A stretch of DNA of 64,000 bases from an uncultured Clostridia bacterium (lineage in GTDB: Bacteria > Bacillota > Clostridia > Oscillospirales > JAAYOS01). The notes under the pieces are model-generated. The model was given only the letters and a program-made list of their open reading frames with translations, was not told the origin of the DNA and searched no databases. Position 1 is the first letter of the stretch; every line of letters starts with the position of its first letter. Positions 1 to 64,000 of this stretch are shown piece by piece. Made by a program: the position numbers and the translations under genes. The stretch covers positions 49,834 to 113,833 of the forward strand of contig CANQDU010000004.1 in assembly GCA_947593925.1 (NCBI GenBank). Direction: 5' to 3'.

Positions 1-119
1 ACCGTATCCTCTCCGAGGCGGGCTTTCACGGCGCGAAGCGGAAGAACACCGTGGACGCCGTGGCGGCAAGCCTGATACTCGAAGGCTATCTCGCGGCAAT
101 GAAAAACGGCCGCGTATAA
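1..119 (+). CDS. ruvX: C-terminal fragment of YqgF/RuvX-like putative pre-16S rRNA nuclease / Holliday junction resolvase (gene begins upstream of window)
   Basis: Frame 3 reads RILSEAGFHGAKRKNTVDAVAASLILEGYLAAMKNGRV, stop TAA 117-119. The K(R/K)xxVDxxAAxxILExYL tail is typical of YqgF-family C-termini. Confidence 0.5.
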   Translation, partial: RILSEAGFHGAKRKNTVDAVAASLILEGYLAAMKNGRV

Positions 120-146
120 CGTATAAATTCATATTGTTTTGAAAGG

Positions 147-2147
147 GTGATGCGGAAAATGAAGAAAAAGATAACGGCGGAAACTCTCTGTGAGCTGAAG
201 TTCCCCTCCGAGCCGCGCTTCTCGCCGGACGGACGCTATACCGCGTTCGTCGTGAAGAACGTGAACGGCGAGCGCACCGGCTACTCGAGCGACATCTGGC
301 TCAGCGAGAACGGCTCCGCCCCGCGCAGGCTCACCGCCATGGGCGACGGCGGCTCCTTCTGCTGGTCGCCGGAGGGGAAGATACTCTTCTCCGCCTCGCG
401 CACGCCGGAGGACAAGAAGCGCGCGGGCAAGGGCGAGAAGTTCACCTCCGTCTACGAGATCTCGCCCGACGGAGGCGAGGCGACGAAGGCGTTCACGCTC
501 GAGCACGCCGCAGGCGGGCTCCGCCACGTCGAGGGCAGCCTGTACCTCTTTACCGCCCGCACGGACGAGGCGTATCCCGAGGCGGGAAGCGACGGCTTTG
601 ACAAGGCGCTCGAGCAGTACAACTCCCCCGCCTACCGGGGCATTGAGGACACGCCGTTCTGGTCGAACGGCAGCGGCTTCACCGCCGGTATGCACAGCGT
701 CCTCTTCCTCTACGACCGCGAGAGCGGCAAAGAGACTCAGGTCACGCCGGAGGGCTTCGACGTCCGCTCGGTGTCCGCGAAGAACGGAAAGATAGTCTAC
801 ACCGGCTCGGCGCAGGGTCGCGTCCGCGACATGAGGATATCAGGCCTCTACCTCTATGGCATAGCCTCCGGGTCGACCGAGACGCTTATCGAGCCAGGAC
901 GTCTCAAGCTCGGCTTTGCCGAGCTTCGCGACTGCGGCGACGTCCTCCTCACCTGCACCGACGGTGCAAAGTACGGCGACACCGAGAGCGGCACGCTCCA
1001 CACTCTCGACATTGCGACAAAAGAGCTCCGTCCGCTCGGAGACGGCGCGGTCGTACCGGTCGGCGCCGTCGGAAGCGACGCTCGCCTCGGCGGCGGCATG
1101 AAGACCAAAATCGTGGGCGACGATCTGTACTTCGTGAGCCTCGACCGCTACAAGAACTCCTTAAAGAAGGTCACTTCGGACGGCGGTATCGAGACCGTCC
1201 TCTCCGAGCGCTGCGGTATAGACTCGTTTGACATCTGCGGCGGCAGCGTAGCCTCGATAGAGCTCTCCCCCGTCCGCACGCCCGAGCTGTATATCGACGG
1301 CCGGCAGATAACCGACTTCTCCGCGCCGCTCGACGAGTACGAGACCGTCGCGCCGGAGTACATACCCTTCACGAACGCGGACGGGCTCGTCATAGACGGC
1401 TGGATGCTCCGCCCCGTGGGCTTCGAGGCGGGAAAGAAGTACCCGGCTCTTCTCGAGATACACGGAGGGCCGCGCACCGCGTTCGGCGAGGCGTTCTTCC
1501 ACGAGATGCAGGTTTTCGCAAACGCCGGTTACTTCGTCCTCTTCTGCAACCCGCGCGGCTCGGACGGGCGCGGAGATGCGTTCGCGGATATATGGGGCAA
1601 GTACGGCAGTATCGACTACGACGATATAATGGCGTTTGTTGACAGCGCCCTCGCGTGCGAGAAGTCGATAGACCCGGCGCGGCTCGGCGTCCTCGGCGGA
1701 AGCTACGGCGGCTACATGACAAACTGGATTATCGGCCACACCGACCGCTTCGCCGCCGCCGCAAGCCAGCGCTCCATAGCGAACTGGACCTCCTTCGAGT
1801 TCACAAGCGACATCGGCTTCAACTTCACCCGCATGAACCACCGCACCTCCACCCACGAGAACTGGGACTATCTCTGGGACATCTCCCCGCTCAAGTACGC
1901 GGATAAGGTGAAGACCCCGACGCTTTTCATACACTCGGACAATGACTTCCGCTGCTGGATGGTCGAGGGCATTCAGATGTTCACGGCGCTCCGCTTCCAC
2001 GGCGTCGAGAGCTGCCTCTGCCTCTTTGAGGGCGAGAACCACGAGCTTTCCCGCTCCGGCAAGCCGACTAACCGCATAAGCCGCATCGAGGAGATGCGGG
2101 AGTGGTTTGAAAAGTATCTTCATCCCGAGGAGGCGCAGGAGAAATGA
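147..2147 (+). CDS. S9 family serine peptidase (prolyl oligopeptidase / acylaminoacyl-peptidase type), paralog 1
   Basis: 666-aa ORF. N-terminal beta-propeller-like region plus C-terminal alpha/beta hydrolase with nucleophile motif GGSYGGYMTNW, and D/H context IHSDNDFRC...ENHELSR. Confidence 0.85.
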   Translation: MMRKMKKKITAETLCELKFPSEPRFSPDGRYTAFVVKNVNGERTGYSSDIWLSENGSAPRRLTAMGDGGSFCWSPEGKILFSASRTPEDKKRAGKGEKFTSVYEISPDGGEATKAFTLEHAAGGLRHVEGSLYLFTARTDEAYPEAGSDGFDKALEQYNSPAYRGIEDTPFWSNGSGFTAGMHSVLFLYDRESGKETQVTPEGFDVRSVSAKNGKIVYTGSAQGRVRDMRISGLYLYGIASGSTETLIEPGRLKLGFAELRDCGDVLLTCTDGAKYGDTESGTLHTLDIATKELRPLGDGAVVPVGAVGSDARLGGGMKTKIVGDDLYFVSLDRYKNSLKKVTSDGGIETVLSERCGIDSFDICGGSVASIELSPVRTPELYIDGRQITDFSAPLDEYETVAPEYIPFTNADGLVIDGWMLRPVGFEAGKKYPALLEIHGGPRTAFGEAFFHEMQVFANAGYFVLFCNPRGSDGRGDAFADIWGKYGSIDYDDIMAFVDSALACEKSIDPARLGVLGGSYGGYMTNWIIGHTDRFAAAASQRSIANWTSFEFTSDIGFNFTRMNHRTSTHENWDYLWDISPLKYADKVKTPTLFIHSDNDFRCWMVEGIQMFTALRFHGVESCLCLFEGENHELSRSGKPTNRISRIEEMREWFEKYLHPEEAQEK

Positions 2148-4063
2148 CTAAGAAGAGCGTAGCATACACCGATATATACGAATACTCGCAGGTCTCCGGC
2201 GCGAAGTGGTCGCCGGACGGCAGTTACGCCGTCTTCACGGAGAACCGCGCGGACGAGGAGAAGAACGGCTACAAAACCTGCCTCTGGCTCTACGACAAGG
2301 AGACGGGAAAGACGAAGCGCCTCACAAGCTCCGGCTCCGACCGCTTCGCGTACTGGGAGGAGGAGACCGGCGCCGTCGTGTTCGCGTCCGGCCGTCCCGG
2401 CGCGCCGAAGCGCGAGGGCGCGAAGCCGGAGGACCCCGTCACTCATCTCTTCCGCATATTCCCGGACGGCGGCGAGGCGGAGTTCTACTTCGACCTTCCT
2501 ACCGCCGGTTCCCTCATGCCGATAAAGGACGGGCTGTTCCTTGTCCGCTCCTTCGAGCACGCCCTGCCCGAGGACGAGCGTCCGAAGCGCAAGGGTTATC
2601 AGGTCTTTGACGAGATACCGTTCTGGATAAACGGCATGGGCGTCACGAACAAGAAGCGTCCCGCACTCTCGATATTCGACCGCGCGACGGGGAAGCTCAC
2701 CCGCTTTACCTCTCCCCTATTTGAGGCCGGCGGCGCGGACATATCCCCGGACAAGACAAAGATAGCCTTTACCGGCTCCGAGCTCATCGGCGCGAAGCGC
2801 CGTCAGGGCGGACTGTTCCTCTACGACATAGCTTCCGGCAAGACCGAGACGCTCATCGACCCGCTCACCTCCTGCGTGGACAAGGCGGCGTTCTGGGACG
2901 ACGGCACGCTCCTCATCGGGATAAATCCCTGCAAGGACAGCCACTCCGCCTCCGACCTCTACCGCTACGACCTCACGACTCGGAAGATGACGAAGTTCCC
3001 GCACGACCTCGCGATATACCAGACGGTGCGGGACGGCGGCCTCCTCTACTTCTGCCACGACGAGTGGAGCCACAGCCGCATCGGCGCGATGAACAGCGCG
3101 GGCGAGATAGTGTATTCGCTCTCGACGCCCGGCAGCGTCACCGGCTTCGACGTAAAGGACGGAGAGATAGTCCTCACCGGCGACCGTCCGAACGGGATGC
3201 AGGAGTTCGGAAGGGTCGCGGACGGCGCGGTCGAGTGGATAAGCGCGATAAACGACGGATATGTCGCCTCGCACGAGATAATCCCCGCCGAGCGCTTCAC
3301 CTTCACGAACTCGGACGGCGTGGAGATCGAGGGCTTTGTCATAAAGCCCGCCGGCTGGGAGAAGGGCGGCTCGTACCCCGGCCTTCTCGAGATACACGGA
3401 GGACCGAAGGCCGCCTACAACGTCGCCTACAACCACGAGATGCAGGCGTACGCGGCGCAGGGGTACTACGTCTTCTTCTGCAACCCGCGCGGGTCGAGCG
3501 GACGGACAAGCGAGTTTGCCGACGTCACCGGCAAGCTCGGCACTATTGACTACCGCGACGTCATGGAGTTCACGGACGAAGTCCTCGCCCGCGAGCCCGA
3601 GCTTGACGAAAAGCGGCTCGGCGTCCTCGGCGGTAGCTACGGCGGCTTCATGACGAACTGGATAATCGGCCACACGAACCGCTTCGCCGCCGCCGCAAGC
3701 CAGCGCTCCATCTCGAACTACTTCACGAAATGTCTCACGACCGACATCGGCCACTACCACAACCTCACCCAGATGGAGACCGACCCGTGGCAGGGCGCGG
3801 ATGTGTTCTGGGAGCACTCGCCGCTGAAGTACGCGGACAAGTGCGTCACCCCGACGATATTCATCTGCTCCGACCACGACTTCCGCTGCTGGTTCGCGGA
3901 GGGCATACAGATGTACAACGCGATACGCCGCAACGGCGTGGACGCGCGGCTCTGCATCTTCAAGGACGAGAACCACGAGCTCTCGCGCTCCGGCAAGCCG
4001 AAGAACCGCATTTCCCGCCTCGACGAGATGCTGAAGTGGTTTGACAGATACCTCAAGAAGTAA
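2144..4063 (+). CDS. S9 family serine peptidase, paralog 2
   Basis: 639-aa ORF. GGSYGGFMTNW, CSDHDFRCW and ENHELSRSGKP motifs are colinear with the upstream paralog. ATGA start/stop overlap at 2144-2147, RBS GCAGGAGA. Confidence 0.85.
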   Translation: MTKKSVAYTDIYEYSQVSGAKWSPDGSYAVFTENRADEEKNGYKTCLWLYDKETGKTKRLTSSGSDRFAYWEEETGAVVFASGRPGAPKREGAKPEDPVTHLFRIFPDGGEAEFYFDLPTAGSLMPIKDGLFLVRSFEHALPEDERPKRKGYQVFDEIPFWINGMGVTNKKRPALSIFDRATGKLTRFTSPLFEAGGADISPDKTKIAFTGSELIGAKRRQGGLFLYDIASGKTETLIDPLTSCVDKAAFWDDGTLLIGINPCKDSHSASDLYRYDLTTRKMTKFPHDLAIYQTVRDGGLLYFCHDEWSHSRIGAMNSAGEIVYSLSTPGSVTGFDVKDGEIVLTGDRPNGMQEFGRVADGAVEWISAINDGYVASHEIIPAERFTFTNSDGVEIEGFVIKPAGWEKGGSYPGLLEIHGGPKAAYNVAYNHEMQAYAAQGYYVFFCNPRGSSGRTSEFADVTGKLGTIDYRDVMEFTDEVLAREPELDEKRLGVLGGSYGGFMTNWIIGHTNRFAAAASQRSISNYFTKCLTTDIGHYHNLTQMETDPWQGADVFWEHSPLKYADKCVTPTIFICSDHDFRCWFAEGIQMYNAIRRNGVDARLCIFKDENHELSRSGKPKNRISRLDEMLKWFDRYLKK

Positions 4064-4079
4064 GTCCGTTCATACATAC

Positions 4080-4113
4080 AGAGCGGAGACCCGCGCGGTC
4101 TCCGCTCTTTTTT
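4080..4113 (+). terminator. Rho-independent terminator after S9 peptidase pair
   Basis: 12-bp perfect stem AGAGCGGAGACC/GGTCTCCGCTCT with 5-nt loop, followed by a T-run. Confidence 0.8.
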
Positions 4114-4197
4114 CAAAAAAAAATTATTACGCTCCGGGTGCGACCCCGGCGCTTCAAAACCCCACTTACGGGGTGAGAACGAAAGGAGGCGGTAAGC

Positions 4198-4752
4198 TTG
4201 GACGACGAGAGGATAACCGGTCTGTTCTTCGCGCGGGACGAGACGGCGCTGTCGGAGGCGAGCGAGAAGTACGGCGCGGCGCTGCTGCGCCTCGCGCGGC
4301 GGCTCCTCGGCTCGCGCGAGGACGCGGAGGAGATGCTCAACGACACCCTCCTCCGCGCGTGGAATGCCATTCCGCCCGCGCGCCCCGCAAGTCTCGGCGC
4401 GTACCTCGCGGGGATATGCCGCCGCGCCGCGTTCGAGCGTCTGGAGCGCCGCTCCGCGCAGAAGCGCTCGGCAGAGCTCGTCGAGCTCACGGCGGAAATG
4501 GAGCTCTGCATCCCCGACCCCCGGAGCGGGGCCGAGGCGGACGAAAGCGAGCTCGCGGAGTCGATAAACCGCTTCCTTGCGGAGCTTCCGGCGGAGCAGC
4601 GCGTCATCTTCCTGCGGCGGTACTGGTTTGCCGACAGCATAGCCGAGGCGTCTCAGCGCCTCGGCATAGGCGAGAGCAAGGTAAAGACCACCCTTTTCCG
4701 CCTTCGGAAGCGTCTCAGAAAGCATCTTGAAAGCGAGGGATTCAACGTATGA
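4198..4752 (+). CDS. ECF-type sigma-70 family RNA polymerase sigma factor
   Basis: 184 aa. Region 2-like EDAEEMLNDTLLRAW and region 4 HTH IAEASQRLGIGESKVKTTLFRLRKRL. TTG start preceded by AAAGGAGG. Confidence 0.8.
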   Translation: MDDERITGLFFARDETALSEASEKYGAALLRLARRLLGSREDAEEMLNDTLLRAWNAIPPARPASLGAYLAGICRRAAFERLERRSAQKRSAELVELTAEMELCIPDPRSGAEADESELAESINRFLAELPAEQRVIFLRRYWFADSIAEASQRLGIGESKVKTTLFRLRKRLRKHLESEGFNV

Positions 4753-5663
4753 ACGGAGAAAATCTGCTGAAAAGTCTCGGCGGCATAGACGAGCGGTTCG
4801 TCGCGGAGGCGATGTCCGCCCGTTCCGAGGGCAGGAGAACAGCGTTCTGCGCGGGGCCGGAGCGCCGCCCGCGGCACATCGGCGCCGCAGCCGCGGCGTG
4901 CCTCGCCGCCGCGCTCATAGCGTCGGCGTTTTTCGCGTCGCTGCGGCGCGGCGCATCGGAGGGGGACGTCCTGCTCGGCTCGGGCGAGCCCGGTTCCGTC
5001 GAAAGCCCGTACCTGCTCCCGAGCCGCGCGCCGCAGATATCCGAGGCTCCGGCGGTCTCGGACGCGCCGGAGACGCTTCTGCTCGACATGGGTGCGATAC
5101 ACATCAACGAGCAGGAGAGCATCGTAAGCGACAGCGCTCCCTACTTCGCCCCCGCGCTCTACCGCGACGAGCGCTGGGGCTCTGCCGCCGTGGAGGAATA
5201 CTTCGGACGGAGCTTCGCGCCAGCGTGGCGGCCGGACGACCTCGCGTCCGTCTCGGACGGCGGCCTGATGGCGACCGTAAAAAGGGAGAGCGGCGAAGTC
5301 GTGTGGGACGAGCTGTACCTCGTCTACCGGGACGAGGACTATCCCGACCCGATAAAGCGCGGCTTTACGGTAATCGCTTCGAAGCTCGGTCTCGGCCGCT
5401 GCTGCGTCTACATGACCGACTCGACCGAGACAAGCGACGTCTTCGGCACGGAGGTCGTCTTCGGTCACTGCCGGCTCTCCTACGGCCCATACGACCCGGA
5501 TACGCACGAGCCCTCCGGGTGGTACGACATCTACCTCGCGGACTTCGAGCTCGACGGCGCGCAGGTGTCGGTCACGGCGAACCGCCTCACGGAGGAGGAG
5601 CTTGTGAAGGTCGTCGCGTCGATAATATCCGGGACGGACGGCATAGAACTCGTCGGCGCTTGA
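4749..5663 (+). CDS. Single-pass membrane protein translationally coupled to the ECF sigma; putative anti-sigma factor
   Basis: ATGA overlap with the sigma gene. Short cytoplasmic N-terminus (LLKSLGGIDERFVAEAM), one TM (HIGAAAAACLAAALIASAFFASL) and a ~230-aa extracytoplasmic domain. No HxxxCxxC zinc motif seen, so the function is inferred from position only. Confidence 0.55.
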   Translation: MNGENLLKSLGGIDERFVAEAMSARSEGRRTAFCAGPERRPRHIGAAAAACLAAALIASAFFASLRRGASEGDVLLGSGEPGSVESPYLLPSRAPQISEAPAVSDAPETLLLDMGAIHINEQESIVSDSAPYFAPALYRDERWGSAAVEEYFGRSFAPAWRPDDLASVSDGGLMATVKRESGEVVWDELYLVYRDEDYPDPIKRGFTVIASKLGLGRCCVYMTDSTETSDVFGTEVVFGHCRLSYGPYDPDTHEPSGWYDIYLADFELDGAQVSVTANRLTEEELVKVVASIISGTDGIELVGA

Positions 5664-5803
5664 CAGGCGCGGCGGACGGTGGTATCATAGTTGTGCTTGA
5701 CAGCGGACGCCGCGCCGCGGTCCTTGCGGCACGGAAGTCCCGCCGCAGGCGCGTTTCCCGCGCCGAAAGTGCGAAAAAATCGAAAGATTTTTCGGTATTT
5801 GTC

Positions 5804-5833
5804 TTGACAAAGAGCCTCGCGCCGTGGTATGAT
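5804..5833 (+). promoter_or_regulatory. Sigma-A type promoter for rpmG-secE-nusG
   Basis: TTGACA (5804-5809), 18-nt spacer, TGgTATGAT extended -10 (TATGAT 5828-5833), ~120 nt upstream of rpmG. Confidence 0.6.
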
Positions 5834-5953
5834 TATCATACCTTTGTGTGGGGTTCTTTTTTTGTGTGCAAAAAAAGCTGCCGACAGGCTTTTTTCCATG
5901 CGGAAATCCCCCGCTCCAAAGGGAGGCAAATTTTTTAAGGAGGTGCCGCTAAT

Positions 5954-6118
5954 ATGGCTGCTGTTGCTAACCGCGTTAAGATCACTCTGGCCTGTTCCGA
6001 GTGCAAACAGCGCAACTACAACACCATGAAGAACAAGAAGAACGATCCCGACCGTCTGGAAATGAAGAAGTACTGCCGTTTCTGCCGCAAGCACACGGTC
6101 CACAGGGAAGCGAGGTAA
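5954..6118 (+). CDS. rpmG: 50S ribosomal protein L33
   Basis: 54-aa ORF absent from the track (<60 aa): [54 protein letters not shown], with the CxxC...CxxC zinc ribbon. RBS AAGGAGG upstream. Confidence 0.9.
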
Positions 6119-6122
6119 CCGG

Positions 6123-6377
6123 ATGGCTAAGGATAAGGAGAAGAAGCCGAATTTCTTCGTTCGCATCGGCAAGCGGATAGCCAAGTGGTTCCGCGAGCTG
6201 AAGAGCGAGCTGAAGAAGGTCGTCTGGCCGACCCCCAAGCAGACGGTAAACAACACCGCCGTCGTCATCGTGGTGTGTGTTCTTGTCGGAGCCGTCATCG
6301 CACTGTTCAGTCTTGCCGCGTCCGAGGGCGTTTCACTTTTGATAAACCTCGTCAATCCCGGCGCGGGCGTCGCTTAA
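6123..6377 (+). CDS. secE: Preprotein translocase subunit SecE
   Basis: 84 aa. WFRELKSELKKVVWPTPKQT followed by a single TM. Conserved position between rpmG and nusG. Confidence 0.85.
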   Translation: MAKDKEKKPNFFVRIGKRIAKWFRELKSELKKVVWPTPKQTVNNTAVVIVVCVLVGAVIALFSLAASEGVSLLINLVNPGAGVA

Positions 6378-6389
6378 GGAGCGAAGAAA

Positions 6390-6908
6390 ATGGCTGAAGA
6401 AGCAAAGTGGTACGTCGTGCACACCTACTCCGGTTACGAGAGCAAGGTCGCCGCTACCATACTCCAGACCGTTGAGAACCGCAAGCTCCATGACTACATC
6501 TCGGAGGTGAGCATTCCTACCGAGACCGTTCAGGAGATAAAGAACTCAAAGACGGTCGAGCGTGAGCACAACATGTTCCCCGGCTACGTCCTCGTCAAGA
6601 TGGTCATGAATGACGACAGCTGGCACATCGTCCGCAACATACGCGGCGTCACCGGCTTTGTCGGCCCCGGGGGAAAGCCCGTCGCTCTCACCGATGAGGA
6701 GGTCGCTTCCCTCGGCGTCGAGCAGAAGCAGCTCACGGTCGATTACCATACGGGCGACAGCGTCCGCATCACCGACGGTTCTCTCGACGGTTTTATCGGT
6801 ACCGTCGAGGAGGTCTCACCGGAGAAGAACAAGGTTCGCGTCACGATAAGCATGTTCGGGCGCGACACGCCGGTCGAGCTCGAGCTCGATCAGGTCGAAC
6901 CGATATAA
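6390..6908 (+). CDS. nusG: Transcription termination/antitermination factor NusG
   Basis: 172 aa. KWYVVHTYSGYE NGN domain and C-terminal KOW (GDSVRITDGSLDGFIGTVEEV). Confidence 0.95.
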   Translation: MAEEAKWYVVHTYSGYESKVAATILQTVENRKLHDYISEVSIPTETVQEIKNSKTVEREHNMFPGYVLVKMVMNDDSWHIVRNIRGVTGFVGPGGKPVALTDEEVASLGVEQKQLTVDYHTGDSVRITDGSLDGFIGTVEEVSPEKNKVRVTISMFGRDTPVELELDQVEPI

Positions 6909-6979
6909 GTACAGGTCCCGTTCGTGGGAGGAGATAATTCTCCGCATTTACCACATCATACCAAGGAGGTCATTATAAA

Positions 6980-7405
6980 ATGGCTCAGAAAGTAGTAGGC
7001 GTCATTAAGCTCCAGATACCCGCCGGCAAGGCGACTCCCGCCCCCCCGGTAGGTCCGGCGCTCGGTCAGCACGGCGTCAACATCGTCGCGTTCACCAAGG
7101 ATTTCAACGAGCGCACCAAGAATGATGTCGGTCTCATCATTCCGGTGATCATCACCGTCTATGCCGACCGCTCGTTTACCTTTGTCACCAAGACCCCGCC
7201 CGCCCCGGTGCTTATCAAGAAGGCGTGCAATATCGAGACCGCGTCCGGCACCCCCAACAAGGAGAAGGTCGCCACCATCTCGAAGGAGGACGTTCGCAAG
7301 ATCGCCGAGATGAAGATGCCCGACCTCAACGCCGGCTCCATCGAGGCGGCTATGAGCATGATCGCCGGCACCGCCCGCAGCATGGGCGTTCTCGTAGGCG
7401 ACTAA
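6980..7405 (+). CDS. rplK: 50S ribosomal protein L11
   Basis: 141 aa. [27 protein letters not shown] signature. Confidence 0.97.
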
Positions 7406-7484
7406 GCGTTTTGCGCGCGGGTGTTCCGCGCGATAAGTGGGAGGAAATATTTTCCGACCGAACCACTAAAGGAGGATATTTACA

Positions 7485-8177
7485 GTGTCTAAAGGTAAAA
7501 AGTACGTTGACAGCGTAAAGCTGTACGACCGCAACGCGGCATACGAGCCCGCGGAGGCTCTCGACCTCGTCACCAAGACCGCAAAGGCCAAGTTTGACGA
7601 GACCGTCGAGCTGCACGTCCGCCTCGGCGTTGACAGCCGTCATGCGGATCAGCAGGTCCGCGGCTCGATAGTCCTTCCCAACGGCACCGGCCGTCACGTC
7701 CGCGTGGCAGTCTTCGCCAAGGGCGAGCAGGCCGATGAGGCTCTCGCCGCCGGAGCGGAGATAGTCGGCGCGGAGGATCTCGTCGAGCGCATCCAGAAGG
7801 AGAACTTCTTCGAGTTCGACGTCGTCATAGCCGCCCAGAACATGATGGGTCTCGTCGGCCGTCTCGGTCGTGTCCTCGGCCCGAAGGGTCTCATGCCTAA
7901 CCCCCGTGCCGGCACGGTCACGAACGAGGTCGGCAAGGCCGTCACCGAGGCGAAGGCCGGCCGTATAGAGTACCGTCTCGACAGGACGAACATCATCCAC
8001 TGCCCCATCGGCAAGGTCTCCTTCGGCCCGGAGAAGCTCACCGAGAACTTCGACGCTCTGATGGGCGCCATTCTCCGCGCGAAGCCCGCCGCCGCGAAGG
8101 GTCAGTATGTCCGCTCCTGCGTCGTCACCTCGACGATGGGCCCCGGCATAAAGATCAACTCCTCGAGGATGGTCTGA
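7485..8177 (+). CDS. rplA: 50S ribosomal protein L1
   Basis: 230 aa. GTG start 9 nt after [19 protein letters not shown] and GPKGLMPNP motifs. Confidence 0.97.
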
Positions 8178-8229
8178 GTGCGGTAAGCTCCGATTTACCG
8201 AGTTTTTCCCGAAAAAAGGCGTTTCCCTC

Positions 8230-8258
8230 TTGACATAAGTCTTCTGAGGCGCTATAAT
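8230..8258 (+). promoter_or_regulatory. Sigma-A promoter for rplJ-rplL
   Basis: TTGACA (8230-8235), 17 nt, TATAAT (8253-8258). Confidence 0.7.
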
Positions 8259-8264
8259 AACGTA

Positions 8265-8400
8265 GTGTTCCGCAGACAGCAGGAGACCTTCGGGTCGCAA
8301 ACGGTTCGGCCGTCCCGCCGAGGAAGCGCCTGAATGTAAAGCATTTCTGCGCCCCTGTGTGTGAACACGGGGGCGTTTTCATTGCCCCGTATCCTAATCC
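8265..8400 (+). ncRNA. Ribosomal protein L10 leader (autoregulatory 5' UTR) with attenuator hairpin
   Basis: Structured ~135-nt leader between the promoter and rplJ. It ends in hairpin CGCCCCTGTGT/ACACGGGGGCG (8350-8375) plus TTTT, the position and style expected for the Firmicute L10 leader. Family assignment is not computationally verified. Confidence 0.5.
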
Positions 8401-8415
8401 ACGGAGGTGAAAATT

Positions 8416-8991
8416 TTGGCAAACGCAAATGTTCTTGAACAGAAGAAGGCTCTCGTCGCGGATCTTACCGAGAAGCTGAAGGGTGCGGCAAGCGCCGTCA
8501 TCGTCGATTACAAGGGCATCACCGTCGAGCAGGACACAAAGCTGCGCAAGGAGATGCGCGAAAGCGGCGTTGACTACGCGGTCGTGAAGAACACTCTGCT
8601 CCGCTTCGCCATAAACAGCTGCGGATATGAGGAGCTCGATCCCCTGCTGAACGGAACGACTTCCATCGCGATAAGCCAGAGCGACTCCATCGCTCCGTCC
8701 CGCATAGTCGATCAGTTCACGACGAAGGATCCGACCTGCCCCATCACCATCAAGGGCGGCTTCGTCGAAGGCCGCGTCATGAACGTTGACGAGATAAAGG
8801 CCATCGCCGCTATCCCGTCCAAGGAGGCGCTCATCGCTCAGGTGCTCGGCACCTTGCTCGCGCCTATCTCCAGCCTCGCGTTCGTGCTGGCTCAGGCCGC
8901 CGAGAAGGGCGGCGCTCCGGCAGCAGCCGCCGAGGAGCCCGAAGCCGCGCCTGCGGAGGAACCCGCTCCCGAGGCCGCACCCGCGGAGTAA
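8416..8991 (+). CDS. rplJ: 50S ribosomal protein L10
   Basis: The track ORF starts at GTG 8407 inside the RBS GGAGGTG. TTG 8416 (MANANVLEQKK...) has proper spacing. The C-terminus has an Ala/Glu/Pro-rich tail. Confidence 0.93.
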   Translation: MANANVLEQKKALVADLTEKLKGAASAVIVDYKGITVEQDTKLRKEMRESGVDYAVVKNTLLRFAINSCGYEELDPLLNGTTSIAISQSDSIAPSRIVDQFTTKDPTCPITIKGGFVEGRVMNVDEIKAIAAIPSKEALIAQVLGTLLAPISSLAFVLAQAAEKGGAPAAAAEEPEAAPAEEPAPEAAPAE

Positions 8992-9035
8992 ATCTATCCA
9001 TTTAACCACAATCTGCTTTAAGGAGGCAAATTAAA

Positions 9036-9413
9036 ATGGCAAGCGAAAAGGTAACTGCTATCATTGAAGAAATCAAGAATCTGACCGTTCTCGAACTGTC
9101 GGATATGGTTCACGAGCTCGAAGAGGTATTCGGCGTTTCCGCCGCTGCCGCTGCCGTCGCGGCTCCCGCCGCCGGCGCCGCCGCTCCCGCCGCCGAGGAG
9201 AAGACCGAGTTTGACGTCGTTCTCGCCGAGGTCGGCGCGAACAAGATCGCCGTCATCAAGGTCGTCCGTGAGGTCACCGGTCTCGGCCTGAAGGAAGCCA
9301 AGGAAGTCGTTGACAACGCTCCGAAGGCCGTCAAGGAAGGCGCGAGCAAGGAAGACGCCGAGGCCATCAAGGCCAAGCTCGAAGAGGCCGGCGCAAAGGT
9401 CGAGCTCAAGTAA
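9036..9413 (+). CDS. rplL: 50S ribosomal protein L7/L12
   Basis: 125 aa. Ala-rich hinge and C-terminal domain [19 protein letters not shown]...EAGAKVELK. Confidence 0.97.
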
Positions 9414-9428
9414 GTTACATTGGTTTGT

Positions 9429-9462
9429 AAAACATCCGCAGGCGTTGCCTGCGGATGTTTTT
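9429..9462 (+). terminator. rplL terminator (copy 1 of a triplicated hairpin)
   Basis: AACATCCGCAGGC-GTT-GCCTGCGGATGTT followed by TTT. Confidence 0.85.
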
Positions 9463-9464
9463 GT

Positions 9465-9760
9465 ATGGCCTCGGCGTCTTCCGGCGGGGCGAAGCCCCGC
9501 CCCGCGCTTATGCGCGGTTAAAGTTGTTTGCCACAGGCAAACAACTTTGCGTAGGGGCGATTCATTCGCCCCGAGCATTTCAATCGGAAGGGTTCCCAAA
9601 AAGTCCACAGGACTTTTTGCGGCGTCAGCCGCAAACCGCGCCTGTTCGCGCGGTTGAAGTTGTCGGCAAAGCCGACAACTTCGCGCAGGGGCGATTCATT
9701 CGCCCCGAGCATTTCAATCGGAAGGGTTCCCAAAAAGTCTTTTAGACTTTTTGGGAATTC
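9465..9760. repeat. Hairpin array inserted between the two rplL-3' copies; contains two tandem ~135-bp units
   Basis: Units start at 9512 and 9648 and share an identical 52-nt core AGGGGCGATTCATTCGCCCCGAGCATTTCAATCGGAAGGGTTCCCAAAAAGTC. Flanking hairpins differ by compensatory changes: AAAGTTGTTTGCC-ACA-GGCAAACAACTTT vs GAAGTTGTCGGC-AAA-GCCGACAACTTC. Confidence 0.85.
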
Positions 9761-9821
9761 AGACGCCGAGGCCATCAAGGCCAAGCTCGAAGAGGCCGGC
9801 GCCAAGGTCGAGCTCAAGTAA
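9761..9821 (+). pseudogene. Orphan duplicate of the last 19 codons of rplL
   Basis: Reads ...[19 protein letters not shown] with no start codon or RBS. It is part of the 408-bp-period duplication. Confidence 0.8.
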
Positions 9822-10024
9822 GTTACATTGGTTTGCGAAACATCCGCAGGCAATGCCTGCGGATGTTTTTGTGTCCGAAATTTGATATATTATCTTAACC
9901 TTCGGTGGATTTCTTCACATTCCGGTAGTATAATAGTCTTAGAGCAAATCTTTCCATGACGATAAGAATAAGTAGTACCGAATGGATGTCTGCCGCACAA
10001 ATCGAGTATCAGCGAGGTTATGAA

Positions 10025-10552
10025 ATGAAGCTGTTTGTTTCTTTTTCGGCAAGAAAAACCGGTAATTGTGCACAGATTATTGATTATCTGAAAACGCCGC
10101 AGGATAAAGTGATTTATTACGCGGATTTGAACGCACACGGATGCAGCGATTGCGGTTATGAGTGTTTCAAAACACAATGCCGCTATCGGGACGATGACGT
10201 TTACCGCCTTTACAGCAGCTTTGCCGACTACGAAAAAGTAATTCTGCTTGTTCCGATGTACTGCGGAAATCCTTCCTCCCTGTATTTTGGCTTTAACGAA
10301 AGAAGTCAGGACTTTTTCATGCACCATGAAAACGAATATACGTCTTTTGTAGAGAGGCTGTTTGTCATCGGCGTCTACGGAAGCAGGAAAGAATCGCCGG
10401 ATTTCATAGGGTGCTTTGAAAAATGGTTTGAGGGAACACCTTACCGGCATCATATTCTGGGGATCGAGCGTCACTTGTACCGGCAGACAATGACAGACAG
10501 CGTAACAGATATTGAACCGGTCAAAGCGGCGCTGCGTGGTTTTATACGGTAA
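10025..10552 (+). CDS. Flavodoxin-like fold / NAD(P)H-dependent FMN reductase-type (iron-sulfur flavoprotein-like) protein
   Basis: The likely start is ATG 10025 (MKLFVSFSARKTGNC...) after GAGG, not the track start 9956. SxRKxGNC P-loop-like motif, Cys cluster HGCSDCGYECFKTQC, and LLVPMYCGNPSS. Visibly AT-richer codon usage than the neighbours. Confidence 0.55.
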   Translation: MKLFVSFSARKTGNCAQIIDYLKTPQDKVIYYADLNAHGCSDCGYECFKTQCRYRDDDVYRLYSSFADYEKVILLVPMYCGNPSSLYFGFNERSQDFFMHHENEYTSFVERLFVIGVYGSRKESPDFIGCFEKWFEGTPYRHHILGIERHLYRQTMTDSVTDIEPVKAALRGFIR

Positions 10553-10602
10553 AGTCCCGTTTGTTGAGGCGAGGTATCGCTTTTTGTAAAGGAGAAGATG
10601 TT

Positions 10603-10806
10603 ATGCCGTTTATGACGCCAATGGCATTGATGCGCAAAAATCTGATAATAAAGAAGCTCAGGGCATGCGGCGCTGTCTCGGAAGAGTCTGCAAAATCTCT
10701 GGCCGAAGCGGGCGTTATAAACCCGGACGGCTTTAAGCGCATAACCGACCGGCTTGTCGAAACCGGCAGCATCCACCGCACTTCCGGCGGCAGATATTAT
10801 GTGTAA
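10603..10806 (+). CDS. Small hypothetical protein (67 aa), possibly winged-helix-like
   Basis: ATG 10603 follows AAAGGAGAA. MPFMTPMALMRKNLIIKKLRACGAVSEESAKSLAEAGV...GSIHRTSGGRYYV. No family recognised with certainty. Confidence 0.45.
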   Translation: MPFMTPMALMRKNLIIKKLRACGAVSEESAKSLAEAGVINPDGFKRITDRLVETGSIHRTSGGRYYV

Positions 10807-10810
10807 CGTA

Positions 10811-10844
10811 AAAACATCCGCAGGCAGCGCCTGCGGATGTTTTT
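10811..10844. terminator. Bidirectional terminator (copy 3 of the rplL terminator hairpin)
   Basis: AACATCCGCAGGC-AGC-GCCTGCGGATGTT flanked by an A-run and a T-run. It lies between the small ORF (+) and the MATE gene (-). Confidence 0.8.
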
Positions 10845-10887
10845 ATCGTCCGAAAGTTCGCCGCATCGCGCCCGCGAGGCTCCGCCG

Positions 10888-12267
10888 TCAGCTCTCCGCC
10901 GTCATTTCGCTTTCGGTCCTCGTGAGGTTTTTCAGCCACTTATACTTTCCGAACCGCGCCGCGACGAACGGCAGCTTCACAAACTCGTCCATGCACAGCA
11001 CGACGTACACGGCTACCGGCGGCCATCTCCACACGAACGCGGCGAAGAACCCGAGCGGCAGCACCACTCCCCACATCGCGGCGGCGTCGCATATCAGTCC
11101 GAACCTCGTGTCCCCGCCGGCGGCGAAGACGCCGCTCACCATGCTCGAGTTGAACGACTTTCCTATGCAGTACACGGCGTTCACGACGAGCATCCATCCG
11201 AACAGCCGCGCGACCTCCCCGTCCGGCTTCGCTACTGCGAGGCAGGGACGGTAGAGCAGGAGGAGGACGAGCCCGCTCGCCGCGCCGAATAGAAGCGACC
11301 ACGCGAATATCTTCGAGCCCATCCAACGCGCTCCTTCGAGGTCGTCCTTACCGAGCGCGTTGCCTATCATGATGCTTCCCGCCGTGCCGAGTCCGCCGCA
11401 CCCGACGATGACGAGGCTGCGGAGCGTGCTCGCGAGCGAGTTCGCCGCGACGACGTCCGAGCCGATGTGACCCATTATCGCGGCTATCGCGGCCGTCGCT
11501 CCGCCCCAGATGAGATAGTTCATCTGCACGGGAAGCGTACACTTCCGGAAGTCCCTCGAGAGCCACTTCTCGGTGGACACGCACGCCCGGAGGTCTAGGC
11601 GCGCTCCCCTGCCCCGCGCGGCGAAGGCAAGGCAGAACGCCGTCTCAAGTATCCTCGCGAGCGACGTCGCGCCCGCCACGCCGGAGAGCGCGGCGGATTC
11701 GTTTCCGGGAAACAGAAGATATATCGCGGCGGCGTTCAGCGCGACGTTGCAGATGAGGCAGGACGCGGAGATCTGCGCGCAGAGCTTCGTCTCGCCGACG
11801 CTCCGCATGACGGCGAGCACCATCTGCGACACGCCCATCATCAGATAGCTCACGCTCACCCAGCGAAGGTAGCCCGCACCAAGGGTTATCAGCCGCGCGT
11901 CGTCGGTAAATATCCGCATCAGCATCTGAGGGATGCAGAGCGCCGCGAGGAAGAACAATACGGAGATGACGCAGGAATACCTCAGCGCAAGTCCCTGAAC
12001 CTTCTCTATCGTGGCGGTGTCGTCCTTTCCCCGGTACTGCGCCGCGAGGACCGACGCGCCGGTCGAGAGTCCGAAGTAGAAAAGCGTCAGCACGAACGTG
12101 ACCTGTCCCGCGAGGGACGACGCCGAGAGCGCGTCCCGGCTGACGCCGGAGAGCATCAGCACGTCCGCCGTGCTCACCACCGCGCTGATGAGGTTCTGGA
12201 ACACTATCGGAAGCATCAGTTTCTTCAAGTCACGAAAAAATACCTTTTTGTCTGTTGCGGCGTCCAT
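10888..12267 (-). CDS. MATE family efflux transporter
   Basis: 459 aa, about 12 TM. N-terminus FFRDLKKLMLPIVFQNLISAVVSTADVLMLS is typical of MatE. Confidence 0.9.
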   Translation of the reverse strand: MDAATDKKVFFRDLKKLMLPIVFQNLISAVVSTADVLMLSGVSRDALSASSLAGQVTFVLTLFYFGLSTGASVLAAQYRGKDDTATIEKVQGLALRYSCVISVLFFLAALCIPQMLMRIFTDDARLITLGAGYLRWVSVSYLMMGVSQMVLAVMRSVGETKLCAQISASCLICNVALNAAAIYLLFPGNESAALSGVAGATSLARILETAFCLAFAARGRGARLDLRACVSTEKWLSRDFRKCTLPVQMNYLIWGGATAAIAAIMGHIGSDVVAANSLASTLRSLVIVGCGGLGTAGSIMIGNALGKDDLEGARWMGSKIFAWSLLFGAASGLVLLLLYRPCLAVAKPDGEVARLFGWMLVVNAVYCIGKSFNSSMVSGVFAAGGDTRFGLICDAAAMWGVVLPLGFFAAFVWRWPPVAVYVVLCMDEFVKLPFVAARFGKYKWLKNLTRTESEMTAES

Positions 12268-12288
12268 ATCTCCGCCTCCTTTTCCTAC

Positions 12289-12317
12289 ATTATATCCGTC
12301 CGTACTTGCATAAGCAA
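12289..12317 (-). promoter_or_regulatory. Candidate sigma-A promoter of MATE gene
   Basis: The minus strand reads TTGCTT-17 nt-TATAAT, about 20 nt upstream of the RBS AAAGGAGG. Confidence 0.5.
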
Positions 12318-12505
12318 TAAAAATATGATACTATTTTTATAACGATCGTCTTTTCCGCGGCCGGCGTCCCCGGCACGCAAAATACGATTTTTACAGTTTT
12401 GCGGGCAATTCCGACGGCGGACACCGCCGCTATGATCTATACTGCTTATAAAAGAAGTCCGCACGGCTCGCCGTTCGGACATCACTCAAAAAGGAGGAAC
12501 GCAAA

Positions 12506-13120
12506 ATGACCGAGCAGGAAAGGCAGAAAAGGATAGCCGGAGGGTATCTCTGGCAGGATACCGAGGAGTACCTCGCGCATCAGGCCCGCGTAAAGGACCT
12601 TATGTACGAGTTCAACACCTCGAAGCCGAGCGAGGTGGATAAGCGCCGCGGGCTGATGAAGCAGATGTTCGGGAGCGTCGGCGACGGCGTCTGGATAAAC
12701 CAGCCGCTCACGCTCGCCGTCGGCAGCACCGTCACCATCGGCGAGGGGAGCTACATCAACTCCGGCCTCACGCTTATCGACGACTACAACATCACGATCG
12801 GCAAGGGCTGCCTCTTCGGCACCAATGTCACCCTCTGCACCACCGGCCATCCCATGGACCCGGAGATGCGCGCGACCGGAAGCATGTACTCCTTCCCCAT
12901 CGTCATCGGCGACGGGGCGTGGCTCGGCGCGGGCGTGATAGTCCTGCCCGGCATCACGATAGGCAAGTACGCCGTCATCGGCGCGGGGAGCATCGTCACA
13001 AAGGACATCCCGGACTACACCGTGGCGGTCGGCAACCCCTGCAAGCCCATCCGCACGCTGAGCGAACGCGACAAGGAGTATTACTGGCGCGACCGCCGCT
13101 TCGATGAACAGCCCGACTGA
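12506..13120 (+). CDS. maa: Maltose/galactoside O-acetyltransferase-type hexapeptide-repeat transferase
   Basis: 204 aa. N-terminal Mac domain (QERQKRIAGGYLWQDTEEYL...) followed by left-handed beta-helix hexapeptide repeats (IGDGAWLGAGVIVLPGITIGKYAVIGAGSIV). Confidence 0.85.
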   Translation: MTEQERQKRIAGGYLWQDTEEYLAHQARVKDLMYEFNTSKPSEVDKRRGLMKQMFGSVGDGVWINQPLTLAVGSTVTIGEGSYINSGLTLIDDYNITIGKGCLFGTNVTLCTTGHPMDPEMRATGSMYSFPIVIGDGAWLGAGVIVLPGITIGKYAVIGAGSIVTKDIPDYTVAVGNPCKPIRTLSERDKEYYWRDRRFDEQPD

Positions 13121-13994
13121 GCGCATTGCGCCGTCCGAGGAACCGCATAAGCTCGACCTCAACCCCGACTTCTCCGAGCGGCTTGAGTATACCGTGCCGG
13201 ATATGCCGGTGAGGGCTGGCGGCGGACTTCTCTCGATATTCCGGGACTTCGCCGCGGCCTGTCACTGGCATGACGACTTTGAGCTCCTCGGTGCGGTCGA
13301 GGGCGAGCTGGACTGCTTTGCGGGCGGAGCGACCGTGCATCTGAAGGAGGGCGAGTGCGTCCTTGTAAACTCGCGCCGCCTTCACTACGGCTACTCCGCC
13401 GAAAAGCACGACTGCCGCTACCGCTTCTTTCTGTTCCATCCGTCGATATTCGCGTCTCTCCCACCGGCGGAGAAGGCGCTCGCAGAGCTCACGGCGGACG
13501 GCAGCGCCGACTACTGGAAGTTTGACGCCATGTCCGATGGCGCGTCGCTCTTTGACGAGCTCTGCCGCTTTGCCTCGGAGGAAAACGTCTTCGGGATACT
13601 TGCAAAGTGTGCGGAGTTGATGAACCTCGTGTCCGAGAGCGCGTCGGGACGGGAGCCGCCGTCCGGCGGCGAGGAGCTGGCGGCGCTTCGGGCGATGATA
13701 GGCTTCGTGCAGGCGCACTACCCGGAGAAAATTGACCTCGGGCGTATCGCCGCCGCCGGCGCCGTGTGCCGGAGCCGCTGCTGCCTCATCTTCCGCCGGA
13801 GGCTGGGGTGCTCGCCCATCGAGTACGTCACGCGCTACCGGCTCGAAAAGGCGCGCGCGATGCTTGCGCGTGGCTGCGCCGTAACCGAGGCCGCGTTCGG
13901 ATGCGGCTTCAACAGCGCGAGCTACTTCGCGGAGGTGTTCCGCAGGAGCTGCGGTATGACGCCAAAGGAGTACAGGCGCAGTATGCAAGCCTGA
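13104..13994 (+). CDS. AraC family transcriptional regulator (cupin + HTH_AraC)
   Basis: 296 aa. C-terminal FNSASYFAEVFRRSCGMTPKEYR AraC signature. The start overlaps maa by 17 nt; the start codon is uncertain because there is no clear RBS. Confidence 0.8.
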   Translation: MNSPTERIAPSEEPHKLDLNPDFSERLEYTVPDMPVRAGGGLLSIFRDFAAACHWHDDFELLGAVEGELDCFAGGATVHLKEGECVLVNSRRLHYGYSAEKHDCRYRFFLFHPSIFASLPPAEKALAELTADGSADYWKFDAMSDGASLFDELCRFASEENVFGILAKCAELMNLVSESASGREPPSGGEELAALRAMIGFVQAHYPEKIDLGRIAAAGAVCRSRCCLIFRRRLGCSPIEYVTRYRLEKARAMLARGCAVTEAAFGCGFNSASYFAEVFRRSCGMTPKEYRRSMQA

Positions 13995-14000
13995 AATCAA

Positions 14001-14037
14001 ACGGGGAACGGTATGCGAGTACCGTTCCCCGTTTTTT
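14001..14037. terminator. Bidirectional terminator between AraC gene and GH5 gene
   Basis: ACGGGGAACGGTA-TGCGA-GTACCGTTCCCCGT plus a T-run. Confidence 0.8.
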
Positions 14038-15140
14038 CAGAATCTCAGCCAACCTAGATTTACGCATCGGCTCGCGTCGTCGCACTGCGCGTCGAGCCCG
14101 TCCGCGATGACCTTCCACGTCCAGTAGAACCACCCGATCGCGTCGCGCATGCTGTCCTGGAAGCCGTCCGCGACGGTGGTGTAGAGATGATCCTTCTCGG
14201 CCTTCGTCATCTCCGCAAGGCCGTCCGCGTGGTTCTGTGCGTTCCACTCGCCCACTATCAGCGGCACACGCCGCGCGGCGGCGTTCACGCGCTCGCCGAG
14301 TCCGCGCAGATATTCCGCGTAGACCTTCGCGTTCCGCTCGCGGAAAATGGTCATGTCCGGCGTCATAAGATAGTTGTGCGTATCCAGCACCGCGCCCTCG
14401 AGCGAGCCAAGAAACTCATCCCATATATCGAGCTCGAACGCATCCGAGAACACGACGTATTTCTCCGGCCCCGCGTGGCGGCGGATGGCGGCGTAGGCGT
14501 CGAGGTAGAAGCACCGCAGGAAGTCGAGCGTATAGCTCTCGTTCTTCTTTGCGAGTTCCTTATCGACCGGTTTGTAGAACTCCACGAGGCTGTTGATGTT
14601 AAGGAGCTTTCCCGCCTCGGTGTCGCTGCACATCGGCTCGTTCAGGACTTCGATGCCCCACAGCGCCTCGCGCTTTCCGTAGCGCTCCGCTATCCGTTCG
14701 AGGACGTCCACCGTGTAACGGACGTACTCCGGCTTTGTGGACCACGTGCAGATACCGCAGATGCCCGAGTTGTCGGTTCCGTTGTGACCGCCGGGAGCGG
14801 TGTGGAGATCGACCAGTATCTTCAGCCCGAACTTCTCCGCCCAGTTGCAGGCGCGGTCAAGGTACTCATAGCAGTGTATGTACGGTCCGACGTCCTCAAA
14901 GAGGAAGAACGGTACCGGGATGCGGACGGCGTTGAAGCCCTTCGCCGCTATTTCCTCAAAGTCCCGCTCGGATATGAACTCGTCGCGGTGAACCTTGAGG
15001 CGCTCCGATGCGCGCTCGCGGCCGAGCTCCACGCACAGATACGTCTCGTCCGCAGCGCTCGTTCCCGAGAACAGCTCCTCCGTCATCCACTTTTCAAGCA
15101 CCAGCCAGTTTCCGAGGTTGACCCCGCGCAGCTTTTCCAT
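14037..15140 (-). CDS. Glycoside hydrolase family 5 (glucan beta-glucosidase/cellulase-like)
   Basis: 367 aa. RGVNLGNWLVLEKWM, FNAVRIP, LVDLHTAPGGHNG, and IEVLNEP (acid/base NEP). Confidence 0.85.
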   Translation of the reverse strand: MEKLRGVNLGNWLVLEKWMTEELFSGTSAADETYLCVELGRERASERLKVHRDEFISERDFEEIAAKGFNAVRIPVPFFLFEDVGPYIHCYEYLDRACNWAEKFGLKILVDLHTAPGGHNGTDNSGICGICTWSTKPEYVRYTVDVLERIAERYGKREALWGIEVLNEPMCSDTEAGKLLNINSLVEFYKPVDKELAKKNESYTLDFLRCFYLDAYAAIRRHAGPEKYVVFSDAFELDIWDEFLGSLEGAVLDTHNYLMTPDMTIFRERNAKVYAEYLRGLGERVNAAARRVPLIVGEWNAQNHADGLAEMTKAEKDHLYTTVADGFQDSMRDAIGWFYWTWKVIADGLDAQCDDASRCVNLGWLRF

Positions 15141-15302
15141 ACTTATCCTCCCTTTCCGTTCTCTTTAAGTCCAGTATAACCGCCGAAAGGAATTGTGTCA
15201 ACGACAAATCACCCGCTTTTTGTCCCGTTAATGCCAAATAGACGCAACCCGCGTAAGCAAGTCAAAACTCCGACTACTGCACTTCTGCTGCAAATCTACT
15301 GC

Positions 15303-15621
15303 CCCCGGAAACTCACCCGGTCGGATAACAGCTTTGTTTGGAACAAAGTGTCGCCCTGTTCTGGGGGTAATGGTGTTGTGTCTGTGTTGGGAGAGGGATT
15401 TTTAAGGGAGAGGGCGAAGCCCTCTCCCTTAATCGCGCTTTTTGATTACTTTTTGCGCGAGCAAAAAGTAATGCAGGGGTGCGGGGCGGCACAGCCCCGC
15501 AAGGTGTCGGTAGAGCTCTGCTCTACCTAGGGACGCGGGGGCTCGCCCCGCGAATGCTCGCGGGGCTTCCCCGCTATACGGGTGTGGGCTCTGCACGCTT
15601 GGTCGCGGGCTCCGCCCGCGA
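15303..15621 (+). repeat. Composite multi-hairpin repeat, copy 1
   Basis: About 90% identical over ~270 bp to the reverse complement of 25477-25748; its 3' half also matches 26138-26275. It consists of at least 6 consecutive perfect hairpins and abuts the stop codon of the M29 gene. Confidence 0.85.
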
Positions 15622-16830
15622 TTATATCGCGAAGTCTCCGTCCTTGAATATATCCACTTCCCTGCCGTCCTCGGTGGTGCCGACGATGTGCATATCCGGG
15701 GTGCCGATCATGAAGTCGACGTGGATGGTGCTGTCGTTAAACAGGTGCTCGCTTCCCTTAGGGCCGGCGCCGAGGCCGCGTCCGAGCGCGAGGTGGCAGC
15801 TCGCGTTCTCGTCTATGAGCGTGGTGTAATACACGAGGCCGCTCATGCTTATCGGGGAGTGGTACTCGACAAGCGCCGCCTCGCCGAGGTATCCGGCGTT
15901 CTCGTCGGTATGGATCAGATCCTCGAGCATCTCCTTGCCCTCGTTCGCGAGGACTTCGACGACCTTGCCGTCCTTGAAGCGGAAGCCGAAGTTCTCTATC
16001 TTCTTGCCGCCGAGGACGAGGGGACGGGAGGCGTAGACCACGCCGTTCGTCTCGAACTTGTTCGGCGTCGTGCAGATCTCCTCGGAGGGCATGTTCGCGT
16101 GGAACGGTATGAAGTCCTTCGGCATCTCGCGCTTGCCGAAGCCGAAGTGCGACCACGGCGTGAGGCCGACGGTGAGGTCGGTGCCGTTCGAGGCGGTGTA
16201 GTGCAGCTTCGTGAGCTTCAGCTCATCGACGGCGTTGCCGCGCGCGGACGTGCGGCGGCTCTTCTCCTCCCACGCGGCGACGGGGTCGTTGTCCTCGGTG
16301 ATGTAGCAGAGGCGCAGAACGGTCTCCCACAGCTCGTCAAGAGCCTCCTCGCCGGTCTTGCCGAGGATGTACTCCGCCCACTCTATCGTGGGGATCATCG
16401 CGATGAGCCACTGGCAGTGCTTCTCGCGGCTCGCCTTGCGCATGATGTTCCGGACGGCGTCCACGTGCGCGAATATCGCGCTCGAGTTCTTCTCGGAGAC
16501 GCCCTCCATGAGCTTCGGGTTCACGCCCTCGAGGCGGACGTAGCACGCGCCGTTATCGAGGTAGCCCTGGTGCATGGCGACCTCCCAGTCCTCCACGCGG
16601 CGGACGTCCTCGTCCGAGCGGTACTGCGCCGCGACCTTCATGTTCGGCAGGTCGAGGTAATGCACGACGACGTTCCCCGCGCCGAGCTTGTAGCACTCCT
16701 CCGCGAAGATGCTCGTGAACTGCCAGCCTTCTATCGCGGCCTCGACGAGCACGGTCTGTCCCTTCTGGACGTTCAGGCCGACGCGGGCGAGCGTGTACGC
16801 ATACTTGTGCTTCATTTTTTCGAGATCCAT
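15622..16830 (-). CDS. M29 family aminopeptidase (AmpS/PepS type)
   Basis: 402 aa. The N-terminus KYAYTLARVGLNVQKGQTVLV and overall length are typical of aminopeptidase II / peptidase M29. Confidence 0.85.
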   Translation of the reverse strand: MDLEKMKHKYAYTLARVGLNVQKGQTVLVEAAIEGWQFTSIFAEECYKLGAGNVVVHYLDLPNMKVAAQYRSDEDVRRVEDWEVAMHQGYLDNGACYVRLEGVNPKLMEGVSEKNSSAIFAHVDAVRNIMRKASREKHCQWLIAMIPTIEWAEYILGKTGEEALDELWETVLRLCYITEDNDPVAAWEEKSRRTSARGNAVDELKLTKLHYTASNGTDLTVGLTPWSHFGFGKREMPKDFIPFHANMPSEEICTTPNKFETNGVVYASRPLVLGGKKIENFGFRFKDGKVVEVLANEGKEMLEDLIHTDENAGYLGEAALVEYHSPISMSGLVYYTTLIDENASCHLALGRGLGAGPKGSEHLFNDSTIHVDFMIGTPDMHIVGTTEDGREVDIFKDGDFAI

Positions 16831-16969
16831 ATCCGGTCCTCCTGTTTCTGCGGCGCGCGGACGCGCCGGAAATGCTTTACAACTTTATTCAATAATAGCA
16901 CAGAATCGGAGGATTGTAAACCGTTTTGGGGGAAAACAGCGGGAGCGGCTTTCGCCGCTCCCGCAGATT

Positions 16970-19900
16970 CTATTTGTTTATGCTCTCCAGTTCCCACACG
17001 CCGTCCTCTGCTCTGACTATCGTCATCTCGGACGTGCCCCGTTTGTCGCTGTCCGGCCGCCGGTAGGATATTTCGAGCGTCATCTGTGTCGGCGAGCTCG
17101 CTAACACCTTCACGCCGGTGATCTCGCCGCCCGTTTCGTCGTACTCGTTTTCTATGCCTATCGGGAAGTACAGCACGCCGTCGCGGAGTATCAGCGCCGG
17201 TTCCTGCGCGGTATCTTCTCCCGCAAGCAGCATGACCATCCACAGCTCGAGCGGGCTCCTGATGTCCGCTCCCAGCTCCTCAAGCGTCGCATAGCAAGGG
17301 TAAGCGCCCGGGTAGTTCTCCGCCTCGGCGGCACTCACGAGCTCGCCCGTGCCGGGCACGCGCCGGAAGCCGTCCGCCGCGCCGAAGTCCAGGTCCAGCG
17401 GTCTGCCGTCCTCCCCCGTCATCACACGATAGTAGTAGTGGGGCTGCTTGCCGACAGCCACGGACGCTGCCCAGAGATTGCCGACCCGGTATGTGAGATC
17501 CGTCCCGTCCTCGGCTGTTACGCTATACGGCAGCCACTCAGAAGCGGCATTCGGATTTGCAAGGACGTAGGAGTCCCGCGAGCCGGGGACGAGCCGCGCC
17601 GTATATGACAAAAACCTGCCGTCGGCGCCATAGAAATCTATGCTGTTACTCATTATGTAACCGGAGGACACGACGTCATCGTCGTCGGCAATGCTCTCCG
17701 GGTCGAGCAGTCCGCCGGAGATGACCGTCGGTCTCAACATCTCGTCGTATACGACGACGGTGTTCGGCTCCGCGCGCTTTGGGCGGTAGAGATCGGCGAG
17801 CGCGTCGTCATAATTTCTCCCGCTGTCTGAGAGGGCGTCCATATACTCGTAGTCGTCTATGTACCACTCGCCATCGACGAGCTTCAGTAGCATCAGCGCC
17901 CCGCGCTCGTAGTCGTCATGGTTTTCCGGCCAAGTCGCCTCCGTGGCAGTCCCCCACGGGTCGCTCAGATACCTGACAAACACGAGCATGCTGTTTGCCG
18001 TGGACTCGAGTATATTGAGCGAGATTTCCCTGCCGACGTTGCCGCTGCCGGAATCCGCCCAGAGCTCGCGGTACGGATACCCGTCCTTCCACAGGAACAC
18101 GTCGTTTGCAAGCGCCCGCTCCGCGCCGTGCTCGGTGAAATAGTACGGCAATACGTCATATATCCCGGCGCGCAGACTGTACGGCTCGGGCTGCAGTTTC
18201 CCCGTCATATCGTCCGGGACAAATGACGCGTCCCACCACGTTGCGAGCACTCTGTCGCCCAAGCGGAGGAAAAATACTTCGTCGTCCGTATCCGCAGCGC
18301 TCGTCCGGCCGTAGACGAGGTCGCTGTTGGCGCCGTACCATAGCTGCGCGAAGCGCACGGACAGGTCGGAGCCGTCCGGCGCCGTGAGCGACGGAACCTC
18401 GTCCGCCGTTACCGGCGTGGGCACGCCGTCCGTCCCCGGCAGGCAGATTCGAACTTCTGAGAGCGCGCCCGACTCGTCGTAGACCGCTTCCGTGCAGGGA
18501 TACGCCGCAGAGTCCGGGAGCGTTGCCGCGCCGTACCTCTCGTAATACTCCTCCTCGGAGAGCATGTCCCCGACGTCGCTTCGTGCAAGCCTGCCGCCCT
18601 CGCCGTAGTAGAGCTCGGTGTTCGGTGCTGCAAACTGCGGATAGTGCGTCCGCCAGCTTTCGAGAGCCGTATCGTAGTCCGGAAGACTCGTCTCCGGCAG
18701 CGTCAGGACATACTCGCCCGAACCCTCGGGATATTCGTAGTAGATGTTCTGCAGGAGGCCGTCCCGGTCGTAGACCGCCTTCGTGTTCGGGCGGATGAGA
18801 GAAGAGTCGCTTTCCGGCAGGAGAGTCTCGCCTATCTCGTCCCGGCGCGCGCGGCAGGCGTCCTCGCTGAGGAGCGCGCCGAGAGTGACGGTATAGTTCC
18901 CATCGCCGTCATAGACTATCTCTGTGCCGGGCTCCGCCCACTTCGGATAGCGGGTCTCCGCGCTTTCAAGATACGCCTCATAGTCTTCATGAGTGAACGT
19001 CGCGGCGGGCACTTCTTCCCTTCCGCGAACCGCGTCGGTCGCGAATATTGCGACTGTCGCGGCGCAGACTATGCCCGCGATGATGACCGTCCAAATTGCC
19101 GGCTTTCTGAACCTCATCACGTTCTTTATCCGGCTCTTCGGCTCGCCCTCCCCGAACGAGAGCGGCGACGCGGCTACATGCCCCGTCCCGCCCGAGTAGC
19201 GGAGTATCGACGTGGCGTATTCGGCGCGGATATCGGACGGCGCGCGGCGAAGGACCGCCTCGTCGCAGGAGAGCTCCATGTCCCGCCCGGACAGAATGAA
19301 CGCCGCCCACACGAGCGGGTTGAACCAGTGTATGCAGAGCGCCGCGTATGCGAGGACGCGCGTCAGGTTGTCGCCCCGCCGGATGTGACAGCGCTCGTGC
19401 GCGAGGACGTACTCCTTCTCCCGCTCCCCGAGGTCGGAGGGGATATATATGCGCGGGCGGATCAGTCCGAGCGTGAACGGGACGTCCGCGCCGTCCGCGA
19501 GGAAGACGCCGTCCTGCTCCTCCACCGCGCCGACGAGCCTCCGCCGCAGACGGACGTACCGCAGGACGCCGCGCGCGGCCATCGCCGCCGCGCCCGCGAA
19601 CCATACCCACGACGCGGCCGCAAGCAGTACGTCGCGCGCCGCGGGACGCACCGCCGGAGCCGCCGGCGTCGCGGCGGCGGGAGTCTGTCCCGCCGGCGTC
19701 TGCGGAACGCTCACATTCCCGTCGTGCTCCGCCTCGGACGTGTCCGGGGCGGACGGCAGATCGTAGGGCAGCGCGCCGCCCGTTCCGATGTGCGCCCCGG
19801 TCTGCGGCGCCGGCGTCGGAACCGTGCTGTTCATCGTGGCAGACTTCTCCGTCCCGCCCGGAAGCAGGTTCATCACCGACAGCGGCGACCTCACCGACAC

Positions 19901-20053
19901 AGGCGACAGCAGCCGCAGCAGCACAACAGCCCACAGCGCGTAGGAGAAAACCTTCGGCGCACGGCGGAGCGGGAACCTCGCCGCGAGCACCGCGAGTATC
20001 GCCGCCGACGCCGCGAGGCTCATTCCGAGTATGCCGAGGAATATCGACGTCAC
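16970..20053 (-). CDS. BlaR1/MecR1-type M56 peptidase signal transducer with very long C-terminal extracytoplasmic domain
   Basis: 1027 aa. N-terminal TMs, M56 zinc motif LAHERCHIRRGD (HExxH at 19385-19399), TM at residues ~320-340, then ~690 aa of non-penicillin-binding ectodomain. GTGA overlap with the upstream blaI-like gene. Confidence 0.85.
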   Translation of the reverse strand: MTSIFLGILGMSLAASAAILAVLAARFPLRRAPKVFSYALWAVVLLRLLSPVSVRSPLSVMNLLPGGTEKSATMNSTVPTPAPQTGAHIGTGGALPYDLPSAPDTSEAEHDGNVSVPQTPAGQTPAAATPAAPAVRPAARDVLLAAASWVWFAGAAAMAARGVLRYVRLRRRLVGAVEEQDGVFLADGADVPFTLGLIRPRIYIPSDLGEREKEYVLAHERCHIRRGDNLTRVLAYAALCIHWFNPLVWAAFILSGRDMELSCDEAVLRRAPSDIRAEYATSILRYSGGTGHVAASPLSFGEGEPKSRIKNVMRFRKPAIWTVIIAGIVCAATVAIFATDAVRGREEVPAATFTHEDYEAYLESAETRYPKWAEPGTEIVYDGDGNYTVTLGALLSEDACRARRDEIGETLLPESDSSLIRPNTKAVYDRDGLLQNIYYEYPEGSGEYVLTLPETSLPDYDTALESWRTHYPQFAAPNTELYYGEGGRLARSDVGDMLSEEEYYERYGAATLPDSAAYPCTEAVYDESGALSEVRICLPGTDGVPTPVTADEVPSLTAPDGSDLSVRFAQLWYGANSDLVYGRTSAADTDDEVFFLRLGDRVLATWWDASFVPDDMTGKLQPEPYSLRAGIYDVLPYYFTEHGAERALANDVFLWKDGYPYRELWADSGSGNVGREISLNILESTANSMLVFVRYLSDPWGTATEATWPENHDDYERGALMLLKLVDGEWYIDDYEYMDALSDSGRNYDDALADLYRPKRAEPNTVVVYDEMLRPTVISGGLLDPESIADDDDVVSSGYIMSNSIDFYGADGRFLSYTARLVPGSRDSYVLANPNAASEWLPYSVTAEDGTDLTYRVGNLWAASVAVGKQPHYYYRVMTGEDGRPLDLDFGAADGFRRVPGTGELVSAAEAENYPGAYPCYATLEELGADIRSPLELWMVMLLAGEDTAQEPALILRDGVLYFPIGIENEYDETGGEITGVKVLASSPTQMTLEISYRRPDSDKRGTSEMTIVRAEDGVWELESINK

Positions 20054-20424
20054 GCCTTACCGTCTCCCTTCCCATATTCGTCGATGAAGCGGCGGAGCTC
20101 CTCCACGTCGTCCCGCGAGAGCTTGCGCCGCGTCGAAAACGCGGCGACGAACTCCGGCAGCGACCCGCCGAAGCTCTCCTCCACCATCTGCTCGCCCTGT
20201 ATCGCCGCGAGCTCCTGCTTCGTCATGAGCTTTTTCACGACGCCGCCGTCGTTTATAAAGATACCTCTCTCGCATATGCGGCGGAGCATCGTGTAGGTGG
20301 TCGATTTCTTCCAACCAAGCTCCTGCTCGCAGAGCTTCACGAGCGTGCCGGACGGCACCGGCTCGTTTGCCCAGATTATGTCCGCAAATTTGGTCTCCAT
20401 CACGCCAAGCCTGTATTCGTTCAT
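20050..20424 (-). CDS. BlaI/MecI/CopY family transcriptional repressor
   Basis: 124 aa. Winged helix (EPVPSGTLVKLCEQELGWKKSTTYTMLRRICERGIF) and C-terminal dimerisation helix. Confidence 0.9.
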   Translation of the reverse strand: MNEYRLGVMETKFADIIWANEPVPSGTLVKLCEQELGWKKSTTYTMLRRICERGIFINDGGVVKKLMTKQELAAIQGEQMVEESFGGSLPEFVAAFSTRRKLSRDDVEELRRFIDEYGKGDGKA

Positions 20425-20514
20425 ACTTCATTCCCTCTTTCCGCAGCCGTCCGCCGAAGATACGCGGTGCGCCGCTGTTTTGGTTTGAGTTTAAAATTAT
20501 TAAACCCTACTAGC

Positions 20515-20532
20515 TACAGTTTAGCACGTGTA
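20515..20532. promoter_or_regulatory. Candidate BlaI-type operator (TACA-N10-TGTA dyad)
   Basis: TACAGTTTAGCACGTGTA lies ~90 nt upstream of the blaI-like start, in the divergent intergenic region. BlaI/CopY boxes contain TACA/TGTA half-sites. Not verified. Confidence 0.3.
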
Positions 20533-20716
20533 AACCTTGTTGTCAATACCTTTATAACAGTTTTTTTGAAGGAAGCCCAATCTGCGGGTTCCCTCGAAAA
20601 ATTCCGCGGAGTTCCGCCAGCCAAAGAAAGCCGTCTTGCTTATGCGCCCGTGATATGCTACAATACTTGCATCAACAACGAACGCAGTACGGCGTCTATA
20701 TGCGAGAGGAGCGACA

Positions 20717-21478
20717 ATGATGGAAAAGTTTGACCGAGTAGAGTTTTGCAGAAACAAGTATCACGAGCTGTTCGGCGGCGAGCCGGCAGGAAACGAGGGC
20801 ACCGACCCCGAGTTTATGCGGATACTTCAGCGTTTCATCTTCGGCGAGGTCTGCGCCGTGGGGAGCCTCGACAACCGTATGCGCGAGCTGGTGACGGTGA
20901 CGGTCCTCGCTGTCAATCAGACGCTTCCGCAGCTCAGGGCGCACGTCGGCGCGGCGCTGAACGTCGGCTGTACGCCGCTCGAGATACGCGAGGCGGTCTA
21001 TCAGCTCGCCGCGTTTGTGGGGTTTCCGAAGACGCTGAACGCCATCTCCGCCATGAACGAAGCGTTCACGGCGGCGGGCATATCCCTCCCGCTCGAGGAC
21101 GCCGCCGTCACCGGCGAGGATGACCGCTATGAAAAGGGACTCGCGTTCCAGAGCGAGATATACGGCGACGGGATAAAGCGCAAGTACGCCTATCTGCCGG
21201 AGGAGTTTGCGGAGGCGATACCGAGGTTCCTCACCGAGCTTTGCTTCGGCGACCTCATGATGCGGCGCGGCCTCGACCGCAAGACGCGCGAGCTGCTCAC
21301 GGTGGTTATGTTTGCCGCCATGGGCGATTCCGCTCCGCAGATACAGAGCCACGCGCTCGGCGCTCGGAAGGCGGGCAACACCGACGAGGAGATCTACGCC
21401 GCGCTCCTGCACGCGCTGCCGTACACCGGCTTTCCGCGCGTCTTCAACGCTCTGAACGCCCTGAAGGAAGTCATGTGA
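20717..21478 (+). CDS. Carboxymuconolactone decarboxylase (CMD/AhpD-like) family protein, two-domain
   Basis: 253 aa. Two CMD-like repeats (RELVTVTVLAVNQTLPQLRAHVGAAL... and RELLTVVMFAAMGDSAPQIQSHALGA...). Confidence 0.75.
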   Translation: MMEKFDRVEFCRNKYHELFGGEPAGNEGTDPEFMRILQRFIFGEVCAVGSLDNRMRELVTVTVLAVNQTLPQLRAHVGAALNVGCTPLEIREAVYQLAAFVGFPKTLNAISAMNEAFTAAGISLPLEDAAVTGEDDRYEKGLAFQSEIYGDGIKRKYAYLPEEFAEAIPRFLTELCFGDLMMRRGLDRKTRELLTVVMFAAMGDSAPQIQSHALGARKAGNTDEEIYAALLHALPYTGFPRVFNALNALKEVM

Positions 21479-21497
21479 GCGGACAACAAAACAGTTA

Positions 21498-21523
21498 AAG
21501 GGACGCCCTTTCGGGCGTCCCTT
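21498..21523. terminator. Bidirectional terminator between CMD gene and PBP gene
   Basis: AAGGGACGCCC-TTTC-GGGCGTCCCTT. Confidence 0.8.
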
Positions 21524-21539
21524 ATGCTTTGTCTGTTAT

Positions 21540-24278
21540 TTACCCGTCGTCCGGCTCGGTCGGGAACTCCGGGCTTGCGGGCGTGTCGGACGGCGGCGCT
21601 TCACTCGGCTCTTCTGAGGGCGTGACCTCGCCGGTGGGCGGCGCGTCCGACGGCTCGCTGCTCGCCGGAGGCGGCGGCGCGCTCGGCTCGCCGCTTGCCG
21701 GCTCGCCGGAGACCGGCGCGTCGGAGGGCTCGGTCGGGAATTCGCCCGCGTTCGGGTCGTCGTTCGGATCCTCCGGCTCCTCGCCGGGGACGTGCAGCGT
21801 GCAGAATGCATTTGCCGGGTCCGCGACGTTCACGGCGACGCGGTACATCACGTTTTCGTCCGGCTCCGCAGAGGGCTCCGTCGTCTCCCCGTCGTCGGAA
21901 GCATAGCCGAGCGGCAGCGAGTAGTCCACGCCGTAGGCGCGAATGGTGTACTGCTCGTCCGCGACGCGGATATTCGGCAGAGGGAAGCTGCGGTTCACCT
22001 GCATCATCGAGACCTGACGCCGTCCCTCCTCGGGGCAGGCAGGGGTGGCTATCTTGCCGCTCTCGCCGCACACGTCCACGAACTTATGGATGCTGCACAC
22101 ATCGGTCGGCACGTCCTCCGCGAGGAATGTGCCGGTGAGGACGCGGCTGCCGCGTATGTCCGCGCGGCAAGCGTCGGTCGCAAGCATGCCCGAGTCGCGG
22201 CAGTAGGCGACCTTCACTATCTCCGCGGTCGCGGGGGTGAAGAACTCGCGCGGTTCGAGGTTCTCGTGCAGCTTCTCCATCACCTGCTGCCAGAGCGGAA
22301 CGGCGGGGCTGGTGCCGGAGGTCGGATTTATCGTGTGATTGTAGTCGAAGCCGTACCAGACCGTGCAGGTGTAGTACGGGGTGTAGCCGCAGAACCAACG
22401 GTCGAAGTCGTCATCGGTGGTGCCGGTCTTGCCGGCGGCTATCGAGTTTGAGAGGCGGGCGTACACGCCCGAGCCGTTCGCGACGACGTTTGTAAGGAGG
22501 TTATTCATGTAGTACGCGGTGCTCTCCTTTATGACCGCCGTGCTCTTCTGCTCCTTCTCGATAAAGACGTCTCCGTTCGCGTCGAGCACGCGGGTGTAGG
22601 TGCGCGGCTCGTTGTAGACGCCGGCGTTCGGGAAGACCGAGTACGCCGCCGCCATGTCGAGCACCGTGACGCCGTCCGTGAGTCCGCCGAGCGCCATAGA
22701 CGGCGTGACCTGGTCGGTGAAGAACTGGTCGCCGCGGTACTCGCCCTCCACGAGCGTCCTGAGTCCCATCTTGTACTTTGCAAACTCGAAGCAGTGCTCC
22801 GGACCCATCGTCGTGACGAGCTGGACGGGTATCGTGTTGTTCGAGCGGCCGACGGCGTCCATCACGGTCATCTGACCGCGATAGATGTTGTCGTAGTTCT
22901 TCGGGTAGCCGTTGCCGTTCTCGTCGAGTATCTTCGGCATATCGGTAAAGACGTCGTACGGGTCGATGAGCCCCGCTTCGATGGCGCAGGAGTAGACCGC
23001 TATCGGCTTTATCGAGGAGCCGGGCTGCTTTGTCATGGCAGTCGCGCGGTTGCGGGCGCGGTTGACGGTCTTTTCGCCGAGGCCGCCGTACATGCCGAGC
23101 ACGTTTCCGGTGTATGGGTCCATGACGACTATCGCGCTCTGCGGCGGAGCCTCGAGCGTGTCCGCGTCGCGGAGGGTCGGCCAGAGCTCGGGGTTGGTAT
23201 AGACCTCGTCTATTACGGCCTGAACATCCGGGTCCATGGTAGTGTAGATTTGGTAGCCGCCGGTGAAGAGGTAACGCTCGGCGACGGAGTAGCTTACGCC
23301 GCGCTTCTCCATGATGTCCCCTATCACGTCCTCGATGACCTGGTCGCAGAAGTAGCTCTGCACCTTCGAGGTCTTGTCGGTCGTGGTAGTTGTGGACGGA
23401 CGGTCGCGCTTGAAGACGAGGCGCTGGTTCTTTGTACGCTGATACTCGGCCTCGTCTATATATCCCTGCTCCTTCATGACCCAAAGGATATTCTCCTGAC
23501 GTTCCTTGTTGTGGTCGCGGTTCTGATACGGGTCGTAGTAGGTGGGCAGGTTCGTAATGCCGACGATGCTCGCCGCCTCCGCGAGCGTGAGATCCTTCGC
23601 GTCCTTGCCGAAGTAGGTCTGCGCGGCGGCCTGTATGCCGTAACAGCCCTGGCCGAAGCAGACGAGGTTGATGTACACCTCAAGGACGTCCTCCTTCGAA
23701 TACTTCCTGTCGAGGGCGAGGGCGCTGAATATCTCGCCGAGCTTTCGTCGGACGGTGACCTCCTTGTTTCCGGTCACGTTCTTGACGACCTGCTGCGTTA
23801 TCGTGGAGCCGCCGAAGCTCGACCCGTCCCCCAGGAACATGGTGTACGCCGCGCCGAGGGTGCGGTACCAGTCTACGCCGTGGTGGCGCCAGTAGCGCTT
23901 GTCCTCAATGGCCACGAGCGACTGGAAAACGTATTCCGGCAGCTCGTCATACTCCACCCAGACGCGGTTGTCGAGGAACAGCTCCTGCATGACCTCCCAG
24001 TCCTGGGTGTCCTTGTCGTAGTAGTAGATGAAGCTCGTCTCGTTCAGCGTAAAGTCGTCAAGGCTGATGTCCTGCCCCTCCGCGAGGAAGTTCTGACAGT
24101 AGACGACAAATATCAGCGCGAACATCACGCCGGTGACGAGCGCTATCATGAGCAGCGTACCGACGCTTGCGAAGACCCACTTCACGGTCTTGCCTATTAC
24201 CTTCAGTGTCGTGAGCGCGACGCGCGCGCCGGTGCTGCGCTGTTTTTTCTTCGGAGTGCTTTCCGTCAAGCCTTTCAC
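21540..24278 (-). CDS. Class A penicillin-binding protein (glycosyltransferase GT51 + transpeptidase), PBP1A-type
   Basis: 912 aa. N-terminal TM, GT51 motifs (AIEDKRYWRHHGVD, GGSTITQQVVKN), transpeptidase motifs (PGSSIKP SxxK, KTGTT), and an acidic Pro/Ser/Glu-rich C-terminal tail. Confidence 0.9.
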   Translation of the reverse strand: MKGLTESTPKKKQRSTGARVALTTLKVIGKTVKWVFASVGTLLMIALVTGVMFALIFVVYCQNFLAEGQDISLDDFTLNETSFIYYYDKDTQDWEVMQELFLDNRVWVEYDELPEYVFQSLVAIEDKRYWRHHGVDWYRTLGAAYTMFLGDGSSFGGSTITQQVVKNVTGNKEVTVRRKLGEIFSALALDRKYSKEDVLEVYINLVCFGQGCYGIQAAAQTYFGKDAKDLTLAEAASIVGITNLPTYYDPYQNRDHNKERQENILWVMKEQGYIDEAEYQRTKNQRLVFKRDRPSTTTTTDKTSKVQSYFCDQVIEDVIGDIMEKRGVSYSVAERYLFTGGYQIYTTMDPDVQAVIDEVYTNPELWPTLRDADTLEAPPQSAIVVMDPYTGNVLGMYGGLGEKTVNRARNRATAMTKQPGSSIKPIAVYSCAIEAGLIDPYDVFTDMPKILDENGNGYPKNYDNIYRGQMTVMDAVGRSNNTIPVQLVTTMGPEHCFEFAKYKMGLRTLVEGEYRGDQFFTDQVTPSMALGGLTDGVTVLDMAAAYSVFPNAGVYNEPRTYTRVLDANGDVFIEKEQKSTAVIKESTAYYMNNLLTNVVANGSGVYARLSNSIAAGKTGTTDDDFDRWFCGYTPYYTCTVWYGFDYNHTINPTSGTSPAVPLWQQVMEKLHENLEPREFFTPATAEIVKVAYCRDSGMLATDACRADIRGSRVLTGTFLAEDVPTDVCSIHKFVDVCGESGKIATPACPEEGRRQVSMMQVNRSFPLPNIRVADEQYTIRAYGVDYSLPLGYASDDGETTEPSAEPDENVMYRVAVNVADPANAFCTLHVPGEEPEDPNDDPNAGEFPTEPSDAPVSGEPASGEPSAPPPPASSEPSDAPPTGEVTPSEEPSEAPPSDTPASPEFPTEPDDG

Positions 24279-24385
24279 CCCTTGTGCTTATGATTTGAGA
24301 TGCGGGCGGGCGCGGAGATGCGCCGCCCGTATTTGGCGGCACGCCCCGCAGAAGAAGCCCGGCGGGACGGCTCGCCCGGCGCGGC

Positions 24386-25258
24386 TCAGACGCGCTCCTT
24401 GCCGTAGAAGAAGAGCGCGACGGTGCCGGGGCCGGAGTGCGAGCCTATGACCGGCCCGATGTAGTTCTTGATTATCTTGCCTATCTTATACTTTGCGCGG
24501 AGCTTTTCGATGATGTAGTCCGCGTCCTCCTCGCAGTCGCCGTGGCTGACGGCGATGCAGTCGAACTCGTCCGAGAGCTTGAGGGCGTCCATCCACTCGA
24601 TAAGTCCGTCGAGCGAGCCCCGGCGTCCGCGCTTCTTCGAGCAGGCGCGGAGCTTTCCTTCCGCGTCGACGTCGAGCAGAGGCTTGATGCCGAGCATCGA
24701 ACCGAGGACGGCCGTGCCCTTGCCGACGCGCCCTCCGCGCTGGAGGAACATCAGGTCGTCGACGGTGAAGAGGTGCTGTATGTGCTTCTTGTTGCGTTCG
24801 AGCCAGTCCGCCGTCTCCTCGATGGTCTTTCCCTCGCGGCGGAGACGGACGGCGTAGTGGGTGAGAAGTCCGCCGCCGAGCGAAGCGATAAGTCCGTCGC
24901 AGACGATGAGCTTCCTGTCGGGATAGTCGGGCGCGGCGTCCGCCGCCGCGACGCACGCGGCGTTGTAGGAGCTGGAAATTCCGCTCGACATCGTGATAAC
25001 GAGAAGGTCGCGCCCCGCTTCGAGGTACTTGCGGAACCACTGCTCGTAGGTGTCCGAATTTATCATGGAGGTGGTCGAGACCTGACCCGCGCGGAGCTTG
25101 GCGTAGAACTCGCCGTAGGGAGCGCTCAGTCCGGCGTCGTCAAGGTAGGTCTGGCCGTCGATCATGTAGGTCATCGGGATGAAGTCCACGTCGTTCTGCT
25201 CGTAGAAGTCCCTGGGGAGATCGGTTCCCGCGTCCACCAGAATTGCGAAGTTATCCAT
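24386..25258 (-). CDS. DegV family fatty-acid-binding protein
   Basis: 290 aa. FAILVDAGTDLP..., TTSMINSDTYEQWF and SSGISSSYN are typical DegV motifs. Confidence 0.9.
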   Translation of the reverse strand: MDNFAILVDAGTDLPRDFYEQNDVDFIPMTYMIDGQTYLDDAGLSAPYGEFYAKLRAGQVSTTSMINSDTYEQWFRKYLEAGRDLLVITMSSGISSSYNAACVAAADAAPDYPDRKLIVCDGLIASLGGGLLTHYAVRLRREGKTIEETADWLERNKKHIQHLFTVDDLMFLQRGGRVGKGTAVLGSMLGIKPLLDVDAEGKLRACSKKRGRRGSLDGLIEWMDALKLSDEFDCIAVSHGDCEEDADYIIEKLRAKYKIGKIIKNYIGPVIGSHSGPGTVALFFYGKERV

Positions 25259-25397
25259 AGTCTTTCTCCTCTCTCTTTACCCCGAGGCACGGAAGACAGC
25301 GCGCGCCGCGCGCTCACTGCCGGGATCGGGGCAGGATCTACTGACACAACATATAGTATACACTATTTTTTGCCGCACCGCAAGGTTTTTTCTTGTC

Positions 25398-25750
25398 TGA
25401 GGGCGGAGGCCGCCTCTTCATGTGTGAGGCGCAGCCTCACCACCACCTTCGCGGGGCTGTGCCGCCCCGCACCATCTAGCGGGGAAGCCCCGCGGGCATT
25501 CGCGGGGCGGGTCCCCGCGTCCCTAGGTAGAGCAGAGCTCTACCGACACCTTCGCGGGGCTGTGCCGCCCCGCACCCCTGCGCTACTTTTTGCTCGCGCA
25601 AAAAGTAATCAAAAAGCGCGCTTAAGGGAGAGGGCTTTGCCCTCTCCCTTAAAAATCCCTCTCCCAATACAGACACAACACCATTACCCACATAACAGGG
25701 CACACTCTGTATCCAACAAATCTGTCATCCGACCGGGTGAGTTTCTGGGG
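25398..25750 (-). repeat. Composite multi-hairpin repeat, copy 2 (inverted relative to copies 1 and 3)
   Basis: The reverse complement of 25477-25748 aligns with 15303-15576. Extra hairpins at 25398-25476 include GAGGCGGCCTCCGCCTC-type and GTGAGGC-GCA-GCCTCAC. Confidence 0.85.
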
Positions 25751-25981
25751 AGAACATCAAACTTTTCCTCTTCATTCGACGACATCGAACAGTTCCTGCG
25801 TAGTAGATACAAAAAGTCCGGTCCTACGCTCACACTATAAGCGTAATGCAGAAGCTTTCCCGAGAAAACGGAACTTTCGGTTCTAGGGAAAAGTTTAAGC
25901 GGAGACGCTTGTACTAAGCTACGGACGGACGTCCTGCGTGGCAGAGACCTTCCGATTAAGGAAAGAGGGGTACAAAGGGGA

Positions 25982-26275
25982 GAAAACCGTTGGTTTTCTC
26001 CCCTTTGTGTGCTTTTTGGTTACTTTTTGCACAAGCAAAAAGTAACGCAAGGGTGTGGGGCTGCAAAGCCCCACATGGGGGCGCGGGGGCGCAGCCCCCG
26101 CAAACTGCCCGTGAGGCTCTGCCTCACTCAGGGACGCGGGTCTCGCCCCGCGAATGCTCGCGGGGCTTCCCCGCTATACGGGTGTGGGCTTCGCCCGCTC
26201 GGTCGCGGGGCTTCCCCGCCGGATGGGTGTGGGCTCTGCCCACTTGGGTGCGGGCTCCGCCCGCGGATTTGACCG
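25982..26275 (+). repeat. Composite multi-hairpin repeat, copy 3 (diverged; structure conserved)
   Basis: Same order of hairpin modules as copy 1, but several stems carry compensatory substitutions. The 3' part (26138-26200) is nearly identical to 15529-15598. There is an internal tandem duplication of TCGCGGGGCTTCCCCGC...GGGTGTGGGCT. Confidence 0.8.
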
Positions 26276-26288
26276 TTTCTTGACTTTT

Positions 26289-26317
26289 TTGTGTTATATT
26301 CGTACAATTACAGGAGG
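26289..26317 (+). promoter_or_regulatory. Sigma-A promoter of response-regulator/histidine-kinase operon
   Basis: TTGACT (26289-26294), 17 nt, TACAAT (26312-26317), immediately upstream of the RBS AGGAGG. Confidence 0.6.
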
Positions 26318-26331
26318 CAGGAGGCGAAGCT

Positions 26332-27006
26332 ATGGCATACAGAATTTTGATAGCGGACGACGAGGAGATGCTCGTGCGCGTCCTCCGGGAGCATCTGGAG
26401 CGCGAGGGCTACGCCGTCTCCGTCGCGGAGAACGGCGCGCAGGCGCTCGACCGTCTGAACCTGCGTCCCGACCTCATCCTTCTCGACATAAACATGCCGG
26501 GGCTCGGCGGTCTCGAGCTCTGCCGCATGATACGCGACGCTGTGAGCTGCCCCATCATCTTCCTCACCGCGCGGATAACCGAGGCCGACAAGGTGCGCGG
26601 CTTCCGCGCCGGCGGCGACGACTACATCACAAAGCCGTTCGGCCTGCAGGAGCTCTCGGCGCGGATAGCGGCGCACCTCCGCCGGGACGAGCGGGTGAAA
26701 AGCGCCGGGAGTCTCGTGTCCTCCCACGGGCTCATCGTTGACCTCGCGGGCCGCAGAGTGCTCTGGAACGGCGGCGAGATACGCTTCTCTAAGCGGGAAT
26801 TTGACATCATCGAGTTCCTCATAACCAATAAGAACCAGATTTTCGACCGCGAGAGGATGTACGAGCTTGTCTGGGGACTCGATGCGGAGGGCGACAGCAG
26901 CGTGATAAAGGAGCACGTCCGCAAGATACGCGCAAAGCTCCTCGAGGCCACCGGGGAGGAGTTTATCGAGACGGTCTGGGGGATGGGATACAGATGGATA
27001 AAATGA
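26332..27006 (+). CDS. OmpR/PhoB family response regulator
   Basis: 224 aa. Receiver domain (ILIADDEE...DLILLDINMPGLGG) and winged-helix trans_reg_C (TVWGMGYRW). Confidence 0.9.
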   Translation: MAYRILIADDEEMLVRVLREHLEREGYAVSVAENGAQALDRLNLRPDLILLDINMPGLGGLELCRMIRDAVSCPIIFLTARITEADKVRGFRAGGDDYITKPFGLQELSARIAAHLRRDERVKSAGSLVSSHGLIVDLAGRRVLWNGGEIRFSKREFDIIEFLITNKNQIFDRERMYELVWGLDAEGDSSVIKEHVRKIRAKLLEATGEEFIETVWGMGYRWIK

Positions 27007-28283
27007 AAAGGAAGCCCCGGTCGCTGAAGTCGGAGTTCTTCGCCGCCGTGCTTGCGACTCTGCTCGCGGTCGCGGCGGCATCCGCGCTGACGGTCTTCGG
27101 ACTGTGGCGGTTCCGGGCGTGGCTCCTGCCCGACCCGAACGAGGTGACTCTCCGCGTCCGCGTCACGTCGGAGGACGGCGAGGAGCGCGAGTTCTCCGGC
27201 AGGCTCGAAATAGACGGCGGCGAAATGCGCCTCACCCGCCTCATAAAGTCCGAAAACGAGAGCGTGTACGACGTCTCGGACGCCGCTTTCTCCGCCGAGA
27301 GCGTGGACAGCGGCGCAAGGCTCACCGGTCCGCGCCGCCGCGCCGCGTATGTCGCGGCGGGAGCGGCAATGGTGGGGCTCCCGATGGCATATTCGCTCGC
27401 GGGGGTGCTGCTCTGCGCCGTCCGCTTCTACCGCAAGAGGCTCTCGCCCGCCATCACCGCCCTCGACGACGCGGCGCGGCACATCTCCGAGCAGGATCTC
27501 GACTTCACGGTTCCCTGTCCGACGAGGAACGAGCTCGGGCGGCTCTGTCTCTCATTCGAGCGGATGCGCGCGGCGCTCTACGACAACAATCTGCGCCTCT
27601 GGCGGACGCTCGAGGGCCGGCGGACGATGCAGGCGTCGGTCGCGCACGATCTCCGAAACCCCATCGCCATCATGGAAGGGACGGTCGAGCACGTCCGCGC
27701 GCTCGAGGACGCGGGCGCGCTCACGCCGGAGGCGCTCCGTTCCTCCCTTTCCGTCCTCGCGGAGACCTCGAAGCGGATGGAGCGCTACACCGACTGCATC
27801 CGCGACCTCGACGCCATAGAGGACATCGAGCCGGACATACGCGAGACCGCGCTTTCCGAGTTCCTTGTCGGAGCGGCGGAGAGCGTTCGAGTGATAGCGG
27901 ACGCGAAGGGTCTCGATACGGATATTCGGTGCGACGTGGCGGACTGCCGCGCCATGCTCGACCGCGAGATCTTCTACCGCGTGCTTGAGAACGTGTTCTC
28001 AAACGCGGCGCGCTACGCCAAAAGCCGCGTCACGCTTGAGTTTGAGCTTCGGAGCGGCGTGCTTGCGGCACGAGTCGCGGACGACGGGCCGGGCTTTTCC
28101 GCGCGCATGCTCCGCAAGAAGAACAGCCTCTACTACTCGGAGGACGAGGCCGGCGGGCACATGGGTCTCGGTCTCGCCACAAGCAGGATACTCTGTGAGA
28201 AGCACGGAGGCGGGATCGCGCTTGCGAACCGTCCCGAGGGAGGCGCGGAGGTGACGATGACCTTCGCCGTGCGTGTTTTGTGA
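26994..28283 (+). CDS. Sensor histidine kinase (2 TM, HAMP-like, HisKA, HATPase_c)
   Basis: 429 aa. H-box SVAHDLRNPIA, N/G boxes FSNAARYA and GGHMGLGLATS. An alternative start is ATG 27003 (ATGA overlap with the RR stop). Confidence 0.85.
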   Translation: MDKMKRKPRSLKSEFFAAVLATLLAVAAASALTVFGLWRFRAWLLPDPNEVTLRVRVTSEDGEEREFSGRLEIDGGEMRLTRLIKSENESVYDVSDAAFSAESVDSGARLTGPRRRAAYVAAGAAMVGLPMAYSLAGVLLCAVRFYRKRLSPAITALDDAARHISEQDLDFTVPCPTRNELGRLCLSFERMRAALYDNNLRLWRTLEGRRTMQASVAHDLRNPIAIMEGTVEHVRALEDAGALTPEALRSSLSVLAETSKRMERYTDCIRDLDAIEDIEPDIRETALSEFLVGAAESVRVIADAKGLDTDIRCDVADCRAMLDREIFYRVLENVFSNAARYAKSRVTLEFELRSGVLAARVADDGPGFSARMLRKKNSLYYSEDEAGGHMGLGLATSRILCEKHGGGIALANRPEGGAEVTMTFAVRVL

Positions 28284-28361
28284 CGAGCGTCTGCGGGCAA
28301 GCCGCCTTGTGCGGCAAGCCCATGCGACGCACGGGGCTCCGTCACCCCGCAAAAAAAGGAT

Positions 28362-28394
28362 AAAGCGGGAGGGGCGTTTCGCCCCTCCCGCTTT
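28362..28394. terminator. Bidirectional terminator between HK gene and SLH protein gene
   Basis: AAAGCGGGAGGGGC-GTTTC-GCCCCTCCCGCTTT with a flanking A-run and T-run. Confidence 0.85.
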
Positions 28395-28435
28395 GCCGCA
28401 TTTTTTGTTGTGCCAAGATGTGCTATGTTGTGCGC

Positions 28436-31400
28436 TTACTTTACGATATTCTCGCAGAAGCGCATGAGTATCGTCGCGATCTGCGCGCGAATCGCTCCGC
28501 CGGACGGTGCGAGCGTCGTCTCGGTCGTGCCGTTGATGAGCTCGGTTCCGACGGCCCAGCTCATCGGGGCGGTCGCGTAGCTCTGGACGCTCGCCGCGTC
28601 GGTGTAGGCCGTAAGCTCAGCGGTGGTCGTGACGTCGTACTTCTTGTATGTCGCGTAGCGATAGAGTATCGTAGCTGCTTCCTCACGGGTGAGGTCGCGG
28701 TCGGGACGGAAGGTTCCGTCGCCGTAGCCGCCGACTATCTCGTTCGCCGCCGCCCAGTTGATGGCGTCGGAGTACCACTCGCCCGCCGGGACGTCGCTGA
28801 ACGGAATGCTCTTCGTGACAGCCGGCTCACCGTCGAGACGGTAGAGGATAGTGACGAGCATCGCACGGTCGGTCTGATCGTTCGGCGCGAACGTCGTCTC
28901 GCCGGTGCCGCCCATGAGGCCCTTCTCGACGACGTAGTCGATGGCGTCAACGTACCACGCGTCCTTGACAACGTCGGTGAACTTCGCGGACGGAGCGGGC
29001 TTCGTGCCCTCGACGAACGTGGCCTTGACGGTCGCGCCGCCGGCGGGCATCGTGAAGCTGTAAGTTCCGTCGGCGTTCTTCGTGACGGTCACAGCCGTGC
29101 CGGTGCCGTTCTGAGTGGCGGTGACGGTATCGACAGTGTAGCCTTCCTTCGGGGTGACGGTGACGGTGATCGTCGTGCCCGCGGTCGCGCTCCTCGGCGA
29201 GACCGAGACGGTGCCGTTCGGGTTCGCCGGGACGGTCACGGTGTAGGTCGGGTTGGTGGAAGCATAGTAGCCGCTGAGGGTCACGGTGTAGGCATAGGCG
29301 TCGCCGCTAGCGGTTGCAGTCTTGTTTGCGTTCCAGAAGTTAGCTCCGTCTTTGAGGGTGAAGCCTTCGGGATGAGCGTTCAGAGCGGTTTCAAGAGCGT
29401 CCGCACCAACATAGATGGTCTGATCCGTGCCGTCTACCTTCTCGCCCTTAGTGTAGGTCACCTTGTAGACCTCGAGAGTGGCGGTGCTGGCGGCAGTGCT
29501 TTCGCTCTGCTTCGTCAGAGTAACAGTGTACTTGCCCTGGAAGTCAGTGGCCGGGATATTGCCCTTTTCATTCTGATAGCCGGGTGTGAAGTAGACGATG
29601 CCACCCTCGGTGACGCCGGGAACTGTCTCGGTATACTCCTGTTCGCCCTTGGCAAACTCAACCTCGTATTCCGCTCCGGGTTCTTCCTTAGCGCTGAACG
29701 CGGCGTAGAAGGTGTTGTCAACGCAGTCCTTGATGCCGTCGGCGCCCCACGTCTTTCCCGCGCCCTTGGCCGTCTCAGCCAAGCCGTTCAGATAATCGTT
29801 GTCAGCCTCAGTCAGGAAGCCTGCAGCGACGATTGCCGCCTTACCTTCAATTACACTAATTTCAGCAGTTTTGTTGTCTTCCGCCAACTGCTGCTCAGCT
29901 TCAACAACGGAGGTAAAGTAGCCGTACTCGGTGCCGTCGCCGATGTTGGCCTCGGTGTTCAGGCTCGGATCAAGCAGCTTAGTCCCCTTCAGCGAGGAGG
30001 AGTAATATCCGCCCTTGACGGTGAGGGTCGGAGTCTCTGCTATCTCCGATTTATCCTCGCCGTCCTCGCTGTACACGACAGCGGCCTTGTCCTCTTCGGC
30101 CTTGAACTCGCCGCCGGAAAGGGTGGTGGATCCATTACCATAGCCGGTGCCGGACTTATCCACGACCACGGCAGCGGGCTCGACTTCCACTTTCTTGCTG
30201 CTAGCCTCGGCGTCGCCGACAACCAACTTATCGGTGCCGGTAGCGGTGACATTGCCGCCGGTGACGTCCAGCTTACCGCCGCGGGACACGATGCCGGCCT
30301 TGCCGGTGATGTCGCCCTCGCTCATATCGAGCTCGCCGTTGGGCAGATACACACCCGCGGACCCGGTGCTAGTGATGGTGCCGCCCTTGATCTCAATCTT
30401 GGCGCCCGCCTGTGTCTTGCTGCCGTTGGTGGCGATGCCGAAAGCCTCGGCGTTGATGACGCCGCCGTTGACGGTCAGCTTGCCGGTGCCGAACACGCCC
30501 ACGCCGGACTCGTCCGCCGTGATGGTGCCGCCGTTGATGGTGAGCGTACCGCCGTTGGTGGCAACAGCCGTGTCGTTCTTGGTGTCCTCGCTGCCGGTCT
30601 GCTCGATCTTCACGCTGTTCTCAATGGTGAGGCTGGCAGACTCAGCAAAGGTCGCGATCAGGGTGCCGTTGCCCTTAATTGTACCGATGCCCTTGAGGGT
30701 CAGGCTGCCATTTTTGTCGATCTTGATACCGGCAATGCCGTCCGGCATACCCTCGGTCGCTTTGGTCGCAGCATTCGCAGCAGGCTTGGTCATGGTCTTG
30801 CCGTTCAGGTCGATGACAACGCCGGTCGTGATGACGATGCGGCCTGTTCCATCAGCGCCAGTGCCCGGCAGAGTGATGTCCTTCTCGAGCTTGATGGTCT
30901 TACCGCCCTCGGCGGCCTTGATGGCACGTGCAAGGGTCTTGTAGTAAGTAGTAGTGTTGTTATAGGTGATGGACGCCTCGGCATCTTTCTGCTCGACCGC
31001 CGTCGTCGTAACCTTGCCGATTGTATCGATCTCCGACTCTTCGGGCAGATACTTGTTGACGTTTGCGTTATCCACCGTCTCGCCTGCCTTGAAGGTGCCG
31101 CCGGTAATCTCGAACGGGGAGTTCTCGACCTTGTCACTACCCGTGTTCATCTCTGTTCCATTATCAGCGGCAACAATAGACTTGCCGCTAGCGGCGCCCT
31201 TGATGGTTGCGTCGCCGGAAATGTTCACGTGCAGCTGGCCGTTCTTCTGGTTGGTGTAGTCGGCGTAGTCAACGGTGATACCCGCGGCAGGAACTGCATG
31301 CCCGGCGTCGCCGATGGTGACCTCTTCCGTGCCGGTAGCCTCGACGGTGCCGCCGGTGACGTTCAGCTCTCCGCCGCGCACAACGATACCGGCAGCGCCA

Positions 31401-32569
31401 GTGATTTCAGCCTTGTCGCTGACGTTCATCTTGCCGGAGGGCAGATACACGCCGACGCCGGTCTTACCGCCCTCGGTATTGCCGACGACCTTACCGCCGG
31501 AAACATTGACGGTGACGCCGTTGAAATCACCACCAAAGGTGCCGACGCCAAAAGCGTCGCCCTTAACTGTGCCACCGGCGATGTTGACCTCGGACTGAGA
31601 GGCCGGATAAATGCCACATCTACCTTCGACCGTGCCGCCGCTGACGATAACAGTACCACCCTCGGCCATGCCGTTGCCATTGGCTTGGATACCGGCCTCA
31701 GCGCCCTTGATCGTGGCTTCTGCGCTGACCTTGACCTGACCGGCGCCCCACACGGTAACGCCATAAGGGCCATTCTTCGGTGATGTATCTTCGTTTGTGG
31801 TAGAAATAGTTCCGCCCGTCGCGTTGAGTACGCCGGTGCTGGAGACGGAGACTACGGCGTGATTCGCGGGAACGATGCCCTCGATCTTGCCTCCCTCCAT
31901 GTTGAAGGTGCCATGTACATCGACTATATCTGCCGCTGGATCTGTCTCCTCCACTTTCCGAGAGATGTCGCCCTTAATCGTTCCGCTCTTGAGGTTTACC
32001 GTTGAACCGTCGGCGGCAACAAGAACAGAGCAGTTAGATTTGCCCTGCGTAATGGTGGCATTCTCGCCATTGATCGTCAGGGTCGATTCGCTTCCGACAT
32101 ATATGGTTGCCACTTGAGCTGTGTTCCACGTTGTATTGGTATACGGATACCCACCGGCACCGCCACCCTGTATAAAGTTACCACCCTCAATAGTAAGTTC
32201 AGCTCCCCCATCAACTACGATCAAGTTGCTCGTGTTATTATGGGTTACACTATTATTTACTATATTACTTGTATTTTGCGAGTCCTTTATGGTCAGTTTC
32301 GTGCCGGTTCCGGTCACTTGAAACGCCATGCCACCTACGGCAAAATGTTTGCCCGCGAGGTCGATAGTGTTTGTGCCTTCGGTAAATTTGATGTACTTGC
32401 TACCAGAATAGTCTTTTGTTAGGGTAATGACGTCACCCTTCATTTCGTACCCATCACTACCAAGCACCGTCTGGTAAGAATAGTCCTCTGCTGCCGCGAA
32501 AGCCACAGTCGGGAGCATTGCCACGACCATGACAAGCGCCAGCACAAGTGCTAAAACCTTCTTACGCAT
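28436..32569 (-). CDS. Large secreted cell-wall protein: signal peptide, long Gly/Thr-rich beta-helix-like repeat region, Ig-like/bacterial-repeat domain, three C-terminal SLH domains
   Basis: The true start is ATG 32569 (MRKKVLALVLALVMVVAMLPTVAFA, RBS AAAGGAGAA), not the track start 32989. There are recurrent xGG(T/K)(V/I)x(G/A) turns (VSGGTVEG, IAGGTVKG, VTGGTVEATG, INGGTITA, IKGGTITS...). Three SLH repeats occupy the last 181 aa (28439-28981: FTDV...LYRL, FSDV...LYRY, YTDA...LMRF). Confidence 0.85.
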   Translation of the reverse strand: MRKKVLALVLALVMVVAMLPTVAFAAAEDYSYQTVLGSDGYEMKGDVITLTKDYSGSKYIKFTEGTNTIDLAGKHFAVGGMAFQVTGTGTKLTIKDSQNTSNIVNNSVTHNNTSNLIVVDGGAELTIEGGNFIQGGGAGGYPYTNTTWNTAQVATIYVGSESTLTINGENATITQGKSNCSVLVAADGSTVNLKSGTIKGDISRKVEETDPAADIVDVHGTFNMEGGKIEGIVPANHAVVSVSSTGVLNATGGTISTTNEDTSPKNGPYGVTVWGAGQVKVSAEATIKGAEAGIQANGNGMAEGGTVIVSGGTVEGRCGIYPASQSEVNIAGGTVKGDAFGVGTFGGDFNGVTVNVSGGKVVGNTEGGKTGVGVYLPSGKMNVSDKAEITGAAGIVVRGGELNVTGGTVEATGTEEVTIGDAGHAVPAAGITVDYADYTNQKNGQLHVNISGDATIKGAASGKSIVAADNGTEMNTGSDKVENSPFEITGGTFKAGETVDNANVNKYLPEESEIDTIGKVTTTAVEQKDAEASITYNNTTTYYKTLARAIKAAEGGKTIKLEKDITLPGTGADGTGRIVITTGVVIDLNGKTMTKPAANAATKATEGMPDGIAGIKIDKNGSLTLKGIGTIKGNGTLIATFAESASLTIENSVKIEQTGSEDTKNDTAVATNGGTLTINGGTITADESGVGVFGTGKLTVNGGVINAEAFGIATNGSKTQAGAKIEIKGGTITSTGSAGVYLPNGELDMSEGDITGKAGIVSRGGKLDVTGGNVTATGTDKLVVGDAEASSKKVEVEPAAVVVDKSGTGYGNGSTTLSGGEFKAEEDKAAVVYSEDGEDKSEIAETPTLTVKGGYYSSSLKGTKLLDPSLNTEANIGDGTEYGYFTSVVEAEQQLAEDNKTAEISVIEGKAAIVAAGFLTEADNDYLNGLAETAKGAGKTWGADGIKDCVDNTFYAAFSAKEEPGAEYEVEFAKGEQEYTETVPGVTEGGIVYFTPGYQNEKGNIPATDFQGKYTVTLTKQSESTAASTATLEVYKVTYTKGEKVDGTDQTIYVGADALETALNAHPEGFTLKDGANFWNANKTATASGDAYAYTVTLSGYYASTNPTYTVTVPANPNGTVSVSPRSATAGTTITVTVTPKEGYTVDTVTATQNGTGTAVTVTKNADGTYSFTMPAGGATVKATFVEGTKPAPSAKFTDVVKDAWYVDAIDYVVEKGLMGGTGETTFAPNDQTDRAMLVTILYRLDGEPAVTKSIPFSDVPAGEWYSDAINWAAANEIVGGYGDGTFRPDRDLTREEAATILYRYATYKKYDVTTTAELTAYTDAASVQSYATAPMSWAVGTELINGTTETTLAPSGGAIRAQIATILMRFCENIVK

Positions 32570-32794
32570 TGTTTTGTTTTCTCCTTTCGAACTTTCATTC
32601 AGAATTGTCGGGGAGCTTTTTGCAGCCCTCCGCCCTCTCATACTCCGCCGGGACAACGGAATCGCGGGCTGCGGCAAGCCCGTTTTCCCGTTGTTCCAGC
32701 AGACTCTGAAAGGAGACGGAGTCGCTGTAAGAAAGCTACTCCTCCCGGCGCTTCGCTCTCTCAAAGCACCGGGAGCGGCCGCTTTCAGGCTGTT

Positions 32795-32955
32795 TGCGAA
32801 AAACTCTACTTTTTGGCAGGTTGCGGGACAGCTGAAAGAGGCCGAAAATTCCCTAAAATTTTTATGAAAAAAGACTAGCATTTTCAATTTGAAAGTGATA
32901 TAATTAGGCAAAACGATGTAAGGGTCGAGTTTGCGGAAAAGTAGAGTTTTTCGCA
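32795..32955. promoter_or_regulatory. Perfect 19-bp inverted repeats flanking a 123-bp AT-rich segment with promoter elements; candidate invertible switch or leader stem
   Basis: TGCGAAAAACTCTACTTTT at 32795-32813 and its exact reverse complement at 32937-32955. Inside are the extended -10 TGATATAAT (32896-32904, + strand) and TTGAAA (32887-32882, - strand). The repeat itself is certain; the function is an inference. Confidence 0.45.
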
Positions 32956-33018
32956 GATTTTCACTGCACTTTTTCGCCTTAAAATACAAAATCTGATTGT
33001 GAGTGCTTTCCCGATGCG

Positions 33019-33050
33019 CAAAAAAGCCGCCTGTCTCGCGACAGGCGGCT
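33019..33050 (-). terminator. Terminator of the solute-binding protein gene
   Basis: The minus strand reads AGCCGCCTGTC-GCGA-GACAGGCGGCT followed by TTTTTT. Confidence 0.8.
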
Positions 33051-33150
33051 GTGTTTTTGTGCGGTCATACGAAGGGGGCGGCGCTTGCGCGCCGCCCCCT
33101 TGTCATTCAGTCATTCCCCGCGGAAATCTCACACTAAACCGTTCCGACAA

Positions 33151-34902
33151 TTAGTCGTCGATGTACTGGAGACGTCCGTAGTAGCGGCTCAGAGCTGCCT
33201 GATACATGTCGATGGCGGTCTGGATGCCTATCTGATCCTTCAGCATCGGAACCAGCTCGGTATCGTAGGTATCTACGCTCTTCTCGCCGGTGATGACCTC
33301 GGCGGCCCATTCGACGACCGCGCTGTTCGCGGAGGTCATGATACCGCTCGCGGTGTTGCCTTCCTCAGCGGTGAGGGTGACGCCATCCGGCCACAGCCAG
33401 TCGCTGCCGACGGAGTCCCAAGTGTTGGCGGCGTCAACTTCCTTCTGGGAGAGGACGGTGAACTCACGGTCCCAGATGTAGAGCTGCGGGCCGTTGTGGA
33501 TAGCGAACTTGTTCATGAAGTTCACGCAGGTCTGATACTTGTCCATCATCCACATCTGATAGACTTCCTCGTGTCCGTCGCCGTTGGCGTCGGTCGGGTC
33601 GAGGTAGTAGGAGGAGTTGGTGTCGCCCTCCGGGCCGACATACGGACCCCAGTTGGAGGCGGTGATGCCCTCATCGGTCCAGATGAAGTCCTGATACTTG
33701 AGCGCTATGTCGAGCGGCTCGCAGGCGGTGGTGACGCCGAGCGAGTTGTTGACGCGGACGACGTTGAAGCTCTCACGGCAGTGGAAGTCGGTCTCCCAGT
33801 TCTGGCTGGCGTCAAGCTTCGGGGTCGGGATAGCGACTATCTCGAAGTCGGGATCCGGATACTCGCCGGAGGCGTTGATCTGCTTGAGCATCGCAAGCGA
33901 GGCGTACATGACGTCTCCGCAGCCCATGAAGCCGTTTGCCCAGTAGTCATCCGGGGAAGCCCAGTTGTTCTCGGCGATGTAGTTCCTGTTGACGAGGCCC
34001 TTCTGATACCAGTCGGCCATCTTTCCTATGAACTCCTTGTAGCCGGGCTCAAGAGGAGTGTAAACAGCCGTGCCGTCCTTGTTGAGGAAAGGCATCTGGA
34101 GAGGGCCGGTCACGTTGTAGGAGCCGATGAGCGAGCCGGAATAGGTCGAGGAACCCGTGGAGAGGAAGAGCGGGCCCTGTCCCTCGGTGGTGTAGTCCTT
34201 GAAGACGGTAAGCGCGTTCTCGAGGCCGTCCATCGTCGCAACATCGTCGGTGGTGAGGCCGGCGTCGCTCAGCCAGTCGGCACGGATGCCGGTGCCTATC
34301 CACGAGCCCTGCTGACGGTCGAGTATGCAGTGGACGCCCCAGAGGTTACCGGAGTCGCTGACGCACTGCATGAAGGTGTCGTCATTGCGGTAGACCTGCT
34401 TGAGGTAGTTCGGCATGTACTGCTCCGCCGGCTCATTGAGCCTGAGCAGGAATCCGTCGGCTATCGCCTTGTCAACGCCGCCGGTGTAGTAGCGCTGGAC
34501 GTAGCTGACGAAGTCCGGATAGTCGTTGGAGAGCAGCATGGTCGAGAAGTTCTCGGTCTCGCCGCCGACGGGAGGCGTGAGCCAGTTGATGTGGACGTTG
34601 GTCTTCTCCTCCATCCACTGGAAGAAGACGTTGTCCGCAGTACCGTTGTAGCCCTCGAAGCTGTAATTGTCGGGATGCCACCAGTCGAGAGTGATGACGT
34701 CCTCGCTCAGCGGGAGCTCTATTTCGGCTCCTTCATGAGCGGGAGGCTCGTCGCTCGGCTCGTCGGTGGTGGGCTCGGTGCTCGTGGTTCCGGTCGGAGC
34801 GGAGCTGGGCGGTGTAGAGGTCTTTTCCTCTCCTCCGCCGCATCCGACGAGCAGTCCGGCAAGCATCAACACGGCGAGCAGCAAGCATAGTGTTTTTTTC
34901 AT
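33151..34902 (-). CDS. ABC transporter extracellular solute-binding lipoprotein (family 1, large sugar-binding type)
   Basis: Start ATG 34902 (MKKTLCLLLAVLMLAGLLVGCGGG lipobox), 583 aa. No permease or ATPase genes are adjacent. Confidence 0.8.
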   Translation of the reverse strand: MKKTLCLLLAVLMLAGLLVGCGGGEEKTSTPPSSAPTGTTSTEPTTDEPSDEPPAHEGAEIELPLSEDVITLDWWHPDNYSFEGYNGTADNVFFQWMEEKTNVHINWLTPPVGGETENFSTMLLSNDYPDFVSYVQRYYTGGVDKAIADGFLLRLNEPAEQYMPNYLKQVYRNDDTFMQCVSDSGNLWGVHCILDRQQGSWIGTGIRADWLSDAGLTTDDVATMDGLENALTVFKDYTTEGQGPLFLSTGSSTYSGSLIGSYNVTGPLQMPFLNKDGTAVYTPLEPGYKEFIGKMADWYQKGLVNRNYIAENNWASPDDYWANGFMGCGDVMYASLAMLKQINASGEYPDPDFEIVAIPTPKLDASQNWETDFHCRESFNVVRVNNSLGVTTACEPLDIALKYQDFIWTDEGITASNWGPYVGPEGDTNSSYYLDPTDANGDGHEEVYQMWMMDKYQTCVNFMNKFAIHNGPQLYIWDREFTVLSQKEVDAANTWDSVGSDWLWPDGVTLTAEEGNTASGIMTSANSAVVEWAAEVITGEKSVDTYDTELVPMLKDQIGIQTAIDMYQAALSRYYGRLQYIDD

Positions 34903-35046
34903 GTGATTACTTCCCTTCATTTTATTTCGATACAAGTTGCCTTGTACTGATATGGTAATTATAACACCTTTCACAAAAAAGCGTCAAGCATTGCTCAGAA
35001 AAATAGCCAGTTTTACTTGTTTGGGATACGATTTTCCAAGGTATGG

Positions 35047-35736
35047 TTATTCGTACCGGATAAGCTCGCCGCGCAGCTTGTCTAGCGCTTTCTTCTCTAT
35101 GCGCGAAACGTAGCTCCGCGAGATGCCGTAGCGCGCCGCTATTTCGCGCTGCGTGAGCGGCGCCGCGCCGTCGAGACCGTATCGGAGCGACACTATCTCA
35201 TGCTCGCGCGGCTCGAGCACGCGCTCCATGACGTCGAGCAGGCGCGCCTTCCGCTCCTCGCGGCTGATGCTCTCGATCATCTCCTCGGATGTATCGGCGA
35301 TGGTGTCGCCGAGGACGAGCGGGTCGCCGTCCCCGGCGGCGTCGAGCTCGTCGTCAAGCGACAGCTCCCCCGCCGTCTTGCGGAGGCCGCGAAAGTGCAT
35401 CAGTATCTCGTTTTCGATGCACCGGCCGGCGTAGGTCGCGAGGCGGATGTTCTTCGTGTAGTCGAAGGTGTCTATCGCCTTTATGAGGCCGATGGTACCT
35501 ATCGAGATGAGATCCTCCTGATCCGCCGCGGAGGTGTAGTATTTCTTTATGACGTGCGCCACGAGGCGCAGATTGTGCTCTATCAGCCTGTCGCGGGCGT
35601 GCTTGTCCCCCTCGGCGCGGAGCTCCAGGCAGCGGCGCTCCTCCTCGGCGGAGAGCGGCTTCGGGAAAGTCCCGCCGCCGTTTATCCTCAGCGTCATGTA
35701 GAACCCGTGAAGTATCAGCCAGAGCGCTATGTTCAT
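35047..35736 (-). CDS. sigK: Sporulation sigma factor SigK (pro-sigma-K), uninterrupted
   Basis: TFPKPLSAEEERRCLELRAEGDKHARDRLIEHNLRLVAHVIKKY, GTIGLIKAIDTF, RCIENEILMHFR and ISRSYVSRIEKKAL closely parallel B. subtilis SigK, including a hydrophobic pro-sequence. Start is ambiguous: ATG 35736, TTG 35739 or GTG 35748. Confidence 0.85.
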   Translation of the reverse strand: MNIALWLILHGFYMTLRINGGGTFPKPLSAEEERRCLELRAEGDKHARDRLIEHNLRLVAHVIKKYYTSAADQEDLISIGTIGLIKAIDTFDYTKNIRLATYAGRCIENEILMHFRGLRKTAGELSLDDELDAAGDGDPLVLGDTIADTSEEMIESISREERKARLLDVMERVLEPREHEIVSLRYGLDGAAPLTQREIAARYGISRSYVSRIEKKALDKLRGELIRYE

Positions 35737-35942
35737 CAATCGGATCACTCCTCCCCTGTCGTATACGGTATTCGGGGAAGAGGGGCAATATTCGTTTCGC
35801 GGGAAATCGCAGGAGCGGGCCTTGCCCGCTCCTTTACCAATTTCCCGCGAAGCCGCCGGACAGAGCGGAGCTCTGCCGGCGGCAACACTCCGCTCTGTCC
35901 GGCGGTCTCGCTGAAAATCGCGTCAGCGATTTTCGGCGAGAT

Positions 35943-35983
35943 AAAAATAGCACGGACGACCTTGTGTCGTCCGTGCTATTTTT
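35943..35983 (-). terminator. Terminator after the opp operon / DUF3899-like gene
   Basis: AAAAATAGCACGGACGAC-loop-GTCGTCCGTGCTATTTTT, overlapping the stop codon. Confidence 0.8.
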
Positions 35984-36398
35984 ACTCTACGGAGTAATAC
36001 AGTACGATGAACACCACCGCGACGGCGATAAAGCCCAGTCCGCACCAGAAGAGGAAGCTGAAACCCTTCACGGGTCCCTTCTCCTCCTTGCGGGCGAGAT
36101 AGTCGCCGTACTTCTCGCGCTCGCGGAGTCCCCTTCCGGGGAGCAGCATCCGCTTTATCGACTCGGCGGCGTATCCGAGGAACCTCAGCGACCCCTCGTT
36201 TGTCAGCCATATGAGCGCGCCGACGCAGACCATTATCACGCCGGGGACGGTAAAGGAGTTTGCGAGCGCCTTGTACCTGTCCGCCGGGTCGTGCATGAGC
36301 GAGAAGTCGTTGAGCCAAAGGTACAGCAGCACCATCAGCCCGCCGACGACCGCCGTCACGCCGTGCTTTATGAGGTTCCTTCGCAGCTTGTCGCTCAC
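35982..36398 (-). CDS. Small integral membrane protein (DUF3899-like)
   Basis: 138 aa, 3-4 TM, ATGA overlap with the upstream ATPase gene. The family name is from memory of similar YpbF/DUF3899-type proteins and is not verified. Confidence 0.55.
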   Translation of the reverse strand: MSDKLRRNLIKHGVTAVVGGLMVLLYLWLNDFSLMHDPADRYKALANSFTVPGVIMVCVGALIWLTNEGSLRFLGYAAESIKRMLLPGRGLREREKYGDYLARKEEKGPVKGFSFLFWCGLGFIAVAVVFIVLYYSVE

Positions 36399-37603
36399 AG
36401 TCCGAGTTCCTTCTTGTAGCGCTCCTCCTCGGGGTCGTTGCAGTAGACGAAGTGACCCGGGAGTATTTCGCGCATGGACGGCTTCAGAACCGAGTAGTCA
36501 TGCGCCGCTATCGAGTTGTAGGTGATACGGGTGCGGCGCTTCTCCGCATGCGGGTCGGGCAGCGGTATCGCCGACAGGAGCGAGCGGGTGTAGGGGTGCA
36601 GCGGGTGCGCGAACAGCTCGTCCGAGCTCGCGAGCTCCACCATCTTGCCGAAGTACATGACGCCGATGCGGTCGGAGAAGTACTTGACGACCGAGAGGTC
36701 GTGCGCAATGAAGAGTATCGTAAGACCGAGGCGGTCGCGGAGCTCGTTCATAAGGTTTATTACCTGCGCCTGGATAGAGACGTCGAGCGCGGAGATGGGT
36801 TCGTCCGCTATGAGCAGGTCGGGGTTCATGATGACCGCGCGGGCGATGCCGATACGCTGACGCTGTCCGCCGGAGAACTCGTGCGGATAGCGGCCCGCGT
36901 GCTCGCGGACAAGTCCGACGAGCTCGAGTATCTCGTAGACCTTCTCGTCGATATACTCCTTGTCACGGACGCCGTTGATGATAAGTCCCTCGGCGATTAT
37001 CTCGCGGACCGTCATACGCGGGTTCAGCGAGGCTATCGGGTCCTGGAATATCATCTGTATCTTCGTTATCAGCTTGCTCTTGTTCGCGACGCGGATCTGC
37101 TCGCGCTTCTCGCGCTCGAGCGACGCGACCTTCGCCGCGTCGCCGCCGGCGGCGGCGATCTTCTCGTCGTACTCGCGCGCGGTCTCTTCGGCGAGATGCT
37201 TTGCGTACTCCTCGTCCGAATGGTTGTGGTCAAACTTCGCCTTCTTTATCTCCTCGTTGTTCTCGGAAATGATCTTCTCAAGCTCGGCCTTGCGGGCGGG
37301 GTCGGTGGTCGAGGACAGCTCCTTGCGGGCGGCCTTTATCGCGTCCTTGTAGGAGCGGGTGCCGGCGCAGATGCGCTGCCCCTTGAAGTAGACGCTGCCG
37401 GATGTAGCGTCGTAGACCTTGATTATCGTGCGGCCCGTGGTGGTCTTGCCGCAGCCCGACTCGCCGACGAGTCCGAAGACCTCGCCGCGCTTGATGTCAA
37501 AGCTGACGTCATCGACGGCCTTGAGCTCGCTGTCGCCCATCTTGAAGTACTGGCAGAGGTGCTCCACACGAAGCAGTGTTTCGTTGTTATTCACGTTGTT
37601 CAT
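36395..37603 (-). CDS. Opp/Dpp-family peptide ABC transporter ATP-binding protein (OppF-like) with ~100-aa insertion
   Basis: 402 aa. Walker A GESGCGKTT, Q-loop QMIFQDPIASLNPR, signature FSGGQRQRIGIARA, Walker B LLIADEPISALD, and a C-terminal oligopeptide-ABC extension. An extra charged helical segment spans residues ~81-178. Confidence 0.85.
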   Translation of the reverse strand: MNNVNNNETLLRVEHLCQYFKMGDSELKAVDDVSFDIKRGEVFGLVGESGCGKTTTGRTIIKVYDATSGSVYFKGQRICAGTRSYKDAIKAARKELSSTTDPARKAELEKIISENNEEIKKAKFDHNHSDEEYAKHLAEETAREYDEKIAAAGGDAAKVASLEREKREQIRVANKSKLITKIQMIFQDPIASLNPRMTVREIIAEGLIINGVRDKEYIDEKVYEILELVGLVREHAGRYPHEFSGGQRQRIGIARAVIMNPDLLIADEPISALDVSIQAQVINLMNELRDRLGLTILFIAHDLSVVKYFSDRIGVMYFGKMVELASSDELFAHPLHPYTRSLLSAIPLPDPHAEKRRTRITYNSIAAHDYSVLKPSMREILPGHFVYCNDPEEERYKKELGL

Positions 37604-39765
37604 GCGGTCTCCCCTCCTGCCTTCTTCATTCTCTCGATACGGTCAACTATCGCCTTGGGCGGGTCGATCTTGGGCGCGTCCGGATGCAGCAGCCAAGTGG
37701 CGGCCCAGTGCGTGTCGCTCACCCGGAACTGCGGCGGCTCCATCTCGAAGTCTATCTTGAGCGCGTACTTGTTGCGGTCTGCGAACGCGTCGCCCTTGGG
37801 CGGATAGATCATGTTCGGCGGGGTGCCGGGTATCGCGTCGAGCTTCTCCTTGGTGTCAAGGTCGGGCATCGACGAGAGCAGCGCCCAAGTGTACGGATGG
37901 CGCGGCTCATAGAAAATGTCGTCCGCCGTGCCGTACTCGACTATCTTGCCGGCGTACATGACGGCGATATCGTCCGCCATGTTCGCGACGACGCCGAGGT
38001 CGTGCGTGATGAATATGACCGAGAGCTTGCGCTCATCCTTGAGGTTGTTGATGAGCTCGAGTATCTGCGCCTGAATGGTCACGTCGAGCGCGGTGGTCGG
38101 CTCGTCGCAGATAAGTATCTCGGGGTCCGCGGCGAGGGCTATCGCTATGACGATACGCTGGCGCATGCCGCCGGAGAACTCGAACGGGTACTGGCGGAAG
38201 CGGGTGCGCGGCTCGGGTATGCCGACCTCCTCCATCAGCTCTATCGCCTTCTCCTTAGCCATACGCTTCGTGACCTTGTAGACGACCTGGCTCGCCTTGT
38301 CGCGGAAGAAGTCTATCATCGCGACGGCGCGCGCATGGTAGTCGATGTTCGCGGCGTCCGCTATGCGGGTCTCGTAGTTCTCTATCATGCGGTCAAAGAC
38401 TGACACTATGTCCTGCTTGAGCTCGTCGAGGTCGTAGACGTTTTTCGGGATGACCTGCCAGTCGACGGTCTTCCCCTTAGCGACGAGCTTCTCGCGCTTG
38501 ACACTCTGCTTTGCGAAGCGAGCCTCCTCCTTCGGGTTCTTCTTCTGAGCATTGAAGTACTTGTTTATCTCGCTCAGAAGACCCGTCTTGAAGGTGTACG
38601 CGACGCTGTCCTTGTTGACCTCGAGGCGGTCGATGGACTTCTCGACCTCCGCCGCTATCTCCTTGGCCTTGGCCTCCGCCTCGGCCTTCGTGAAGTCGCC
38701 GAGGTAGAACTCGCGCGCGGTGCGGAGCTTCGGCAGAACGTCCTTTTTTACGGCAAGAGCGGTGGTCGCCGAATACTCGATGCCCTTCTCGGCATAGCCG
38801 ACGAACTCGTTCATGAAGTCGCGATTAAGGAACTCGAGAGCCTTCGCGTTGAGCTCCGCCACGTCGTACTTCGTGAGGTCCTCGTTCGGGTTCTTCATCT
38901 TGAAGTAGCCGACGCGGAAGAAGTTCACGCGGGTCTCGTCGATTATCTCCTTGAGGACGCCGCCGAGCTCCTTCAGCGTGTCGAGGAAGTCGCTCGCTAT
39001 GGGCGTCACGGCGCCCTTCTTCCCCTCGCGGTAGCCCGCGCGGAAGCGGGAAATGATGGGCGGGTACTTCGCAAGGCGCTCGTCGTACTTATGCGTGAGG
39101 AGCGGGTCCTTGAGCTCCTTCAGCTCCTTGAGGATCTCCGCAAGCTCCTCCTTCACGTTCTGCTTCTGGTTGTTTTCGGCCATGAAGACGAAGTCCGTGA
39201 TGTCCTTGGCCATGCCCTCGGCGGCGCCGAGAGCGAGGTCGTAGTTGTTCTCGAGCCGGATAGCCTCGATGCAGAAGTTGTCAAACGTCTTGCACATCTC
39301 GTTTATCTTCGACTCGGGGGCGGCCTTCGCGTCAATCATATTCTTCTTGAGGAGCGCGAGGGTGTCGTTGAAATCCCTGCGTCCCGCGCGGCGGGTGCCG
39401 CGGTTCTTGAGAAGCATCGCCTCGGTTATCTGGCGGCCTATCCGGACGACCGGGTTCAGCGCGGAGAGCGGATCCTGGAATATCATGGATATTCTGTCGC
39501 CGCGGATCCTGCACATCTCGTCCTCGGGTATCTTGAGGAGGTCCATGCCGTCAAAAAGTATCTCGCCGCCCTCGGTTATCGAGTTGCCGGCAAGGATGCC
39601 GAGTATCGCCTTACTCGTCACCGACTTGCCCGAGCCGGACTCGCCGACTATCGCGAGCGTCTTACCGCGTTCGAGGTCGAAGGAGATGTTGCGGACGGCC
39701 TTGAGCGTTCCGTTCTGTGTGCGGAACGAGATCTTCAGGTTCTTTACTTCAAGTATCTTATCCAT
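37600..39765 (-). CDS. Opp/Dpp-family peptide ABC transporter ATP-binding protein (OppD-like) with ~375-aa insertion
   Basis: Preferred start is ATG 39765 (MDKILEVKNLKISF; RBS GAGGAG 7 nt upstream); the track start is GTG 39786. Walker A GESGSGKS, Q-loop MIFQDPLSALNP, then ~375 aa before YPFEFSGGMRQR / ILICDEPTTALD. Confidence 0.85.
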   Translation of the reverse strand: MDKILEVKNLKISFRTQNGTLKAVRNISFDLERGKTLAIVGESGSGKSVTSKAILGILAGNSITEGGEILFDGMDLLKIPEDEMCRIRGDRISMIFQDPLSALNPVVRIGRQITEAMLLKNRGTRRAGRRDFNDTLALLKKNMIDAKAAPESKINEMCKTFDNFCIEAIRLENNYDLALGAAEGMAKDITDFVFMAENNQKQNVKEELAEILKELKELKDPLLTHKYDERLAKYPPIISRFRAGYREGKKGAVTPIASDFLDTLKELGGVLKEIIDETRVNFFRVGYFKMKNPNEDLTKYDVAELNAKALEFLNRDFMNEFVGYAEKGIEYSATTALAVKKDVLPKLRTAREFYLGDFTKAEAEAKAKEIAAEVEKSIDRLEVNKDSVAYTFKTGLLSEINKYFNAQKKNPKEEARFAKQSVKREKLVAKGKTVDWQVIPKNVYDLDELKQDIVSVFDRMIENYETRIADAANIDYHARAVAMIDFFRDKASQVVYKVTKRMAKEKAIELMEEVGIPEPRTRFRQYPFEFSGGMRQRIVIAIALAADPEILICDEPTTALDVTIQAQILELINNLKDERKLSVIFITHDLGVVANMADDIAVMYAGKIVEYGTADDIFYEPRHPYTWALLSSMPDLDTKEKLDAIPGTPPNMIYPPKGDAFADRNKYALKIDFEMEPPQFRVSDTHWAATWLLHPDAPKIDPPKAIVDRIERMKKAGGETA

Positions 39766-39769
39766 CGTC

Positions 39770-41353
39770 TCACTCCTCAACTCCACGCAGCGACGGGTTG
39801 AACGCGTCGCGCAGACCGTTGCCGAACAGGTTGAAGCAAATCATGAGCAGGCTCAGTATCAGCGCCGGGAAGAGCAGCAGGTGCGGGTAGCTCGTCCAGA
39901 TGCTCGCGGCGTCCGAAAGAAGCGTGCCGAGCGACGTAGTCGTCGCGCTGCCGAGCTTGACTATGCCGAGGTAGCTGAGCATGCTTTCGCTGCCGATGAC
40001 GCCCGGTATCGCAAGCACGCTGCCGGTGATTATCGTGCCGAGCGAGTTCGGGAAGATGTGCTTCCAGATTATGCGGCGGTCCTTCGCGCCGAGGGTGCGC
40101 GCCGCGATGACGTACTCCTGTCCCTTGAAGCGATAGAACTGCGTCCTCACGCGGCTCGCCATGCCTATCCACCCCGTCAGGACGAACGCGAAGAGTAGGC
40201 TTGGTATCGCGCCCACCTTCTGTGCGAGGTGCATCTGGAACAGCGTCGCGACGACGACGAACGGCACGCCGCTCAGTATGTCGCTTATACGCTCGAGCGT
40301 GAGATCCACCGCGCCGCCGTAGTAACCCTCGACCGCGCCGTACATCGCGCCTATCACGAAGTTAATGGCGCAGACGGAGAGCGAGAGTATCAGACTGAGG
40401 CGGATGCCCCCGGCGAGGCGCAGGCTCATGTCGTAGCCCTGGCTGTCGGTGCCGAGGAGGTATTCCGGCTCGAAGCCGTTGCGGTAGCGGTAGTAGTTGT
40501 AGTAGAGTATGCGCACCTTGTACTGCGCGGTCTGGGCGTTGCCGCCGCCGGTGTACTCGTAGTATATCGGGTTGCCGTCGGCGTCGCGCTTATAGTTGTC
40601 CTCGAGCACCATATCCTCGCTGTACTTGAGGGTCTTGTCGAGGTCGCCCCACTCGTCGGTGGTGATGGGCGTGCCCTTGTTCGACTTGTACCAGTAGTTC
40701 GCGTCGGTCGCGTCGACGTTCCACTCGTTGTCCTCAACGAGCGGATAGAGCACCTGTATGCCGGTCTCGTTCTGCCAATCGACTATCCTCTGGTACTCGT
40801 CCTGCTTGAGGCTCGTGTAGAGGAAGCCGACCTCGAGATAGTTGTCTATCGAGGCGTTGTACATGACCTTCGGCTTTGCGCCCTTTATCTCGGCTATCTC
40901 CCACGAGTCCTTGATGCTGCGGATGGGCTGGTAGTAATTGCTCATGCCTTCGGCGACGGATATGCCGCCCTTGCCCTCCGTGTCCGCCGCGCCGACGCCG
41001 ATGCCGACGAACTTCACAAGACCCTTCTCCTCGAAGGTGCGCCCGGTCTGGCCGTTGGCGATGCCGAGGTTCATCAGGGCGAAGTTCCTCGGCGGTTTCT
41101 TCGCGTAGTAGACGTCCATGAAGGTCTCGTCATAGCGGGTGTTCATTACCGGCACCACTATCGAGAAGAGAACGATAAGCAGTATGATTATCGCCGCGAC
41201 GATGGAGCCCTTGTTGCGGCGGAAGCGGAGCCACGCATCCTTGAAGTAGCCGATAGGCTTATCCTCGAACTTCTTGTCGGTGATGCGCTCGCCGCGCTCG
41301 ACCGGCTCGAAGAGCTCCTTCGGGATGTTGTTGTAATCAGTTTTGTTTGTCAT
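39770..41353 (-). CDS. Opp/Dpp-family ABC permease (OppC-like) with ~245-aa extracytoplasmic insertion after TM1
   Basis: 527 aa. TM1 at IVAAIIILLIVLFSIVVPVM, a long loop up to LGTDSQGYD, then a standard BPD_transp_1 core (ISDILSGVPFVVVATLF). Confidence 0.85.
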   Translation of the reverse strand: MTNKTDYNNIPKELFEPVERGERITDKKFEDKPIGYFKDAWLRFRRNKGSIVAAIIILLIVLFSIVVPVMNTRYDETFMDVYYAKKPPRNFALMNLGIANGQTGRTFEEKGLVKFVGIGVGAADTEGKGGISVAEGMSNYYQPIRSIKDSWEIAEIKGAKPKVMYNASIDNYLEVGFLYTSLKQDEYQRIVDWQNETGIQVLYPLVEDNEWNVDATDANYWYKSNKGTPITTDEWGDLDKTLKYSEDMVLEDNYKRDADGNPIYYEYTGGGNAQTAQYKVRILYYNYYRYRNGFEPEYLLGTDSQGYDMSLRLAGGIRLSLILSLSVCAINFVIGAMYGAVEGYYGGAVDLTLERISDILSGVPFVVVATLFQMHLAQKVGAIPSLLFAFVLTGWIGMASRVRTQFYRFKGQEYVIAARTLGAKDRRIIWKHIFPNSLGTIITGSVLAIPGVIGSESMLSYLGIVKLGSATTTSLGTLLSDAASIWTSYPHLLLFPALILSLLMICFNLFGNGLRDAFNPSLRGVEE

Positions 41354-42312
41354 TTCTTCTGACCCATCCTTATTCTGGGATCGATGAAACCGTAGCTTAT
41401 ATCCACAAGTATGCCGGCAAGCAGGCCGATAAATGTGTAGAAGACGGTGTCCATCATAAAGACGTCGTAGTCGAGCTGCTGTATCGACTGCATGTACAGC
41501 CGTCCGACGCCGGGTATCGAGAAGATCTGCTCAATTATCATCGAGCCGCCGAGAACGCCCACGAACTCGCCTATCAGCATCGGCAGTATCGGCACCATCG
41601 CGTTCCGGAGAGCGTGCTTGGTCGTGGCCTGTGCGCGGGTGAGTCCCTTGGTGCGTGCGAGCAGCATATAGTCGGATGTCAATGTCTCGGTAAGCTCGGC
41701 GCGGGTGAAGCGCGTGAGTCCCGCGATCGTGCCGAAGCTCAACGCAAGCACCGGCATTATCATGCTCCGCAGCATCGTCCACGAGAACCACGAGTTCCCC
41801 GCGTCCGCAAGGGACGAGACGATGAGCGGCAGCCAGCCGAGCTTGAGGTACATTATGTACTGGAGCAGGAAGGCGTAGACGTAGCTCGGCACCGAGACGG
41901 CTATCATGACGCCGGTGCTTATCACCTGATCCTGCCATTTGTTCTTCTTAATCGCCGCGAAAATACCGAGGCCGATGCCCACGGGTATCGCGAACAGGAG
42001 CGAGTAGACGTTTACGAGGACCGTAGGCAGCAGACGGCTCGTAAGAACGGTAAGCGCGGGCTCGCTGTACTGTATCTGCCACGAGCTGCCGAAGTCAAAC
42101 GCGGTGAAAATATTCTTGAGGTATATTCCGTACTGCACGAGAAGCGGCTCGTTGTAGCCGAGCGCCTCCCAGCGGGCGAGGACTATCTCCGCCTTGTTCT
42201 TGTCGATTGGGATCTCGCGCGGGAGCAGCCTTATCAGCATAAAGCAGATCGTCACTATGACGAAGAGCGTGAATACCATCAGCGCGAGTCGTTTAAGTAC
42301 ATATTTTCCCAT
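41350..42312 (-). CDS. Opp/Dpp-family ABC permease (OppB-like)
   Basis: 320 aa. MGKYVLKRLALMVFTLFVIVTICFMLIRLLP is a typical OppB/DppB N-terminus. ATGA-type overlap with the downstream permease. Confidence 0.9.
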   Translation of the reverse strand: MGKYVLKRLALMVFTLFVIVTICFMLIRLLPREIPIDKNKAEIVLARWEALGYNEPLLVQYGIYLKNIFTAFDFGSSWQIQYSEPALTVLTSRLLPTVLVNVYSLLFAIPVGIGLGIFAAIKKNKWQDQVISTGVMIAVSVPSYVYAFLLQYIMYLKLGWLPLIVSSLADAGNSWFSWTMLRSMIMPVLALSFGTIAGLTRFTRAELTETLTSDYMLLARTKGLTRAQATTKHALRNAMVPILPMLIGEFVGVLGGSMIIEQIFSIPGVGRLYMQSIQQLDYDVFMMDTVFYTFIGLLAGILVDISYGFIDPRIRMGQKK

Positions 42313-42379
42313 AACATCTCTCCTTTTCGGCCGTCATGGTGATGCGTGGCCGAAGGTCTCGTGTGACAGCCGAATTGAG

Positions 42380-42413
42380 CGGCAGGGGGAGCGGAAGCAC
42401 GCTCCCCCTGCCG
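42380..42413 (-). other. Intercistronic 14-bp stem-loop between the SBP gene and the permease genes
   Basis: CGGCAGGGGGAGCG-loop-CGCTCCCCCTGCCG with no U-tract. The position suggests an mRNA-stabilising or partial-attenuation element that sets the SBP:permease ratio. Confidence 0.5.
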
Positions 42414-42460
42414 GATTTCAACCGCTAGGTTGTGACGCAAAAGTATGCGCTTTTTATGGC

Positions 42461-45034
42461 TTATTCGTAATTGAGGGTGCCGCCCTGAGAAGCTAAGAGT
42501 TCAGCCCACTCGGCGTCGGTGTAGTTCGGTACCATGAGCTCGGTTCCGCCGTAGCCGTAGAAGACGCTGTAGTTCGTGGTGTAGTTGCTGAACTGATAGC
42601 CGACAAGCGAGCAGACCGTCTTGCTCGCGAGCGGGATGCAGTAGTACTTCTCAAGGTACTTCTCCTCGAGCTGAGAAGTGATCTCAAGGCAGGTGTCAAA
42701 CGGGCCCTTCGTTCCGGGATAATACCGTCCGTTGCCGGAGCAGGCGTTGGCCCACTGCTGCCAAGTCATCGTGACGTCCTCGCCGTTGATGTTGAGGGTC
42801 AGAGTCTCGGAGGACGGATCCCAGCAGCCCGACTCGTGGATCTCGTACTGATCCGGGTCGCAGTAGCACTGCATTGTCTGGAACGGCTTGAATATAGCGC
42901 CGCCCCATGCACCGTAGCCGATGCAGTACTCGCCGTTCTCAACGTCCTTATAACGATCGGTGAGATTGCCGACCGGCTCGAGCTCGACCGTGCCGAAGCC
43001 GGAGCCCTCGACGGCGGCATTGAGCGCGTCCTGAAGCACGCGAACCTGAGCCTGCGCGGCGCTGTCAATGGCGCCGGCCGCCCAACCGAGGCGGATGTGT
43101 ATCGGCTCGCCCGCGGTGTAGAGGCCGTCAGCCACGAGCTCGTCGCAAGCGGTCTTCATGAGCTCCTGCGCCTCGGTGAGGTTGTAGCCGTTGATGGACT
43201 TGTACGCATCCTCGAGGGTGGCGTACGGGGTGCCCTCGCCGTACTCAACGCCGTACAGGCGGCAGATGCCCTGCATCGCGGCATCGCTGCGGCGGTAGTT
43301 GGAGGTCGGGTCGTTCCAGCCGTCGTACATGTAGAGGTTGTTCAGCAGGAAGGTCGCCGGGGCGTAGCCCGGGGTGGCCTGGCAATACTTGTCACGGTCT
43401 ATTGCGAGGCTGAACGCCCTGCGGAAGTTCTCGTTGCTCATAACGACCGAATTGGTGTTGCCCTTCGAGGCGTCCATTGCCTTCAGAGCGTCGAGGTTGG
43501 TGTTGAAGAACAGGCGCATGGTGTAGCTATCCTCGGTCTTGAGGAGCTGGTCGGATGTCGAGTAGGTGCTCGAGAGCTCATCGGCCGTCGGGGCGTAGCT
43601 GTCAAGCTCGCCCTTCAGGAACGCCTGATGCGCGGCGGAGTCCTCCATGATGTCGGTGACATCCCTATCGACTATGAAGCGCCTCACGTTCTCGCCGTCG
43701 ACAAGGTAGTTGGTGTAGCTGACGAGGCAGCCGTTCTCGTCACGGACAAAGTCGCCGTTCTCGTCGCGTTCCCAGCCCCACCACTCGGGGTTCTTGACAA
43801 AGACCATCTGGCGGTCGTTCTGGAAGGACTCGAGCATGTACGGGCCGAAGGCCATCGTGGTCTCGAGAGAGGTGCCGTAGTTGGTGGTCTTCTGCTTGCC
43901 GGTCACGTCATAGCCCGCCTCATAGAGCGGCTTGTAGACGAGCCAAGTGCCGTTGATTTGGTTGCGAACCTCGTTGAAGTCGCTTTTCGCCTCGGTAACG
44001 ACCATCAGCGTGGTGTCGTCCGGGGCAAAGAAGCCGACGTTCTCCCAGTCAAAGGTCGGGTAGGTGTGCTGATAATAGCAGTAGTTAATTGCCTCAGCCT
44101 CGGTCTCACCCCAAGCCGGATTGGCGGTGATAGCGGTCCGGAGGAGGGCAAGGTTTGCCTCGTTGAGCGGGACAAGGCCGTAATCGTCGGCCTCGGGGTC
44201 GTCGCCCGTGACCTGCTCAACAAGAGCGGTGACCGCGTCGTCATCGAGGTAGCCGAGGCCGATGAAAGCCTCGAGCGTGTCGCCGCCGAGCCAGGCGAGC
44301 GCCTTGCTCGCGGCTATCATGACCTGCTCGCCGTCGGGCGTGGTGGCGCCGTCGGCAGTGACGGTGATGTCATCCATCGTGAAGACGCCGCTGGTCTCGA
44401 CCCAGCCGGAGAAGCCGCTGTCGAAGTAGCTCTTAGCGCCGGCAATAGGAGTAGTGGAACCGGTGTAGTAGAGGTTCGCGCGGTAGTTGCGCATATCCGA
44501 GTCAAGGCAGAGCTGCATCGACTCGACGAAGTCCTGCGCCTTTATCGGGGTGCCGTCCTGCCACTTGAGGTCGTCACGGAGCTTTATCTCGAAGACGTAG
44601 CCCTCGGTGGTGTCCTCAAGGGTCTGACCCGCGGGCAGCGCGGCGTTGTACTTCGTGATGAGGTCCTGATGGTCGGCGGTGACGTCCTCATAAGAGGTCG
44701 CCATGTAGTACGCCCACTGCCAGACACCGTTTTCGCTGTCGAGAAGCGCCGTACTCATAAACGAGTCAGCCAGCTGGTAGGCCATGTCGTCATCTGCGCT
44801 TGTTTCCATGGTGTGCGGGTTCCAGTTGGTAGCAAGTGCCGAAGTGTAACCATTATATGTATAGATAATGGGTTCACCCGTCGAAGCAAAATTGCCCTCG
44901 GGCTCTGTGCTGGTGGTGCCGCCGGGCTCGGTCGAGGTGCCGGGCTCGGTGCTGGTTGCGGTGTTGCCGCCGCAGCCCGCAAGAAGTCCGAAGCACATGA
45001 CCAATGCCAGCAGCATTGCTATGAGCTTTTTCAT
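42461..45034 (-). CDS. Family 5 (peptide/nickel) extracellular solute-binding lipoprotein, unusually large (OppA-like)
   Basis: 857 aa. Lipoprotein signal MKKLIAMLLALVMCFGLLAGCGG and a Thr/Glu/Pro linker. First gene of the five-gene opp-type operon. Confidence 0.8.
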   Translation of the reverse strand: MKKLIAMLLALVMCFGLLAGCGGNTATSTEPGTSTEPGGTTSTEPEGNFASTGEPIIYTYNGYTSALATNWNPHTMETSADDDMAYQLADSFMSTALLDSENGVWQWAYYMATSYEDVTADHQDLITKYNAALPAGQTLEDTTEGYVFEIKLRDDLKWQDGTPIKAQDFVESMQLCLDSDMRNYRANLYYTGSTTPIAGAKSYFDSGFSGWVETSGVFTMDDITVTADGATTPDGEQVMIAASKALAWLGGDTLEAFIGLGYLDDDAVTALVEQVTGDDPEADDYGLVPLNEANLALLRTAITANPAWGETEAEAINYCYYQHTYPTFDWENVGFFAPDDTTLMVVTEAKSDFNEVRNQINGTWLVYKPLYEAGYDVTGKQKTTNYGTSLETTMAFGPYMLESFQNDRQMVFVKNPEWWGWERDENGDFVRDENGCLVSYTNYLVDGENVRRFIVDRDVTDIMEDSAAHQAFLKGELDSYAPTADELSSTYSTSDQLLKTEDSYTMRLFFNTNLDALKAMDASKGNTNSVVMSNENFRRAFSLAIDRDKYCQATPGYAPATFLLNNLYMYDGWNDPTSNYRRSDAAMQGICRLYGVEYGEGTPYATLEDAYKSINGYNLTEAQELMKTACDELVADGLYTAGEPIHIRLGWAAGAIDSAAQAQVRVLQDALNAAVEGSGFGTVELEPVGNLTDRYKDVENGEYCIGYGAWGGAIFKPFQTMQCYCDPDQYEIHESGCWDPSSETLTLNINGEDVTMTWQQWANACSGNGRYYPGTKGPFDTCLEITSQLEEKYLEKYYCIPLASKTVCSLVGYQFSNYTTNYSVFYGYGGTELMVPNYTDAEWAELLASQGGTLNYE

Positions 45035-45271
45035 TTTAGCTCCTCCTAAAAAAATTTCACGGCGCGGGACGTTGCCTTTGGTGAAGGTTCATCGCATCAT
45101 TCTTTCCTAAAGAATGATGCGAAAAGTGGCGCGCCACTTTGCCGCGTTTGAATTATTATATCACAGCGGCACGCAAAGCGCCATATAAACATTATTTGCG
45201 CGATTAACAAAGATTGTCACGCCGCAAAATACATTTTTGATAAAGTTGAACAAATTTCCGCCGCAAGATGC

Positions 45272-45296
45272 AAAAAGAGGCGGCTTTCGCCGCCTC
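45272..45296 (-). terminator. Terminator downstream of pmbA
   Basis: The minus strand reads GAGGCGGC-GAAA-GCCGCCTC followed by TTTTT. Confidence 0.7.
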
Positions 45297-45521
45297 TCCG
45301 CCGCGGGAACACCGCTCCGCGCGCGGCTTCGCGGACGGCGGGGCCGCCTCGCGCGCTTCGGATTTGCAAGTCCGCGCCGAAAATTATGCAAAACGCGGGA
45401 CGGACGCGCCGCGCTGTCCGTCCTCCGAGGACAGCGCCGCGCTTCTGCAATGTGAAAGCATTTGTCTTTCTATCGCGGACACTTGTCGCAACGAAGCGAG
45501 CGCGATTTCCCGCGAAAGTTT

Positions 45522-46814
45522 TTATTTGCCGCTGATGGTTACTCCGTTAAAAGCTATCCACGGCATCACGCCGCCGCCCGACGATTCGGTGTCGCTGCTT
45601 ATCGCGCGGACATTTTTCATCAGGTCGAGGAAGCTGCCGTTTATCATCGTCTCGCTCACCGCGCCGACTATCCTGCCGTTTTCCACGAGGAAGCTGTTCT
45701 TCGCGACGCCGGAGAAGTCGCCGTTCTGGGCGGGCTCGCCGCCGGAGAAGCGGTTGACGATTATGCCGCGCTCCACGCCCGCTATTATCTCGGAGAGCGG
45801 GGTCGTGCCCGGCTCGACAAAGAAGCTGCCGGAGAGGTTCTTCGCGCGCTCGAAGCCGGTCTTGCGCGCGCCGTAGTCCGAGAGCATGAAGCCCTTGAGG
45901 ACGCCGTCCTCGATGTAGGTCATGTTCTCCGACTTGAAGCCGCCCGCGAACCGCTCGCCGCAGACGACCTGTGGGTCGAGCGGGCGGCTCGTGAGGGTGA
46001 AGCCCTTCGACGCGACCTGTTTACCGAGCATCGAGAGCCACGGGCTCGTGCCGTCGATTATCGTACTGTTCGAGCAGAAGTTGCCGAGGACGGTGTACAT
46101 GAAGCTCGAGAGCAGGTCGGGGCTCGCGATGAGAGTTCCCTCGAACTTACCGTCGACCGGCTTCGGGTAGAGCGAATCCGAGCTTTCGCGGAAGAGACGG
46201 CGGTGGGACGCCATGTCCATGAACGCGCGGTCGAGCGACGTAAACGCCGCGTCCGCGCCGTTGAAGGAGCCTGCGGCCTCGCCCTCGTGGGCGGAGAACA
46301 TCGAGCTGAGGCCGTAGCATCCCTCCTCGAGCTCGAACTCGGTGCCGTTCGTGTTCATATAGATGCCGCTCTCGTGGCGGTAGTCCGCGATGAACTGCTC
46401 CATCATTATTTTCGGGAACTGCTCGCGCGTGTCGCGAAGGAACTCCTCTATCCTGTCGTACAGCGCCGCGACGTCCGGCACTAGCACGCCCTGCGTGAAC
46501 TTCTCCTTCCCCTCGAACGGAGCGATGCGCTCCGCCTCGTCCGGCTTCGCGTGCTCGGCGGAGGCGATGGCCGCCGCGCACGCGGCGTCGATGTCCTCCT
46601 TCGAGGTCTGGTTTATCGCGGCGGTACCCTTAGCGCCGTTCTTTATGACGGAGAGCGAGACGCCGGTGTCAAAGAGCGTCCGCATGAGGCTGAACTCGCC
46701 GCCGTCAACGTTCAGCTCGTCGGTGGAGCTGTGGGAGACAGAGACCGCCGCCGCGTCCGCGCCGAGCTTTTCGAGCTTTTCGAGAGTGTATTCCGCTAAT
46801 TTGCGATCGTTCAT
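45522..46814 (-). CDS. pmbA: PmbA/TldE family metalloprotease subunit
   Basis: 430 aa. TldD/PmbA fold features (C-terminal GDFSG...NG motif region FSGGEPAQNGDFSGVAKNSFLVENG). Lies adjacent to tldD. Confidence 0.8.
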   Translation of the reverse strand: MNDRKLAEYTLEKLEKLGADAAAVSVSHSSTDELNVDGGEFSLMRTLFDTGVSLSVIKNGAKGTAAINQTSKEDIDAACAAAIASAEHAKPDEAERIAPFEGKEKFTQGVLVPDVAALYDRIEEFLRDTREQFPKIMMEQFIADYRHESGIYMNTNGTEFELEEGCYGLSSMFSAHEGEAAGSFNGADAAFTSLDRAFMDMASHRRLFRESSDSLYPKPVDGKFEGTLIASPDLLSSFMYTVLGNFCSNSTIIDGTSPWLSMLGKQVASKGFTLTSRPLDPQVVCGERFAGGFKSENMTYIEDGVLKGFMLSDYGARKTGFERAKNLSGSFFVEPGTTPLSEIIAGVERGIIVNRFSGGEPAQNGDFSGVAKNSFLVENGRIVGAVSETMINGSFLDLMKNVRAISSDTESSGGGVMPWIAFNGVTISGK

Positions 46815-46830
46815 TTTATCTTCTCCCCTT

Positions 46831-48222
46831 TCAGCGCCCGCCGATGTTTATTTTGCACTTGAGCGCCGGTCCGCCCATGCCGACCGGCATCGGCTGCTTC
46901 TTGCCGCAGAAGCCGGAGCTCACCCACACGTCGTCGTCAGACAGAGCCGTGACCGACTTCAGCATCTCAAACGCCACGCCGGAGACGGTCGTGTCGCGTA
47001 TGGCGCGGCCGAGCTTGCCGTTCTTTATCTCGAAGCCCATGTTCACGCCGAACATGAACTCGCCCGTCGTGTCCGCCTGACCGTTGCCGGTCTCGGTGAG
47101 ATAGTAGCCGTTCTCGATAGAGGCTATCATGTCCTCGAGCTTGGAGGTGCCCGGGACGATGCCGGTGTTCCGCATACGGATGAGCGGCTCGTCCGAGAAC
47201 GCGAAGGCGCGGGCGTTGCCGTGCGGCTCCATGCCGAAGTGCTGAGCCGACTCGCGGCTGTTCATGTAGCCGACGAGTATGCCGTCCTTTATCAACACCT
47301 GGTCGCTTGCGGGCGTGCCCTCGTCGTCAACGTAGACGGGAAGCGGCGCCTGCTTGCCGCTCGAGAGCGTGTGGGCGTAGTCCACCATCGTCACGAGCTC
47401 GCTTGCGACCGGCTTTCCGAGCAGGTGCGCCGCGACCGAGCCGCCTAGCACGAGGTCCGCCTCGACCGTGTGACCGACCGCCTCGTGCGCTATCATGCCC
47501 GCGAGGTTCGGCCCGATTATGACGTCGCACAGACCGGCCTCGGCGTAGACGCCCTCGGCCTTGCGCATGACGTCGTTGTACAGGCGGTCTATTTCCGCCT
47601 TGAACGGCTCTATCGAGGTGTAGCGCTTGTCAAAGCACCCCGCGTCCTGCCCGCCTAAGACGGTGAAGAGCTCGACGGTGGAACCGTCGCCCGTCGGGGC
47701 GGTGAGGGTGACATAGACATAGCTTCGCGGGAGCATCGAATAGCCGTCCGCGCCGTCGTTTGTCACGAGCAGCTTCTCCATGCTGTCCGCGTATGCCGAC
47801 ACGCTGCGGCTCGCGAGCGCGGGATATGTCTTTTCGAGGTACGCGTCGAGCTCGAGCACGAAGTCGAGATACTTCTTCTGCTCCGGGTCGGTGAAGCCCG
47901 GGTCGAAGGTGAGCTTCTGCGAGGGTATCACCGGTAGGGCGGGCTTTCCCTTGCCGACGCGGGTATCCATAAACTCCGCGTTCCGCTGCGCCGCCGCGAG
48001 TATGTCGCGCACGGCCTCCGGCGAGTACTCCGCGCCGGAGGCGAAGCCGTACACGCCGCTGCGGTACACGCGGGCGCAGACGCCCATCGTCTCGCTCCGC
48101 ACGTTCGACACGACGTTCCCCTTGAGGACGCCGACGCGCCGCGTCGTGCTGCGCTGTGCGCGGATCTCGGTGTGTCCCGCGCCCATCAGTCCCTTCATTT
48201 CCGAGATATGGTCACTGATCAT
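46831..48222 (-). CDS. tldD: TldD family metalloprotease
   Basis: Start ATG 48222 (RBS AGAGGGGA), 463 aa. HExxxH-type site IAHEAVGHTVEAD and GNGQADTTGEFMFG. Confidence 0.85.
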   Translation of the reverse strand: MISDHISEMKGLMGAGHTEIRAQRSTTRRVGVLKGNVVSNVRSETMGVCARVYRSGVYGFASGAEYSPEAVRDILAAAQRNAEFMDTRVGKGKPALPVIPSQKLTFDPGFTDPEQKKYLDFVLELDAYLEKTYPALASRSVSAYADSMEKLLVTNDGADGYSMLPRSYVYVTLTAPTGDGSTVELFTVLGGQDAGCFDKRYTSIEPFKAEIDRLYNDVMRKAEGVYAEAGLCDVIIGPNLAGMIAHEAVGHTVEADLVLGGSVAAHLLGKPVASELVTMVDYAHTLSSGKQAPLPVYVDDEGTPASDQVLIKDGILVGYMNSRESAQHFGMEPHGNARAFAFSDEPLIRMRNTGIVPGTSKLEDMIASIENGYYLTETGNGQADTTGEFMFGVNMGFEIKNGKLGRAIRDTTVSGVAFEMLKSVTALSDDDVWVSSGFCGKKQPMPVGMGGPALKCKINIGGR

Positions 48223-49165
48223 TGTTCTTCCCCTCTTTCTGATGGTCTTTTGAGTTTTTTCCGCCGCTCCGTATCTGCTCCGGGATGGCGTTGAAGCCGT
48301 TGCCGACGACCTCCCGGGCATTCGTGAGTATCATGAACGCATGGGGGTCGGCCGCCGCCACCACCCGCTTGAGCGAGAGCAGCTCGTGGGAGCGTATCGC
48401 GCAGAGCAGCGTGGTGCGCGGCGTCTTTGAGAACATGCCCTCAGCGTTCATCGCCGTCACGCCGCGCCCGAGGCGCGCAAACACCGCCTGCGATATCTCC
48501 TCCGGCCGGTCGGTGATGATGAACGCCGCGTTGCCGCTGTCCATGCCGCCGAGCACCGTGTCTATGGCAAAGCTCGCTATCGTCTGCATGACTATGGAAT
48601 AAAGTATGGTCTCGAGCGCTATGCTCGGCGAGCCGTTCGCGTATGCAAAGCTCGCCGCGCAGATGATTATGCCGTTCAGCAGAAGCATTATGTTTCCGAC
48701 GGTCCTGCCGGTGCGGAGGCTCACTATCTTGCTTATGATGTCGGTGCCGCCGGTCGTTCCGCCGCGCGAGAAGATTATCCCCATGCCTATTCCGTGAAGC
48801 GCCCCGCCGAAGAGCGCGGAGAGCAGCCGGTCGCCGGTGTAGGCGGGCACGAACAGCTGGAAGACGTCCATCAGTATAGACGTCATCAGCATCGCCGCGC
48901 CGGAGCGTATGACGAAGCTCCTGCCGAGCTCCCGCCAGCTCCACAGGAAGAGCGGGATGTTGAGGATTATCGTCTGTACGCCGAGTGGCCATCCCCAGAA
49001 GAAGTTAGAGATCATCGCGAGGCCGGTAAGGCCGCCCACCGGTATCTCCGCCGGGCGCAGGAACATCACCATGCTCATGGCGTACACCACCGAGCCGGCG
49101 AGCATCACGGCGTAGTCGCGCACGACCGCCGCCGGGCCTTGGGGTTTAGTCTTCGATGCAGGCAT
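48212..49165 (-). CDS. YitT family membrane protein (DUF2179 C-terminal domain)
   Basis: Start ATG 49165 (RBS GGAGGGA). 5 TM plus a C-terminal soluble domain (RGVTAMNAEGMFSKTPRTTLLCAIRSHELLSLKRVV). The 3' end overlaps the tldD start by 11 nt. Confidence 0.8.
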   Translation of the reverse strand: MPASKTKPQGPAAVVRDYAVMLAGSVVYAMSMVMFLRPAEIPVGGLTGLAMISNFFWGWPLGVQTIILNIPLFLWSWRELGRSFVIRSGAAMLMTSILMDVFQLFVPAYTGDRLLSALFGGALHGIGMGIIFSRGGTTGGTDIISKIVSLRTGRTVGNIMLLLNGIIICAASFAYANGSPSIALETILYSIVMQTIASFAIDTVLGGMDSGNAAFIITDRPEEISQAVFARLGRGVTAMNAEGMFSKTPRTTLLCAIRSHELLSLKRVVAAADPHAFMILTNAREVVGNGFNAIPEQIRSGGKNSKDHQKEGKNNDQ

Positions 49166-49333
49166 AACTTTTCCCTCCGAGCGCCGCCCCACAGTCACAT
49201 AATACTGCTCACGGGCGGCAAAATCAATAAATCAGCGCTTTAGTATCCATTAATTTTTGCTTGAGTATATTTTTGCGGGTTTCGCGTTGGTGTAAAGTGT
49301 TTTGCTTGTTGTTTGTTCGCTTTTTGTGAAGGC

Positions 49334-49759
49334 TTACTCCTTGCCGGAGCATCCGTCCGCCTCGCGGGAGGCGAGTATCGCCGCGAATATCTCCTCGAGG
49401 CGGTCTCTCCTGCCCGAGAGCCACAGGTAGCCGAAAAGCGCCTCGAGACCGGTGGCCGCGTGGTACGCCGCGACCGATGTGTGCTTCGGTGCCTTGGAGT
49501 GGGCGTTCCGCCCGCGGCGGAACACCTCCGCCTCCTCCTCGAGAAGCATGTCCTTCACGCTCTCAAACGCCTCGGCCTGCGCCGTCGCGCTCACGAATTC
49601 CAGCGTGTGGCGGTGCATGTCCTCGTTCGATGAGCCGAAGCGACCCGCGAGGTGCGTCCGCACCATCAGCTCGTACACCCCGTCACCGATATGCGCGAGC
49701 GCCAGCGGGCTGAGGCGCGTCACCTCCTCCCTGTCAAGCTGCGGACTTAACCGCTCCAT
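49334..49759 (-). CDS. mrnC: Mini-ribonuclease 3 (Mini-III)
   Basis: 141 aa. LALAHIGDGVYELMVR and ATGLEALFGYLWL RNase III-like motifs. Confidence 0.85.
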   Translation of the reverse strand: MERLSPQLDREEVTRLSPLALAHIGDGVYELMVRTHLAGRFGSSNEDMHRHTLEFVSATAQAEAFESVKDMLLEEEAEVFRRGRNAHSKAPKHTSVAAYHAATGLEALFGYLWLSGRRDRLEEIFAAILASREADGCSGKE

Positions 49760-49763
49760 CCGC

Positions 49764-52190
49764 TCACCCCTTTACAAGAAACGCGGAAGCGCTCTTGAGC
49801 ATCAGCCGCTTCGTCGCGCCGCTGTCGAATTCTATCTCGATGAGCGCGTCTCCGCTCATCTGCTTTACCGACTTTACCGTGCCCGCGCCGAACGCCTGAT
49901 GCGTCACCCTGTCGCCCGGCGAGAGCTTCGGCAGAGGCTTTCCCGCAGAGGCGACGGCCGGGCGCGTCTGCCTGAAGGCGCCCGCCGCAGGACGGCGGCG
50001 CGGAGCCGCGCCGAAACCGTCGTCATCATCAAACGAGAAGGACAGCGAGCGCGAGGACGCGCGCTCGAGGAGCTCGCTCTTTTTCTCCTCCACGCACTCC
50101 TCCGGCAGCTCGGCGACGAACCGGCTCGGCGGGTTGAAGCTCGTCTTGCCGAATATCATCCTCCGCCGGGCGCAGGTGATGTAGAGCTGCTTCTTTGCGC
50201 GGGTGATGCCGACGTAGCAGAGGCGGCGCTCCTCCTCGAGGTCGTCCTGCTCCAGGGCGGAACGCATCCCGGGGAACATTCCCTCCTCCATGCCTATTAT
50301 GAACACATTCGGGAATTCAAGCCCCTTTGCGGAGTGGAGAGTCATCAGCACCGCCGCGTCGGCGCTCTCGTCGTATCTCTCGATGTCGGTGAAAAGCGAG
50401 ATCTCGTCGAGGAACCCGCCGAGCGATGGCTCCTCCGCCGCGTCCTCATAGGATATGATGCTCGACTTCAGTTCGAGCACGTTTTCTATGCGCACCTTCA
50501 CGTCCGGGTCGTTCGCGCTCTTTGCCTCGAGCGCGAGGACGTACCCGCTCTTCTCGATAAGCTCGTCGTAGAGCTCGCTTACCGTGTGCGACGCCGCGAA
50601 GTCCGAGAGATAGTTTATCATATCCGCAAAAGCGTGGAGCTTCGCGCTCGCGCGCGCGAGCGTCGGATATTCGCTCGCGCTCTCTATCACCTCGAAGACC
50701 GGTATCCCGGCGGAGGCCGCGAGGTACGCCGCCGCGTCCTGCGTGGTGTTCCCTATCCCGCGCGCGGGGACGTTGAGTATCCTCCCGAGCCGCAGGTCGT
50801 CCGAGTGGTTATGTATCACCCAGAGGTAGGCGAGCATATCTTTGATTTCGGCGCGGTCGAAGAACCGCGTGCCGCCTATTACGCGGTACGGGACGCCGCT
50901 GCGCTTCAGCGCGTCCTCGACGCGGTTCATCTGCGCGTTCATGCGGTAGAGGACGGCGTGGTCGCGGAAATGTCCTCCGGCGGTGACGTTCGCGAGTATC
51001 TGCCGCGCGACGAAGTCCGCCTCGTCGTTGTCGTCCGCCGCCGTGTAGACGACGACGCGCCCGCCGTCGTCGTTGGACGTCCAGAGCTCCTTGCCCTTTC
51101 TGCCGGCGTTGTGCTCTATGACGCTGTTCGCGGCGGCGAGAATTGTCTTTGTGGAGCGGTAGTTCTGCTCGAGCTTTATCACGCGGGTGCCCCGGTTCTG
51201 ACTGTCGAAGCGCAGGATGTTCTCCACCGTCGCGCCCCGGAAGCGGTATATCGACTGGTCGTCGTCCCCGACGACGCAGAGGTTCCCCCACCCTCCCGCG
51301 AGCGTGGACGCGAGCAAATACTGTAAATTGTTCGTGTCCTGATACTCGTCGATGAGGACATAGCGGAACTTCCGCTGATAGTACTCCCGCACGTCGTCAT
51401 GCGTGAGGAGGAGCTGTACCGTGAGAAGGATGAGGTCGTCGAAATCGAGGGCGTTTGCGGCCTTCATACGGCGCATATACTCGGCGTAAGCCTGCGCGGT
51501 CTTTGAGGCGCGGTAGGCGTTGTCGCCCGCAAACGCCGCCTCGTATTCCCCGGGGAATATCATCTTGTCCTTGGCGCGGCTGATGCTCGAGAGCAGCGTG
51601 CGCGGCGCAAAGGAGTTTTCGTCGAGGCGGAGGTCGGCGGCGATGTCCTTCAGGAGACGCTCGCTGTCCGCATTGTCGTATATCGTGAAGTCGCGGGAGT
51701 AGCCGAGCTTCTCAATGTCGCGGCGGAGTATTCGGACGCACGCGGAGTGGAAGGTGGAGGCCCACACGTCCTCCGCCCTCGGCCCAAGGCGCGCCGAAAG
51801 GCGCTCCTTCAGCTCCCCCGCCGCCTTGTTTGTGAACGTTATCGCGATTATGCTCCACGGAGACGCGGGGTCGAGCGCCGCAAGGCGCTCCGCCGCCTCG
51901 CGCTCTTCCTCGTTCGGGGAGGCAAGGAAGCGCTCGAGAAACTCGACGTCGCTCTCGTCGGTGACCTCGTTTATCTCGTCCGAGTCGCTTGCCCTGCCGT
52001 ACTTTATGAGGTTTGCGATGCGCTGTATCAGCACCGTCGTCTTGCCGCTTCCCGCCCCGGCGAGGACGAGGAGCGGCCCCTCCGTCGCCATGACGGCGCG
52101 GAGCTGCATATCGTTGAGCGCGGAGAAGTCGCGGGCGATGAGCTCGCGGCGCGCGCGCAGAAATCTTTCCTTCAGGCTTCCTGTAAGCAT
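49764..52190 (-). CDS. pcrA: ATP-dependent DNA helicase PcrA/UvrD family
   Basis: 808 aa. Motif I AGAGSGKT, motif II VLIDEYQDTN, TLHSAKGLEF, VGITRAK, and a C-terminal Tudor-like tail. Confidence 0.9.
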   Translation of the reverse strand: MLTGSLKERFLRARRELIARDFSALNDMQLRAVMATEGPLLVLAGAGSGKTTVLIQRIANLIKYGRASDSDEINEVTDESDVEFLERFLASPNEEEREAAERLAALDPASPWSIIAITFTNKAAGELKERLSARLGPRAEDVWASTFHSACVRILRRDIEKLGYSRDFTIYDNADSERLLKDIAADLRLDENSFAPRTLLSSISRAKDKMIFPGEYEAAFAGDNAYRASKTAQAYAEYMRRMKAANALDFDDLILLTVQLLLTHDDVREYYQRKFRYVLIDEYQDTNNLQYLLASTLAGGWGNLCVVGDDDQSIYRFRGATVENILRFDSQNRGTRVIKLEQNYRSTKTILAAANSVIEHNAGRKGKELWTSNDDGGRVVVYTAADDNDEADFVARQILANVTAGGHFRDHAVLYRMNAQMNRVEDALKRSGVPYRVIGGTRFFDRAEIKDMLAYLWVIHNHSDDLRLGRILNVPARGIGNTTQDAAAYLAASAGIPVFEVIESASEYPTLARASAKLHAFADMINYLSDFAASHTVSELYDELIEKSGYVLALEAKSANDPDVKVRIENVLELKSSIISYEDAAEEPSLGGFLDEISLFTDIERYDESADAAVLMTLHSAKGLEFPNVFIIGMEEGMFPGMRSALEQDDLEEERRLCYVGITRAKKQLYITCARRRMIFGKTSFNPPSRFVAELPEECVEEKKSELLERASSRSLSFSFDDDDGFGAAPRRRPAAGAFRQTRPAVASAGKPLPKLSPGDRVTHQAFGAGTVKSVKQMSGDALIEIEFDSGATKRLMLKSASAFLVKG

Positions 52191-52283
52191 TTTTCCTCCA
52201 CATCACTCTTTATGAGGTCGATTATACCGCTTTTTGACATCTGTTTCAAGCCGGATTTTACGCCGTCCGGCATCCGGGCGCGT

Positions 52284-52367
52284 CCGTTCTGTCCGCCGTT
52301 CGCGGACAGAACGGGCAAAACCGGCTCCGCCGCGCGGGAAGAGCTGTCCGCGTATCGCGGACAGCTC
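52284..52367. repeat. Two perfect 12-bp-stem hairpins sharing the core CTGTCCGC...GCGGACAG
   Basis: CGTTCTGTCCGC-loop-GCGGACAGAACG (52284-52314) and GAGCTGTCCGCG-TAT-CGCGGACAGCTC (52341-52367), in the pcrA/valS divergent region. Confidence 0.7.
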
Positions 52368-52504
52368 CGAAAATTTTGTCCGTCTCTCGAGGAAAACATT
52401 TTTGGGAGGCCGCTCGCCGGCGCGTCATGCGCCGCACGCCCGGGCGCGGCGTCGGAAGCTCTCCCCTCTTCGCGTGACGGTCTTCGGCGGCACGCATTTT
52501 CCGC

Positions 52505-52533
52505 TTGACAAACCGTCCGTAATGTGTTATACA
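52505..52533 (+). promoter_or_regulatory. Sigma-A promoter of valS leader
   Basis: TTGACA (52505-52510), 17 nt, TGtTATACA (TATACA 52528-52533). Confidence 0.65.
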
Positions 52534-52539
52534 TTTAGT

Positions 52540-52812
52540 AACCGAACAAGGCAAAAGGCTTTTGACGGGGAGGAGTACGTCGGTTATCCTCTTTCAGAGA
52601 CGGGGCGGAAGGTGCAAGCCCCGAGAGGATCGGCGGAAGGTCGCCCCCGAGCCCCGGAGCCGAAAGCGAAAGCAACTAAGCCCCGGCGGGTTCTCCCGTT
52701 ACAGAGAAGCGGCGTTTCTGCGCCGCGTGAGGTGCGCCGCATATTGCGGCGAATTTAGGTGGTACCGCGGTTCATCCGTCCTAAGCTGTGTGCTTTGGGC
52801 GGCTATTTTTTT
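52540..52812 (+). ncRNA. T-box riboswitch leader (valine-specific, controls valS)
   Basis: Conserved T-box sequence AATTTAGGTGGTACCGCG at 52752-52769, AGAGA motif in Stem I (~52596), and terminator CCGTCCTAAGC-TGTGT-GCTTTGGGCGG (52776-52802) plus a U-tract to 52812. The candidate specifier GUC at 52640-52642 is a tentative placement. Confidence 0.85.
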
Positions 52813-52870
52813 GCCGGGACCGCTCCCGTGCGGGACGGAGAGGCAAAGTCATAATAAGAGGTGTATATTC

Positions 52871-55495
52871 ATGGCACGAGAACTCCCGAAGGCATACGAG
52901 CCCCAGGGCGTCGAAAAGCGCATCTACAAGATGTGGCGGGACGGCGGTTACTTCAAGCCGTCCGACGACCCCGAAAAGAAGCCCTTCACCATCGTCATAC
53001 CGCCCCCGAACGTCACGGGTCAGCTCCACATGGGTCACGCCCTCGACGAGACGTGGCAGGACATCCTCGTGCGCTTCAAGCGCATGCAGGGCTATGCCGC
53101 GCTGTGGGTGCCCGGAACAGACCACGCCGGCATCGCCACGCAGATAAAGGTCGAGGAGTATATCCGCGAGAACGAGCACAAGACCCGCTACGACTACGGG
53201 CGGGACAAGTTCATCGACCTCGTCTGGGACTGGAAGCGCCGCTATGAGGGGCGCATCCACGAGCAGCTCGCGGCGCTCGGCTCGAGCTGTGACTGGTCGC
53301 GCGTCCGCTTCACGATGGACGAGGGACTTTCCCGCGCGGTGCGCGAGGTGTTTGTCAACCTATACAACAAGGGTCTCATCTACAAGGGCAGCCGCATAAT
53401 CAACTGGTGCCCGCACTGCCGCACCGCCCTCTCCGACGCGGAGGTCGAGTACAGCGAGCAGAACGGCCACTTCTGGCACATCCGCTACCCAGTCAAGGGC
53501 TCGGACGAGTACGTCACGATAGCCACCACCCGTCCCGAGACGATGCTCGGCGACAGCGCCGTCGCCGTCCACCCGGACGACGAGCGCTACCGTCACCTCG
53601 TCGGCAAGACGCTCATTCTCCCGCTCGTCGGGCGCGAGATACCGATCATCGCGGACGAGTACGTCGAGAAGGACTTCGGCACCGGCTGCGTAAAGATCAC
53701 TCCCTGCCACGACCCGAACGACTTCGAGGTCGGCAAGCGCCATGGTCTCGAGGAGATACTGATCCTCGACGAGGACGCGCGCATAATCAACGGCGGCAAG
53801 TACAACGGCATGGACCGCTACGAGGCGCGCGAGGCGATAGTCGCGGATCTCGAGGCCGGCGGCTATCTCGTCAAGGTCGAGGAGCACGTCCACAACGTCG
53901 GCGAGTGCTACCGCTGCGGGCACACCGTCGAGCCGATAACCTCCGCTCAGTGGTTCGTGAAGATGGCGCCGCTCGCGAAGCCCGCCATCGAGGCCGTCGA
54001 GAACGGCACGATACAGTTCGTCCCGAAGCGCTTCAACCGCACCTATCTCAACTGGATGGAGGGCATCCACGACTGGTGCATCTCCCGTCAGCTCTGGTGG
54101 GGCCACCGCATCCCCGCGTTCTACTGCGACGAGTGCGGAGAGGTCACCGTCTCTAAGGAGGACATCACCGTCTGCCCGCACTGCGGCGCGCCCGTCCGGC
54201 AGGACGAGGACGTGCTCGACACGTGGTTCAGCTCGGCGCTCTGGCCGTTCTCCACGCTCGGCTGGCCGGAGAATACCGAGGACTTTAAGCGCTTCTTCCC
54301 CACCGACGTGCTCGTCACCGGCTACGACATCATCTCCTTCTGGGTGAGCCGGATGATATTCTCGTCGCTCGAGCACACCGGCCGCGAGCCGTTCCACACA
54401 GTCGCCATTCACGGCCTCGTGCGCGACGCGCAGGGCCGTAAGATGAGCAAGTCGCTCGGCAACGGCGTAGACCCGCTCGAGGTCATAGCAAACTACGGCG
54501 CGGACGCGCTCCGCGCGTCGCTCGTCATAGGCAACGGCCCCGGAATGGACATGCGATTTACCGACGAGAAGGTCTCGAACATGCGGAACTTCGCAAACAA
54601 GCTCTGGAACGCGAGCCGCTTCGTGCTGATGAACCTCAACACCGAGGATACGACCCTTCCCGCCGACCTCCGCCCGGAGGACAAGTGGATACTCTCGAAG
54701 CTGAACGCCCTCGCCGCCGACGAGACGCGCAACCTCGACCACTACGAGTTCGGCCTTGCCATGCAGAAGATATACGACTTCGTCTGGGGCGACTTCTGCG
54801 ACTGGTATATCGAGCTCACGAAGCCGCGCCTCCAGTCGGAGGACGCGGCGGAGGGCGAGAACGCACAGCGCGTGCTTCTCTACGTCCTCGGCGAAGCGCT
54901 GAAGCTCCTGCACCCGTTCATGCCGCACATCACCGAGGAGATCTGGCAGTACCTCCCCGGCCGCGAGACGCCGCTTATAGTCGCCGATTGGCCGACGTTC
55001 CGCCCGGAGCTCGACTTCTCCGCATACGAGTCGGAGGTCGAGGCCGTCATGGACGCGATACGCGCCGTCCGTGCGCGCCGCGCCGAGATGAACGTCCCGC
55101 CGAGCCGCAAGGCGCACCTGCTGATAGTCGCGGAGAACGACGCGGTCTTCCGCGAGATGGACGCGCTCACGAAGCGCCTCGCCTTCGCCTCCGACATCGA
55201 GTACGCCTCCTCCGCGCCCTCCGACCTGAAGGGCTATTCCACGGCCGCCACCCCCGCCGCGCACATATTCATGCCGACGGGCGACCTCGTCGATATAGCA
55301 AAGGAGCGCGAGCGCCTCTCCGGCGAGCTCGCAAAGGCGAAAAAGCAGCTCGAGAGCATCGAAAAGAAGCTCGCAAACGAGGGCTTTGTGTCAAAGGCCC
55401 CGGAGGCCGTCGTCGCGGCGGAGCGTGAGAAGGCCGCAAACGCCGCCGCGCTCATCGCCCGCCTCGAGGAGAGCCTGAAGGCGCTCGAGAACTGA
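52871..55495 (+). CDS. valS: Valine--tRNA ligase
   Basis: Start ATG 52871 after AAGAGGTG; the track ORF is extended upstream over the T-box leader. HIGH variant [18 protein letters not shown], and a C-terminal coiled coil. Confidence 0.97.
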
Positions 55496-55550
55496 CAGTC
55501 ATCGGGGAGCTGCCGGCGCGGCTCCCCTCTCAGCGAAAGGACGGGAAAGC

Positions 55551-56834
55551 ATGAACTACGAAAAGGCTCTTGAATATATACACTCGATAAAGAAATACAA
55601 CACAAAGCCGGGTCTTCGGCGGATAGAAAATCTCCTCCGCGAGCTCGGGAACCCCGAGAAGAAGATGAATTACGTCCACGTCGCCGGTACAAACGGCAAG
55701 GGCTCCGCCACCGCGATGAGCGCTTCCGTGCTCGAGGCGGCGGGGTACAGGACGGGCTCGTTCATATCTCCGTTCCTCGAGCGGTTCAACGAGCGGATGC
55801 AGGTCTCGGGCGAGCCGATACCGGACGATACGCTTGTCTCGCTCACCGAGCGCGTGAAGGCCGCCGTGGGCCGCATGGCGTCCCGCGGCCTCACGCACCC
55901 CACCGAGTTCGAGTTTCTCACGGCGATGGCGTTCGAGTACTGGGCGGAGAGCGGGTGCGACTTTGTCTCGCTCGAGGTCGGCATGGGCGGACGGCTCGAC
56001 GCGACGAACGTCGTCTCCTCCCCCGCCGTCACGATAATCGGCCCCATTTCCTTTGACCACACGCATCTGCTCGGGAACACCCTCACCGAGATAGCTTACG
56101 AGAAGGCGGGCGTGATAAAGCCCGGCGGCCGCGTCGTCTGCTACGTCGAGCAGGCGGACGAGGCGCGGCGCGTCATCGAAAGCGTCTGCCGCGAGCGCGG
56201 CGCGGAGTTTATCTCTCCCGACGCCTCAAAAATCGAGTACATCTCCGAGTCGCTCGGCTCGAACCGCTTCCGCTACGACGGACTTGAAGTAAACCTCCCG
56301 CTCACCGGCCGCCATCAGGTGAAGAACGCCGTCGGCGTCATTGAGGCGATGAGAGTTCTCCGCCGCTCCGGGTATCACGTCACCGATGAGGACATCGTGC
56401 GCGGGCTGGAGCAGACGAAGTGGGTCGGGCGGCTCGAGACCGTCCGACGCGACCCGCTCACCATCATCGACGCGGCGCACAATCCGGACGCCGTGCGCGT
56501 CCTCTCCGAGAGCATCGACACGCTGATGAAGGGCCACCGGATCGTCGCCGTCATGGGAATGCTCGCGGACAAGGACTACAATTTCTGCATCCCCGAGATA
56601 GCGAAGCGCGCGGACGCATTCGTCGCGTGTACGCCGACGAGCGGGCGCGCGCTCGACGCGGAGGACGCCGCCGCAGTCGCGCGGGAGCACTGCCGCTCGG
56701 TCGAGGTCGTGCCGGACATCGGCGCGGCGGTCGAGCGCGGACTTGCGCTCACCGGCCGCGACGACATCCTGCTTATCTGCGGCTCGCTCTACGTCATCGG
56801 CGCGGCAAAGACGCATCTGAGGACGCTCGGATAA
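55551..56834 (+). CDS. folC: Bifunctional folylpolyglutamate synthase / dihydrofolate synthase
   Basis: 427 aa. Mur ligase P-loop HVAGTNGKGS. Conserved valS-folC adjacency. Confidence 0.9.
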   Translation: MNYEKALEYIHSIKKYNTKPGLRRIENLLRELGNPEKKMNYVHVAGTNGKGSATAMSASVLEAAGYRTGSFISPFLERFNERMQVSGEPIPDDTLVSLTERVKAAVGRMASRGLTHPTEFEFLTAMAFEYWAESGCDFVSLEVGMGGRLDATNVVSSPAVTIIGPISFDHTHLLGNTLTEIAYEKAGVIKPGGRVVCYVEQADEARRVIESVCRERGAEFISPDASKIEYISESLGSNRFRYDGLEVNLPLTGRHQVKNAVGVIEAMRVLRRSGYHVTDEDIVRGLEQTKWVGRLETVRRDPLTIIDAAHNPDAVRVLSESIDTLMKGHRIVAVMGMLADKDYNFCIPEIAKRADAFVACTPTSGRALDAEDAAAVAREHCRSVEVVPDIGAAVERGLALTGRDDILLICGSLYVIGAAKTHLRTLG

Positions 56835-56853
56835 TAAGCTCCGCATTAAAACG

Positions 56854-56895
56854 TCACCCGAAGGCAAATTTGTCCTGTGATTTGCCCTCGGGTGA
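56854..56895 (+). terminator. Stem-loop after folC (weak U-tract)
   Basis: TCACCCGAAGGCAAAT...ATTTGCCCTCGGGTGA (one mismatch), followed directly by TGtTATAAT (56896-56904), a candidate extended -10 for the GH1 gene. Confidence 0.5.
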
Positions 56896-56951
56896 TGTTA
56901 TAATTATCGTAAACAGTACCTTGCAAATAAAAATCGACAGGAGGAGCATTC

Positions 56952-58214
56952 ATGAAGCTGCCGGAGGGATTTTTCATCGGCGCCGCGACCGCGGCGCACC
57001 AGGTCGAGGGCAACAACACAAAAAGCGACTGCTGGGTGGAGGAGCATCTCACGCACACAAGCTACGCCGAGCCGAGCGGAGACGCCGTAGACCACTATAA
57101 CCGCTACGCCGAGGACATAGCGCTCCTTGCGGAGGCGGGTCTCAACGCCTACCGCTTTTCTATCGAGTGGGCGCGCATCGAGCCGGAGGAGGGACGCTTC
57201 GACGGCAGCGAGGTCGAGCACTACCGCAAGGTCATCGAGTGCTGCCGCAGTCACGGCGTGAAGCCGATAGTCACGCTCCACCACTTCTCGAGCCCCGCGT
57301 GGCTCATTACGCACGGCGGTTGGAAGAGCGAGCGGACGCCGGAGCTCTTCGCGCGCTACGCCGCATACGTCGCGCGCGAGCTGCTCGAGGGCGTTGAGTA
57401 CGTCTGCACGATAAACGAGGCGAACATGGGCTTCCAGATACAGAAGGTCATGGAGGATATGATGAAGGCCTCGGCGCGCGAGGGCGCGGTGCAGGTCGGC
57501 ATCTCCACCGACATGGAGGCGATAATGGCGGGCGCGGTCGAGCAGGCCGCCGCATTCGGCGTCGAGCCGGGGAAGGTGAACACCTTCGTCTCCCCGCGCA
57601 CGGCTGAAGAGGATGAGCTTGTCATGCGCGCCCACCGCGCGGCGGTGAGCGCGATAAAGGCCGTCCGCCCGGAGATAAAGTGCGGGCTCACGCTGTCGCT
57701 CTTTGACTATCAGCCGCTCCCCGGCGGTGAGGAGCAGAACAACCGTCTCTGGCAGGAGGACTTCGGAAATTACCTGCCCTACATCGAGCAGGACGACTTC
57801 CTCGGCGTCCAGAACTACTCCCGCAAGCGCGTGGACGCCTCCGGCGCGCTCGAACCCGCCGAGGGCGCTCCCCTCACCCAGATGGGCTACGAGGACTACC
57901 CCGCCTCGATAGCGGGCGTTCTGCGCCGCGTGGCAAAGCACTTCCGGGGCGAGCTCATAGTCACCGAGAACGGCATCGCGACCTCGGACGACGCGCGGCG
58001 CTGCGAGTTCCTGCGGGAGGCTGTCGCGGGCGTCGCGGCATGTGCCGCCGAGGGCATACCCGTGAAGGGCTACTGCTGCTGGAGCCTGCTTGACAACTTC
58101 GAGTGGCAGCTCGGCTTCTCGCGCACCTTCGGCCTCATCGCCGTTGACCGCGCGACGCAGACGCGCCGGCCCAAGGAGAGCCTTTCGGTGCTCGGGTCGC
58201 TTGCGAAGTCGTGA
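56952..58214 (+). CDS. Glycoside hydrolase family 1 (beta-glucosidase-type)
   Basis: 420 aa. FFIGAATAAHQVEG, TINEANMG (acid/base) and VTENGIATSDD (nucleophile). Confidence 0.88.
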   Translation: MKLPEGFFIGAATAAHQVEGNNTKSDCWVEEHLTHTSYAEPSGDAVDHYNRYAEDIALLAEAGLNAYRFSIEWARIEPEEGRFDGSEVEHYRKVIECCRSHGVKPIVTLHHFSSPAWLITHGGWKSERTPELFARYAAYVARELLEGVEYVCTINEANMGFQIQKVMEDMMKASAREGAVQVGISTDMEAIMAGAVEQAAAFGVEPGKVNTFVSPRTAEEDELVMRAHRAAVSAIKAVRPEIKCGLTLSLFDYQPLPGGEEQNNRLWQEDFGNYLPYIEQDDFLGVQNYSRKRVDASGALEPAEGAPLTQMGYEDYPASIAGVLRRVAKHFRGELIVTENGIATSDDARRCEFLREAVAGVAACAAEGIPVKGYCCWSLLDNFEWQLGFSRTFGLIAVDRATQTRRPKESLSVLGSLAKS

Positions 58215-58299
58215 AAGCTTTGCTGGGCGGCGTCTCGAAATAAGTCTTTGAACTTCGGACGGTCGGAGAGCCGCATGGCTTTCCGACCGTCTCCTGTGA

Positions 58300-58328
58300 T
58301 TGACAGCGGAGCCGCCGTGTGCTACAAT
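58300..58328 (+). promoter_or_regulatory. Sigma-A promoter of pepF
   Basis: TTGACA (58300-58305), 17 nt, TGcTACAAT (TACAAT 58323-58328). Confidence 0.65.
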
Positions 58329-58377
58329 CGTTGCAGATGTACGATTTTACCGAATTACAACGTAAAGGAGTTTAGTT

Positions 58378-60180
58378 ATGACCGAGAACAGAGCCGATAT
58401 ACCCGCAAAGTACAAATGGGACCTAACCGCGATCTACCCCGATATGGACGCCTTCAACGCGGACTACGCCCGCGCCGAGGAGATGATAGCCGCGTTCCCC
58501 GCGCATGAGGCGACGATGACGAAGTCCGCAGAAGGACTTCTCGCCGCGCTCGAGGACTCGCAGGCGCTCAGCCGTCTTATAAGCAAGCTCTTCGAGTACG
58601 CGAGCCTCAATTCCGACCTTGACACCGGCGACAACACCTTCCTCGCCCTCTCCGGCAGGATGATGAACCTCGCGAACGCCGCCGGCGCCGCGGAATACTT
58701 TGTCTCCCCCGCCCTCATCTCCATCCCGGACGAGACGCTTGAGAAGTGGTACGCGGAAAAGCCCGAGCTCCGCGCCTATGAGCGGACGATATACGAGAGC
58801 CGCCGCTACAAGAAGTACACCCTCTCCGACGAGAACGAAAAGCTTCTCGCAAACCTCCGCCGAGGCATGGGCGGCCACTCCGGCATCCGCTCGGTCTTTG
58901 CGAACGCCGACCTCGACTTCGGCTATATCCGCGGTGAGGACGGCAAAAAGACCCACCTCACCGACGCGAACTACGTCGCGTTCCTGATGAGCCCCGACCG
59001 CCGCGTCCGCCGCGCCGCGTTCACGAAGATGTACGAGACCTACAAGCAGTTCGGCAACACCTTTGCCGCGCTGATGAACGAGTACGTCAAGGAGCGCACC
59101 ACTGTCTCGAAGGTTCGCGGCTACGACTCGAGCCTCCAGTGCTCCGTCTTTGACGACGAAGTGACGCCGGACATCTACAACAACCTCGTCGACACGGTCA
59201 ACAAGAACCTCCCCGTCCTCTACGACTACTACAAGCTCAAGAAGGAGGTCCTCGGCCTCTCGAAGTACCACCTCTACGACATCTACACCCCCCTCATCGG
59301 CTCGAGCACGAAGAAGTACAGCTACGAGGAGGCGGTCGAGGAGGTCCTCGACGCGGTGCAGGTGCTCGGAAGCGAGTATCACGACACCCTCGAGGACGGT
59401 CTGAAGAACCGCAAGTGGGTGGACGTCTACCCCAACAAGGGTAAGCAGAGCGGCGCTTACAGCGCCGGCAGCTACGACACTCAGCCCTATATCCTTATGA
59501 ACTACACCGACACGCTTGAGGACGTGTCCACGCTCGCGCACGAGTCCGGCCACTCGATGCATTCCTACTTCTCGAAGATAAGCAACACCCCGCAGGATTC
59601 GCGGTACACCATCTTTGTCGCGGAGGTCGCCTCCACCGTCAACGAGCTCATCTTCTGCCACAAGAAGCTCCGCGAATCGGCAAGCGACGATGAGAAGCTT
59701 TCGATACTCAACCAGATAATGGAGACCTACAAGGGCACTCTCTTCCGCCAGACGATGTTTGCGGAGTTCGAGCGCGACATGCACGCCATGAGTGAGGCGG
59801 GCGAGACTCTCACGAAGGATCTTCTCTGCACCAAGTACTACGAGATAGTCAAGCGCTACTTCGGGCCGGGCGTCGTCTGCGACGCGGACATCGCCTACGA
59901 GTGGATGCGCATCCCGCACTTCTATATGTTCTTCTACGTCTACCAGTACGCGACCTGCATCTCCGCCGCCTCGAGCATAGTTAAGCGCATCGAGAGCGAG
60001 GGCGAGGCTTATATCCCGCACTACCTCGACTTCCTGCGCTGCGGCGGCTCGAAGAGCCCGCTCGACAGTCTCAAGGTCGCGGGCATCGACCTCACCGACC
60101 CCGCCGTCATCGAGGACGCCATAGCCGACTTTGCCGACACGATAAAGCAGTTCCGGGAGATCTACAACGCCGCGAAGTAA
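58378..60180 (+). CDS. pepF: Oligoendopeptidase F (M3B)
   Basis: 600 aa. Zinc site LAHESGHSMH. The N-terminus KYKWDLTAIYPD is typical of PepF. Confidence 0.9.
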   Translation: MTENRADIPAKYKWDLTAIYPDMDAFNADYARAEEMIAAFPAHEATMTKSAEGLLAALEDSQALSRLISKLFEYASLNSDLDTGDNTFLALSGRMMNLANAAGAAEYFVSPALISIPDETLEKWYAEKPELRAYERTIYESRRYKKYTLSDENEKLLANLRRGMGGHSGIRSVFANADLDFGYIRGEDGKKTHLTDANYVAFLMSPDRRVRRAAFTKMYETYKQFGNTFAALMNEYVKERTTVSKVRGYDSSLQCSVFDDEVTPDIYNNLVDTVNKNLPVLYDYYKLKKEVLGLSKYHLYDIYTPLIGSSTKKYSYEEAVEEVLDAVQVLGSEYHDTLEDGLKNRKWVDVYPNKGKQSGAYSAGSYDTQPYILMNYTDTLEDVSTLAHESGHSMHSYFSKISNTPQDSRYTIFVAEVASTVNELIFCHKKLRESASDDEKLSILNQIMETYKGTLFRQTMFAEFERDMHAMSEAGETLTKDLLCTKYYEIVKRYFGPGVVCDADIAYEWMRIPHFYMFFYVYQYATCISAASSIVKRIESEGEAYIPHYLDFLRCGGSKSPLDSLKVAGIDLTDPAVIEDAIADFADTIKQFREIYNAAK

Positions 60181-60343
60181 ACGGCGTGGCGGAGCATATC
60201 CAGCGGGAAGACTTGTCTTCCCGCCGTCCTCACAAACCGGACAGCTTCGTTTTTCTTCCTTGTGCTTGCGGCGCGGCGGGCGCGGCATCGCGCCCGCCGC
60301 GCTTTGCGTCCCGTCCTTTTTCGGCAAAATGACAAAATACGGC

Positions 60344-60372
60344 TTGCAAAAACGCCGGTGCTAATGTATAAT
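60344..60372 (+). promoter_or_regulatory. Sigma-A promoter of carboxylesterase gene
   Basis: TTGCAA (60344-60349), 17 nt, TATAAT (60367-60372). Confidence 0.6.
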
Positions 60373-60433
60373 CGGTATAGCATTACGGCATCGCAAGGTG
60401 CAGGAAATAATTATCGGAGGAGGATCATCCGCA

Positions 60434-61993
60434 ATGGGAAAAACCTTTGTATGCGACGAATCGACGACAGTAAAGACCAAGGCCGGTCTGCTCCAGGGCT
60501 TCAAGGTCGATGACATGTACGCCTTCTACGGCGTGAAGTATGCCGACGCCAAGCGTTTCCAAATGCCCACGCCGGTGGAGCCGTGGGAGGGTGTCAAGAC
60601 CGCTCTCGCCTACGGCTACGTCAGCCCGATGCTCGGTCAGGACAACCCCTCGAACGAGCTGCTCGTCCCGCACCGCTACTGGCCGCTCGACGAAAACTGC
60701 CAGTACCTCAACGTCTGGACGCAGTCCCTCTCCCCCGACGCGAAGAAGCCGGTCCTCTTCTGGCTGCACGGCGGCGGATACGCGGCGGGCTCCTCGATAG
60801 AGCAGATAGCCTATGAGGGCGACAACATGAGCCGCCATGGCGACTGCGTCGTCGTCACGATAAACCACCGCCTGAACATACTCGGCTACCTCGACCTCTA
60901 CCCGTTCGGCGAGAAGTACAAGAACTCCGGCAACGCCGGCCATGCGGACATCGTCGCGGCCCTTCAGTGGGTGCATGACAACATCGCGCAGTTCGGCGGC
61001 GACCCGGACAACGTCACCGTCTTCGGACAGTCCGGCGGCGGCGGAAAGGTCAGCTGCCTGCTCCAGACCCCCGCGGCGGACGGGCTTTTCCATCGCGGGA
61101 TAATCCAGAGCGGCGTCGCGAGCGGGAGCCTTCTCGGCGGCGGCGAGCGCACCGAGGAGCAGAACGGCCGCGAGATAGTGAACGCCATGCTCCGCGAGCT
61201 CGGCCTGCCCGAGAACGACCCCGAGCCGCTTGAGACCATCCCCTACGCCGACCTCGCCGCCGCGTACAACAAGGCGGCTCCCGCCATCCGCGCGAAGGGC
61301 GGCTACACCGGCTGTGCGCCGATAGCGGACGACTACTATGTCGGCGACCCGATGATATACGGCTTCACCGAGCACGCAAAGACCGTCCCGATAATGGTCG
61401 GCACTGTCATGTGCGAGTTCCTCGGATTTGCCCCCGCCGGCCCTCACGAGAACGACGAGGAGGCCACCCTTGCCGACATGAAGAAGATATTCGGCGAGTA
61501 TGCAGAGAGAGCCGTCGAGCTCTACCGCAAGGCGTTCCCCGGAAAGAAGCTCGCGTATCTCGCGAAGCTCGACGGGCTCTTCCGCAAGGGCTCGTGGGAG
61601 TACGTCATGAAGAAGGCGGAGGTCTCGAGCGCGCCCGCCTACTCCTACATGTTTACATACGAGTTTCCCTACGCCGGCGGCAAGCCCGCGTGGCACTGCT
61701 CCGAGATACCGTTCGTGTTCCACAACGCGGAGCGCGTCGCGGTCTGCAGCGGCGGCGAGGACGTCGAGAAGATGCAGGAGAACATCTTCGAGTCGTGGAT
61801 GTCCTTCGCGCGCACAGGTAACCCGGGTCACCCCGGCATTCCCGAGTGGAAGCCCTGCACCGGCGACGAGGAGCGCTGCATGAAGATGGATAAGACCTTC
61901 ACGCAGGACACGAACTTCGACCACGAGCTGATGGAGATATTCCTCGAGCACGGCCCGAAGTTCGGCTTCGGCGAGGTCAAGGCCGAGCACTGA
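60434..61993 (+). CDS. Carboxylesterase type B (para-nitrobenzyl esterase-like)
   Basis: Start ATG 60434 after GGAGGAGGA. VLFWLHGGGYAAGS oxyanion region and nucleophile elbow FGQSGGG. Confidence 0.9.
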   Translation: MGKTFVCDESTTVKTKAGLLQGFKVDDMYAFYGVKYADAKRFQMPTPVEPWEGVKTALAYGYVSPMLGQDNPSNELLVPHRYWPLDENCQYLNVWTQSLSPDAKKPVLFWLHGGGYAAGSSIEQIAYEGDNMSRHGDCVVVTINHRLNILGYLDLYPFGEKYKNSGNAGHADIVAALQWVHDNIAQFGGDPDNVTVFGQSGGGGKVSCLLQTPAADGLFHRGIIQSGVASGSLLGGGERTEEQNGREIVNAMLRELGLPENDPEPLETIPYADLAAAYNKAAPAIRAKGGYTGCAPIADDYYVGDPMIYGFTEHAKTVPIMVGTVMCEFLGFAPAGPHENDEEATLADMKKIFGEYAERAVELYRKAFPGKKLAYLAKLDGLFRKGSWEYVMKKAEVSSAPAYSYMFTYEFPYAGGKPAWHCSEIPFVFHNAERVAVCSGGEDVEKMQENIFESWMSFARTGNPGHPGIPEWKPCTGDEERCMKMDKTFTQDTNFDHELMEIFLEHGPKFGFGEVKAEH

Positions 61994-62102
61994 GCGCGGC
62001 TCCCGAGCTTGTATTGTAACATCTGCCCCGCCGGAAGCGGTCTTCCGGCGGGGCTCTCAATTCGGGCGGAACGGCGTTCCGCCCACGGGAAGGAAGAACG
62101 GA

Positions 62103-62321
62103 ATGTTTGCAAAGCTGAAAAAGATACTCAAAATAGCTCTCGAATATCTCACGGCGATACTGCTCCTTGTCGCGTACATCTTCGGGCACGTCTTCAACTG
62201 GAAGAACTCGCCGTGGCTCATACTCGGCGTCGTCTGGGCGTGCGTCGCGACGTGGGACCTCGTGCGTCTCATCCTCGCGGAACGCAAGCTGAAGCAGGCG
62301 CAGGAAAGCATCAAAAGCTGA
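62103..62321 (+). CDS. Small two-TM membrane protein, hypothetical
   Basis: 72-aa ORF with two hydrophobic helices (LTAILLLVAYIFGHVF, WLILGVVWACVATW), followed by a strong terminator. No family recognised. Confidence 0.4.
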   Translation: MFAKLKKILKIALEYLTAILLLVAYIFGHVFNWKNSPWLILGVVWACVATWDLVRLILAERKLKQAQESIKS

Positions 62322-62354
62322 AATGAGGCGGTGCAGACGCGACGACGACTCAAG

Positions 62355-62389
62355 AACGCACGGAGAGGCAGCATGCCTCTCCGTGCGTT
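62355..62389. terminator. Bidirectional terminator
   Basis: AACGCACGGAGAGGC-AGCAT-GCCTCTCCGTGCGTT followed by TCCTTTT. Confidence 0.8.
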
Positions 62390-62415
62390 TCCTTTTGCCC
62401 GCTCTCGGCGGCGGG

Positions 62416-64000
62416 TCAAGGTTCCGTCACTATCCCGCTCTCGGTTAGACGGAAGTCGCTCACGGTCTCATCCGAGACGGCGCGGGTCTCGCCCGACTCG
62501 GTGTCAAAGCGCGTGAGGACGCCGGAGCGGTCCACGTAGAAGATGCTCCGCCCGTCGTAGGCGACGTTGCGGTTTGTGGGAATATCGAGCGGGGTCGCCC
62601 GCCCCGTGCTTATCTCGACGCGGCGGCCACCCGCGCCGAGGACGTAGATATATTCGTCGTCCACAATGAAGTCCGACCGGCCGAGCAGATCCGGCGTTCC
62701 GCCGCCTATGTCGATGCCGAAGACCGTGTGCTGAGTGACCGTCTCGAAGACGACCTCGGTTCTGAAGGTGTCCAGATCCACACGCAGGAGCGAGGCGACA
62801 TACGTCTTGCCCGAGTCGTCCGCAAGGCTCCAGCCGACGGACTCCGAGAACTCCCGTCGGAAGTAGACGTATCTGCCCCGGGCGAAGAAGGGTTCGATGT
62901 ACACCGCGCCGTCCACCGGAGCGAGCGGGTCGAGCGGAAGCGCCGTGACGTTTCCGTCCCCGTCGAGCACGACCGGCCGCCCGTTCTCAGACGTCACCGT
63001 GAGGCCGCCGTACTCGTAGGCGGCGCTGTCGCGGCTGTTGTATATGACATCCTCCGCCGGTGCGGCGTCTTCGCACCCGCCGAGAAGAAGACACAGCGCG
63101 AGGCAGAGCGCGGCGGTCTTCTTAAAAGTTCCTCGCCCGCCGCCGAGGAAACCGCCGTATCGCCGTCTCAGCAGGAGCAGGCAGGCGGCGATAACGAGCG
63201 CCGCGCCGAGCGAGACCGCCGCCGTCTGCGCCGCCGTCACCTCGCGGAAGACCGCGACGGTCCCGCCCGTAGCGGCGTCTGCGGCGTACTCGCTGCCGCG
63301 CAGAAATCCCGCCGGCATCATCAGCGAGGACGGGAGCGGGAGCGAGTACTGTGTCTCCTGTCCGAGCCCTATCCACGGCAGGACGGCGGCGGCGCTTGAG
63401 AGGAACGCCGCGAGCGCGAACCTGCGGCAGTACGCCGAGAGGCAGAGCGTCGCCGCCGCGAGCTCGAGCGAGCCGAGGAGCCGAAGCGCCGCCGCGAGCG
63501 CTTCCGCTCCCGCGAGCGTCAGCGTTTTCTCCGCGCCGCCGAAGGCCTCCACGCTCTGCATCGGGTAGTCCGGGTGCGGGAGGTCGTACTTCGCGGCGCA
63601 GAACGCGAGGCGGATGAGGTCAGTCGAGAGCGACAGCGCGGCGGCCGCGGCGAGCGCGAGCGCCGTCTTCTGAAGGAGAAAGAGCCGCCGTCCGTTCCGC
63701 GAGGTGAGCGCGAGACTCTCCATGCCGCTCGCCGCCTCGCCGCAGTAAACCGGCACCGAAAGAAGTATTATCGCCGCCGCGAGCGGCAGGTCGAGGGCTC
63801 TGTCGCGCAGGAGAGACGCCCAGCCGTTTGAGTCGAGGAAGAAGCGGTTCTCCCTCCCCTCGTTCACATAGCGGTACTGCTCGTAGATGACGTCAAGACC
63901 CTCGGCATACGGCCCGTCCGCGCCGCGAGCGGCCTCGCATTCGAGGAAATCCGCCTTTTCTCGCGTCCACGCGCCGTCCACCCGCTCGAGGTAGTGCAGA
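62416..64000 (-). CDS. Polytopic membrane protein (ABC-2-permease-like N-terminal half) fused to a C-terminal extracytoplasmic beta-propeller-like domain; 5' end probably outside window
   Basis: The ORF stays open to the window edge (no stop in 63982-63999; the track start is only a GTG). It has several TMs, then RRRYGG...KKTAALCLALCLLLGGCEDAAP, then ~215 aa with repeated Y(V/I)(Y/F)/DGR-type strands (RYVYFRR, EYIYVLG, SIFYVDRSG). Confidence 0.55.
   Translation of the reverse strand, partial: LHYLERVDGAWTREKADFLECEAARGADGPYAEGLDVIYEQYRYVNEGRENRFFLDSNGWASLLRDRALDLPLAAAIILLSVPVYCGEAASGMESLALTSRNGRRLFLLQKTALALAAAAALSLSTDLIRLAFCAAKYDLPHPDYPMQSVEAFGGAEKTLTLAGAEALAAALRLLGSLELAAATLCLSAYCRRFALAAFLSSAAAVLPWIGLGQETQYSLPLPSSLMMPAGFLRGSEYAADAATGGTVAVFREVTAAQTAAVSLGAALVIAACLLLLRRRYGGFLGGGRGTFKKTAALCLALCLLLGGCEDAAPAEDVIYNSRDSAAYEYGGLTVTSENGRPVVLDGDGNVTALPLDPLAPVDGAVYIEPFFARGRYVYFRREFSESVGWSLADDSGKTYVASLLRVDLDTFRTEVVFETVTQHTVFGIDIGGGTPDLLGRSDFIVDDEYIYVLGAGGRRVEISTGRATPLDIPTNRNVAYDGRSIFYVDRSGVLTRFDTESGETRAVSDETVSDFRLTESGIVTEP

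Follow-up and report, generated by a model that had tools for sequence, protein, structure and literature searches.

How does the end of a ribosomal protein gene come to be present twice, with a dense array of hairpins in between? This question is raised by the rplL locus of an uncultured rabbit-gut Clostridia bacterium, which lies in a stretch of DNA of 64,000 nucleotides, called the window in the following. An earlier note on this DNA had interpreted the arrangement as the footprint of an insertion or template-switch event. Here, we observe that the block consists of an inverted 18-mer, a copy of a REP/BIME-like array and a second rplL tail with its terminator, and that its copy number varies. 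We regard it as a structural curiosity that is unstable, and not as a system of a new kind.

Results

Anatomy of the block at the 3' end of rplL

The features of the locus are collected in Table 1. As stated in the earlier note, the rplL gene itself is complete, and the direct repeats described there with a period of 408 bp are indeed present: the two copies comprise 112 nt each, are spaced by 408 and differ by 5 mismatches (96% identity). The first copy is made up of 61 nt of rplL and 51 nt with the terminator hairpin, and ends in TTTTTGT. The second one provides the orphan rplL tail, again in agreement with the description, which has 19 codons in the rplL frame (9762-9818) and a stop codon at 9819-9821. 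The 296 bp between the direct repeats are the sum of the inverted 18-mer and a 278-bp array. At this junction the description has to be corrected in one respect: the segment (ATGGCCTCGGCGTCTTCC) is an exact reverse complement of rplL sequence, but it extends over 18 nt instead of 12. The duplication starts 3 nt inside the source segment of this 18-mer, and the region of the inverted copy also pairs with 9761-9775 in a perfect inverted repeat of 15 nt. RNA folding of 9340-9885 gave a z-score of -17.5, and the predicted minimum-energy fold includes a long-range helix of 18-22 bp between 9350-9371 and 9461-9482.

Table 1. Features of the rplL locus, in coordinates of the window.
Feature	Position	Strand	Basis
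rplL (L7/L12) CDS, intact	9036-9413	+	ORF; Pfam Ribosomal_L12; identical protein on 23 public contigs
rplL segment GGAAGACGCCGAGGCCAT, source of the inverted 18-mer	9350-9367	+	inverted repeat, 18 nt, 100%
Direct repeat copy 1: last 61 nt of rplL, 3' UTR and terminator T1	9353-9464	+
Terminator hairpin T1, 15-bp perfect stem, loop GTT, then T-run	9429-9461	+
Junction filler, inverted copy of rplL 9350-9367	9465-9482	+
Two-unit hairpin array, member of the dispersed family	9483-9760	+	hairpin scan, family BLAST coverage, covariance-model matches
Array hairpins 1-5	9483-9501, 9502-9517, 9520-9548, 9554-9572, 9597-9619	+
Array hairpins 6-10	9616-9635, 9634-9655, 9656-9682, 9688-9706, 9727-9757	+
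Additional unit of 134 bp, missing from the sister species with its one-unit array	9606-9739	+	alignment; repeat frame arbitrary
Direct repeat copy 2: orphan rplL tail and terminator T2	9761-9872	+
Low-GC (45%) two-ORF cassette with T2 and T3 at its ends	9873-10810	+
T3, third copy of the same terminator hairpin, loop AGC	10811-10844	+

The rplL structure is not an assembly artefact, a point on which the reading of the earlier note depended. It recurs in another assembly, 100% identical over 10,378 bp, on a contig of 75 kb in which the window cannot be contained, and lineage-specific variants of the same junctions occur in the contigs L059, L060, L061 and L065. The allele of the downstream gene is shared by three further contigs. 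Some longer "L7/L12" ORFs (P0001, P0002 and P0006) were considered as read-through into an array and rejected; they belong to unrelated organisms and contain internal duplications.

The hairpin array and its dispersed family

Where at least 9 perfect hairpins had been counted before, there are 10 in the 278 nt of the array, and their stems measure 6-14 bp; GGCGGGGCGAAGCCCCGCC, CCGCGCTTATGCGCGG and AAAGTTGTTTGCC are found among their sequences. The two tandem units, given earlier as about 135 bp, have a period of 134 and identical 53-nt cores at 9553-9605 and 9687-9739, and the core was matched by none of 100 shuffles. A covariance model of the family matches the array at 9501-9631 (115 bits) and 9635-9765 (148 bits). 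These are its only two strong matches in the window, compared to about 70 in some 340 kb of loci from related MAGs. The array is one copy of an element that is dispersed: the exact 22-mer core of the family occurs at 44 sites, exclusively in three related rabbit-gut Clostridia MAGs, and BLAST matches of the family cover 9488-9759. The arrays at 15303, 25398 and 25982, which had been likened to the one at rplL, share modules with the arrays of the related MAGs. No member of the hairpin-array family was found in JGI metagenomes, viral contigs or plasmids; a family 20-mer and a locus-specific 24-mer gave 0 matches each in the JGI metagenomes. In an Rfam search of the window, only the L10 leader and a T-box reached the gathering threshold. 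The best match within 9300-10000 scored 21.5 bits against a threshold of 80, and a permissive scan returned nothing relevant.

Across the family, 97.3% of the stem cells are paired, compared to 84% in shuffles and about 40% with slid partners. Changes on both sides are found in 21 of 37 stem pairs, which is strong covariation and shows that the hairpins are maintained in the family. The "compensatory differences" reported between the two 134-bp units, in contrast, are not the outcome of compensatory evolution in place; the units carry different, pre-existing hairpin variants of the family and thus form a mosaic.

Based on approximate gene calls from GC3, the arrays lie between convergent genes in 15 cases, between co-directional genes in 16 and between divergent genes in 2, and both orientations of the arrays occur. 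Arrays fragment short-read assemblies: the contigs bearing the response regulator gene (at 26332 in the window) all end at the array. In L044, an array is surrounded by a perfect inverted repeat of 45 nt. Simple paralogy was considered as its source and rejected: the 45-mer is perfect, although the two genes have strongly diverged at the 3' ends of their coding sequences. Of about 80 arrays, the one at rplL alone has a duplicated flank. Flank duplication was therefore rejected as a general signature of the family, and the duplication at rplL is a one-off event and not the normal mode of insertion.

Filled, empty and amplified sites

Close relatives do provide the empty site, namely in 8 related contigs that fall into three haplotype groups and are 91-97% identical. 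The same three junctions are present in at least three lineages: the lineage of the window, the sister species CANRIN (92.5% DNA identity; contigs L059, L060 and L061) and L065. L059 and L060 reproduce the copy-specific SNPs, and the inverted 18-mer is identical in CANRIN, L060, L061 and L065. In CANRIN, the block of inverted 18-mer, array and rplL tail with terminator is arranged in tandem and at least three rplL tails are present; the array there has one unit of about 130 nt, where the window lineage has two. The block is lacking in three close lineages, whose rplL protein is the same. Between lineages, the number of blocks is 0, 1, or at least 2.

The reading as an insertion or template-switch footprint agrees with the empty sites, the local filler and the dispersed nature of the array, but the footprint is neither private nor recent, as the identical junctions in CANRIN and L065 and the tandem amplification in CANRIN demonstrate. 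The sequence comparison points to an old event. One rplL tail in L061 is chimeric, with a 5' part of the copy-1 type and a 3' part of the copy-2 type, and is therefore direct evidence of recombination between copies. Two 3'-UTR haplotypes, GGTTTG... and GTATC..., are each found in the filled as well as in the empty state. Since recombination between the 112-bp repeats can secondarily delete the block, empty sites alone give no polarity. Between the two copies there are differences at 5 of 112 positions, and each copy is about equally far from the allele in L004; this divergence thus fixes neither the age nor the direction of gain and loss.

Terminators and the low-GC cassette

T1, T2 and T3 each consist of a GC-rich stem-loop and a T-run at a gene end, as intrinsic terminators do. 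The stem CATCCGCAGGC/GCCTGCGGATG is followed by TTTTT and lies 16 nt past the rplL stop codon. A simple terminator scanner did not list the rplL terminator, presumably as the stem, through its A/T extension, takes up most of the T-run. T2 (9838-9868) has the loop AAT. The earlier note had described a change of the terminator loop only. The loops GTT and AAT are as given there, but the change is largely a flip of the loop and is also polymorphic in single-copy relatives. More generally, from one copy or lineage to another, the terminator loop is found as its exact reverse complement (TGT/ACA, ATT/AAT) on an unchanged stem. Directly after both T2 and T3 follows GTCCGAAA, and T3 is convergent with a MATE gene (10888-12267, minus strand). 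The cassette between them has ORFs at 9956/9986-10552 and 10561-10806 and is present in all relatives. The rplL terminator hairpin was also considered as a dispersed repeat; this was rejected, as it occurs only here among all fetched loci.

Discussion

A template switch as the proposed origin

We infer that a single multi-step template switch, followed by recombination between the 112-bp repeats that changed the copy number, is the best explanation of the block, and we regard it as moderately probable. The block would have arisen a single time; either an ancestor already had it, or it spread by homologous recombination from the one lineage of its origin. During replication or repair, synthesis would have reached the end of the rplL terminator (9464), switched to the opposite strand and copied 18 nt of it (9367 to 9350). 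It would next have copied an array from elsewhere in the genome and re-entered at 9353, three bases from the exit point, such that 112 nt were duplicated. As rplL and its terminator would be regenerated on both sides, the event would have been neutral and could persist. Afterwards, unequal or intramolecular recombination between the 112-bp repeats would add blocks, as in CANRIN, or remove them, which leaves "empty" alleles, and ectopic recombination with other family members may have altered the number of array units. Any effect of the array itself would most likely be exerted on the level of the DNA or the hairpins, as with other extragenic palindromes, and the block probably has no dedicated function.

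Several marks of a template switch are seen at the locus, i.e., three junctions, the inverted 18-mer and an ectopic repeat copy. The BLAST coverage by the family is 0 over 9465-9487, and the 18-mer (ATGGCCTCG) is thus better read as local filler than as part of the repeat family, which fits an origin of the template-switch type. Microhomology is possible at one junction only, between the 18-mer and the array: in 13 of 50 non-rplL units the hairpin is preceded by GCGTC, and this overlaps the antisense sequence GGCGTCTTCC of rplL. None is visible at the terminator/18-mer and array/9353 junctions. Among the fetched loci, no candidate donor array matched better than about 90-95%, and the matches were partial. 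A generic template switch also leaves unexplained that the same terminator is duplicated around the older low-GC cassette as well, which hints at a site-specific property of the hairpin.

Alternative explanations

The array could also be a non-autonomous element that was moved by a hairpin-recognising enzyme, either a RAYT or an IS200/IS605-type Y1 HUH transposase. For such an enzyme, the terminator hairpin of rplL, the GACG/CGTC motif at 9354-9357 or both would have served as a pseudo-end, and aberrant strand transfers would have left the inverted 18-mer and the 112-nt duplication. The palindromes, the copy number and the 3'-extragenic position of the family are REP/BIME-like. The first hairpin has GCGTC in front of it in the 13 units named above, and GCGTAG or GCGTCGA follows many units, which is reminiscent of the CGTC/GTAG tags of REPs (PMC3733652). 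The rplL breakpoints at 9350 and 9353 both adjoin GACG, and the end of the duplication coincides with the base of a perfect hairpin. The tags are missing from other hairpins and from terminal units, however, and the remaining arrays have neither duplicated flanks nor a conserved tag at their outer ends. ORF clustering over 42 loci revealed no transposase-like or repeated ORF near the approximately 80 arrays, Y1 transposition makes neither target duplications nor inverted filler, and the CGTC-type REPs are without a known transposase (PMC3733652). All in all, we judge an enzyme-mediated insertion to be unlikely.

A further-reaching reading, which we hold to be decidedly unlikely, regards the block as a preserved intermediate of a transposase-free seeding and spread of arrays, by stalling of replication at perfect terminator hairpins, template switching that copies an array from another site, and capture of an inverted flank at a recurrent hotspot. 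A captured flank would create new long-range palindromes, for which the rplL 18-mer and the 45-nt inverted repeat in L044 are fitting cases. The rplL terminator is duplicated around inserted DNA twice, which under this reading would make it such a hotspot. In a stronger variant, the ordered five-hairpin unit and its invariant single-stranded linker of 20 nt may be a candidate binding site or substrate of some protein.

Integration of the Campbell type would place direct repeats of the homologous segment around the insert automatically: a circular DNA with an array and a 112-bp rplL tail and terminator, e.g., from another strain, would have entered by a single homologous crossover, and the older cassette likewise. 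Both inserts are in fact bracketed by direct repeats, the 5 differences between the copies, two of which copy 2 shares with the L004 allele, are to be expected for a copy from a foreign strain, and recombination between copies is demonstrably active. We nevertheless consider such an integration very unlikely. It requires a molecule in which array, inverted 18-mer and rplL tail were already joined, which merely moves the problem of origin, and leaves the 18-mer unexplained; for the cassette, the homology amounts to only about 45 nt.

To be put at an equally low probability is a selected trailer, which would be useful to the rplKAJL operon or the downstream gene by redundant termination or by insulation where a very highly expressed operon ends, by protection against 3' exonucleases or as an RNase III-type site in read-through RNA, formed by the predicted long-range helix of the minimum-energy fold. 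Identical junctions and an intact 18-mer do persist in lineages that are only about 92% identical, and every block has an intact terminator. On the other hand, the block is missing from close lineages with the same rplL protein, its copy number is unstable, and orphan tails accumulate changes, even in the partner of the 18-mer (GACGGC in copy 2 of CANRIN). Relative to transcription, both orientations of the units are found, and in the family stems G-U pairs do not outnumber A-C mismatches; there is thus no sign of RNA-specific selection.

A recent, strain-private insertion, or an artefact that merged two strain alleles through the repeat, is hardly credible: relatives have empty sites, short-read assemblies do break at arrays and the 5 copy differences could be strain alleles, but the same junctions recur in several assemblies, samples and species, L059 and L060 have the copy-specific SNPs in common, and an 18-nt repeat and a 33-nt palindromic terminator would be too short for false joins at the large k that is usual for such assemblers.

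Implications

The locus adds a well-defined family of extragenic palindromic arrays, with unusually clean stem covariation, for an uncultured Clostridia lineage in which such elements are poorly described. It is also a natural example of an essential, highly expressed gene for which a complex rearrangement was tolerable, since both the 3' end and the terminator were regenerated. Two cautions follow for annotation and comparison: "empty sites" beside long direct repeats are no proof of a recent insertion, and hairpin arrays can create orphan gene tails that are open to miscalls. The seeding of arrays by template switches, if true, would bear on the open question of how transposase-less REP-like repeats multiply.

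Comparison with known systems

Several known systems were considered and rejected. In the case of a MITE, the only inverted termini (15-18 nt) are rplL copies and not part of the family, and other arrays lack flank duplications. A CRISPR array does not agree with a period of 117-134 nt and variable parts that are recurring palindromes common to several loci. For a diversity-generating retroelement, only 2 of the 5 differences involve A in either copy, and the neighbourhood has no RT ORF. The hairpin halves GTTGTTT...AAACAAC are the opposite of the R''/R' order of an integron attC site, and the stems are perfect. A guide-RNA system in the manner of TnpB or IS110, with the array as scaffold and the 18-mer as guide, lacks a nuclease or recombinase gene, and other copies have no flank-derived "guides".

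The array family is similar to REP/BIME elements and, as these are, lineage-restricted. Like them (Di Nocera et al. 2013, PMC3733652; Nunvar et al. 2010, PMC2817692), it consists of short GC-rich palindromes with many copies per genome, which form mosaic extragenic arrays with conserved linkers, mainly 3' of genes. Both are mostly found in convergent or co-directional gene contexts and adjoin terminators, and their stem variants stay paired. The family differs in that each unit of about 117-134 nt is an ordered set of 4-5 different perfect hairpins with an invariant unpaired linker of 20 nt (GAGCATTTCAATCGGAAGGG). Single REPs alternate in orientation with defined linkers, whereas the units here run head to tail with a fixed order of hairpins, and the covariance model scores strongly on one strand (100-155 bits) and weakly on the other (20-35 bits). 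In contrast to the REP/BIMEs of Proteobacteria, the host is an uncultured Clostridia lineage, no RAYT was seen in the 42 loci covered and the tags are not consistent. In the text of the 2013 REP survey (PMC3733652), "Firmicutes" and "Clostrid" do not occur.

The later dynamics resemble unequal recombination between direct repeats in the variable number of blocks, the recombinant copy in L061 and a loss that exactly restores an ancestral-looking site. Here, the repeat holds the 3' end of an essential, highly expressed gene and its terminator, with a hairpin array in between. Small loop inversions between perfect inverted arms are well known in plastid non-coding DNA. As a side observation, the terminator loops show the same flip-flop, but at a terminator of a bacterium and from one paralogous copy to the other.

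The systems closest to the proposed origin are complex rearrangements based on replication, namely quasipalindrome template switching as it occurs in bacteria and events of the FoSTeS/MMBIR type with templated insertions. They share several breakpoints in one structure, an ectopic templated insertion and a tandem duplication, as well as a short inverted segment from a few dozen bases away and a re-entry at most 3 nt from the exit. The rplL block differs from them in that microhomology is not evident at two of its three junctions, that the event is deduced from a fixed, inherited allele, and that the inserted template is itself a member of a repeat family.

Structure of the rplL block

Here, we observe that the 3' end of rplL and its terminator occur twice, as direct repeats offset by 408 nt and differing at 5 positions (copy 1 and copy 2, see Table). 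Copy 1 comprises the final 61 nt of rplL and a 51-nt trailer, in which a perfect 15-bp hairpin is followed by a T-run; the 112-nt duplication extends as far as the foot of the terminator. Between the copies lie an inverted piece of rplL, in the following called the 18-mer, and ten perfect hairpins, which form two units with a period of 134 and identical 53-nt cores. The earlier note had described a duplicated rplL end around an inverted junction and a hairpin array, and every element of this description is present in the sequence. The inverted junction is real, but it extends over 18 nt, being the exact reverse complement of rplL 9350-9367, and not over 12 nt as claimed, while the orphan rplL tail of 19 codons could be confirmed and is completed by a stop codon.

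The rearrangement comprises three novel junctions, and its exit point (9350) and re-entry point (9353) in rplL are only 3 nt apart. The 18-mer stretch also pairs with the start of copy 2 as a 15-nt perfect inverted repeat. RNA folding of the region yields a structure much more stable than those of shuffled sequences (z = -17.5), in which T1 is enclosed by a predicted long-range helix between the 18-mer and its complement in rplL.

Coordinates of features in the window
Feature	Position	Remarks
Tandem paralogous peptidase S9-type genes	147-2147, 2144-4063	repeat spacing 1934; segments 76-93% identical
L10 leader (ribosomal protein)	8252-8390	upstream of rplJ; Rfam match above threshold
rplL CDS	9036-9413	
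Copy 1	9353-9464	
Terminator hairpin T1	9429-9461	
18-mer	9465-9482	
rplL hairpin array	9483-9760	
Copy 2	9761-9872	
Two-ORF cassette	9873-10844	ORFs 9956/9986-10552 and 10561-10806; rplL terminator hairpin copies at both ends
Terminator hairpin T3	10811-10844	convergent with MATE gene
Hairpin array	15303-15630	modules common to arrays in related loci
Hairpin array	25398-25740	inverted copy of 15303-15630; modules common to related loci
Hairpin array	25980-26270	modules common to arrays in related loci
Hairpin array	35796-35918	modules common to arrays in related loci
T-box leader	52552-52786	Rfam match above threshold

Neighbourhood and terminator hairpins

Upstream, the usual row rpmG-secE-nusG-rplK-rplA-rplJ-rplL with its L10 leader is found. 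The segment 3' of copy 2 is low in GC (45% versus 61% for the window) and contains two small ORFs, for which no Pfam match is on record. The hairpins at its two ends, T2 of copy 2 and a third one, T3, are each followed by GTCCGAAA. Cassette and flanking hairpins are present in all relatives, and thus one earlier duplication of the rplL terminator around inserted DNA preceded the block. The hairpin is not a dispersed repeat, as its sole occurrence in all fetched DNA is the rplL locus.

The terminator loops of the window read GTT (9444-9446) versus AAT (9852-9854). In the sister-species MAG CANRIN, copies 1 and 2 carry TGT and ACA (L059 3909-3911 and 4183-4185), and the terminators of single-copy relatives (L001, L003, L004) carry ATT or AAT; both pairs are exact reverse complements on perfect stems. 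A flip of the loop largely accounts for the difference in the window.

Empty, filled and amplified alleles in relatives

All data are short-read metagenome assemblies. Look-up of the exact L7/L12 protein retrieved 23 contigs. One of them, L002, has the same structure as the window and 100% identity to it along 10,378 bp; its 75-kb contig is not one that could hold the window. In three further contigs, the downstream gene has the window's allele. Eight contigs, which fall into three haplotype groups and share 91-97% identity with the window, have only one rplL tail and terminator, with native downstream sequence immediately after it. Taken alone, this resembled a classic empty site, but more distant L7/L12 homologues changed the picture.

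A 96%-identical L7/L12 protein is encoded in CANRIN (Lapin-008__bin30; 92.5% DNA identity upstream) and in two ENA contigs. Here, the junction 3' of rplL is that of the window, TTTTTGT/ATGGCCTCGGCGTCTTCC/GGCGGGGC, and leads into a one-unit array, which passes into a second rplL tail and terminator via the same junction of ...TTTTTGGGAAT(A/T)C with AGACG. The contigs run on through the 18-mer, an array and a third tail and then stop; the block number of CANRIN is a lower bound. This tandem repeat is real, since copy-specific substitutions recur in two samples. The rplL tail of contig L061 joins a copy-1 type 5' part to a copy-2 type 3' part and is therefore a recombinant. The terminator/18-mer/hairpin junction is also present in L065, a third lineage with 98% identity at the protein and 95.6% at the DNA level; here it lies within a 3'-UTR haplotype that, apart from L065, occurs in the empty alleles L001 and L003. 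The more distant L066 and L062 have a different terminator and lack the block.

An assembly error is contradicted by the identical structure of L002 and the recurrent CANRIN substitutions, and a private recent insertion by the same junctions in CANRIN and L065. Being common to three lineages, the block is old and shared. The window array consists of the CANRIN unit and an additional 134-bp unit. Block copy number (0, 1 or at least 2) shifts by recombination between the 112-bp repeats, and the "empty" alleles may be revertants.

Public short-read contigs repeatedly stop at or inside arrays and the rplL block (L059-L061, L065 and L007 downstream of rplL), and L053-L057 stop at the array upstream of the homologue of window 26332-27006. 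Assemblies are broken up by the arrays, and copy numbers are minimum values. In three L7/L12 ORFs from public data (P0001, P0002, P0006; 176-204 aa, unrelated organisms), part of the protein is internally duplicated, either by real in-gene events or by strain-merging assemblies.

The hairpin-array family

A 22-mer of the invariant core has 44 sites, which are spread over 42 stretches of GTDB genomes and confined to three rabbit-gut "uncultured Clostridia" MAGs. A family 20-mer had no match in JGI metagenomes and viral contigs, the rplL array had none in plasmids, and an Rfam scan returned no matching family. The aligned family copies reveal an ordered unit: a variable first hairpin; CCGCGCCkGTTCGCGCGG; a long hairpin with several alternative stems (e.g., TTGAAGTTGGCGGC..., TTAAAGTTGCTTGCC..., TCGATGTTGCC..., TTAAATTCGGCGC...); GCGCAGG; a hairpin GGCGGAATTCATTTCCGCC or GGGGCGATTCATTCGCCCC; an unpaired linker GAGCATTTCAATCGGAAGGG; and a last hairpin of the form CTCCCA-stem-TGGGA. 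In approximately 340 kb of related loci, about 70 units score strongly in a covariance model, and in the 64-kb window only the two rplL units do. The longest arrays reach 1.1 kb. By approximate ORF calls, arrays lie between 15 convergent, 16 co-directional and 2 divergent gene pairs. In the 42 fetched loci, no transposase-like repeated ORF accompanies them. A hairpin-specific transposase as maker of the block is unlikely.

About 2% of the window consists of arrays, which are mosaics from one pool of hairpin modules. The common "style" of the rplL array and the others, proposed in the earlier note, is justified by modules shared with related loci. What it took for compensatory differences between the two rplL units are instead different pre-existing variants from this pool.

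The non-hairpin stretch 25740-25980 between two arrays is conserved in relatives at another genomic position, downstream of an AraC-type gene (L001 ~9,960-10,300, L003 ~9,150-9,340). Rfam has no match to it; it could belong to a larger dispersed element or be an unannotated RNA. In locus L044, a perfect 45-nt inverted repeat (5876-5920 and 6237-6281) surrounds a terminator, an array and a terminator between two convergent paralogous genes with strongly diverged coding 3' ends. This 45-mer occurs nowhere else in the fetched loci and may represent a second case of a flank copied inverted across an array.

Stem pairing is maintained: across 36 units, 97.3% of cells pair, versus 84% in shuffles and about 40% with slid partners, and both sides have changed in 21 of 37 pairs. 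G-U pairs and A-C mismatches are similarly rare, and units occur in either orientation relative to neighbouring genes; hence, there is no indication of an RNA-specific constraint. The signal agrees with hairpins that are kept as DNA structures or on both strands. That the block represents a selected trailer function is improbable.

Origin of the block

The 18-mer is local sequence outside the repeat family (BLAST coverage zero) and is found at rplL loci only, and among approximately 80 arrays only the rplL array has duplicated flanks. We infer a single replication- or repair-associated template-switch event. Synthesis would have passed through the rplL terminator, copied the opposite strand for 18 nt, copied the array from elsewhere and picked up again at 9353. 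The 5 nt GCGTC, an overlap of the rplL antisense with the module that precedes 13 of 50 other units, may have served as microhomology at one junction; the other two have none. A donor array was not found in the fetched loci and JGI metagenomes. The event would have been harmless, since it leaves rplL with a terminator on both sides of the insert. That a circle with an rplL tail was integrated in the Campbell manner is hardly probable as a source of this arrangement.

The changes after the proposed template switch would be of an ordinary kind: unequal recombination between the 112-bp repeats could have produced the CANRIN amplification, the L061 recombinant and the loss in other lineages, and the extra window unit may stem from ectopic exchange with other family members. 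The initial reading as an insertion or template-switch event holds in part, as an insertion/duplication with template-switch flavour, but neither its recency nor the meaning it gave to the empty site does, as the block occurs in several lineages.

Comparison with known systems

The array anatomy disagrees with CRISPR, MITE, DGR and attC elements. With REP/BIME elements, the family shares palindromic units, copy number and 3'-extragenic location, whereas the alternating orientation of BIMEs is not seen and GTAG/CGTC-like tags (cf. REPs, PMC3733652) are inconsistent. For this reason, we regard it as REP/BIME-like rather than as belonging to a described family. In its origin, the block resembles template-switch rearrangements, with microhomology possible at one of three junctions. 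Altogether, the rplL block is an unusual but explicable structural polymorphism.

Follow-up and report, generated by a model that had tools for sequence, protein, structure and literature searches.

What kind of element places rows of perfect hairpins between the genes of an uncultured Clostridia bacterium, and why is their pairing kept while their sequence changes? The question is raised by a 64,000-nucleotide stretch of DNA (hereafter, the window), in which an earlier note described three dispersed copies of an element made of consecutive hairpins. The three stretches (15303-15621, 25398-25750 in inverted orientation and 25982-26275) are indeed present. The first resembles the inverted second over 148 nt at 95%, 81 nt at 94% and 49 nt at 86% identity, and the third is related to the first over 72 nt at 93% and 87 nt at 79%. 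The hairpins listed for them are present as perfect stems, and the two-sided stem differences between them are all there. The three stretches are not three copies of a string of hairpins, however. The second and third are the inverted arms of a single unit (25398-26275), with a core between them, and the true unit is this core with its two divergent arms.

A conserved core with two divergent arms

The window contains one and a half copies of a ~0.9-kb non-coding composite unit. The complete one has a ~320-nt core flanked by the divergent arms A and B, and the region 15296-15621 is a solo A arm (Table 1). Read outward, an arm consists of a strong hairpin (H1), a ~45-nt junction module that includes an AT hairpin, and a variable array of G+C-rich hairpins. 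The nhmmer profile of 15 cores matches the window at 15400-15296 over model positions 2-103 only; the centre of the core and arm B are absent from the solo arm. The window has exactly three AT hairpins and exactly three GCCCCGCGAATGCYCGCGGGGC modules, where 0.00 of either would be expected. Perfect hairpins of at least 7 bp number 8 in 15332-15621, 14 in 25424-26166 and 121 in the whole 64 kb.

Table 1. Parts of the solo arm and of the complete unit in the window.
Feature	Coordinates	Strand	Basis
Solo arm A, remnant of head A (core positions 2-103)	15296-15401	+	nhmmer and alignment
H1 hairpin, A type, TTAAGGGAGAGGGC-GAA-GCCCTCTCCCTTAA	15402-15432	+	Perfect 14-bp stem; in all A arms
Junction module, solo arm A	15434-15472	+	S1 covariation and three-way covariation
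S1a CGCGC, solo arm A	15434-15438	+	Hairpin listing, covariation
T-run 1, solo arm A (then linker GA)	15439-15443	+	Hairpin listing, covariation
AT hairpin, solo arm A, ATTACTTTTTGC-GCGA-GCAAAAAGTAAT	15445-15472	+	Perfect hairpin
S1b GCGCG, solo arm A	15455-15459	+	Apex of AT hairpin
G+C-rich hairpin array, solo arm A	15480-15621	+	Hairpin list, fold, gene identities
G+C-rich hairpin array, arm A of complete unit	25398-25581	-	Hairpin list, fold
Junction module, arm A of complete unit	25582-25621	-	Hairpin list, covariation
AT hairpin, arm A of complete unit	~25582-25609	-	
T-run 1 (complement), arm A of complete unit	25611-25615	-	
S1a (complement), arm A of complete unit	~25616-25620	-	
H1 hairpin, A type, complete unit	25622-25652	-	Flagged terminator-like on minus strand
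Conserved core	25653-25971		Alignment of 15 cores, nhmmer, head B consensus fold
Head A	~25653-25750	-	
Core centre	~25780-25850		
Head B	~25816-25971	+	
H1 hairpin, B type, ACAAAGGGGAGAAAACC-GTT-GGTTTTCTCCCCTTTGT	25972-26008	+	Terminator stem, two-sided changes at two pairs
Junction module, arm B	26008-26046	+	Hairpin list, covariation
S1a TGTGC, arm B	26008-26012	+	
T-run 1, arm B (then linker GG)	26013-26017	+	
AT hairpin, arm B, GTTACTTTTTGC-ACAA-GCAAAAAGTAAC	26019-26046	+	Hairpin list
S1b GCACA, arm B	26029-26033	+	
G+C-rich hairpin array, arm B	26054-26275	+	Hairpin list, fold

The arrays extend to the neighbouring genes. That of the solo arm abuts the stop codon of a gene for an M29 peptidase (15622-16830, minus strand). 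In the complete unit, the array of arm A ends beside the DegV promoter region, and homology to the region upstream of DegV in a related locus (L116) begins just beyond it; the array of arm B stops just short of a promoter-like site, TTGACT-17-TACAAT (26280-26308), of a response-regulator gene. The genes flanking the window copies encode, according to Pfam, the M29 peptidase, a GH5 cellulase, DegV and an OmpR-type regulator, and none encodes a transposase, in line with what had been proposed from the sequence.

The two-armed anatomy changes the reading of several differences between the stretches. The supposed replacement of AAGGGAGAGGGC by ACAAAGGGGAGAAAACC did not occur in place: one sequence belongs to A-type arms and the other to B-type arms, and every unit has an arm of each type. 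The change from GGTAGAGC to GTGAGGC does exist, but it separates two discrete module alleles that recur across copies. The module thought to be invariant has one substitution in the second stretch (ATGCTC to ATGCCC). Pairing is kept while sequence changes, as the earlier note argued, but several of the pairs it listed as compensatory are differences between paralogous module types and therefore represent few independent events. The best evidence for the preservation of pairing comes from the wider family, with its H1 and S1 variants, and not from the three stretches of the window.

Hairpin arrays and their strand

Across 31 arrays we found 68 distinct perfect G+C hairpins of ~17-25 nt, and ~16 that have one mismatch. 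An array has from 1 to ~14 of these short hairpins, taken from a small repertoire and partly organized as tandem super-units of 100-130 nt. Two regions of the window were folded, 15395-15625 with RNA parameters (z = -8.5) and 25965-26278 with DNA parameters (z = -9.4), and in neither case did any shuffled sequence fold as well. The H1 hairpin is also maintained across the family: of 94 distinct upstream sequences, 58 have an H1 stem of at least 9 bp, a length reached by 4% of shuffles. Within group 1, the loop (C/A)(A/G)TCGAAA is constant and the stem has changed two-sidedly at 4 or more positions.

The arrays differ between their two strands. When folded as RNA, 28 of 31 arrays do better on the outward-reading strand than on the complement, with a mean difference of -6.9 kcal/mol for which G+T-rich linkers could be partly responsible. 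G-U pairs number 193 on the outward strand and 73 on the complement, and single stem mismatches are more often G-T (24) than A-C (10). Counted over distinct cases, the strand bias of the stems is 12 versus 7, which is weak and too few to settle the strand.

Covariation in the junction module

The junction module is found far from this lineage. We identified it in 76 metagenome loci, with GC contents from 0.32 to 0.68 and without the Clostridia heads, and also in Diaphorobacter, Fulvitalea and Aureibacter. Its reach beyond Clostridia includes Bacteroidota plasmids and a betaproteobacterium, and each time the heads and the hairpin arrays are different. Among other collections, phages and Escherichia coli genomes gave no match, and IMG/VR gave one, in an AT-rich contig of 123 kb. 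The earlier note did not point out that the AT hairpin, together with its 5' T-run, makes a motif common to several phyla. The metagenome set was gathered with an exact pattern that fixes the T and A runs, so their invariance in this set is partly built in, and independent support for it comes from the Clostridia loci, the BLAST matches and the second copies only.

Covariation links the bases 5' of the first T-run (S1a) to the apex of the AT hairpin (S1b), in seven compensated variants: CGCGC/GCGCG, UGUGC/GCACA, CGUG/CACG, CGGCG/CGCCG, GCGG/CCGC, CGCC/GGCG and GAGAGA/UCUCUC. The full 5-bp S1 is present in 94 of the 115 instances of the exact-match set. In a permutation test, 23 of 5000 shuffles came up to the observed count. 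S1 is weak (2-3 bp) in a low-GC group with apex CGCC. The AT stem (S2) covaries at its base, where TTAC/GTAA becomes CTAC/GTAG and GG..CC becomes GA..T. There is also a three-way covariation in mirror register, in which a T-to-C change in the T-run accompanies a U:A-to-C:G change in the AT stem. The combination CTTTT...TTTTC...GAAAA occurs in 9 of 9 cases, and of the 136 cases with a T:A pair, one has the C; the values from Fisher's test, which ignore ancestry, are 1.6e-13 when instances are counted and 1.7e-7 for distinct sequences. The exceptions are three instances of GTTTT with a T:A pair. Since the variants follow lineages, the S1 and triple covariations represent few independent events, and the C/C:G state may have a single evolutionary origin. 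In one copy (L055) the apex of the hairpin is flipped, which is a DNA-level event.

An H-type pseudoknot on the outward strand that includes a major-groove triple helix fits this pattern, and the substitutions would be hard to explain without the two. The geometry speaks against it: nearest-neighbour rules favor the closed AT hairpin of 12-15 bp, and loop L3 would have only 2-3 nt. The T.A-T and C+.G-C triples and the G.T pairs can also form in single-stranded DNA. RNAfold suggested a third helix, joining S1a and the T-run to a G-rich stretch 3' of the AT hairpin; we dropped it because it is present in A arms and some group-1 copies and absent from B arms and group 2.

Copy number and genomic setting

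The earlier note had proposed a dispersed, non-coding, multi-copy family, and related genomes bear this out. A scan with the GC module returned 29 loci, 20 of which carry the element, in three related rabbit-gut Clostridia MAGs. We recovered 17 full-length cores with nhmmer, and two related rabbit-gut Clostridia MAGs have at least 13 and at least 7 units. Landmark maps give the same order at nearly all loci: array, AT hairpin, H1(B), head B, core, head A, H1(A), AT hairpin, array. All units are intergenic. They do not encode proteins: short ORFs in the heads are not kept between copies (the ATG is lost or a stop is present), and the long ORFs that span the arrays are artefacts of GC-rich frames, as had been suspected for all ORFs inside the copies.

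Arrays change fast. For example, two orthologous loci (L019 and L025) have arrays that differ in the number and type of modules. All synteny breakpoints that could be examined carry units. Short-read contigs break within the element. We rejected the possibility of an assembly artefact because the intergenic length is equal in two independent assemblies and many MAGs carry the family.

What the unit may be

We tentatively favor, at somewhat less than even chances, a non-autonomous repeat of mosaic build, belonging to an uncultured lineage of gut Clostridia, in which each arm would fold into a 3' cap at the RNA level. If the arms are transcribed, as we assume, it is in the RNA read outward that their tail would fold and act. 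An H-type pseudoknot would then arise in the junction module: S1a would pair with the apex S1b of the AT hairpin, and the T-run would occupy the major groove of the AT stem along its U5:A5 part and supply the third strand. H1, pseudoknot and array together could make a compact 3' structure that resists exonucleases and helicases, fixing and protecting the 3' ends of transcripts that leave the core. These transcripts would be structured non-coding RNA here and small genes in one other lineage. The unit, having no enzyme gene, would persist and spread as non-autonomous DNA. Slippage and recombination between copies may lengthen or shorten its arrays and exchange their modules, and selection on folding would keep the stems paired. 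A core in which no promoter-like site was found and a head A free of covariation speak against this reading, as they do against small-RNA genes (below).

A bolder extension is possible, if doubtful. The junction module could be a previously undescribed bacterial RNA fold, an H-type pseudoknot with four or five U.A-U / C+.G-C triples, acting as a universal 3' "tail." This tail would have been kept from Clostridia to Bacteroidota and Betaproteobacteria, always between a hairpin and a growing lineage-specific array, and would close non-coding or small-gene cassettes at their outward ends. It might be an exonuclease-proof cap, a bacterial counterpart of the ENE- and MALAT1-type triple helices. More radically, it might be a handle for a trans-acting reverse transcriptase or HUH enzyme that copies the elements and adds hairpin units, in which case it would resemble a SINE tail common to unrelated heads.

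A unit without an enzyme gene raises another question: could an enzyme encoded elsewhere act on the DNA? The family might be of the REP/REPIN or PATE kind, with hairpins recognised in single-stranded DNA by an HUH (Y1) enzyme, a RAYT or an IS200/IS605 TnpA. A single-copy enzyme would copy or move the hairpins at replication, and the covariation would reflect DNA hairpins and base triples at its site. Short extragenic G+C-rich palindromes at high copy number, their clustering, the variation of arrays between copies, the location of units at synteny breakpoints and the flipped apex of L055 are all consistent with such a process, and the strand asymmetry and the mirror-register triple would also be possible in single-stranded DNA. 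However, no transposase gene lies inside or beside the units, and tblastn with the TnpA of IS200 and IS608 gave nothing significant in 829 kb that include the window and surround at least 140 modules; the single match, in L112, has E = 0.42. A blastp clustering of 1789 ORFs from 76 loci returned only housekeeping genes as recurrent families. Neither TnpA nor TnpB was found among these recurrent flanking ORFs, in the Pfam annotation of flanking genes or by tblastn in the 829 kb; a single-copy RAYT could easily lie outside that sample. No common GTAG-type tetranucleotide flanks the different hairpin modules, GTAG being present only within the GGTAGAGC module. Furthermore, unlike in REP families, the same 30-45-nt module is present in Firmicutes, Bacteroidota and Betaproteobacteria with unrelated neighbouring hairpins, and the ~320-nt core with its conserved centre is left without explanation. 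We consider an enzyme-driven DNA family unlikely.

The core itself could suggest a different function, that of a pair of divergent trans-acting small-RNA genes, A and B, members of a multigene family in which the arrays are terminators or 3' stabilisers. The 15 complete cores align at 78-94% identity, and conservation is uneven: ends and centre are at 93-99% and the interior at 79-88%. Copies that are ~10% apart overall hardly vary in the centre and in parts of the heads. Head B has a multi-stem consensus fold, including a hairpin with a variable loop, and many pairs of this fold are kept through changes from G-U to A-U or G-C on one strand. The B-type H1 with its T-run scores as an intrinsic terminator. 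Against this, a consensus scan of the core revealed no sigma-70-like promoter, and the candidates picked by hand from the core alignment are weak; the alignment of head A has no covariation; and that of head B, which includes the B-type H1, has two-sided changes at only 4 of 67 pairs, two of them in H1. The heads are confined to the Clostridia lineage, whereas the tail is common to elements with other heads or small genes, and small-RNA genes would not account for arrays of up to ~14 hairpins. This makes a small-RNA family quite unlikely in our opinion.

A stacked transcription terminator or insulator, stopping or pausing RNA polymerase from either side and blocking read-through, was among the identities first proposed. 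The intergenic arrays do fill the space as far as the neighbouring gene, and 19 of 32 face the 3' end of a gene. Two H1 hairpins of the window were flagged as terminator-like, and like an intrinsic terminator they present a G+C-rich hairpin and then a T-run, with the B type qualifying as one. Yet the fit is poor. The gap between H1 and the T-run is 2 nt in the B type, but it is a conserved, covarying spacer of 4-7 nt in A-type arms and most other lineages, and the T-run covaries with the next stem. The G+C hairpins that follow have no T-runs, and reading inward there is no hairpin followed by a T-run in the window copies. Thirteen arms face gene starts, with the promoter of the gene outside the array. 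Neither the conserved core nor the covariation of the T-run would be explained, and we regard termination as a very unlikely function of the whole unit. Neutral palindromic DNA, i.e., decaying junk spread by recombination with stems kept by intrastrand template switching or gene conversion, is just as improbable: stems that are overwhelmingly perfect, copies that differ by discrete module alleles and not by graded intermediates, the apex flip and the fast change of arrays would suit it, but the uneven conservation of the core and the presence of the junction module across phyla would not, and palindrome correction cannot produce S1 or the mirror-register change, neither of which lies in a palindrome.

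Relation to known repeats and folds

No known family could be assigned from the sequence, and the databases agree with this. Rfam 15 has no match in the element at or above the gathering threshold. The best match below it, BTnc231 (32 bits versus 80.4), was rejected because it aligns three generic hairpins without shared sequence; four loci of other lineages do not match it. Searches of the literature returned unrelated primer matches only (full text, for the motif sequence) or general papers on REP/RAYT and triple helices (keywords).

The likeness to REP/BIME elements, proposed at the outset, is real in part. Both are short extragenic G+C-rich palindromes in many copies, forming mosaic arrays of variable unit number, often at gene ends. 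It is established that REPs protect the mRNA upstream of them from 3' exonucleases, and REP families are lineage-specific. The element described here differs in having a conserved core between two divergent arms, an A+T-rich junction module with a 5' T-run that opens every array, and array units that are tandem in one orientation instead of alternating. It lacks a conserved GTAG-type motif, RAYT was not found in the 829 kb, and its junction module crosses phyla.

The BOX elements of Streptococcus pneumoniae, with the structure boxA-(boxB)n-boxC, are non-coding. They resemble our unit in being modular intergenic repeats of a Firmicute with fixed end modules, a variable number of internal modules and stable predicted folds, and no transposase is known for either. 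Their sequences are unrelated to those studied here, where the unit is two-armed and inverted around a core, the arrays have many hairpin types, and one module is common to distant phyla.

A MITE-like family (as Correia of Neisseria, RUP or bcr1) had also been suggested. The units are small, non-autonomous, multi-copy and intergenic, they have inverted terminal parts and they lie at rearrangement points. In contrast to MITEs, the inverted parts are hairpin arrays of 200-500 nt, and their outer ends are not fixed, being different in every copy because array length varies. We saw no target-site duplication at 25398/26275. A comparison of DegV orthologues gave no clean pair of filled and empty sites among relatives because synteny is too fluid: two loci (L116 and L013) have the unit beside other genes, and two others (L121 and L122) lack it in a rearranged context. 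We know of no parent insertion sequence for the element. PATEs derived from IS200/IS605 have imperfect end hairpins in the same orientation, insert 3' of a fixed tetra- or pentanucleotide and have a parent IS with TnpA or TnpB. Here, the arms lie in inverted orientation, the palindrome of the AT hairpin is perfect, and neither enzyme was found in the sequence searched.

At the RNA level, the closest analogues are the H-type triple-helix pseudoknots of the telomerase RNA core and of the SAM-II/SAM-V and preQ1-II riboswitches, with the related triple helices of ENE, MALAT1 and PAN. The junction module has their order of parts (S1a, U-rich loop 1, S2a, S1b, short loop, S2b), the A-U tract of S2 adjoins the junction, the U-run would be placed parallel to the purine strand, and the change from U.A-U to C+.G-C would be isosteric. 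Unlike these pseudoknots, it has no matching Rfam model, its competing closed hairpin is very stable, and its fold is a prediction from sequence. It is found in repeats, between a hairpin and an array, and not upstream of genes like the riboswitches.

Mosaic intergenic repeats have been well studied in proteobacteria and streptococci and hardly in uncultured gut Clostridia. This family bears on the quality of MAGs and on genome rearrangement in the Clostridia of the rabbit gut, since contigs end inside its units and the breakpoints examined carry them. Few natural RNA triple helices are known; the pseudoknot, if real, would join them as a bacterial class carried by repeats, and it would offer a handle on an old problem, the RNA-level role of REP-like arrays and the way in which they grow. 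Finally, an XRE-type gene and a divergent ORF lie in the core of one locus (L039), and both run toward a junction module.

Organization of the repeat

The earlier note had described three copies of a hairpin-rich element in the window. All three stretches are there, and the second and third, which it took for separate copies, are the two arms (A and B) of a single unit whose core is the stretch separating them. The first is a solo A arm, with no more of the core than its initial ~100 nt. It matches the inverted second stretch over 148 nt (95%), 81 nt (94%), and 49 nt (86%), and the third over 72 nt (93%) and 87 nt (79%). The compensatory stem differences reported between these stretches are real, but most of them are discrete alleles of a module or differences between A and B arms, and thus represent few independent compensatory events.

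The structures stand out from a window with 61% G+C. A census of perfect hairpins (stem of at least 7 bp, loop of 3 to 8 nt) gave 121 in the 64 kb, including 8 in 15332-15621 and 14 in 25424-26166. The window has three instances of the AT hairpin TACTTTTTGC-N4-GCAAAAAGTA and three of the module GCCCCGCGAATGCYCGCGGGGC, against 0.00 expected for each, and the arms fold far better than their dinucleotide shuffles (z = -8.5 and -9.4). The element has no coding capacity and matches no Rfam family at threshold over any part of its length; no tRNA genes were found. As had been noted, no transposase lies nearby: the neighbors are a GH5 cellulase, an M29 peptidase, DegV, and an OmpR-type regulator with its kinase. 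Every short-read (Logan) contig with the M29 gene (L003-L006) breaks off ~57 nt beyond the stop codon of that gene, where the solo arm's hairpin array has already begun, so that the repeat fragments assemblies.

Positions of the features discussed (L numbers are loci collected for comparison)
Sequence	Position	Strand	Feature
Window	15303-15621	+	Solo A arm
Window	15402-15432		A-type H1, the strong hairpin preceding the AT hairpin
Window	25398-25750	inverted	One arm of the unit 25398-26275
Window	25982-26275	+	Other arm of the same unit
Window	9353-10845		Whole region from the rplL end and terminator (AAAACATCCGCAGGC-GTT-GCCTGCGGATGTTTT) through the features of the next four rows
Window	9483-9757		Second, different array 3' of the rplL terminator: about 10 perfect hairpins; internal 92-nt duplication, stems differing on both arms
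Window	9761-9872		112-nt duplicate of rplL 3' end plus terminator, 96% identical
Window	9873-10808		Low-GC island, about 935 nt, small ORFs
Window	10809-10845		Third copy of rplL terminator
L121; L122; L116	1-420; 1780-4010; 1-1850		Loci compared for rplL-DegV order
L119; L122	20-60; 1850-1880		Relatives' rplL terminator, GGGGAGAGGGC-AAAC-GCCCTCTCCCC then T-run
L009; L028; L031	6660-6770; 3510-3620; about 450-560	L031: -	Extra ~110-nt module
L039 (GC 0.61)	620-1620		Two outward-facing junction modules around a 976-nt core of lower G+C
L055	317	-	Apical 8 nt inverted, GTGCGGAC in place of GTCCGCAC
L065; L097; L103	3898; 4469; 7977		Comparison copies for the L055 apex
Window	8252-8390		Ribosomal protein L10 leader, 47.4 bits, above Rfam gathering threshold
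Window	52552-52786		T-box leader, 122 bits, above Rfam gathering threshold
Window	1679-2119; 3613-4053		Two direct repeats (107 nt at 93%, 247 nt at 76%), spacing 1934 nt
Window	35840-35918		39-nt inverted repeat, 1-nt gap
Window	35942-35984		Perfect 19-bp hairpin TAAAAATAGCACGGACGAC-CTTGT-GTCGTCCGTGCTATTTTTA

A search for the 22-nt G+C module, with each species represented by one genome, gave 29 loci. The element is present in 20 of them, all in three uncultured rabbit-gut Clostridia MAGs: Lapin-022__bin13 (12 loci), Lapin-004__bin9 (7, together with one headless array of hairpins), and Lapin-008__bin30 (1). In a fourth Clostridia MAG the scan found just a lone hairpin, and seven matches in unrelated phyla look like chance. 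Mapping of flanks and landmarks revealed two kinds of head preceding the AT hairpin, which always co-occur and diverge; the order is array, AT hairpin, H1(B), head B, centre, head A, H1(A), AT hairpin, array. Fifteen complete cores, with ~470 nt between the two AT hairpins, are 78-94% identical in alignment, nearly invariant at the ends and centre and looser in the interior. A profile search found 17 full cores, restricted to this rabbit-gut lineage. Units are always intergenic, and their arrays extend as far as the next gene. Short-read contigs terminate within the element, as expected of a multi-copy repeat; an assembly artefact was excluded for the composite element.

Beyond the AT hairpin, an array may have a single hairpin or as many as about 14, drawn from a small set of types. 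A nested hairpin recurs, GCGGGG-N4-[GCCCCGCGA-ATGC-TCGCGGGGC]-TT-CCCCGC, with apical variants CGA/TCG, CAG/CTG, and CGG/CCG; one locus (L026) has three consecutive super-units spaced about 110-130 nt. Two species differ in their arrays even where the locus is orthologous (L019 and L025), and such changes could arise through slippage and recombination. In three units an extra module separates the AT hairpin from the first G+C hairpin. It contains GCATTGTCCGC-TTC-GCGGACAATGC and is flanked on both sides by GTGC, and the AT stem of these units has one additional T.

Covariation in the junction module

S1a, the 4-6 nt directly preceding the first T-run, and S1b, at the apex of the AT hairpin, are complementary and co-vary in seven compensated variants (S1a/S1b): CGCGC/GCGCG, UGUGC/GCACA, CGUG/CACG, CGGCG/CGCCG, GCGG/CCGC or CCGU, CGCC/GGCG, and GAGAGA/UCUCUC or UCUUUC. 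The full 5-bp S1 is present in 94 of 115 instances of the exact-match set, and the observed count was reached by 23 of 5000 shuffles across haplotypes; variants follow lineages, so that independent covariation events are few, and the metagenome set was gathered with the T and A runs held fixed. A low-GC group whose apex is CGCC departs from this pattern. One copy (L055) has an inverted apex that disrupts S1 and resembles a hairpin-apex flip. In the metagenomic loci of group 1, H1 has two-sided stem changes beneath a conserved loop.

A further change involves three positions. C:G replaces the loop-proximal U:A of the AT stem (ACTTTTC...GAAAAGT) in nine modules, which represent six distinct sequences at nine loci, and in all nine the first T-run begins with C (CTTTT). 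Among modules with the T:A pair, the T-run starts with C in 1 of 136, a scrambled copy (Fisher test, 1.6e-13 for instances and 1.7e-7 for distinct sequences, uncorrected for ancestry). Since CTTTT...TTTTC is a mirror repeat, Watson-Crick pairing cannot account for this three-way change. Such a change is what a putative pyrimidine third strand parallel to the purine strand would predict, with four U.A-U triples and one C+.G-C. The order of the module (S1a, Y5 plus linker, S2a, S1b, 2-3 nt, S2b, with S2 the AT stem) would imply an H-type pseudoknot with loop 1 lying in the second stem's major groove, a fold with which the closed AT hairpin competes. Telomerase RNA and the SAM-II riboswitch contain H-type pseudoknots with the first loop so placed, and their elements come in the same order.

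The junction module in other lineages

The module reaches across phyla. A metagenome scan with the pattern TTTTTGRYTACTTTTTGC-N4-GCAAAAAGTA identified 76 loci of G+C 0.32 to 0.68, none with the Clostridia heads or G+C module; numerous matches sit at contig ends. On the 5' side of the motif there is in all of them a strong but differing hairpin with a short spacer (GCGTG or GCGCG), and on the 3' side are group-specific hairpins. Eight loci have outward-facing module pairs, spaced 296-4076 nt, in the two-armed layout of the Clostridia unit, and seven of these (296-976 nt) enclose no housekeeping gene. Within the core of one of the eight (L039) are an XRE-family HTH gene of 80 codons and, divergent from it, an ORF of 108 codons that matches nothing in Pfam. 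Plasmid BLAST placed the module in the betaproteobacterium Diaphorobacter sp. HDW4B and, within a local repeat, in the Bacteroidota Fulvitalea axinellae and Aureibacter tunicatorum; none was found in phage records or E. coli genomes. Flanking genes are housekeeping genes, with no recurrent enzyme family. We found no published description of the motif and no entry in Rfam 15, and the module may be a new structured motif. Group 1 (GC ~0.63, L045-L110) also has a conserved outer block ~100-200 nt beyond the AT hairpin, preceded by one or two hairpins and made up of the palindrome GAAACATGTTTC and then CCCACCCGCCCGGCGATACGCGAATCAGCCCTGCATCGGCCAGATGCGCCGGCACAG; two variant forms look compensated.

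Possible functions

RNA folding favors the outward strand, whose fold is the more stable of the two strands' in 28 of 31 arrays (mean difference -6.9 kcal/mol; 193 versus 73 G-U pairs). Mismatches in otherwise perfect stems, G-T rather than A-C (24 versus 10; 12 versus 7 distinct cases), weakly favor it too. The reading with the most support, held tentatively, is a non-autonomous mosaic repeat, possibly mobile, whose arms bear a structured tail that would act on the outward strand, with RNA the simplest form for it, and could serve as a 3' cap. The tail would consist of H1, the pseudoknot with its triplex, and the hairpin array, and would fix and protect the 3' ends of transcripts exiting the core.

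The same base triples could form in single-stranded DNA, and the composite element behaves like REP/BIME arrays and shares a modular construction with pneumococcal BOX elements. A REP/RAYT-like system working on single-stranded DNA seems unlikely. Of the defining features of these families, we found no RAYT in the 829 kb of sequence searched, no GTAG-type motif, no target duplication, and no fixed ends. A multigene sRNA family is more doubtful again. The consensus fold of head B has several stems, and many of its pairs alternate G-U with A-U or G-C on the outward strand; head A has no convincing consensus fold or covariation, and the core no promoter-like site. A terminator or insulator stack is quite improbable; 19 arrays face a gene 3' end, which would suit it, and 13 a 5' end, which would not. 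Equally improbable is neutral palindromic DNA, which could fit mostly perfect stems (68 distinct perfect hairpins versus about 16 with one mismatch) but not readily the covarying junction module.

Rearrangements and other features of the window

In a relative whose DegV is 82% identical (L121), the genes immediately upstream of DegV are rplL with its terminator, and no unit separates the two. The window has 15 kb separating rplL (which ends at 9413, plus strand) from DegV (24386-25258, minus strand), in inverted arrangement, and both junctions bear hairpin arrays (9413 side and 25258-25400 side). The ancestral arrangement rplL-terminator-DegV-PBP, which relatives retain, is disrupted in the window by a ~15-kb inversion. 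In the close relative Lapin-008__bin30, unit and DegV are separated by an aldo-keto reductase gene, and in Lapin-022__bin13 a unit lies at the end of synteny with window position 20622. The repeats thus coincide with every breakpoint that could be examined.

Near rplL, the insertions of the second array and of the low-GC island are both bracketed by direct repeats containing the terminator. The 10-nt stem core of the relatives' rplL terminator recurs in the A-type H1. This may be coincidence among purine-rich terminators, or it may point to H1 having originated as a captured terminator. Elsewhere in the window, the T-box and L10 leaders are ordinary Firmicute features, and the direct repeats probably derive from tandem paralogous genes.

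Follow-up and report, generated by a model that had tools for sequence, protein, structure and literature searches.

A large SLH-anchored surface protein is very probably subject to ON/OFF phase variation by a site-specific invertible promoter (an inverton) that lies in front of its gene. In the window, as we call the whole 64-kb stretch of DNA that was analysed, the switch is located 225 nt upstream of the start codon (ATG 32569) of the SLH gene, and its parts are listed in Table 1. The initial annotation had described a 19-nt repeat, an AT-rich interior, an extended -10 element and a TTGAAA hexamer in this region, all of which we recovered at the same coordinates, and had proposed that they make up an invertible switch. 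That proposal is supported by a related contig, L004, in which the inner segment is flipped between collinear flanks.

Table 1. Features of the switch region, in window coordinates. A dot in the strand column marks features assigned to neither strand.
Feature	Position	Strand	Basis or remark
Controlled gene, 1377-aa secreted surface protein	28436-32569	-	signal peptide, domain search
GC-rich structured leader, 225 nt, switch to ATG	32570-32794	-	conserved in L004, L018 and L019
RBS GAAAGGAGA	32588-32580	-	
Leader hairpin 2	32634-32713	-	
Anti-SD-like UCUCCUUUC	32716-32708	-	
Leader hairpin 1	32731-32786	-	
IRL, putative gene-proximal recombination site, 24 bp	32795-32818	+	perfect 19-nt arm 32795-32813
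IRL outer half-site TGCGAAAAA	32795-32803	+	
IRL spacer CTCTAC	32804-32809	+	
IRL inner half-site TTTTTGGCA	32810-32818	+	
Invertible AT-rich segment, 123 bp between perfect arms (113 bp between 24-bp sites)	32814-32936	.	GC, comparison with L004
P2, candidate weaker divergent promoter: TTGAAA (32887-32882), 18 nt, AAAAAT (32863-32858)	32858-32887	-	consensus scan, 9/12 matches
P1, predicted promoter: TAGCAT (32876-32881), 17-nt spacer, extended -10 TGaTATAAT (TGATATAAT, 32896-32904)	32876-32904	+	
IRR, putative gene-distal recombination site, 24 bp, inverted	32932-32955	-	perfect 19-nt arm 32937-32955
IRR read on the + strand: TGCGGAAAA (32932-32940), GTAGAG (32941-32946), TTTTTCGCA (32947-32955)	32932-32955	+	
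Bidirectional terminator-like hairpin closing the upstream gene	33025-33050	.	terminator-like on both strands

The product of the controlled gene, 1377 aa in length, carries a signal peptide and has a repetitive, Gly-rich ectodomain as well as a Flg_new_2 domain; three SLH domains at its C terminus serve for anchoring to the cell wall. The gene upstream of it (33151-34902, - strand) encodes a 583-aa lipoprotein that resembles solute-binding proteins (SBP-like), and beyond that lies a gene for a SigK-like sporulation sigma factor (35047-35736, - strand). A strong terminator had been noted after the SBP-like gene, and we indeed find one there, the hairpin at 33025-33050, whose terminator-like character holds on both strands; a second hairpin after the same gene occupies 33072-33101.

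The repeat consists of TGCGAAAAACTCTACTTTT at 32795-32813 and its exact reverse complement at 32937-32955, and the pair reaches 24 nt at 92% complementarity (32795-32818 / 32932-32955). Among all perfect inverted repeats of the window with a spacer of 30-1000 nt, this 19-nt pair is the longest; in 200 Markov-simulated windows, which set the chance level, the longest perfect inverted repeat measured 12-16 nt. No further match to the 19-mer was found in the 64-kb window with up to 3 mismatches allowed (expected matches, 0.01), and two or more matches appeared in 0 of 100 shuffles.

Read from the sequence, each 24-bp site is dyad-symmetric with a 9-6-9 layout: two half-sites, which are reverse complements of one another at 8 of 9 positions and follow the consensus TGCSRAAAA, surround an asymmetric 6-bp spacer, CTCTAC. 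On the opposite strand (32955-32932), the gene-distal site reads TGCGAAAAA, CTCTAC, TTTTCCGCA. The spacer is invariant in all six sites of the window, L004 and a paralogous locus, L018, and this combination of dyad and invariant spacer is the architecture of a protein-recognised site. Tyrosine recombinases act on core sites of this general plan, with half-sites around a short spacer (loxP is 13-8-13, dif is 11-6-11); the asymmetric overlap region sets the direction, and sites in inverted orientation lead to inversion. The sites in the window have the corresponding layout, that is, inverted half-sites around an asymmetric overlap in the 6-8 bp range that is identical between the partners. The same 9-6-9 layout would also be compatible with a serine recombinase or serine invertase. 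One property counts against inversion: the sites lie only 142 bp apart, centre to centre, which is short for synapsis without a bending factor.

The window contains other repeats as well. After rplL (9036-9413), the region 9350-10850 is rearranged: the last 112 nt of rplL and its terminator hairpin are duplicated 408 nt downstream (9353-9464 / 9761-9872, 96%), two tandem 92-nt units (9541-9632 and 9675-9766) lie between these copies, 9465-9482 is the exact reverse complement of 9350-9367, and a third copy of the terminator hairpin (10811-10844) follows an unannotated 198-aa ORF (9956-10552). These repeats may represent a small repeated element or a local rearrangement. Elsewhere, an 18-nt perfect GC-rich inverted repeat that is nearly palindromic, TAGCGGGGAAGCCCCGCG, is found at 25477-25494 and 26159-26176, 664 nt apart; the copies lie upstream of a response-regulator gene and are probably repeated hairpin or terminator units.

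The inverted state came to light when 185,579 species, each represented by one genome, were scanned for the two arms, the gap between which was allowed to vary in length. A single contig matched: L004 (CANPWY010000028.1), from a rabbit-gut MAG of an uncultured Clostridia bacterium. Its flanks are collinear with those of the window, matching at 213/230 positions towards the leader and at 156/217 towards the terminator, whereas its inner 123 bp match the window at 109/123 when reverse-complemented and at 69/137 in the same sense, and the flip is bounded exactly by the arms. The inner half-sites have swapped partners, as expected from an exchange within the spacer. The repeat pair, whose conservation the initial annotation had taken as a touchstone, is retained: both 19-mers are the same in L004, which keeps the gene, and the sites are also present in L018. 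The outcome that had been predicted for a flip is likewise what L004 displays, with TGATATAAT ~30 nt from the gene-proximal repeat and pointing at the SLH gene. Both orientations relative to fixed flanks are therefore represented, one by the window and two further assemblies of its strain (L001 and L013), the other by L004. L004 comes from a related, distinct lineage, with an SBP-like protein that is ~91% identical, and the flip could therefore be a difference fixed between the two lineages.

L018, which comes from the same sample as L001, carries a paralogous SLH protein (P0080, 1866 aa) at an unrelated locus, together with a second copy of the switch. Its two sites, TTGCGAAAACCTCTACTTTTTGGCA and TGCAAAAAAGTAGAGTTTTTCGCAA, have 113 nt between them and match the window sites at 23/24 and 23/24 positions; its inner segment and leader hairpins are homologous to those of the window, and the surrounding leader is only ~75% identical. 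Taking p = 0.8, given that the surroundings of the paralogs are ~75-80% identical, a binomial estimate for at least 46/48 site matches is ~2e-3. The sites are the best-conserved part of the region shared by the window and L018, as expected for protein-binding sites. This shared site consensus covers two loci, the window and L018, the latter tied only to the sample of L001.

The 123-bp segment has a GC content of 0.31-0.35, versus ~0.6 in the flanks, and judged by its elements P1 appears to be the sole strong sigma-A-type promoter of the intergenic region. Its extended -10 is perfect and its -35 (TAGCAT) is poor; it is kept in L004 and, as TTGCAT-17-TGaTAAAAT, in L018, with 17-nt spacing in all three copies. 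In the window P1 points away from the SLH gene, with a predicted start at ~32911, and promoter consensus suggests that the window orientation is probably the OFF state. On the gene strand, the consensus scan called no promoter in 32956-33018, the stretch from the terminator to the switch, nor any in the GC-rich leader, and in L018 the upstream terminator is only 23 nt from the switch, so that a promoter cannot lie upstream of the switch there. As no promoter can be placed outside the segment, the evidence indicates a fimS-type inversion of the promoter.

We propose the following mechanism. Two 24-bp core sites in inverted orientation would enclose a 113-bp AT-rich segment that carries P1, and a recombinase encoded outside would exchange strands within the spacer, whereupon the segment flips. 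In the window state P1 would run ~140 nt outward into the bidirectional terminator, the hairpin that closes the upstream gene and that would also stop transcripts of an outward-facing P1, and weak basal transcription of the SLH gene from P2 would be possible. In the flipped state, as in L004, the P1 transcript would reach ATG 32569 through a ~270-nt 5′ leader made up of 26 nt of the segment, the 19-nt arm and the 225-nt leader.

The assignment of ON and OFF has a complication in P2, which in the window orientation faces the SLH gene. Because the -35 of P1 is poor and P2 faces the gene, ON and OFF could be reversed, or the switch could be one between high and low expression. Such a reading, which we regard as unlikely, takes two forms: either P2 drives the gene in the window orientation and P1 in the flipped one, so that inversion would toggle between two levels of expression or between two regulatory inputs, or the true promoter is P2 and the L004 orientation is the OFF state. 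P2 has 9/12 consensus matches, and the scan picks it up in the window as well as in L004; its TTGAAA hexamer is kept in all three copies of the switch; and it faces the gene in all same-strain assemblies as well as in L018. In L018, however, an extra A puts AAAAAT at 19-nt spacing and the scan calls no promoter, and TAAAAA, the other possible -10, does not have the near-invariant T at its end. P1, by contrast, has a perfect extended -10, with the 17-nt spacing found in every copy. Furthermore, terminator-like hairpins lie on the outward side at both loci, which fits an active outward P1; in L018 the scan calls the equivalent hairpin on the + strand, and on the - strand no more than a shorter sub-stem. 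The balance of these points is why we prefer a P1-based ON/OFF switch.

Independent assemblies of the window strain were recovered by exact look-up of the 583-aa SBP-like protein; the same kind of look-up with the 607-aa start of this protein, or with the full SLH protein, gave no match. All of the sequences are short-read metagenome assemblies, with ~6-8x coverage. L001 and L013 do not differ from the window wherever the switch region was aligned or inspected, and their segments face the same way. Every same-strain assembly that spans the switch, namely the window, L001 and L013, thus has the putative OFF orientation, as does the paralog L018; a P2-driven, always-expressed gene would give the same all-one-orientation picture. 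A fourth assembly, L002, is a 5,823-bp SPAdes contig from a sample other than those of L001 and L013. The 264 bp next to the switch are the same as in the window, and the contig stops precisely at 32937 in window coordinates, which is the final base of the perfect arm and also the last one that both orientations have in common. In de Bruijn assembly with SPAdes, all k-mers are longer than 19 nt, and a repeat of this length should not by itself break the contig, whereas a population of mixed orientation would produce a graph branch at 32937, just where L002 ends. The end of this single contig therefore suggests, indirectly, that both orientations may coexist in one sample.

These data also bear on the idea that the feature is static, either the relic of one ancient inversion or only an RNA or DNA stem, with the difference between the window and L004 a fixed rearrangement. 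That the two orientations were seen in different lineages, and that all three complete same-strain contigs agree, is what a static feature would give, but we consider it improbable on four counts. The 19-mers are the same within and between lineages despite a diverged leader (~94%) and inner segment (~89%); 46/48 site positions match between paralogs whose surroundings are ~75-80% identical; the 9-6-9 dyad with its invariant spacer looks like a protein-recognised site; and contig L002 breaks exactly at the predicted branch point. The simplest version, which the initial annotation had offered as its own alternative, namely that the repeats form a plain RNA stem in the 5′ UTR, fails to account for a segment inverted between fixed flanks.

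The leader that follows the switch is itself of interest as a possible regulatory element. Its anti-SD-like UCUCCUUUC is invariant and complementary to the RBS GAAAGGAGA, and its hairpins show compensatory changes in 10/57 predicted pairs, features from which it may be an SD-sequestering regulatory RNA. The leader is common to paralogous SLH genes (L018 3770-4000; L019 556-760), including that of L019, which has no switch. A search of 32300-33300 against Rfam with E up to 5 gave no credible family for either switch or leader. We also considered L019 as a guide to a fixed promoter, but it was uninformative, as its leader begins right after the stop codon of the upstream gene.

A structured leader raises the question of a switch of the C. 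difficile cwpV type, in which the promoter is external and inversion alters the leader RNA, creating a terminator or elongation block in one orientation. This is the closest biological precedent in Clostridia, and the SLH gene also has a long structured leader, yet we judge such a mechanism very improbable here: the scan called no gene-strand promoter in 32956-33018, only 23 nt are available between terminator and switch in L018, there is no terminator-like hairpin on the mRNA strand inside the switch in either the window orientation or the flipped L004 orientation, and the segment itself contains a perfect extended -10. As for mis-assembly of the L004 orientation or of the L002 break, conceivable in principle because short-read metagenome assemblies at ~6-8x coverage were used throughout, it is hardly credible, given that a base-exact inversion at 19-nt repeats needs real molecules when k-mers are at least 21 and that no base differs between the independent assemblies of the window strain.

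An inversion within the coding sequence was another candidate. The SLH frame is open for 140 codons upstream of its ATG, to 32989, across both leader and switch (a 1517-aa ORF with a TTG start, 32570-32989, - strand), which could suggest an intragenic inversion or an N-terminal extension. We rejected this, as several stop codons interrupt the region in L004, L018 and L019, implying that the open frame in the window is a coincidence; in addition, a strong RBS and the signal peptide begin at ATG 32569.

The proteins behind the switch differ far more than the switch itself does. Comparison of the window's SLH protein with that of L004 (1-3240) shows that the leader, the RBS and the signal peptide (MRKKVLALVLAL...) are common to both, whereas the ectodomains align only in partial stretches, at ~25-30% identity; P0080 is 92% identical to the window protein, over 21% of the length only. 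It looks as though the exposed domain has been swapped, cassette-like, behind a conserved regulatory and anchoring frame. So radical a difference in the exposed domain between close relatives points to diversifying pressure, be it from phage, host immunity or substrate adhesion.

The SLH locus is also accessory. Close relatives L005-L012, whose SBP-like protein is >90% identical, have neither the SLH gene nor the switch, which makes this a synteny breakpoint; they were reached via the cluster of the upstream SBP-like protein and are uninformative on the orientation of the segment. Downstream of the SigK-SBP pair, these relatives instead have Metallophos, DUF1540 and threonine synthase genes (one case) or LacI, GH3 and sulfatase genes (the others). 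On L019 (4882-8596), an SLH homologue, P0075, which is 51% identical, adjoins genes for a MobA/MobL relaxase and a large serine recombinase. This neighbourhood places P0075 on a mobile element and suggests horizontal movement of the surface-protein family.

A Pfam search of ~45 large ORFs found no tyrosine or serine recombinase in the 64-kb window, and no recombinase gene was found near L018. We therefore infer that the recombinase acts in trans, from outside the 64 kb; by analogy, it is most likely an Xer/FimB-like tyrosine recombinase. An unrelated inverton (L021 818-2185 / L022 1985-3352) was seen in front of a distant SLH homologue (P0076, 1969 aa), which is preceded by a 279-aa Xer-like tyrosine recombinase. 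The upstream intergenic region in that organism is AT-rich, and between the arms of an unrelated 32-nt inverted-repeat pair (L021 1662-1693 / 2022-2053, 328 nt apart) lies a perfect TTGACA-17-TATAAT directed at the SLH gene, with the same orientation in both samples. Invertible-promoter control thus recurs in the SLH protein family, at least once with a tyrosine recombinase. A tblastn search of the window with this recombinase found nothing. One exact and one relaxed pattern scan of JGI metagenomes gave no match to the switch motif. The lineage is a poorly sampled, uncultured one of rabbit-gut Clostridia, its inverted-repeat motif being matched in one of 185,579 species genomes; ribosomal protein L11 of the window lineage has no other member in its 90% cluster.

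The switch can be compared with several known systems. In E. coli, the fimS element switches type 1 fimbriae: the FimB and FimE tyrosine recombinases invert a 314-bp segment bounded by 9-bp inverted repeats. As in fimS, the promoter of a gene for a surface structure would lie on a short intergenic segment between inverted repeats and read either into the gene or away from it, and the half-sites around a short spacer are typical of tyrosine recombinases. The differences from fimS are a shorter segment (123 bp against 314 bp), longer sites (19-24 bp against 9-bp repeats), the lack of a neighbouring recombinase gene, a structured leader of ~270 nt downstream, and the host, a Gram-positive spore-former with a SigK-like gene next door. 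In Bacteroides, the invertible promoters of capsule and surface-protein genes are served by a global invertase, Mpi, which is a serine recombinase. The switch resembles that system in having near-identical sites and promoter segments at two or more loci (the window and L018) with no adjacent recombinase, which would imply one trans-acting enzyme for a family of surface-protein promoters. It differs in phylum, in its sigma-A TGnTATAAT promoter, in its inverted-repeat motif and in comprising two loci only.

The C. difficile cwpV switch, inverted by RecV, has its promoter upstream of the switch, and in the OFF state an intrinsic terminator is made (PMC2784873); CwpV is a large cell-wall-anchored protein whose anchor is conserved and whose exposed domain varies between strains (PMC3080850). 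The two systems share the class Clostridia, a large wall-anchored protein with a variable exposed domain, inverted repeats of ~20 bp, a segment of <200 bp and a recombinase unlinked to the switch. They differ in that an external promoter and an OFF-state terminator were both looked for here and not found, in anchoring (SLH versus CWB2) and in the repeats, which have no sequence similarity. The biologically closest system is thus cwpV, both of whose defining mechanistic features fail here, and the behaviour is like that of fimS.

Invertons near surface genes have been catalogued by the thousands in gut bacteria, including Clostridia (PMC11892184, PMC11602134), and the PhaseFinder and DeepInverton surveys link, for example, inverton group 139 to tyrosine recombinases (PMC11892184; PMC11602134). 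The switch is like the catalogued Clostridia invertons, which have tyrosine invertases, in its intergenic position near a cell-surface gene and in inverted repeats of 10-40 nt; it is unlike them in coming from an uncultured, poorly sampled lineage and in having a repeat motif that was found nowhere else in the genomes and metagenomes scanned. It joins a known class, the invertons of gut bacteria, and its presumed phase variation is of a conventional type, so that the general understanding of invertons is unchanged by it.

What the switch adds is a very probable phase-variation system for an uncultured, poorly sampled lineage of herbivore-gut Clostridia, and one that is experimentally tractable, given a defined 9-6-9 site with CTCTAC, a second paralogous switch and natural alleles in the putative ON and OFF states. 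We tentatively suggest, as a possibility somewhat short of an even chance, that the window and L018 belong to a family of invertible promoters that is specific to the lineage and depends on a single unlinked recombinase. Each member would stand before a different SLH protein with a hypervariable ectodomain and be coupled to a conserved structured 5′ leader of a hitherto undescribed kind, with an anti-SD element. If this is true, single cells of this S-layer-type gut bacterium would show combinatorial surface coats, and the family would be a Gram-positive counterpart of the Bacteroides capsule system, with control at the RNA level in addition.
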